Origin: Nitrososphaerota archaeon
Lineage (GTDB): Archaea; Thermoproteota; Nitrososphaeria_A; Caldarchaeales; Calditenuaceae
Direction: 5' to 3'
DNA: 28,076 bases
Assembly: GCA_038741355.1 (NCBI GenBank)
Contig: JAVYLC010000019.1
Location: forward strand, 1 to 28,076
In this document: piece by piece, positions 1 to 28,076 of the stretch
Position numbering within the stretch: position 1 is the first letter of the stretch
Layout of the letters: the number at the start of each line of letters is the position of its first letter
Notes under the pieces: model-generated
What the model saw: the letters and a program-made list of their open reading frames with translations, nothing else
Database searches by the model: none
What the model was told of the DNA's origin: nothing
Translations under genes and position numbers: made by a program

Positions 1-5985: not shown

Positions 5986-6742
5986 TGGAGAGCCGCTCGA
6001 CTACAGAGAACCCCTGATCGAGGAGAACCTGAAAAAGATCTCCCAGGTAATCTTGGTCACTGGGGGGAAGGGCGGGGTGGGGAAGAGCCTAATAGCCTCC
6101 ACCGCCGCCCACCTACTCTCACGCTCATCCAACAGGACTGGGGTACTTGACCTCGACCTACACGGCCCCTCCTCATGCCTTCTACTCGGTGTTAAGGATA
6201 GTCCTGTTGAGTCGGGGGAGGGCCTAGTCCCGCCGGCAGTTGAGGGGTTGAGGGTGATGTCCATAGACCTATTCTCGATGGGTAGGCCGCTCCCCCTAAC
6301 AGGACGCGCCAAGGAGGAGATAGTGAAGGAGATGCTGGCCTTGACCGCTTTTGGCCCGCTCGACTACCTGCTAGTAGACCTGCCTCCTGGGACTGGGGAT
6401 GAGCTTCTCACAGTCTCAAAATACGTCAGGCGGGGTGGAGGGGCGCTCGTTGTTACCACCCCGACGCATCTAGCAGTAAATGTTGCCAGAAGACTCATAG
6501 ACATTCTGAGCTCCATGTCTCTGAAAATAATAGGCCTAGTGGAGAACATGTCGACCAGCGACTCCGAGAGCCTCTCGATGGAGTTGGCGCGGGAGAAGGG
6601 CGTAAAGTTTCTGGGCAGGATTCCATTTGACCCGTTACTGGATTCGCGGGTTGTCGGGCTGGGGAGAGATGGGCTTCTCTCAACTAGATTCGCTGAGGCA
6701 GTTAAACACGTTCTCAGGAATGCCGGCCTGAGGATAGAGTAG
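5963..6742 (+). CDS. Mrp/NBP35/MinD-family P-loop ATPase (possible ATPase-type HypB substitute)
   Basis: 259 aa. It has the deviant Walker A VTGGKGGVGKS and the switch region LLVDLPPGTGDE. It overlaps the hypA 3' end by 23 nt. A role in hydrogenase maturation is inferred from context only. Confidence 0.8.
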   Translation: MLYAPKGSGEPLDYREPLIEENLKKISQVILVTGGKGGVGKSLIASTAAHLLSRSSNRTGVLDLDLHGPSSCLLLGVKDSPVESGEGLVPPAVEGLRVMSIDLFSMGRPLPLTGRAKEEIVKEMLALTAFGPLDYLLVDLPPGTGDELLTVSKYVRRGGGALVVTTPTHLAVNVARRLIDILSSMSLKIIGLVENMSTSDSESLSMELAREKGVKFLGRIPFDPLLDSRVVGLGRDGLLSTRFAEAVKHVLRNAGLRIE

Positions 6743-6844
6743 GCATATAGTCTTCATACATATCTACATATCTCAATAATATTCGGCATGAAAGTATATA
6801 GCTGTAGACGATATATTTATATCATTTTTTAATCTATAAAGTAT
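6743..6844 (+). promoter_or_regulatory. Very AT-rich promoter/operator region of the hydrogenase operon
   Basis: It contains several TATA-like boxes (ATATATTTATATC, TTTTTAATCTATAAAG) and a tandem 8-mer ACATATCT ACATATCT at 6758-6773. Confidence 0.4.
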
Positions 6845-7984
6845 ATGATGGGAGAAATTAGAGATCAAGGTGATTATTACCTGCTCGACCCCCCGCTTAT
6901 CGATGCGTTAATCTCCGCCCTCCGCGGGCTCGGATACTCTGTGATTGGGCCCGTTGTCAGGGAGGGGGCCATAGTATATGACGAGATTGAGTCAGCGTCT
7001 CAGCTTCCGGTGGGGTTGAGGGATAGGCAGGGGCCCGGATACTACAGGCTCGAGGAGAGGGGTGACAAGGCGTTCTTCGGCTTCGTAGTAGGCCCACACT
7101 CTTGGAAGAGGTTTCTATACCCCCCGCGCATCAAACTCTTCACAGTCTCGAGAAAGAGTGAAGTCACCACCAACAACGTATCAGGGAGGAAGATGGCTTT
7201 CATAGGGGTTAGGGGATGCGAGCTCGCAGCCATCTCAGTCCTAGATAAGGTGTTGCTGGGCGGCCCTTACGTGGACCCGGTCTACTCCGCCTTGAGGAGT
7301 GACGTGTTCATAGTTGCGATCAACTGCACAGAACCTGGTGAGAACTGTTTCTGCCAGTCCGTTGGCACAGGGCCGGAGGCGGGCTCAGGCTATGATGTAG
7401 GCCTTACTGAGGTAGTGGACGATGGTATACACTACTTCGTGGCGAAGGCGGGCTCGAGTGCGGGCAGGGGCCTCCTCGAGCGTATTGGCGCTCGTAGGGC
7501 GACGGGTGAGGAGGTCTCAGAGGCCGCTGCACGGATGGAGAGGAGTCGAACACTGTTTAGGAAGAGCTTGGACGTCAACGGTCTGAAGGATTTGTTGTAT
7601 AAAAACCTCGAGAGCCCAGTCTATGCTGAGGTTGCTGAGAGGTGTCTTGCATGTGCTAACTGTACACTTGTGTGCCCGACTTGTTTCTGCACGACGGTTG
7701 AGGAGACCACCAACCTCTCAGGCAATGTTGCTGAGCGCTGGAGAAGATGGGACTCATGCTTCAATGCAGACTTCTCCTATATCCACGGCGGCCCCATAAG
7801 GTCCAGCAGGCTAAGCAGGTATCGCCAGTGGCTTACCCATAAGCTCGCGACGTGGATCGACCAGTTCGGCGTCATGGGCTGTGTGGGCTGTGGCAGATGC
7901 ATCACCTGGTGTCCCGTAGGGATAGATATTACGGAGGAGGCGGCAAAGATTAGGCAGAGGGAGTTAGAGGTGAGTGCGACATGA
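6845..7984 (+). CDS. hydB: Sulfhydrogenase beta-like subunit (AsrA/HydB family, 4Fe-4S dicluster)
   Basis: 379 aa. It has two ferredoxin-type motifs, [16 protein letters not shown] and [12 protein letters not shown], plus an additional Cys cluster, [10 protein letters not shown]. Its stop overlaps the next start (ATGA at 7981-7984). Confidence 0.75.
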
Positions 7985-8466
7985 GTAGCCAGCAGGTCGA
8001 GCTTTTAACACTGTTGAGCGACCATCCGTTCACCAAGGGCATGCGGGAGGAGAAGGTCAAGGGGCTTGCATCAATCGCCAACATTGTACGGTTCACTGCA
8101 GGGCAGAGGATATTCAGCGAGGGCGAGGTGCATAAGAGGCTTTACCTGATAGTCTACGGACTCGTAGCACTATACTTCAATATCCCGCCCAGGGGAGAGT
8201 TCAGGTTCGAGACTATCGGCAGTGGCGAGGTTCTGGGATGGTCTTCACTCATAGAGCCGTTCAAGAAGACTGCAGGTGCGGTAGCAGTTGAGAACACCAT
8301 GGCAATATCAATCGACAGCGAGAAGATGCTGCGAATGATGGAGAGCGACACCGAATTCGGCTACGAGGTCTACCGGCGCATAGTGAAGGTTGTCGCTGAC
8401 AGGCTCAGAGCTGCGAGGCTACGTCTCGCGGATATCTACGGTGAGCCGAGAGCTGGTGCGGTGTGA
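7981..8466 (+). CDS. Stand-alone cyclic-nucleotide-binding (Crp effector-like) domain protein
   Basis: 161 aa. [20 protein letters not shown]...[12 protein letters not shown]...[13 protein letters not shown] fits the cNMP-binding beta-barrel pattern. No HTH domain follows. It is translationally coupled on both sides within the hydrogenase operon. Confidence 0.7.
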
Positions 8467-9320
8467 TGGCTGAGCAGAGTCTTGGAGCGGCCACCAGGCT
8501 AGAGCCGTTCAAGATTGATTGGTGCCAAGTGGTGGGACGGGCTAAAGAGACGCCCGACACGTACACTATTAGGCTCCGACCGCTCCGGCGTGGCGAGATA
8601 GCCTTCAGCCCCGGCCAGTTCAACATGCTCTACGCCTACGGTGTAGGCGAAGTCCCCATCTCCATAAGTGGAGCCCCCTCCGACGGACAGGTGCTGGAGC
8701 ATACTGTGAGGGCAGTGGGGCCTGTGACCAAGGCACTAACATCGGCGCGGGTAGGGTCTAGCTTGGGGTTGAGGGGCCCCTTTGGTAGGGGGTGGCCGCT
8801 AAGAGAGGCTGAGGGCCAGGACGTGATTATTGTTGGGGGTGGAATAGGGCTGGCACCCCTAAGACCCGCAATCCAGCACATAATAAGAAACAGGGAGAAG
8901 TATGGGAGGTTTTACGTTCTCTACGGTGCCCGCACGCCGGCTGACCTCCTCTACAAGAGGGATCTGCAGACTTGGAGGGCCAGACTGGACACCCAGCTAC
9001 TCGTCACCGTGGATAGGGGTGATGAGAAGTGGCGCGGATACATCGGAGTAGTCACAACGCTATTCAGATATTTGAGGCTTGAGCCAAACAACACCTACGC
9101 TTATGTCTGCGGCCCCGAGATAATGATGAAGTTCACTGTACAGGAGCTGAAGAACCAGGGGCTGCGGGATGAGAGGGTCCTCATCTCCATGGAGAGGAAT
9201 ATGAAGTGTGGCGTCGGGATATGTGGACACTGCCAGTTCGGGCCATTCTTCATCTGCAAGGATGGGCCAGTCTTCAGCCTTTCAGAGGTCTCACATTTCT
9301 TCGGTAGGAGGGAGGTGTGA
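8466..9320 (+). CDS. hydG: Sulfhydrogenase gamma-like subunit (FAD/NAD(P)-binding, 2Fe-2S; AsrB/PyrK-like)
   Basis: It has the FNR-like motifs [15 protein letters not shown] and [10 protein letters not shown], and the C-terminal cluster [10 protein letters not shown]. The start is the ATG at 8466 (or the GTG at 8463) within GTGTGATGG, overlapping the upstream stop. Confidence 0.8.
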
Positions 9321-10090
9321 TGGCGAGGAGGAGGCCAAAGATTGCAGTCTACAAATTCGCATCCTGCGACGGCTGCCAGTTAAGTATCCTCGACCTAGAG
9401 GAGGAGCTGCTGGCCATAGGCGAGACATTCGAGATCGCATACTTCTTAGAGGCCAGCCGCGCTGTAGTTAGGGGGCCGTATGATATCGGCCTAGTCGAGG
9501 GAAGCATCACAACACCCCACGACGCCGAGCTCATAAAAGAGATCAGGAAGAACTGTAAGGTGCTAATAACTATAGGCGCGTGCGCGACAGCGGGCGGGAT
9601 ACAGGCCCTAAGGAACTGGAGGGGCTCAGCCGAGTTTATGAAATACGTCTATCCGGAGCCGGAATATATCGAGACGCTGGACAAGTCGACCCCAGTCTCA
9701 GACCACGTGCCGGTCGACTTCGAGCTCCGGGGCTGCCCAATAAACAAGTACCAGCTACTCGAGGTGATGTCGGCATACCTTGCTGGCAGGGCGCCCAGCA
9801 TTCCTAACCATAGCGTCTGTGTCGAATGTAAGCTGAGGGGCACCGCCTGTATAGTGGTGGCTAGGGGCGTTCCATGTCTCGGGCCCGTGACTCACGCCGG
9901 CTGTGGGGCCATCTGCCCAGCCTACGGGAGAGGATGCTACGGCTGCTACGGGCCGAAGGAGTCGCTGAACTCGAAGTCACTAATGAAGCGTTTCATAGGG
10001 CTGGGTAAGAGTCGGGAGGAGGCCGTCATGGCATTCAGGCTTTTTAACGCTTGGGCACCTGGCTTCAGGGAGGTGGAGGCCGAGGCTTGA
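9320..10090 (+). CDS. hydD: [NiFe] hydrogenase small (delta) subunit
   Basis: [18 protein letters not shown] is the N-terminal cluster motif of NuoB-like small subunits, and further Cys motifs follow ([27 protein letters not shown]). The start lies in a second copy of GTGTGATGG (9315-9323). Confidence 0.85.
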
Positions 10091-11382
10091 CAGCTAGGGA
10101 GAAAGAATATCGCGTGGATTATCTCGCTAGGGTTGAAGGCGAGGGGGCGCTCTACATCAAGCTTAGGGGCCGCGAGGTTGTAGACGTCAAGTTCAGGATA
10201 TTCGAACCCCCCAGACTATTCGAGGCGCTGCTGGTGGGCCGGATGTATTATGATGTGCCAGACATAACTGCTAGGATTTGCGGGATTTGTCCAGTAGCTT
10301 ATCAGATGAGCTCTGTTCACGCTTTTGAGAAGCTCTTCAGGGTGACAATAGACCCTGCCGTCAGGAGTCTGAGGAGGCTCTACTACTGCGGTGAGTGGAT
10401 AGAGAGCCACATGCTCCACGCCTTCCTTCTTCACGCACCGGACTTCCTAGGATACGATGACGCCATCAAGATGGCTAAGAAACACCCCAGCGTGGTGAAG
10501 AATGCCCTCAAGGTCAAGAAGCTTGGAAATGATATAGTTTCGCTGCTGGGTGGCAGGGAGGTTCACCCCGTCGCCGCCTGTGTTGGCGGATTCTATCGTG
10601 TGCCATCTAGACGCGAGCTGATGGGGGTGAGGGAGAGGCTTGTAGAAAGCATGGTGACTGTTGGAAGCCTACTGGAATGGGTTGCGGACCTAGAGTTTCC
10701 CTCGTTCGAGCAGGACTACGAGTTTGTCTCCCTCCGGCATCCAGACGAGTATCCAATGAACGAGGGCCGAATTGTGTCGAATAAGGGGCTCGAGATCCCT
10801 GTTGAGCAGTATGAGGACCACTTTGCGGAGGAGCAGGTGCCACACTCAAACGCGCTACACTCATATATTGTTGGTAGGGGGGCATACATGGTCGGCCCAC
10901 TCTCCAGAATTAACTTAAACTATGACAAGCTCCACGACGGCACAAAAGAGATGCTGAGGAGGATCGGGTTCAAGACCCCTTGTAGGAATCCGTTCAAGAG
11001 CATAATCGCTCGGGTGGCTGAGACATACTACGCCTTCGAGGAGTCTCTCAGGATTATCGACGAGTATGTAGAGCCGCCGAGTCCTAGGGTGGAGCCGCAG
11101 GTTAGGGCTGGGAGGGGCTGTGGTTGCACAGAGGCTCCGAGGGGCATACTCTACCACAGGTACGACGTGGATGGCGAGGGCCGGGTACTCTCAGCCAAGA
11201 TAGTGCCTCCCACCGCCCAAAACCAGAAGAGGATTGAGGAGGACCTAAGGGCATTAGCGCCCGAGATAGTGAGGCTCCCACGCAGCCAGGCAGTCTGGAA
11301 GTTTGAGCAGGCGGTAAGAAACTATGATCCATGCATCTCCTGTGCAACACACTTCCTCAGACTGGAGATTGAGGAAGAGTAG
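10087..11382 (+). CDS. hydA: [NiFe] hydrogenase large (alpha) subunit, group-3b-like
   Basis: It has the N-terminal metal motif [10 protein letters not shown] and the C-terminal DPCISCATH, followed by a 9-aa tail (FLRLEIEEE) that would be removed by the maturation protease. The likely start is the TTG at 10087, overlapping the hydD stop (TTGA). The ATG at 10051 would overlap hydD by 40 nt. Confidence 0.85.
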
Positions 11383-11386
11383 CTGC

Positions 11387-11839
11387 ATGGGGCGTGTAGT
11401 GGTGGCGTGTATCGGCAACAGGTTTAGGGGTGATGACGGGGCTGGGCATAGGGTCGCCGACCTACTCTCGGGGGAGACTGGTGCAGAGGTTATCAAGCTC
11501 CAGACAGCCGCCGAGCTTCTAAACCACCTAACGCGTGGCATAGACCTTCTAATAATAGTGGACGCGATGGAGAAACTCTCTAGGGCCGGAGCCATCCACA
11601 GACTCGACTCGACAGACAAACTCTCGAGGACGACGGCTTGGAGGTCAACGCATACCATGACTCTGCCAGAGATCATCGATTTGGCAGACCAGCTAAGGAT
11701 GCTCCCAGCCAAGATAATAGTCTATGGCATAGAGGGTGAGCGGTTTGAACAGAGCTCAGGCCTCTCTGAAAACGTGGAGAAAGCATGCGTATCCGTCGCC
11801 TCCGAAATTAGAAAGCTATTACATGGTAAGGGCGAATAA
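11387..11839 (+). CDS. Hydrogenase maturation endopeptidase (HycI/FrhD/HyaD family)
   Basis: MGRVVVACIGNRFRGDDGAGHRVADLL shows the GNxxxxDDGxG signature, with ...IIVDAM... downstream. It lies immediately after hydA. Confidence 0.8.
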   Translation: MGRVVVACIGNRFRGDDGAGHRVADLLSGETGAEVIKLQTAAELLNHLTRGIDLLIIVDAMEKLSRAGAIHRLDSTDKLSRTTAWRSTHTMTLPEIIDLADQLRMLPAKIIVYGIEGERFEQSSGLSENVEKACVSVASEIRKLLHGKGE

Positions 11840-11886
11840 CCACACTATACTCTGCATCAGGAGGTAACTACAACGCTTGACTACAG

Positions 11887-12486
11887 TCACGTGCTAGCCT
11901 CCAGTCCAAGACGCGGGGCAACCACCTTTACCAGCTCGCCGAAGACCGCGTCTACCTCACCATCTGCGTCTATCTTCACCATCAACCCAGCCCCACAGAG
12001 TCTAAGATACTCCCTCCTAACCTCTTCGAGGAAGGCCGGGTCCTCGAACCTTATCCTCTTTCTCTTCCTTCTAAGGGCTTCTTCAACGCTGATGTCTAAC
12101 AGGACAGCGATATCCGGCGGCGGGGCCATCTTGTTAATCTCCCTGACCCACAGGGGGTGGCCGGTCATCACACCCTGATAAGCGTAGGACGAGTAGAGGT
12201 ATCTGTCACAAACCACTACCCGGCCCTTCTCCAGCATCGGCTTCACGGTCTTGTCTAGGTGGTAGACCCTGTCTGCCGCGAAGAGGAGGGCCAGCAGATG
12301 GGGGTCCACTCCCCCTCGCCTCAAGTAGGATCTAATCATCCTTCCGAGCGCCGAGCCGGTCGGCTCGGAGGTATACTCTGCCCTCACACCCTTCAACCTC
12401 AGAAATCCCACAAGCCTCTTAGCCTGGGTTGTCTTCCCCGCGCCGTCAATCCCCTCAATGGCCACAATCAACCCCTGCCCACCCAT
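11887..12486 (-). CDS. tmk: Thymidylate kinase
   Basis: 199 aa. It has the P-loop IEGIDGAGKTTQ, the DRY motif (CDRYLYSSYAYQ) and a LID-like RKRKR. Confidence 0.9.
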   Translation of the reverse strand: MGGQGLIVAIEGIDGAGKTTQAKRLVGFLRLKGVRAEYTSEPTGSALGRMIRSYLRRGGVDPHLLALLFAADRVYHLDKTVKPMLEKGRVVVCDRYLYSSYAYQGVMTGHPLWVREINKMAPPPDIAVLLDISVEEALRRKRKRIRFEDPAFLEEVRREYLRLCGAGLMVKIDADGEVDAVFGELVKVVAPRLGLEAST

Positions 12487-12514
12487 ATCCCACCCATCCT
12501 AACGGAACATCTAC

Positions 12515-12524
12515 TTTATCTATT
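12515..12524. promoter_or_regulatory. Shared AT-rich box in the tmk/csl4 divergent intergenic region
   Basis: TTTATCTATT lies about 29 nt upstream of the csl4 GTG (12548) and about 30-35 nt upstream of the tmk start (12486) on the other strand. Confidence 0.35.
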
Positions 12525-12547
12525 CCCCGTAACCGTCTAGGCTCGGA

Positions 12548-13159
12548 GTGAGGTTTCAAGCGTCAGGCAGGATCGTCCTTCCAGGCGATAGGCTGTGTGT
12601 AGTGGAGGAGTTCATGCCGGGTGACGGGACAGAGGCCTTGAAAGATGGCTCCGTAGTAGCAACTGTTCCTGGGGTCGCGGAGTATGACTTGAAGAGACAC
12701 ACGGTCTCTGTCAAGGCCGTAAAGCCCTCAGTCAAGATCAAGTCGGGCGATCTCGTCCTCTGCCAAGTTAGGGAGGCCCAAGATAAGCTATTGATCTGTG
12801 ATATACTCGCTGCGGCTGGCCACTCGATCAAGACGCACTGGACAGCGGCAGCCCTACATCGCCGCGAAACGCCCATCTTCACGGTGGGAGACATAATTGT
12901 GGCGCGTATCCGAGATGACTTCTCAGGCATTTACACCCTCGCAATTAAGGGGCGTGGTCTGGGGGTCTTCCAAGCGTTCTGCGATATATGCAGCGCCCCC
13001 CTGACCCTGAGTGGCAGAGCCCTCTTCTGCAAAAGATGTAAGAGGAAATACACTAACAGGCCGATAGTCCCCTACTATGGGAAGGTTAATACGCTCCTTA
13101 AGACCTTTGGAGGGTTGCTTTCACCGGAGGGTGGTGGTCTGCTCTGGAGGTCAAGGTAA
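12548..13159 (+). CDS. csl4: Exosome complex RNA-binding subunit Csl4
   Basis: 203 aa with a GTG start. It has the N-terminal VLPGDRLCVVEEFMPGDGT, an S1-like core, and a C-terminal zinc ribbon CDICSAPL...CKRCKRKY. Confidence 0.8.
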   Translation: MRFQASGRIVLPGDRLCVVEEFMPGDGTEALKDGSVVATVPGVAEYDLKRHTVSVKAVKPSVKIKSGDLVLCQVREAQDKLLICDILAAAGHSIKTHWTAAALHRRETPIFTVGDIIVARIRDDFSGIYTLAIKGRGLGVFQAFCDICSAPLTLSGRALFCKRCKRKYTNRPIVPYYGKVNTLLKTFGGLLSPEGGGLLWRSR

Positions 13160-13422
13160 TCGAGAGGGGTGAAAACGTCTTAGAGCTAGAGCTGAAAGAC
13201 ATAGACTTCAGCATTCTTGATGCACTCCAGGAGGTTCTAAACTCTTTCAAAGAGGTTGAATACGCGGGCGTTAACTTAACACATCCTCTAATTGGGACTT
13301 TAAGGTTCATAATAAAGACTCGCGAGGGGTATAGTGCTGCAGACGTATTGCTGAAGGGCCTGCGCGAGCTCTCTGCAAGGGCGAAGGGGTTGAGGGAGTC
13401 TATACAACAGCTGCTATCATAG
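13144..13422 (+). CDS. rpoL: DNA-directed RNA polymerase subunit L (Rpo11); start codon unresolved
   Basis: This ORF is absent from the ORF track because the frame (open from 13102 to the TAG at 13420-13422) has no ATG, GTG or TTG. The translation (L)EVKVIERGENVLELELKDIDFSILDALQEVLNSFKEVEYAGVNLTHPLIGTLRFIIKTREGYSAADVLLKGLRELSARAKGL fits the RpoL/RBP11 pattern. It overlaps the csl4 3' end. Confidence 0.7.
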   Translation: MEVKVIERGENVLELELKDIDFSILDALQEVLNSFKEVEYAGVNLTHPLIGTLRFIIKTREGYSAADVLLKGLRELSARAKGLRESIQQLLS

Positions 13423-13502
13423 AGGTGTAGGAGGACCTGAATAAGGTTAATCAAATAACCTTGCGGTGCTATTCTCTCGGTGTGAGAGGTGGAGGATGAG
13501 TC

Positions 13503-13823
13503 ATGGAGTTCTGCCCCCGCTGCGACGCTGTCCTGATCGCTGAGCGGAAGTCTAACAGCGTCATCCTAGTATGCAGGAAGTGTGGATATGTGAAGAAACC
13601 TACAGGCGACATAGTAACCCACAAACAGAGGAGGCCGCGGAAAACCGTAATAGTCGATGATGTTGAGAAAGAGGTGCTCCCGAAGACCAACGACGTACAG
13701 TGCCCGCAGTGTGGAAACCAAGAAGCCTATTGGTGGAGCGTCCAAACAAGATCCGCCGACGAGCCCATGACACAGTTCTTCAGATGCACTAAGTGCGGCT
13801 ACACATGGAGAGAGTATGCCTAA
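13503..13823 (+). CDS. tfs: Transcription factor S (TFS / RpoM-like)
   Basis: 106 aa. It has the N-terminal ribbon CPRC...CRKCG and the C-terminal ribbon CPQCGNQEAYWWSVQTRSADEPMTQFFRCTKCG, which contains the acidic SADE loop. Confidence 0.9.
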   Translation: MEFCPRCDAVLIAERKSNSVILVCRKCGYVKKPTGDIVTHKQRRPRKTVIVDDVEKEVLPKTNDVQCPQCGNQEAYWWSVQTRSADEPMTQFFRCTKCGYTWREYA

Positions 13824-13879
13824 ACAGGGGCCCCGCCATCCTCAAATATATTACCTGAAATCTAAGAACTCGTAGTGGT

Positions 13880-13966
13880 GGCCGCGGTGGTGTAGCTGGT
13901 AGCACTCCGGGCTGTGGACTATTGGCAGAAACCCGGCGGTCGTGGGTTCGAGTCCCACCCGCGGCC
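13880..13966 (+). tRNA. tRNA-His (anticodon GTG) with encoded G-1 and a 13-nt intron at the canonical 37/38 position
   Basis: G GCCGCGG TG GTGT AGCTGGTA GCAC T CCGGG CTGTGG[ACTATTGGCAGAA]A CCCGG CGGTC GTGGG TTCGAGT CCCAC CCGCGGC C. The G-1:C73 pair is a His identity feature. Confidence 0.9.
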
Positions 13967-14064
13967 AATCTATTTCTTATGTGTATGTGATGGATCTCGC
14001 CTGTATCTGGCATAGGCACATATATACTCCGAGACGCTTGTTAACCGTGAGCGAGATTAGGAAA

Positions 14065-14874
14065 ATGAGGGGTGAGATACCCACCGTCTATGCTTTGACT
14101 GTCTCCGTAGTGGCGATAGCTGCTGTCCTAGTTGCTTCCTTATACGCGATGAATATGCTAGGAAGCGCCAGTAACGTTCCGTACACGCAGCAGACGGGAG
14201 ATGGTGAGGGAGGGGTCTCAGGTATTCTTGTCCCTGTTAGGGGCATAGGGATTGTTAGGCTAAAACCGGACAGAATGACCTTCATGCTCGGAGTGGAGGC
14301 GCGGGGAGCCACGCCGTTAGAGGCCTCCAACCTGAACAGCGCGGTCGCTGGAAGGGTCGTCGCCTCACTCCTCGCGAACGGAGTGGTTGAGAGGAACATC
14401 AAGACATCATACATCGCAATAAACCCTGACTGGAAGTGCGACAAAGATGGATGCCGCCAGGAAGGGTTCGTCGCCATAAACCAAGTAACAGTGACGCTTG
14501 AGGATAATCTGATATCAGAAGCCCCGAAAATCATAAGCGACGCAATACAGGCCGGAGCGACCAATCTCCAAGGCGCATGGTTCGACCTTAAGGACGAGAC
14601 AAGGCAGAATCTAAGAGACTCAGCGCTCCAGAAGGCGTTCGCCGACGCCACGGCCAAGGTCTCGAAGATTGCTGAGTACCTCAACATGAGAATTAAAGAC
14701 ATCAAGCAGGTCCAAGTCTTGTTCCCCGATGAGGGTGGTGGAATCATACCAATAGCGAGGGTGGAAGTCGGGGTAGCAACTGGGCAGGGTGCTGGCGGAC
14801 CACCCATAATGACTGGCGAAATAACATACACGGTGACGGTTGACATCACGTACGTATTCGAGCCGATAAGCTAA
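14065..14874 (+). CDS. DUF541/SIMPL-like secreted or membrane-anchored protein
   Basis: I chose the ATG at 14065 because the longer ORF from 13942 overlaps tRNA-His. It has an N-terminal TM anchor (VYALTVSVVAIAAVLVASLYA). The body (GIVRLKPDRMTFMLGVEARGATPLEA...GFVAINQVTVTL...) resembles the SIMPL/DUF541 family. Confidence 0.65.
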   Translation: MRGEIPTVYALTVSVVAIAAVLVASLYAMNMLGSASNVPYTQQTGDGEGGVSGILVPVRGIGIVRLKPDRMTFMLGVEARGATPLEASNLNSAVAGRVVASLLANGVVERNIKTSYIAINPDWKCDKDGCRQEGFVAINQVTVTLEDNLISEAPKIISDAIQAGATNLQGAWFDLKDETRQNLRDSALQKAFADATAKVSKIAEYLNMRIKDIKQVQVLFPDEGGGIIPIARVEVGVATGQGAGGPPIMTGEITYTVTVDITYVFEPIS

Positions 14875-14901
14875 AGCATCCTCATCACAAAAACTTTTTT
14901 A

Positions 14902-16518
14902 TTATCTGTTGTTTAACAGTCCCGGCTCTAGAGCTAGTAGCAGATATCTATAGCCATCGATTATTGCTGAGAGACTTGCCTCGATAATGTTGTTGGAGAC
15001 GCTGGTCGTTACCCAGCTCCTCTCCCTCCAAGTAAACTCTGTAAAGACCCTGACATATGCGGCGGTTCCCTCCTTACTGTCGACGACATGGACTTTGTAG
15101 TCTGTTAGGCTAACATCCTTTAGGGCTGGGAACCTGGACGAGATCCCGCTCCTGACCGCCTCGTCCAGCGCGTGCACCGGCCCCACCCCCTCACCCATCG
15201 CCGTAACTATGTCACCATTCACAGAAATGGTCACTATGGCTCTGGATATCTTCCTGCCTATGTTGACTGATTCGACCCACCAGTTCTTGACTTCGAAGAG
15301 TTCCCTGTACATGCCTATGTGCTTCAGAATGAGGAGTATTACGGTGGCCTCGGCAGGTTCCAAATGATATCCAAGCGACTCCATCCTCTTTACCTCCTCG
15401 GTCGCCGCCTTCAGCTCTTCCTTGGAGAGGTTTAGGCCTATGCGTCTGGCCAGATCCATGAGTGCCGACCTGCCTGCCTGCTCCGAGATGGAGAGGACTC
15501 TTTCGTTTCCGACCAACGAGGGGTCGATGTGCTCGTACGTTCTCGGCTGCTTGATTATGGCGTCTATGTGGACTCCTCCTTTATGGGCGAAGGCGTTTCT
15601 CCCGACGTAGGGGTGGTTGGGTGCGAGGTGGAATCCGGTCACGCCGGCTATGAACCTCGCAACCTCGGTAAGCTTCTTCAGCCTCTCGAAGTCGCCGTCC
15701 TTGAGCACTTTGAACCCCATTTTGAGTCTTAGGGCTGGTATAACCTGAGCTAGGTCTGCGTTGCCACACCTCTCCCCCAATCCGATGAATGTGCCTTGGA
15801 CATGACGTACACCAGCCTCCACGGCAGCTAGACTGTTTGCGGTGGCGCAGCCCGCGTCGTTATGAGCGTGTATCCCGAGGGCGGCGTTAATCTCGGACCT
15901 CACCTTCTTGACGATGCCTAGGAGCTCGGATGGTAGGGTCCCACCGTTCGTGTCACATAGAACCAGCGTCTCCGCCCCAGCCTCGACTGCAACTCTTAGG
16001 ACTGAGAGTGCATAGTCTGGAGAGTCCTTCCATCCGTCAAAAAAGTGCTCGGCGTCGAAGATCACCCTCATTCCATGGCCTCTGAGATAGTTTATCGTCT
16101 CCTCAATCATCTCTAGGTTCTCCTCGGGAGTGGTCCTCAAGACCTCCCTCACGTGGAGTAGCCAGCTCTTACCGAATACAACGGCGTAGGGGACATCCAC
16201 CTCGACTAGGCTTTGGAGAATTGGGTCTTGGTCAACCTTCGAGTTCTTATGTTTTGTGCTTCCGAAGACGGCTAGCTTGCTGTTGATGAGCGATATGTTC
16301 TTCACCGCCCTGTAGAACTCTGAGTCTTTGGGATTTGCACCGGGCCAGCCAGCCTCAATAATGTCTATGCCGAGTTCGTCAAGCTTCTCAGCTATTCTCA
16401 GCTTGTCCCTTAGGCTTAGAGATACGCCTCTAGTCTGGGCGCCGTCTCGGAGCGTAGTGTCGAGAAGCTCGACGTAATCGATTGAGACACCCCTTACCTC
16501 ATGCCACAAAGAGGCCAA
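14902..16518 (-). CDS. Citramalate / 2-isopropylmalate synthase family enzyme (CimA/LeuA-like)
   Basis: 538 aa with a TTG start. It has the DRE-TIM signature LLDTTLRDGAQ, the HAHNDAGCATANSLAAVEAG metal site, and a C-terminal LeuA-dimer-like regulatory domain. Confidence 0.85.
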   Translation of the reverse strand: MASLWHEVRGVSIDYVELLDTTLRDGAQTRGVSLSLRDKLRIAEKLDELGIDIIEAGWPGANPKDSEFYRAVKNISLINSKLAVFGSTKHKNSKVDQDPILQSLVEVDVPYAVVFGKSWLLHVREVLRTTPEENLEMIEETINYLRGHGMRVIFDAEHFFDGWKDSPDYALSVLRVAVEAGAETLVLCDTNGGTLPSELLGIVKKVRSEINAALGIHAHNDAGCATANSLAAVEAGVRHVQGTFIGLGERCGNADLAQVIPALRLKMGFKVLKDGDFERLKKLTEVARFIAGVTGFHLAPNHPYVGRNAFAHKGGVHIDAIIKQPRTYEHIDPSLVGNERVLSISEQAGRSALMDLARRIGLNLSKEELKAATEEVKRMESLGYHLEPAEATVILLILKHIGMYRELFEVKNWWVESVNIGRKISRAIVTISVNGDIVTAMGEGVGPVHALDEAVRSGISSRFPALKDVSLTDYKVHVVDSKEGTAAYVRVFTEFTWRERSWVTTSVSNNIIEASLSAIIDGYRYLLLALEPGLLNNR

Positions 16519-16628
16519 TATTTAAGTTATGCGCCCCAGCACATATTACTCCTCGCCAACCCCACATGTAAGTCCACACAGATATATTCAGTGAGGCCCC
16601 CACATACTTATATTACAACACCTGTTGT

Positions 16629-17672
16629 ATGGGCGTGGCACCCGTTAAAGTTGGGATAAATGGTATGGGGCGTATTGGAAGACTATTCCTCCGCGCCGCC
16701 ATCAAGGACCCACTCTATGGAGAGGCCTTCGAGGTTGTGGCGTTCAACGATATTGCGGACGCTAAGACAACTGCCCACCTGATCAAGTACGACTCTATCC
16801 ATGGCAGACTGAGCGAGGAGGTAAAGGCAACTGATACTGGAGGAATTAGGATTGGTAGTAGGGAGTTTGCCTACTTCTCTGTCTCTAAGCCCTCCGAGAT
16901 ACCGTGGGATAAGGTTGGCGTCGATGTGGTCGTTGAGTCGACAGGTCTATTCACTAAGAGGAAGGACGCCGCAGGCCACCTTGAGCATGGTGTTAAGAAG
17001 GTCATCATCTCTGCCCCCTCCAGCGATGCCGACGTAACGATAGTACCTGGCGTAAACGATCAAGCCCTAGACCTGTCAAAGCATGTTGTCGTCTCGGGGG
17101 CGTCCTGTACCACAAACTGCCTTGCACCAATGGTGAAGATACTACTCGATAACTTCGGACTGGTTAAAGGACTCATGACAACCATCCACGCGTACACCAA
17201 TGACCAGCGGCTCCTAGACCTCTATCACAGAGACCTGAGAAGGGCTAGGGCGGCTCCCACGTCGATAATCCCCACCACTACAGGTGCAGCCTCCGCCCTC
17301 CACCAGGTCATACCCGGAGTGAAGGGGAAGCTTCACGGCATTGCGTTGAGGGTCCCAGTGCCGAATGGATCACTCACCGACCTCTCAGCCGTTCTCGAGA
17401 GACCAGTAACGGTCAAGGAGGTCAACCAGGTGTTTAAGGAGGAGTCTATGGGTAGGATGAAGGGCATCCTAGAGTACACAGAGGACCCCATAGTCTCTAT
17501 CGACGTCATTGGTAATCCGCACTCATGCATCTTCGACGCTACCCAAACGCTTGTCTTGGGAGAGAAGAGTGACTTCGTCAAGGTCTTCGGATGGTATGAT
17601 AACGAGTGGGGATATAGCAACAGGCTCGTCGACCTTGTCTTGATGGTGTCGGGGCGTGGCAGGGCAAGGTGA
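16629..17672 (+). CDS. gap: Glyceraldehyde-3-phosphate dehydrogenase, class I (bacterial/eukaryal type)
   Basis: 347 aa. It has NGMGRIGR (Rossmann fold), the catalytic SGASCTTNCLAP and WYDNEWGYSNR. All three are class I signatures, not the archaeal class II enzyme. Confidence 0.9.
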   Translation: MGVAPVKVGINGMGRIGRLFLRAAIKDPLYGEAFEVVAFNDIADAKTTAHLIKYDSIHGRLSEEVKATDTGGIRIGSREFAYFSVSKPSEIPWDKVGVDVVVESTGLFTKRKDAAGHLEHGVKKVIISAPSSDADVTIVPGVNDQALDLSKHVVVSGASCTTNCLAPMVKILLDNFGLVKGLMTTIHAYTNDQRLLDLYHRDLRRARAAPTSIIPTTTGAASALHQVIPGVKGKLHGIALRVPVPNGSLTDLSAVLERPVTVKEVNQVFKEESMGRMKGILEYTEDPIVSIDVIGNPHSCIFDATQTLVLGEKSDFVKVFGWYDNEWGYSNRLVDLVLMVSGRGRAR

Positions 17673-18903
17673 AATCAAGTACAGGACACTAGACCAAGTA
17701 GACGTAGTTGGAAAGCGCGTAGCTCTCAGAGTAGACCTTAACTCCACACTCGACCCCCAGACAGGTAAGATACAGCTCAACGAGCGTTTCAGGGCCCACT
17801 CACTAACAGTCAAGGAGCTGTTGGATAGAGGTGCGAAACTCGTAGTCCTAGCCCATCAGGGTAGGCGCGGCGACCCAGACTTCACGTCCCTAAGCCAGCA
17901 CGCCGAGATACTCTCAAGCCTTGTGGGGAAAGAAGTGAGGTTTATTCCCGACGTCGTTGGGGCCGAGGCGATAAGCGCGATTAAGGGTCTCTCCAAGGGC
18001 GAGGCCATACTACTAGACAATGTGAGACGGCTAGAGGATGAGGACGTCGAGAAGACCCCTGAGGAGCATGCTAATAGCACACTGCCGCGGACGCTGGCCC
18101 CCCACCTCGACATCTTCGTCCTAGATGCATTTTCCGTAGCCCATCGCTCCCACTCCTCCATAGTCGGGCTCGCGGCGCTACTCCCAACCTACGCAGGCAG
18201 GGTGATGGAGAGGGAGCTCTCCGCCCTCAACAAGATGGTTGCACTAACCAGCAAGATCGTCTTCACCTTAGGGGGCAATAAGCCAGTAGAGTGTGTAAAG
18301 GTGCTTCAGCGCTTCTTGAAAGAGCGGCCGGACAGCATCCATGCAGTATTGACTGGAGGAATCTTGGGGCAGCTCTTCGCAAAGGCGCGTGGATACAACC
18401 TGGGCGGCCCAAGCGAGGAGTTCTTGGTAAAGAAGAAACACATGGAGCTCCTTAGAACAGTATCCGAGATTGACCAGAAGATTAGAGACCGTGTAGTTGC
18501 TCCGCTTGACTTCGCATACGCAGGTAAGGAAGTCTCTAGGATGGAGGTTCTGCGCGAAGGACTCCCATGCCCTGGAGAGATCCAGGACATAGGCTCAAAA
18601 ACCATACAGCATTACAGAGAAATAATCGAGGGACTCGAGCCGGACACAACAGTGATCGTCAAGGGGCCCATGGGGGTTTACGAGAAGCCGGAGTTCAGGA
18701 AAGGCACACAGGCAGTCTACATGGCTCTCGCAAAATCCCGCGCATCAACACTCATAGGCGGAGGAGACTCTGTCACAGCCATAGAGATCCTAGGTCTCAG
18801 ACCAAGCGACTTCACCTACGTGAGCCTCGGAGGAGGAGCCCTCATATCATTCCTCTCCGGAGAACCAATGCCGGGAATACAAGTGCTCGCTAAACAGAAA
18901 TAA
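17656..18903 (+). CDS. pgk: Phosphoglycerate kinase
   Basis: 415 aa with a GTG start that overlaps the gap 3' end by 17 nt. Motifs are RVDLNS, an AHQGR-like LAHQGRRG, and GGGDS near the C-terminus. Confidence 0.9.
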   Translation: MAGQGEIKYRTLDQVDVVGKRVALRVDLNSTLDPQTGKIQLNERFRAHSLTVKELLDRGAKLVVLAHQGRRGDPDFTSLSQHAEILSSLVGKEVRFIPDVVGAEAISAIKGLSKGEAILLDNVRRLEDEDVEKTPEEHANSTLPRTLAPHLDIFVLDAFSVAHRSHSSIVGLAALLPTYAGRVMERELSALNKMVALTSKIVFTLGGNKPVECVKVLQRFLKERPDSIHAVLTGGILGQLFAKARGYNLGGPSEEFLVKKKHMELLRTVSEIDQKIRDRVVAPLDFAYAGKEVSRMEVLREGLPCPGEIQDIGSKTIQHYREIIEGLEPDTTVIVKGPMGVYEKPEFRKGTQAVYMALAKSRASTLIGGGDSVTAIEILGLRPSDFTYVSLGGGALISFLSGEPMPGIQVLAKQK

Positions 18904-18924
18904 TCAGGGCCTAAGACACCACAC

Positions 18925-18934
18925 AATATTTATC
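18925..18934 (+). promoter_or_regulatory. TATA box candidate for the tRNA-like element
   Basis: AATATTTATC is centred about 30 nt upstream of 18960. Confidence 0.35.
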
Positions 18935-18959
18935 TGCGAAGACCCCTCTACGAAGCCTG

Positions 18960-19009
18960 GGGGCCGTGTCTAGTGGGGGTAGGCGCTGGCTTGAATCCGG
19001 CCTGCCCCA
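18960..19009 (+). other. 50-nt three-armed tRNA-like element (acceptor stem, D-arm and one further arm); tRNA pseudogene or minimal tRNA-like RNA
   Basis: GGGGCCG TG TCTA GTGGGGG TAGG C GCTGG CTTGAAT CCGGC CTGCCCC A. The acceptor stem has 6 of 7 pairs and the D stem 4 bp. There is a single 5-bp arm whose loop CTTGAAT fits neither a T-loop (no C56) nor a clean anticodon loop. The first 9 nt equal tRNA-Pro at 20458. Confidence 0.5.
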
Positions 19010-19050
19010 TATTTCTTATTGGGGAGGAAGGATTGAGGGATTGGTTAGTG
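19010..19050. repeat. tRNA-flank junction element, variant copy (overlaps the last codons of the HEG-like ORF)
   Basis: TATTTCTTATTGGGGAGGAAGGATTGAGGGATTGGTTAGTG is related to 5530-5556 and, more distantly, to the GGGAGGGATGGAGGTGGGTTGG part of the copies at 20534 and 21718. Confidence 0.6.
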
Positions 19051-19698
19051 GCTATCCCCCAGTAGTCCACGCCTTCTAAGATATTCTTCGAGGCGTTGTT
19101 GTTTTCGCTTTATAGTGAACCCTACTAGTTTATAGAATCTCAGCCTATCCCGCGCTTTAACATAGATGTAGTATACATTCTTTCTCTTTTTGTATATCTC
19201 CCCCCGGTTTTTATCGATTGGGGCTCCCTTCCTAATACATATTTTCGGCCCTGTCGTCTGTATTCCTAGAAGCTTCAGAAGTCTCTGAACATATTTGAGA
19301 AGCCTGATATCTGTATTGTAGCAGAAAATATCTCCATCTTTTTTATCTACATGGGCCTCACTATCGAAGAACCCTCTCAGAAAACTCCTCATACCGTCGT
19401 TGGAGTATTCTGTGAAGGGTCTTATTCTATCCAAGTTGAGGGGCTTCTGTAGTAATTCATATAAGGCCTTCGATGAAACACGCATTTTAAGCCTCCCATC
19501 TTCCACTGTTTTTGGCCTCGGCGGCCCCCTTCTAAGAACTCTCCCCAAGCATTCCGCGAACTCCTTTACGAAATCCATGTCCTTTACTTTGACTTCGATC
19601 CTATATTCTCCCCTTCTCCCAACCCTCTCTGGAAAACTCTTATAAAACCAATTTCTCACGGTGCTCCTCGACACGTCTATCTCTGCCTCCCTCAGCAT
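19045..19698 (-). CDS. LAGLIDADG-type homing-endonuclease-like protein, probably N-terminally degraded
   Basis: 217 aa. It reads ...DMDFVKEFAECLGRVL...SFLRGFFDSEAHVDKKDGDIFCYNTDIRLLKYVQRLLKLLGIQTTGP...FYKLVGFTIKRKQQRLEEYL. Only the second LAGLIDADG-like motif is present. The N-terminus begins inside an HTH-like segment (VSRSTVRNWF), with an in-frame TGA seven codons upstream of the ATG start (19720-19722). Recognisable out-of-frame HTH-like codons lie further upstream. Confidence 0.6.
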   Translation of the reverse strand: MLREAEIDVSRSTVRNWFYKSFPERVGRRGEYRIEVKVKDMDFVKEFAECLGRVLRRGPPRPKTVEDGRLKMRVSSKALYELLQKPLNLDRIRPFTEYSNDGMRSFLRGFFDSEAHVDKKDGDIFCYNTDIRLLKYVQRLLKLLGIQTTGPKICIRKGAPIDKNRGEIYKKRKNVYYIYVKARDRLRFYKLVGFTIKRKQQRLEEYLRRRGLLGDSH

Positions 19699-20457
19699 CT
19701 TCCAAACCTTTACATATCAAAGTCCTCTCTTAGCACCTAACTCACCGCCTCATAGGGCCGCCTATCTGTAAAGGCCTGCCACGACAGAGACGAATTCTCG
19801 AAGTAGAGGTATCTATACATATTACTACAGATGCAAAGGCCAGCAGAGTGTGAATATTTTAATGGAGAACTGTTCTACAAATTTATAAAGCTCTACCAAA
19901 CACAGCAAATATTAGACACTATGCAGAACACCAAGAGTCCAGTAACAATATGACAGAATACCAGAGATAATAGCCTACTCGAAAATCGGAGAGATAGAAC
20001 ACATAGTGGTGCCTAGTATACAAAATAATGAGTGGTAGAAGTAGTAAAAAGAGCTAAGACCTTTTTGGAGTGATATGGAGATGGATAAGCATGTTAAACG
20101 TGTGGTGAGTGTTTGATTAAACCGATTGGTGAAGTATATGGCTTAGACTTAATAAATCTTGTCCACCGACCTATGAAAATATTGACAGGTATCAGCCCAA
20201 ACAGAGAACGAGGGCGGATAAGGCGAAGGGTGTGGCCGAGTAGGTTGGAAAGATCTCGAGCTGCAAACTCGTATGCAGGATAACCGTCAGATACGAAGTC
20301 CTAGTCAAGACTGAGAACTTGAAGAAGCTGACAGACACGGTCTTACCCAACATATTCATGATAGACGGCGTTGAGAGAACCGAAACCGCAATAATCGGCT
20401 AACAATCCCTAAAGCTTGGGTTACATTTATTTTTTGCGTACCTGCTTGAAGCCTTAG

Positions 20458-20533
20458 GGGGCCGTGGTCGAGCATGGTCTAAGATGCCTGGCTTGGGCCC
20501 AGGAGGTCGTGGGTTCAAATCCCACCGGCCCCA
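20458..20533 (+). tRNA. tRNA-Pro (anticodon TGG), no intron
   Basis: GGGGCCG TG GTCG AGCATGGTCTA AGAT G CCTGG CTTGGGC CCAGG AGGTC GTGGG TTCAAAT CCCAC CGGCCCC A. Confidence 0.9.
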
Positions 20534-20534
20534 T

Positions 20535-20573
20535 ACCTTGTACATTATTATCGTGATCATGATGTGGTTGGGA
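20535..20573. repeat. Left arm of a perfect 39-bp inverted repeat (junction element core)
   Basis: ACCTTGTACATTATTATCGTGATCATGATGTGGTTGGGA begins 2 nt after the tRNA-Pro discriminator. Its exact reverse complement is at 21679-21717. Confidence 0.95.
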
Positions 20574-20600
20574 GGGATGGAGGTGGGTTGGCTGGGGGTT

Positions 20601-21309
20601 TTAGCGTCCAGTCCGCACCAAGTAGTCCACGAGCCTTTGCTGTTTTCTACCCACCATGAATCCTACGCGTTGTAGAACATCAGCCGAGAGCCAGCAGTAA
20701 TATATAACCCATATTCGTCCTTCTTAGTCCTATATGTTTTTCCCGTCCTCGGGTTTCTGAAGGCTGTTCCACGCCTTGAGTAGAGATGTGGTCCTGTAGT
20801 CTCTATCCCCAGAGAAGAGAGAAGTTGTTTGACGTATCTAAGCAGGGCTAAGTCGGTATTACAGACTGTTACTTCTCCGTCCTCATCCACGCTTCCTTCG
20901 CTGTCGAAGAAGCCCCTCAGGAAAGCCGATTTACATCGGTTAGAGTGTTCTAAAACTTTTTGATCTTCTCCAGCCTTAAAGGCTTCTTCAGCAGCTCGTA
21001 GAGGACCTTACTTTCTAGTTTGACGACGAATCGTCCTCCCGACGACCTAGGATCAGCAGGTTTAGGCGGTTCTCTCTTCAAGACTACTGCAATACGTCTG
21101 GAGAACTCCTGCATGTGAAAGCATTGCGTGAAGAAGCCCAAAGGCAACAACCTCATCCTATGGCTGCTCAGAACATCTGCTACACCCACAACTATCACGA
21201 CATCGACCCTGTATGCTGGCTTCAGCTTAAGCCACTTAGACACTCCTAGATCCTTCGCCAAGACAACCTCATCCCCTCCTCCATAACCCACTTCAAGAAC
21301 TCCCCACAA
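20601..21309 (-). pseudogene. LAGLIDADG-type homing-endonuclease-like pseudogene (at least 2 frameshifts)
   Basis: Three frame segments align to the 19045-19698 protein: ...EFSRRIAVVLKREPPKP...KVLYELLKKPLRLEKIKKF*, a shift near 20945, then LEHSNRCKSAFLRGFFDSEGSVDEDGEVTVCNTDLALLRYVKQLL...SRLMFYNA*, a 1-nt deletion near 20665, then VGFMVGRKQQRLVDYLVRTGR*. Confidence 0.8.
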
Positions 21310-21599
21310 AACATAGAGATCAAGGCTGATGGGTGTGAAGGAGAGGGGGATTTGGAGGAGGCATCTTGGGGTGAGGTTAAGGACTAGAAGGAGAAGATAC
21401 GGCCCTCAGACCTCGTCTAAATGTCCATGACATCCTCTCCCTCCCGCCCCTCTCCCCAGTAGGGTTGACCTGTTGAAGCATTTCAACCAGCTTAGAGAGC
21501 CTCTCATCGCTTATTATCTTCCGGAAGTCCTCTAGGTCCTGATACCCCCAAAGTATGAGGCCTCCCCCCTAGGGGTCCACCGGGTTTATCCCGACGACA

Positions 21600-21678
21600 A
21601 TTAAGAAAGAAAAAAGCAAAGACTGGAGAACCACCTCATATGGACTTGACGGCTAAAAATCCCCACCACCCCATCCCT
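21600..21678 (+). pseudogene. 3'-terminal remnant of a further HEG-like gene copy
   Basis: agaaaaaagcaaagactggagaaccacctcatatggacttgacggctaaaaatcccc aligns with agaaagaggcagaggctggaggactatctcacgaggactggacagctaaaaccccc (about 265-320, encoding ...RKRQRLEDYLTRTGQLKPP). No upstream gene body remains. Confidence 0.6.
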
Positions 21679-21717
21679 TCCCAACCACATCATGATCACG
21701 ATAATAATGTACAAGGT
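21679..21717. repeat. Right arm of the perfect 39-bp inverted repeat
   Basis: TCCCAACCACATCATGATCACGATAATAATGTACAAGGT is the exact reverse complement of 20535-20573. It ends 2 nt from the tRNA-Arg(TCG) discriminator. Confidence 0.95.
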
Positions 21718-21718
21718 C

Positions 21719-21819
21719 CGGGCCCGCTGGGATTTGAACCCAGGACCTCTGGCTCCGAAGGCCAGCGTTCCAGGAGCTATATTCTAAGTGTCTCTCTGTC
21801 CAGGCTGAGCTACGGGCCC
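21719..21819 (-). tRNA. tRNA-Arg (anticodon TCG) with a 26-nt intron in the D-arm
   Basis: The reverse complement is GGGCCCG TA GCTC AGCCTGGACA GAG[AGACACTTAGAATATAGCTCCTGGAA]C G CTGGC CTTCGGA GCCAG AGGTC CTGGG TTCAAAT CCCAG CGGGCCC G. The intron is at about 21768-21793, the same position as intron 1 of tRNA-Arg(CCT). Confidence 0.85.
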
Positions 21820-22254
21820 ATTCTCACATCTAATTAAAGTTTATTAAATATTTCGCTTCCCTAACATAGTTTAGGATTTCGGGGGTTGCGTGGTCGACCT
21901 CTACGTAGTTAGGGCGTGGTTATGGATCGTGTTGAGACGTTTACTTTACTTTAGTTCTCGTCATGGTGGGGAATTATTACGCGCCTTATGAAGTTCCAGG
22001 TTTATGCGATGAGGTGATTATAGAATAGAAATGTACGTGGAGAGAAATCTGTGTTTGTTATGCCGTGCTCCAGACTAAAAATCTTGAAGTAATAGCCTTC
22101 TTAGATGCCCAGCATTGTTTTTGAGAGCTTCTATAGCCGGTGCCAAGCTTATTAACACGACTGACAATAGGGTGGATATTGAAGAAGTCGTGGGTATAAT
22201 ATCATCTGATTTTATGCATACGGCTAGCTGTGTGTCGAGGTGGAGTTGGAAGCT

Positions 22255-23970
22255 TTATGATAAGGTATTGAGGAGGACCTCTGATAGCTCGCTGATAGTG
22301 ACCACTCCTCTCAAGTTGATCGCTCTAGCTAGGAGTGTTGATTGGAGTGGTACAAATCCATGCTCTTCTAGCCACTCGCTATCGCTTAACACTTCCCTCA
22401 TGCTGCCCGTACGTGTAATGGTGCCCTCCTCGAGCACCACTACTCTATCCGCTACCTCGCTTATCAATTGTAAATCATGCGCCACCAGTACTACTGTGTT
22501 CCCCTCTGTAACGTATCTTTTCAAAGCCTTGAGTAGTTGCAGGCTTCTCTTGTAGTCTAGGCCTGAGAAGGGCTCATCTAATATTAGTACTCTTGGCCTC
22601 ATGGCCAGTATTGAGGCTATAGCAAGTCTATGCTTCTCCCCAAAACTGAGGAGATGTGGAGGAAGGTTAAGTGGCTTGGCCAGATCTACTGATTTGAAGG
22701 CCTCGCTTATCCTACTCTCGATCTCTCTTCTGTCTAAACCCATCTTCCTGAGTGCGAAACTCACCTCTTCATATATGGTGCTCGCGAAGAACTGTGAGTC
22801 TGGATTTTGCATAACCATGCCAACGACTCTGGAAAGTTTCGACATGGGGGTTTTCCTAGTGTCGCGGCCAGCAACTACCACCTCGCCTCTCAAAGGCTTT
22901 AAAAGACCGTTAAAGTGCTTAACCAGCGTTGTCTTACCAGCCCCGCTATGCCCAATTATTGCCAAGAATTCACCTTTGTAAACCTCTAAACTCACGCCTC
23001 TGAGGACCCAGGGCAAGTTTTTTCCGTATCTAAACCAAAGGTCTCTAACACTAACTACCACATCGAGGCCATGACCGGCCTCCAGTGCTATTCCAGGCGT
23101 AGTATCTGGAGATCTTAAGCTAGCTTTCATGTTTGACACGATCTCTAGAGCCTCTCCTAAAGTTATGGGGATTCTCCTTCCGAGCTCAGGACTTCTCTCA
23201 CCCAATCTATAGAATATCTCTGAAACTTGTGGAGGCCTCACACCGACCTCAGAAACCGTCTTCACATCCCTAAAGACTTCCTTCGGCGCCCCACTCTTCA
23301 CAATCTCGCCGTCCCTCATAATGATTATTCTATCGGCATGCTCTGCTATCCACTCAATCCTATGCTCTGCTATAATTAGTGTTAGATTCATTTCCCTTTT
23401 GAGTCTCTCAGCCAAGCCCAGTATTCTGGCAGTCCCTTTATGATCCAGCATAGATGTCGGCTCATCTAAAAGGAGTATCTTTGGCTTTAGCGCAAGAGCC
23501 GAGGCTATCGCGAGCACCTGCTTATCTCCCGGATTTAGGGAGCGGGTGTCCTCAAACTCTCTACCCCTAAATCCTATGAAGCCGAGTATGTCATCTACCC
23601 TCCGCCGAATCTCTTCTCTATCTAACGCAATATTCTCCAAACCAAATACTAGCTCCTCAATAACAGTTGGCATGATCACCTGTAGCTCCGGGTTCTGAAA
23701 GACGAAGCTCACCCTCCTGCTAAGCTCTAGCGGGCTAGTTGTCTGGATGTCCATGCCTAGAACCTCTACATTTCCACGAATCACGCCACTTATCATGTGA
23801 GGTATCATCCCGACAAGCGTGTAGAGGAGGGTAGACTTGCCACACCCCGAAGGGCCCATTATCACTACCGTTTCCCCCTCCTCAACTACTAGATTCAAAT
23901 CCTTTAGAATCCAGTCTTCACTAGCACTGTACTTGAACCATAGATCCTTTACGGATACCACGGGTGGCAT
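22255..23970 (-). CDS. ECF transporter fused double ATPase (EcfA-EcfA', CbiO-like)
   Basis: It has two ABC cassettes: Walker A GPSGCGKST and GHSGAGKTT, signatures LNPGDKQ and LSFGEKH, and Walker B LLLDEP and LILDEP. I chose the start at the internal Met (MPPVVSVKDL), 5 nt after the ecfT stop. Confidence 0.85.
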   Translation of the reverse strand: MPPVVSVKDLWFKYSASEDWILKDLNLVVEEGETVVIMGPSGCGKSTLLYTLVGMIPHMISGVIRGNVEVLGMDIQTTSPLELSRRVSFVFQNPELQVIMPTVIEELVFGLENIALDREEIRRRVDDILGFIGFRGREFEDTRSLNPGDKQVLAIASALALKPKILLLDEPTSMLDHKGTARILGLAERLKREMNLTLIIAEHRIEWIAEHADRIIIMRDGEIVKSGAPKEVFRDVKTVSEVGVRPPQVSEIFYRLGERSPELGRRIPITLGEALEIVSNMKASLRSPDTTPGIALEAGHGLDVVVSVRDLWFRYGKNLPWVLRGVSLEVYKGEFLAIIGHSGAGKTTLVKHFNGLLKPLRGEVVVAGRDTRKTPMSKLSRVVGMVMQNPDSQFFASTIYEEVSFALRKMGLDRREIESRISEAFKSVDLAKPLNLPPHLLSFGEKHRLAIASILAMRPRVLILDEPFSGLDYKRSLQLLKALKRYVTEGNTVVLVAHDLQLISEVADRVVVLEEGTITRTGSMREVLSDSEWLEEHGFVPLQSTLLARAINLRGVVTISELSEVLLNTLS

Positions 23971-23975
23971 GACCT

Positions 23976-24785
23976 TTATCCCCTGAAGTAGTAGTAGGTG
24001 GAGAAGCCAGAAAGTTTGAGCAGTATCAACCACGCGTAAACAACTGTGAGCACTAATAGTGCGGCAACATCTTTTCTACCCCATCTCGGGGCGAAGTAGA
24101 AGGTTCTTACACGGCTAGCGCCGAATCCACGGACGCTTAACACCGTGCTCAGATCCCATGCATAGCCCATCATCCTGATTATGAGCGGAACAAATATGGG
24201 GACTACATATACCATTTTTTTGACAGGGTTTTTCGAATCTATCTCTAAACCCCTAGCCTTCTGGACATCAATTATGTTCTTTATCTCGCTAAAGGTGAGG
24301 GGGAGCAGGCCCAGTGCCAGCGTGAACATAAACCCGGCCTTATATGGTAGTCCCGACTTTACCGCGACATACTGAAGGTCATACATCTTTGTGGTTGTCA
24401 CGACAAGCAAAAAGGCTGTGATAGGGTTAACGATAAGAAAAAATTTTCCAGTAGCTACGAGCAGGCCCACATCGGTCAGTTTGATGTTTGCGAGTGGAAA
24501 AGTAGCAACGTATATGCCTACATCCTGATACATAGAGGCCCAAATAAGTATCGTTATGAGAAAGAATATGGCACTATATATGATAGTTAGGGTGGCCCTT
24601 AGGATGGATATTTTCGCAAGCACTAAACCTATTATAAGTGATAGGTAAACAAATACTGAGACAGAACCATCCCACTGCGATGCTATAGAGGTCGCGAATG
24701 CTAGGAGAAACCATGCTAATTTAACTTCAGGGTGAAGCTTATGGATCGGAGAATCCCTCGGCAGATAAAGTCCGGTGAAAGACAT
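23976..24785 (-). CDS. ecfT: ECF transporter transmembrane (T) component, CbiQ family
   Basis: 269 aa, polytopic. It has the conserved QKARG motif (IIDVQKARGLE) and sits directly upstream of the ATPase gene. Confidence 0.75.
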   Translation of the reverse strand: MSFTGLYLPRDSPIHKLHPEVKLAWFLLAFATSIASQWDGSVSVFVYLSLIIGLVLAKISILRATLTIIYSAIFFLITILIWASMYQDVGIYVATFPLANIKLTDVGLLVATGKFFLIVNPITAFLLVVTTTKMYDLQYVAVKSGLPYKAGFMFTLALGLLPLTFSEIKNIIDVQKARGLEIDSKNPVKKMVYVVPIFVPLIIRMMGYAWDLSTVLSVRGFGASRVRTFYFAPRWGRKDVAALLVLTVVYAWLILLKLSGFSTYYYFRG

Positions 24786-24894
24786 TTACGGACCCCGCAA
24801 CTCAATGCCAAACTGCTCACTAATATATATTAAGTGTTTGAAGAGGTTGTCGGAAATTTTTCCATTATGCATCTAGGCATTGCGGTTACGTTTG

Positions 24895-25914
24895 TTATGG
24901 TATAAGGTGTATCTTAACCTCGCCTTTATCGAGGCTCTTCTCCATCGCTTCGGGCCCCCTTTCTAGAGGGTATTCTGATGTGACAAGCCTCTCCACGGGG
25001 ACTAGTCTCCTCCGCATAATGTCTATAGCCTTCTCAAATGGGCCGCACCTACTCCCGGCTACGGTAACCTCGTCTACCACAAGTTTGGTTAGGTCTATTG
25101 TAGCGGGGATGCCATGTGTAGACTTGAGGGCTATTATACCGCGAGGCCTCACAATCTCTACTGCTTCTCGGAATCCCTGTATGGTGCCGGAAGCCTCTAC
25201 AACGTAGTCAAACCCTAAGCCCTCCGGTGTCAGAGTCTTAATCTCATCACTTAGCTCATTCGCTGAGAAGGTGTGGTGGGCTCCCATTTCCCTGGCTATC
25301 CCCTTCTTCGGGGACTCCGCCTCTGTCACGGCTACTAGGAGTCTCGGCTCGCAGGTCTCCGAAATGAGTCGTATCGCTAATAGGCCGATGGTACCAACAC
25401 CGATGACCGCTATGTTGGAGCTTCGAGGTGGAGGCGCCAGCTCAAGCATCTCAACCACGGCCGCTAGCGGCTCTATAAAGGCAGCCTGTGTGGGCGTTAG
25501 GTCGTCAACCACGTGAACAATGTCCACCCTGCTTTTCACGTATTCAGCGAAACCGCCATCTATGGATATGCCGATCGTTTCCCGGTAGGGGCAGTGTGTT
25601 GGAAGACCGTTTCTACAATACCAGCAATTACCACAGTTAAGATTTATTTCTGTGACCACCCTCGAACCTATTAAAGCCCTCGCCTCTTCAGAGCCGCCAC
25701 CGGCCTCCACGACCGTACCAGTTACCTCATGCCCCAAGATTAAGGGGAGCTTGCGGGGCCTATACGTCCCCTTATACAGAGCCTTATCTGTACCGCAAAT
25801 TCCGGCCCTCTCGACCCTGATAAGCACCTCCCCTCTGCCCAACTTAGGCTCAGGAGCCTCCTCTACTCTGAGATCGCGTGGCGAATAGAGTCGAATCACC
25901 TTCAAGCCATACAC
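24895..25914 (-). CDS. Zinc-dependent medium-chain dehydrogenase (threonine/sorbitol/alcohol dehydrogenase-like)
   Basis: 339 aa. It has the catalytic zinc motifs GICGTDKALYKG and GHEVTGTVVEAG, the structural zinc cluster CGNCWYCRNGLPTHC, and the Rossmann motif VIGVGTIGL. Confidence 0.85.
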   Translation of the reverse strand: MYGLKVIRLYSPRDLRVEEAPEPKLGRGEVLIRVERAGICGTDKALYKGTYRPRKLPLILGHEVTGTVVEAGGGSEEARALIGSRVVTEINLNCGNCWYCRNGLPTHCPYRETIGISIDGGFAEYVKSRVDIVHVVDDLTPTQAAFIEPLAAVVEMLELAPPPRSSNIAVIGVGTIGLLAIRLISETCEPRLLVAVTEAESPKKGIAREMGAHHTFSANELSDEIKTLTPEGLGFDYVVEASGTIQGFREAVEIVRPRGIIALKSTHGIPATIDLTKLVVDEVTVAGSRCGPFEKAIDIMRRRLVPVERLVTSEYPLERGPEAMEKSLDKGEVKIHLIP

Positions 25915-25953
25915 ACCCGCCTACACTCTTCTTGGAGCATGTTCTGCCACTCG

Positions 25954-26691
25954 TTAGAGAGAATTAAGGTTTAAGGGTGTTTTGATGATAGTCCTCAGCA
26001 CCGGCTCTGCCACCCTTCTAACACTCTCTTCCAGTTCTCCGGCGAGAAGAAAACCGGTCTGCTTGACTAAGGAGTTGCTGACTAAAAGGGCCGATACCAC
26101 CCTCACCCTCTTCAAAAATCCTAAACTGTAGAGGATCGCGGTCTCCATGTCCACCGCCACAGCCCCTCTCCTCAACCACTTATCCACGAAGCCCTTCTCC
26201 GTATAGAAGGCGTCGCAACTAACTATTGGCGCTACTACATGCCTAATACCCGCTGCCCGGATCTCGCTGACTAGGCTCTCCAAAAGTTGGAAGTCTGGGG
26301 CCGCTGCCAGACAGACAGGCTCGCCGAGATATTGGTGGAATATTCCACCTAAATAGTAGCTCGCACAATGTGGAATAACTACGTCGCCAACTTCTAGCCC
26401 GCCCACCATCGCCCCACACGTCCCGAGCCTAACTATCACTCGGGCCCCAAGCATGACTAGTTCCTCTAAAATCAGGGCTGCAGAGCCTGAACCGACACCG
26501 TGTACAGCCAGGCTGACAGGCACGCCACGATAATTGCCAGTGTAAACATAGTATTCTCTAATCCTGCTCACTAATCGGGGCTCCTCTAAGAATTTTTTTA
26601 AGAACTTGACGCGTGCAGGGTCTCCTGCAACAACAACCCTTTCAGCTATGTCCTCTTTTCTCTCAACCCTGATGTGGAATGGCCCACCCAT
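25954..26691 (-). CDS. Nucleoside phosphorylase (PNP/UDP family 1; purine or uridine phosphorylase)
   Basis: 245 aa. It has VAGDPARV, HGVGSGSAALILEEL, RLGTCGA and VDMETAILYSL, which are typical family-1 motifs. Confidence 0.8.
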   Translation of the reverse strand: MGGPFHIRVERKEDIAERVVVAGDPARVKFLKKFLEEPRLVSRIREYYVYTGNYRGVPVSLAVHGVGSGSAALILEELVMLGARVIVRLGTCGAMVGGLEVGDVVIPHCASYYLGGIFHQYLGEPVCLAAAPDFQLLESLVSEIRAAGIRHVVAPIVSCDAFYTEKGFVDKWLRRGAVAVDMETAILYSLGFLKRVRVVSALLVSNSLVKQTGFLLAGELEESVRRVAEPVLRTIIKTPLNLNSL

Positions 26692-26766
26692 CTGTCAGCT
26701 CAACTAAATATAACTGATTTATTTAGAATTCTCCACCCTACTGCGCAACCCCTAATCGTAGTCGGG

Positions 26767-26818
26767 TTTTATCAACTATGTATCAAATTTTTAACTTTTT
26801 ATCAACTATGTATCAAAT
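26767..26818. promoter_or_regulatory. Two perfect 22-bp direct repeats (candidate operator) in a divergent intergenic region
   Basis: TTTTATCAACTATGTATCAAAT occurs at 26767-26788 and again at 26797-26818, a period of 30 bp. Each unit contains ATCAA twice, 12 bp apart. It lies between the phosphorylase start (26691, minus strand) and the membrane-protein gene (26918, plus strand). Confidence 0.55.
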
Positions 26819-26917
26819 ACGCCCTCCTTCTCCGCATTTCTGGGCGCATTACAGGCTGAGAATGGGTAAATAAAACAAAAATGCTATATATGACCAAAAT
26901 AATGTCTTTCCGAAAGC

Positions 26918-27196
26918 ATGTTAGACCAATATCTCTCCCTATCAATTATGGGGGTAGCTATGCTGGCTATCGGTTCCGTCCTCATCGCGACTAAGAGGAG
27001 GATAGGCGGACTTATTACACTGATAGGTGCCCTCTGGATTCTTACGATGGGTATATACTACGCGTTTCAGTATTCGAGGATTTACGAGACAGGCCTCTAC
27101 CCGGTTGCAAACGTAGTGGGTGTGATAATCCTGATCGTGGGGATAGGCACTGTGCTGTTCTACTGGACCCGGATAGGCTTGTTGAAGAAGAGGTGA
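26918..27196 (+). CDS. Small integral membrane protein (about 3 TM helices)
   Basis: 92 aa, strongly hydrophobic. It ends 6 nt before the next gene, so it is probably co-transcribed. Confidence 0.5.
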   Translation: MLDQYLSLSIMGVAMLAIGSVLIATKRRIGGLITLIGALWILTMGIYYAFQYSRIYETGLYPVANVVGVIILIVGIGTVLFYWTRIGLLKKR

Positions 27197-27202
27197 GGGC
27201 TT

Positions 27203-28048
27203 ATGTCTACGTCTGCCAAGGGAGCTGGCCCGGCCTTATGGGCTCTGGCCTTCATCATCGCGGCACTCTTCATAGCTCTAATCTTCTACATAGGATTCGA
27301 TATTTTAGTGAAAGGGCTTGATAAACCCGAGCAGTGGCTGGTAACCCAGCCACTAGTCTTGCTTGGTAGAGAAGCCCTATTCGCCATCAGCGGGATTTTA
27401 TGGGTCGCCGGCACGATACTCTTCTTCATGGAGTTAAGCGGGTGGACGCTTAAGCGTCTTAGACCGACTAGGCAGGTCATTAAGTGGGATGCTATAGACG
27501 TTTCAATAACCGCGCTAACAGCTGCTGTCTATGGAGGAGCACTGGCAGTAACGGGAGGAATTCCCATAATTCCGGGATTCACGTGGGTTAGACCTGCCAA
27601 TGCATTAGCGCCCCTATTTGGCATTCTCTTCGGAATACCTGGTGCTGTAGGAACGTCTATCGGCAATTTCATAGCAGACGCGTTGGCAGGCTATCTGAGC
27701 GTGGGTAGCATAGGCGGCTTCGTAGGAAACTTCATAATCGCTTACGTTCCCTATAAACTAATGAGAGACCACACGTTTAGGACTCCGAGAAGTATAGTCG
27801 AGTTTTATGTATGGGGGGTTTTGGTCTCCAGTGTATGGTGCTCTTTGTACATCTCCTGGTGGCTGGACGTGGCCGAGCCTGTCATAGGATTGCCTAAACA
27901 GTTCGTCTGGGGTTTCTTCGCCCCATGGGTTATATTCAACAACGCCTTCATAACAGCTATAGTAACACCAATACTTGGCTTCATCCTATACCCACCCATA
28001 AAGGCTCGTGGACTTTACTGGGCGGACAGGTTAAAGATAATCGCCTAG
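27203..28048 (+). CDS. Polytopic membrane protein, possibly an ECF S-component/QueT-like substrate-binding subunit
   Basis: 281 aa. The block VRPANALAPLFGILFGIPGAVGTSIGNFIADALAG resembles the conserved loop of ECF S-components and QueT-type proteins. The assignment is tentative. Confidence 0.4.
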   Translation: MSTSAKGAGPALWALAFIIAALFIALIFYIGFDILVKGLDKPEQWLVTQPLVLLGREALFAISGILWVAGTILFFMELSGWTLKRLRPTRQVIKWDAIDVSITALTAAVYGGALAVTGGIPIIPGFTWVRPANALAPLFGILFGIPGAVGTSIGNFIADALAGYLSVGSIGGFVGNFIIAYVPYKLMRDHTFRTPRSIVEFYVWGVLVSSVWCSLYISWWLDVAEPVIGLPKQFVWGFFAPWVIFNNAFITAIVTPILGFILYPPIKARGLYWADRLKIIA

Positions 28049-28076
28049 CCAAAGCCAGCCCAATATACTCTTTTTT

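Follow-up and report, generated by a model that had tools for sequence, protein, structure and literature searches.

Introduction

The closest described relatives of the genes reported here are I-DmoI and other monomeric LAGLIDADG enzymes of archaeal rRNA introns, together with intein endonucleases of the PI-PfuI type. The present family shares with these the fold, the catalytic Asp and Glu, hyperthermophilic archaeal hosts and the presence/absence pattern of selfish insertions. Unlike them, its gene copies are intergenic and free-standing, outside any intron or intein, lie antisense to and outside the gene that they abut, carry an N-terminal extension of ~130 aa with two helix-turn-helix units, and have many different tRNA genes as neighbours. 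An intron- or intein-encoded endonuclease was rejected, the gene being outside of and antisense to complete tRNAs and no intron family having been matched.

Other elements share the position but not the enzyme. The Ty3 and Dictyostelium TRE retrotransposons insert at a set distance from tRNA genes, whatever the identity of these, and use them as safe havens, guided by Pol III transcription factors; the cassette resembles them in its position-specific insertion near tRNA genes of any identity, but is an archaeal DNA element with a nuclease gene. tRNA 3' ends are also the classical att sites of integrases, and as in integrative elements of this type the landing site of the cassette is a tRNA 3' end and the tRNA stays functional; however, the cassette has neither an integrase nor a duplicated tRNA segment and is not bound to one tRNA. 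WhiA likewise combines a LAGLIDADG scaffold with helix-turn-helix DNA-binding modules, but it is a single conserved housekeeping gene that has lost the catalytic residues, whereas in the cassette family these are kept and the gene is mobile, decaying and multi-copy. Phage T4 SegB is an intergenic, free-standing endonuclease gene that is co-inherited with the tRNA genes among which it lies (PMC13096335). It differs in being a GIY-YIG enzyme of a phage, at one locus, and is not known to sit at an exact tRNA 3' end.

A literature search found no paper describing a LAGLIDADG cassette at a tRNA 3' end. The cassette is probably a homing-endonuclease element of the LAGLIDADG type, free-standing, resident in the tRNA 3' flanks of Caldarchaeales, a group of hot-spring archaea, and seen here in decay; tRNA gene flanks would then serve as landing sites for mobile elements of a kind for which such use is not known.

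Cassettes and tRNA genes in the window

The window, the whole 28,076-nt stretch of DNA that was analysed, belongs to an Aigarchaeota/Caldarchaeales MAG ("Nitrososphaerota archaeon") and not to the Thermoproteales, the host group assumed in the initial annotation. It holds four decayed cassette copies and perhaps a trace of a fifth (Table 1). Both ARAGORN and Rfam detect tRNA-Ala(CGC) and tRNA-Pro(TGG) in the window, and these searches also return the intron-containing tRNA-His gene and a weak tRNA match at 21719-21777(-). Five tRNAs are present once introns are allowed, their identities (Ala-CGC, Arg-CCT, His-GTG, Pro-TGG and Arg-TCG) being set by orthology and reading. The "tRNA-like element" initially noted is indeed a degenerate tRNA, but it is missed by both programs and has no anticodon arm; it occupies the position of the relatives' tRNA-Pro, 54 nt after pgk, and its T arm and acceptor 3' strand are closer to tRNA-Val(CAC).

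Table 1. Features of the window related to the cassettes and their neighbouring tRNA genes
Feature	Position	Strand	Remarks
Ala copy, C-terminal part (~123 codons)	2..373	+	Cut by contig end; LAGLIDADG_3 E 8e-9
Ala-copy junction	311..377	-	G-rich on tRNA strand; C-rich, G-poor on gene strand
tRNA-Ala(CGC)	378..451	-	3' end directly against junction; ARAGORN, Rfam
tRNA-Arg(CCT) with introns	5409..5530	+	Intron-allowing call; 5' end resembles that of the Arg-TCG gene
Possible short-variant scar (weak)	5531..5556	+	Immediately past tRNA-Arg(CCT)
tRNA-His(GTG), 13-nt intron	13880..13967	+	3' flank 13968-14002 is an empty site
Degenerate tRNA	18960..19009	+	Acceptor, D-like and T arms; anticodon arm absent
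Trailer and short junction variant	19010..19059	+	T-rich trailer TATTTCTTAT, then variant GGGGAGGAAGGATTGAGGGATTGGTTAGTG...
Diverged LAGLIDADG copy at degenerate tRNA	19045..19743	-	217-aa ORF is 19045-19698
Spacer, AT-rich	19744..20457	.	Carries present upstream region of tRNA-Pro
tRNA-Pro(TGG)	20458..20533	+	ARAGORN, Rfam
Pro-copy junction	20534..20606	+	Contains exact core
Pro copy, frameshifted pseudogene	20607..21114	-	Residues ~166-335 of family only; stops; tblastn
Remnant before tRNA-Arg(TCG), last ~20 codons (...KRKKQRLENHL...)	21590..21646	+	Read directly; ~55 nt
Arg(TCG)-copy junction	21647..21718	-	Contains exact core
tRNA-Arg(TCG), 26-nt intron	21719..21819	-	Rfam, intron-allowing call

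Gene homology was mapped by tblastn with full-length relatives as queries. The Ala copy matches residues 222-334 of the relative P0003 at 2-343(+), and its ORF continues through the junction to an encoded tail ...KPPANHPSSPSNHIIITIII*; it is 85% identical to the Pro copy over 239 nt. Homology of the Pro pseudogene, initially drawn as far as 21309, stops at 21114 and shows 76-81% identity to the Ala-GGC copy of loci L024/L026. At the degenerate tRNA, homology runs from 19743 to 19060(-), that is, beyond the 217-aa ORF up to 19743; far from being an intact gene, this ORF is defective, an internal deletion of ~97 aa having cost it both the first LAGLIDADG helix and the second helix-turn-helix. 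The remnant before tRNA-Arg(TCG) gives weak tblastn matches (21605-21637), and the AT-rich spacer has no homologue among the fetched loci. No copy in the window has both catalytic LAGLIDADG helices, the 217-aa ORF being without motif 1 and the others being fragments. The gene copies decay by deletion and frameshift, and they do form the decay series proposed initially, but without its "possibly intact" end member since every window copy is defective.

A 28-nt junction core, ATTATTATCGTGATYATGATRTGGTTGG, occurs exactly three times in the window, at 342-369(-), 20544-20571(+) and 21681-21708(-), with no occurrence expected from 100 shuffles. In all three cases (Ala-CGC, Pro-TGG, Arg-TCG) the core junction starts 1-2 nt past the discriminator base and leads into the 3' end of a LAGLIDADG gene fragment that converges on the tRNA. 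These three, with the diverged copy at the degenerate tRNA, are what stands of the five instances originally counted; a scar at tRNA-Arg(CCT) is plausible by position but weak, the likeness being a 27-nt match of 74% identity to 19024-19050 in the short junction variant. The faint junction trace suspected at tRNA-His disappears, its flank being an empty site and TATTTCTTAT an ordinary T-rich trailer.

The nuclease family

Intact relatives of ~340 aa consist of an N-terminal helix-turn-helix region followed by an I-DmoI-like monomeric two-domain nuclease, and the intact element is ~1.4 kb with one gene that converges with the tRNA. The LAGLIDADG identity first suggested by reading the sequence is borne out by a Pfam LAGLIDADG_3 match (E 4e-13), by a match of the family profile to I-DmoI among PDB entries that covers both motifs (E 5e-8), and by an AlphaFold2 model of the relative P0002 (pLDDT 87) that displays the duplicated alpha-beta-beta-alpha-beta-beta-alpha fold and for which Foldseek ranks I-DmoI chains first among PDB matches (E 9e-11, TM 0.72 on target). 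The motifs IGVVAGDG and RGFFDSEG, which align to D21 and E117 of I-DmoI, are kept in 10/10 full-length sequences. Retention of both catalytic motifs by intact copies despite 45-60% sequence divergence argues for selection on nuclease activity. Helix-turn-helix matches are sub-threshold (HTH_32, 28.8 bits against a cut-off of 33.7). An insertion sequence or transposon was rejected, neither a transposase domain nor terminal inverted repeats (L022, 4900-6400) having been found.

The 50-90 nt beyond the gene are conserved and G-poor; this 3' segment is the junction, and its end lies 1-2 nt from the discriminator base of the tRNA in two clades, that of the window and that of PSS.bin.6. Geocrenenecus copies differ from one another over the 40-65 nt nearest the tRNA, which may put the insertion point there at a greater distance from the tRNA. 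Where the junction lies beyond the stop codon its nucleotide sequence is still conserved; such conservation of a non-coding segment points to an additional cis function, one that simple homing does not need.

Empty and occupied tRNA flanks

Synteny was compared with relatives whose PGK is 95% and 85% identical. Four tRNA flanks, those of tRNA-His, tRNA-Pro, tRNA-Arg(TCG) and tRNA-Ala(GGC), are known both empty and occupied. The tRNA-His flank measures 32 nt in the window but 1411 nt in L022, where the insertion is made up of the junction, an intact gene for 340 aa and ~330 nt upstream, and nothing else; integrase, transposase and tRNA-segment duplication are all absent from it, in agreement with the initial view that no integrase is involved. 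The tRNA-Pro and tRNA-Arg(TCG) genes have 54- and 92-nt spacers without a junction in L026 and L022 (empty site 11379-11472 in the latter); the window has 1185 nt there, including two decayed copies. The tRNA-Ala(GGC) flank is empty in L022 and occupied in L024/L026, with a junction resembling the window's. Its absence from the empty sites marks the junction as part of the element rather than an ancestral tRNA trailer, an origin that the initial annotation had kept in mind. That annotation was right in taking the cassette rather than the tRNA as the repeated, mobile unit, as orthologous flanks in close relatives are empty or occupied.

The borders of the tRNA-His insertion share a GT-rich similarity that is too weak to call a target-site duplication. 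The distal (5') boundary and the upstream sequence are not conserved between copies, so that the mobile unit is not cleanly defined on this side. In L024/L025 the tRNA-Pro locus after pgk has received a restriction-modification insertion that leaves a 36-nt tRNA fragment.

Distribution among relatives

Among 28 copies from one-genome-per-species assemblies, 20 face a convergent tRNA whose 3' end lies 50-90 nt downstream of the conserved C-terminus (...RGLL codons); 17 of these tRNAs were called by ARAGORN or Rfam and three were recognised by eye, namely the multi-intron tRNAs of L008 and L011 and the degenerate tRNA of the window. The chance expectation of an adjoining tRNA is ~0.3% per gene end, given ~46 tRNAs (PMC3082918) in ~1.5 Mb. 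Neighbouring anticodons that can be trusted, from intron-free calls or calls fixed by orthology, include those for Ala, Arg, Gly, His, Ile, Pro, Thr and Val. Six to eight genome-assembly copies have no detectable tRNA, and in L002 the copy adjoins the 5' end of a tRNA that has the same orientation. The preference for tRNA claimed at the outset therefore holds for these assemblies but not for the whole family, since most of 80 metagenomic relatives, forming the largest metagenomic clade, are a large sister clade that is not tRNA-linked; tRNA-flank preference is clade-specific, being seen in the lineage of the window and in several more.

The Ala and Pro copies of the window form one clade with the Ala-GGC copy of L026 (68-74% aa identity), and copies of PSS.bin.6 adjoin tRNA-Thr(GGT), tRNA-Gly(TCC), tRNA-Val(CAC) and a fourth, intron-containing tRNA (L015). 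Such within-genome clades at different tRNAs are evidence, at the level of sequence, for probable movement between tRNAs. Many loci, the window included, stop inside the gene at contig edges, which is evidence for multi-copy or polymorphic DNA.

Origin and movement of the cassette

We infer that the endonuclease targets tRNA flanks. The enzyme would cut empty flanks and the break would be repaired from an occupied allele, the insertion destroying the site. No common target is recognisable among the sites beyond the tRNA itself. The T-arm box (GGTTCRAATCC), the one DNA feature common to all tRNA genes, sits at a fixed 13 nt from the tRNA gene end, and since the boundary falls at the same coordinate in unrelated tRNAs this box is proposed as the feature that the protein would read, possibly through its helix-turn-helix region, with cleavage at the end of the tRNA gene. 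Rare ectopic repair by way of one-sided tRNA-tRNA similarity might seed new tRNA flanks, and would explain why the tRNA-proximal boundary is precise and the distal one is not conserved.

Spread without endonuclease targeting, by homologous recombination or gene conversion through similar tRNA 3' halves into tolerant, recombination-prone flanks, appears improbable. Related copies do lie beside similar tRNA 3' halves, the tRNA-Pro locus with its restriction-modification insertion in L024/L025 is a hot spot, and the degenerate tRNA looks chimeric; however, each tRNA keeps its own acceptor 3' strand and homology begins only past the discriminator base, whereas crossovers within tRNAs would yield chimeric acceptor stems, and the catalytic motifs of intact copies argue for a selected nuclease. 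A domesticated, WhiA-like DNA-binding factor that serves the neighbouring tRNA as a functional gene pair would account for the helix-turn-helix plus LAGLIDADG architecture and for the appearance of WhiA at ranks 40-46 of the Foldseek matches, but is very improbable and already disfavoured given the presence/absence polymorphism at orthologous sites, frequent pseudogenes, variable copy number at many different tRNAs and catalytic residues that WhiA has lost. Equally remote, and already disfavoured by the L022 insertion, is a cassette carried as cargo of tRNA-targeting integrative elements moved by a tyrosine integrase: although tRNA 3' ends are where such elements land and a restriction-modification element is integrated at the L024/L025 tRNA-Pro locus, the 1.4-kb insertion holds the LAGLIDADG gene as its one ORF with no repeat of a tRNA 3' segment, the tRNA targets are many, and the cassette family has zero matches among 2.9 million viral contigs.

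The sister clade raises a different question. Its gene is preceded by ~1.35 kb of GC-rich, ORF-free, hairpin-rich sequence, part of which scores above the Rfam threshold for DUF3800-X RNA; its 3' UTR, 57 nt long, ends sharply (L061, 1084-3424, exemplifies this full form). RNAalifold pairs the 3' UTR, including its C-rich motif, with a segment 1.9 kb upstream; the predicted long-range 15-bp helix is paired in 165/165 cells, where all changes are G-U-compatible, and four pairs of an adjacent hairpin covary. GC-rich, hairpin-rich leaders also precede the tRNA-linked copies of L006, L007 and L003, structure having been predicted for the sister-clade leader only. Together with the conserved non-coding junction these features could mean that gene and junction form the 3' part of a larger mobile element that contains RNA and whose placement is set by RNA structure, for example by an antisense ("mirror") tRNA acting as 3'-end processing signal or by pairing of the junction with a structured RNA upstream, the window copies being stumps left after loss of the RNA part. 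This is unlikely, as the 330 nt upstream of the gene in L022's intact tRNA-His cassette contain no RNA of this kind, the long-range helices hardly vary and so show no true covariation, known ribozyme and intron models give no match, and a classical intron is contradicted by the lack of a conserved flanking host gene. The tentative and rather doubtful proposal that the tRNA-flank cassettes are a reduced form of an undescribed Aigarchaeota RNA-plus-nuclease mobile element, in which the C-rich junction pairs with the ~1.35-kb RNA to close the unit, would if true imply a new intron-like, circular-RNA-forming or RNA-assisted homing system, with a 3' terminus defined at the RNA level and, near tRNAs, possibly by antisense-tRNA processing.

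The initial annotation suggested that tRNA gene fragmentation might be a response to tRNA-targeting mobile DNA; the observation that touches on this is that intron content in two of the three tRNA alleles beside cassettes departs from that of the orthologues, and does so in opposite directions. The 26-nt intron of the window's tRNA-Arg(TCG) is absent from the orthologues in three relatives, and cassette-adjacent alleles also carry substitutions relative to their orthologues; judged from these sequences, the intron and substitution differences fit possible co-conversion from diverged donors. No co-conversion is seen in the tRNA-Pro that adjoins a decayed copy, which with its first flanking bases is 98.7% identical to that of L022 over 79 nt.

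Cassettes and tRNA genes of the window

The window is a contig in full length and carries chromosomal housekeeping genes (GAPDH, PGK, LeuA-like, HypA and an ECF/ABC transporter). Relatives of the 217-aa product of its diverged cassette copy all come from Caldarchaeales/Aigarchaeota MAGs (Geocrenenecus, Caldarchaeum, Calditenuis, HR01), and since the exact protein too comes from Nitrososphaerota/Caldarchaeales MAGs, the Thermoproteales origin implied in the initial annotation is set aside. Orthology and direct reading fixed the identities of the five tRNA genes in the window. There are three occurrences of the junction core ATTATTATCGTGATYATGATRTGGTTGG versus zero expected; they adjoin tRNA-Ala, tRNA-Pro and tRNA-Arg(TCG), and the shared sequence starts 1-2 nt past the discriminator base. 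Each of these three junctions leads into the 3' end of a convergent gene, the three genes being homologous, and this bears out the cassette arrangement described for these tRNAs. The instance reported at a tRNA-like element is likewise sustained, by a diverged homologue and a shorter junction variant behind a 50-nt degenerate tRNA. Of two fainter traces, a scar beside tRNA-Arg(CCT) is plausible but weak (a 27-nt match of 74%), and that at tRNA-His falls away, the flank being without a cassette.

The degenerate tRNA is without an anticodon arm and lies 54 nt after pgk at the place of tRNA-Pro in relatives; its T arm and acceptor 3' strand are nearer to tRNA-Val(CAC) than to tRNA-Pro. The working tRNA-Pro of the window is now 1.45 kb downstream of it, after an unrelated 714-nt AT-rich spacer. 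Among the fetched loci no homologue was found of this spacer (19744-20457), of window 21111-21640 or of the far end of the cassette in the syntenic locus L022.

Positions of tRNA genes, cassette copies and leader elements
Feature	Sequence	Position	Strand	Remark
tRNA Ala-CGC	window	378-451	-	orthology/reading
tRNA Arg-CCT	window	5409-5530	+	introns present; orthology/reading
tRNA His-GTG	window	13880-13967	+	13-nt intron; orthology/reading
tRNA Pro-TGG	window	20458-20533	+	orthology/reading
tRNA Arg-TCG	window	21719-21819	-	26-nt intron; orthology/reading
Ala-copy gene fragment	window	2-343	+	truncated by contig end
Pro-copy pseudogene	window	21114-20607	-	frameshifts and stops
Remnant before tRNA-Arg(TCG)	window	about 21590-21646	+	~20 codons
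Fourth, more diverged copy	window	19743-19060	-	behind degenerate tRNA 18960-19009 and shorter junction variant
DUF3800-X RNA match	L096	2317-2388		Rfam
DUF3800-X RNA match	L052	2318-2386		Rfam
145-nt repeat	L001	1-145		varying distance from start codon
145-nt repeat	L002	1-145		varying distance from start codon
145-nt repeat	L003	1006-1148		varying distance from start codon

The endonuclease

By predicted fold and motifs the family protein belongs to the two-domain LAGLIDADG endonucleases, and the LAGLIDADG identity first read from the sequence is upheld by agreement of a Pfam LAGLIDADG_3 match (E 4e-13), the best PDB sequence match, I-DmoI (family profile, E 5e-8 over both LAGLIDADG helices), and an AlphaFold2 model of the full-length relative P0002 (pLDDT 87), whose best Foldseek match is also I-DmoI (TM 0.72 on target). 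Full-length members of 327-358 aa begin with two helix-turn-helix units, an N-terminal region that Pfam matches weakly and at scores below threshold (HTH_32, Mu Gp27-like), and continue with IGVVAGDG ... RGFFDSEGSV. Against the family alignment the 217-aa ORF (19045-19698, minus strand) has lost ~97 internal residues, among them the second helix-turn-helix and the first LAGLIDADG helix, and this gene, once thought possibly intact, is thus a broken one; as judged from their sequences, an active copy is impossible among the copies of the window.

Empty and occupied sites

Syntenic regions of relatives were reached through PGK homologues, 95% identical in L022 and 85% in L024-L026. At tRNA-His, window 13438-13970 and 14003-14298 align to L022 4407-4926 and 6338-6640, leaving a flank of 32 nt in the window versus 1411 nt in L022; the only contents of the L022 insertion are an intact gene of 340 aa, the ~330 nt upstream of it and the junction, and the flank is empty in L024 and L026 too. 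The convergent neighbours tRNA-Pro and tRNA-Arg(TCG) are separated by a junction-free spacer of 54 nt (L024, L026) or 92 nt (L022), and in the window by 1185 nt made up of two decayed copies placed head to head. The tRNA-Ala(GGC) flank has no cassette in L022; in L024-L026 it is occupied by a junction with a gene fragment, at 76-81% identity to the Pro copy of the window.

Because the empty orthologous sites are without the junction, it belongs to the inserted element; an ancestral tRNA trailer, the reading on which the initial annotation would have foundered, is contradicted by the same flanks, and the junction was rejected on this evidence as a C/D-box sRNA and as a native tRNA trailer or terminator. 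The tRNAs hold conserved genomic positions and the cassette comes and goes, i.e. the cassette and not the tRNA is the moving unit, as had been argued. No convincing terminal inverted repeats or target duplication were found at the L022 insertion.

The "empty" 92-nt spacer of L022 (11379-11472) is 38 nt longer than that of L026 and has CATGGTGAGTGGGG beside tRNA-Arg, a sequence similar to the junction in the tRNA-His cassette of L022 that may be an old scar. L024 11305-13672 (L025 alike) consists of a 36-nt 5' tRNA-Pro fragment, a ~2.3-kb insertion encoding an N6/N4 DNA methyltransferase and a 200-aa ORF, and then an intact tRNA-Pro; the insertion is missing from L026. The pgk/tRNA-Pro locus is an integration hot spot.

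Association with tRNA genes across the family

A scan of one genome per species gave 21 loci, and the 28 copies considered are these together with a second copy in L009, those of the syntenic loci (L022, L024-L026) and the four of the window. A convergent tRNA was called by ARAGORN or Rfam at 17/28 copies, the tRNA 3' end lying 50-90 nt past the conserved ...RGLL codons, and 3/28 further copies are clear by reading: those at the multi-intron tRNAs of L008 and L011 and at the degenerate tRNA of the window. The L002 copy adjoins the 5' end of a co-oriented tRNA, and at 6/28 genome copies a tRNA neighbour was not found. An outlier of the family at 34% identity (L018 4001-5124) lies 400 nt from a gene for archaeal RNase P RNA (178 bits in Rfam), in convergent orientation.

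Trustworthy anticodons, from neighbours whose call has no intron or is settled by orthology, include Ala, Arg, Gly, His, Ile, Pro, Thr and Val. ARAGORN is unreliable for intron-containing tRNAs, naming the tRNA-His of the window Gly or Tyr and two Arg genes Lys and Ser, and since both it and the Rfam tRNA model miss or miscall multi-intron tRNAs, the tool-based counts of tRNA adjacency are underestimates. Multiple (at least two) introns at non-canonical positions are seen in several tRNA genes (L008 ~4900-5010, L011 ~4970-5100, window 5409-5530).

With ~46 tRNA genes per genome (PMC3082918), chance adjacency is ~0.3% per gene end (~46 tRNAs in ~1.5 Mb). In a metagenome scan of 80 loci a convergent tRNA was called by ARAGORN 57-108 nt downstream in 13/80, with 4 further loci recognized by reading or T-loop motif (L040, L045, L072, L073) and 1 co-oriented. 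Most remaining loci form one sister clade, ~50% identical to P0002, in which the 3' end is always ...CACCGCGTCTATGGGCTCC and the flanks beyond are unrelated and without tRNA; the tRNA niche is therefore clade-specific within the family. Preferential tRNA adjacency as initially claimed accordingly stands for the genome copies (20/28 versus the chance value) but does not extend to the sister clade.

Movement, lineages and tRNA alleles

In a matrix of C-terminal identities, clades occupy different tRNAs inside one genome or close genome pair; one clade unites the Ala and Pro copies of the window with the L026 Ala-GGC copy, and another the PSS.bin.6 copies at tRNA-Thr(GGT), tRNA-Gly(TCC), tRNA-Val(CAC) and a fourth, intron-containing tRNA (L015). 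The element therefore moves between tRNA flanks. Several old lineages coexist, as follows from a mutual identity of only 54-61% among the three copies of the JBEPYO genome. Orthology of same-tRNA copies across genera was rejected: such copies (Val-CAC 41%, Ala-CGC 53% identical) are no closer than other pairs, which indicates, at the level of sequence, independent insertions. Contig edges fall inside the gene at many loci, the window included, a pattern that multi-copy or polymorphic DNA should give.

The occupied tRNA-His of L022 (4849-4923) is without the 13-nt canonical intron that three empty alleles have, and the tRNA-Arg(TCG) of the window has its 26-nt intron in the D-arm region together with compensatory T-stem changes, both absent from three empty alleles (L022: 11473-11547). 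The intron-odd allele adjoins the cassette in both cases; the tRNA-Pro beside a cassette is unchanged relative to its orthologues. These allele differences, two cases only, would fit co-conversion from diverged donors.

The junction and structured RNA

The junction has strikingly few G on the gene strand. Its opening motif, similar to CCACCCAACCAGCCCTCCCC, encodes a ...PPNQPSP... tail in many copies and is retained behind the stop codon in Geocrenenecus copies (TAA CATGCCCCCACAACCCCACC), the 217-aa copy of the window and the entire sister clade. The sister-clade 3' UTR is 57 nt long with a sharp end at GGGCTCC, and its conservation is 86% versus ~79% for the coding sequence, identity being 31% immediately past it. 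Because the junction is kept after stop codons and the sister-clade 3' UTR is better conserved than the coding sequence, the junction is an independent cis element. It might serve as a terminator (often a T-run is next), an anti-Shine-Dalgarno-like partner of the purine-rich leader, or a strand of a long-range helix.

The sister-clade gene is preceded by ~1.35 kb of GC-rich, ORF-free sequence rich in hairpins that have GNRA-type loops (L061 1084-2430), and one leader hairpin has four covarying pairs. In the RNAalifold prediction the 3' UTR pairs with a region lying 1.9 kb upstream of it; one helix, GGAGCCCATAGACGC/GCGTCTATGGGCTCC, has 165/165 cells paired and only G-U-compatible changes, and GGGGGTGGG is matched with the C-rich motif. 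On this modelling the leader may be a new large structured RNA. The whole unit is seen in L061 1084-3424, also in L040, L074, L096, L079 and others, and partly in L011 2272-2862; none of these structured RNA features was found in the window.

Just 5' of the endonuclease start codon the leader exceeds the gathering threshold of the Rfam DUF3800-X RNA (44-46 bits versus 38.2), a motif described beside DUF3800 genes. Apart from tRNAs, the Rfam scans of the window and loci yielded just two DUF3800-X matches and one RNase P RNA, with no intron or ribozyme family. GC-rich leaders, hairpin-rich as read from sequence, also precede the tRNA-linked copies of L006, L007 and L003; those of L006/L007 align poorly with the sister-clade leader, and the intact L022 cassette is without one. 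L003 460-1180 is a long, hairpin-rich non-coding stretch. In Geocrenenecus dongiae three endonuclease copies are preceded by a GC-rich repeat of 145 nt (81-93% identity), and two contigs terminate exactly at it.

Mechanism and relation to known systems

The element consists of one gene, for an I-DmoI-like nuclease, with a precise tRNA-proximal boundary, presence or absence at orthologous sites, movement between flanks, and decay. The probable mechanism is homing, in which empty flanks would be cleaved and then repaired from occupied alleles. The T-arm box is a constant 13 nt from the tRNA gene end. As unrelated tRNAs have the boundary at one and the same tRNA coordinate, recognition of this box is the simplest proposal; the helix-turn-helix region could be its reader, and the cut would be made where the gene ends. 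Neither the distal boundary nor the upstream sequence is conserved between copies, which may be due to rare ectopic events with one-sided homology.

Alternatives to homing are passive recombination, domestication, carriage as integrase cargo and, for the boundary, definition of the element terminus at the RNA level. When the tests for integrase elements, for insertion sequences and for intron- or intein-encoded enzymes are applied, the element falls outside all of them. Homing endonucleases are encoded in introns and inteins and are free-standing in phages and organelles, T4 SegB being a free-standing phage endonuclease in a tRNA cluster; such phage enzymes, and the tRNA-targeting retrotransposons of eukaryotes, are the nearest functional analogues of the putative homing element. 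No relatives were found in viral contigs. Full-text literature searches gave no account of LAGLIDADG genes abutting archaeal tRNA 3' ends, in keeping with the initial statement that such genes are not known to be described.

If the niche of a chromosomal archaeal family is the exact 3' end of tRNA genes of whatever kind, this would be a new targeting strategy, an archaeal, DNA-level counterpart to the eukaryotic retrotransposons, with a candidate nuclease recognising a generic tRNA-gene feature and natural empty/occupied allele pairs provided. The cassettes account for MAG assembly breaks at tRNA loci, and they are real mobile DNA beside tRNA genes whose intron content varies among close relatives, a setting that bears on the old idea linking tRNA gene disruption to mobile elements. 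The sister-clade structured RNA is a separate lead for RNA biology.

Other features of the window

Extension of the contig past position 1 was sought via the neighbouring PALP enzyme, with no match. ORF 27203-28048 has a 31-nt inverted match to the Pro copy, and was rejected as a relative of the family; the match is taken as chance because the translation is hydrophobic and unlike the endonucleases. A perfect direct repeat of 22 nt (TTTTATCAACTATGTATCAAAT) occurs twice, 30 nt apart, at 26767-26818, in the intergenic region between ORF 25954-26691(-) and a small hydrophobic-reading ORF starting at 26918(+).
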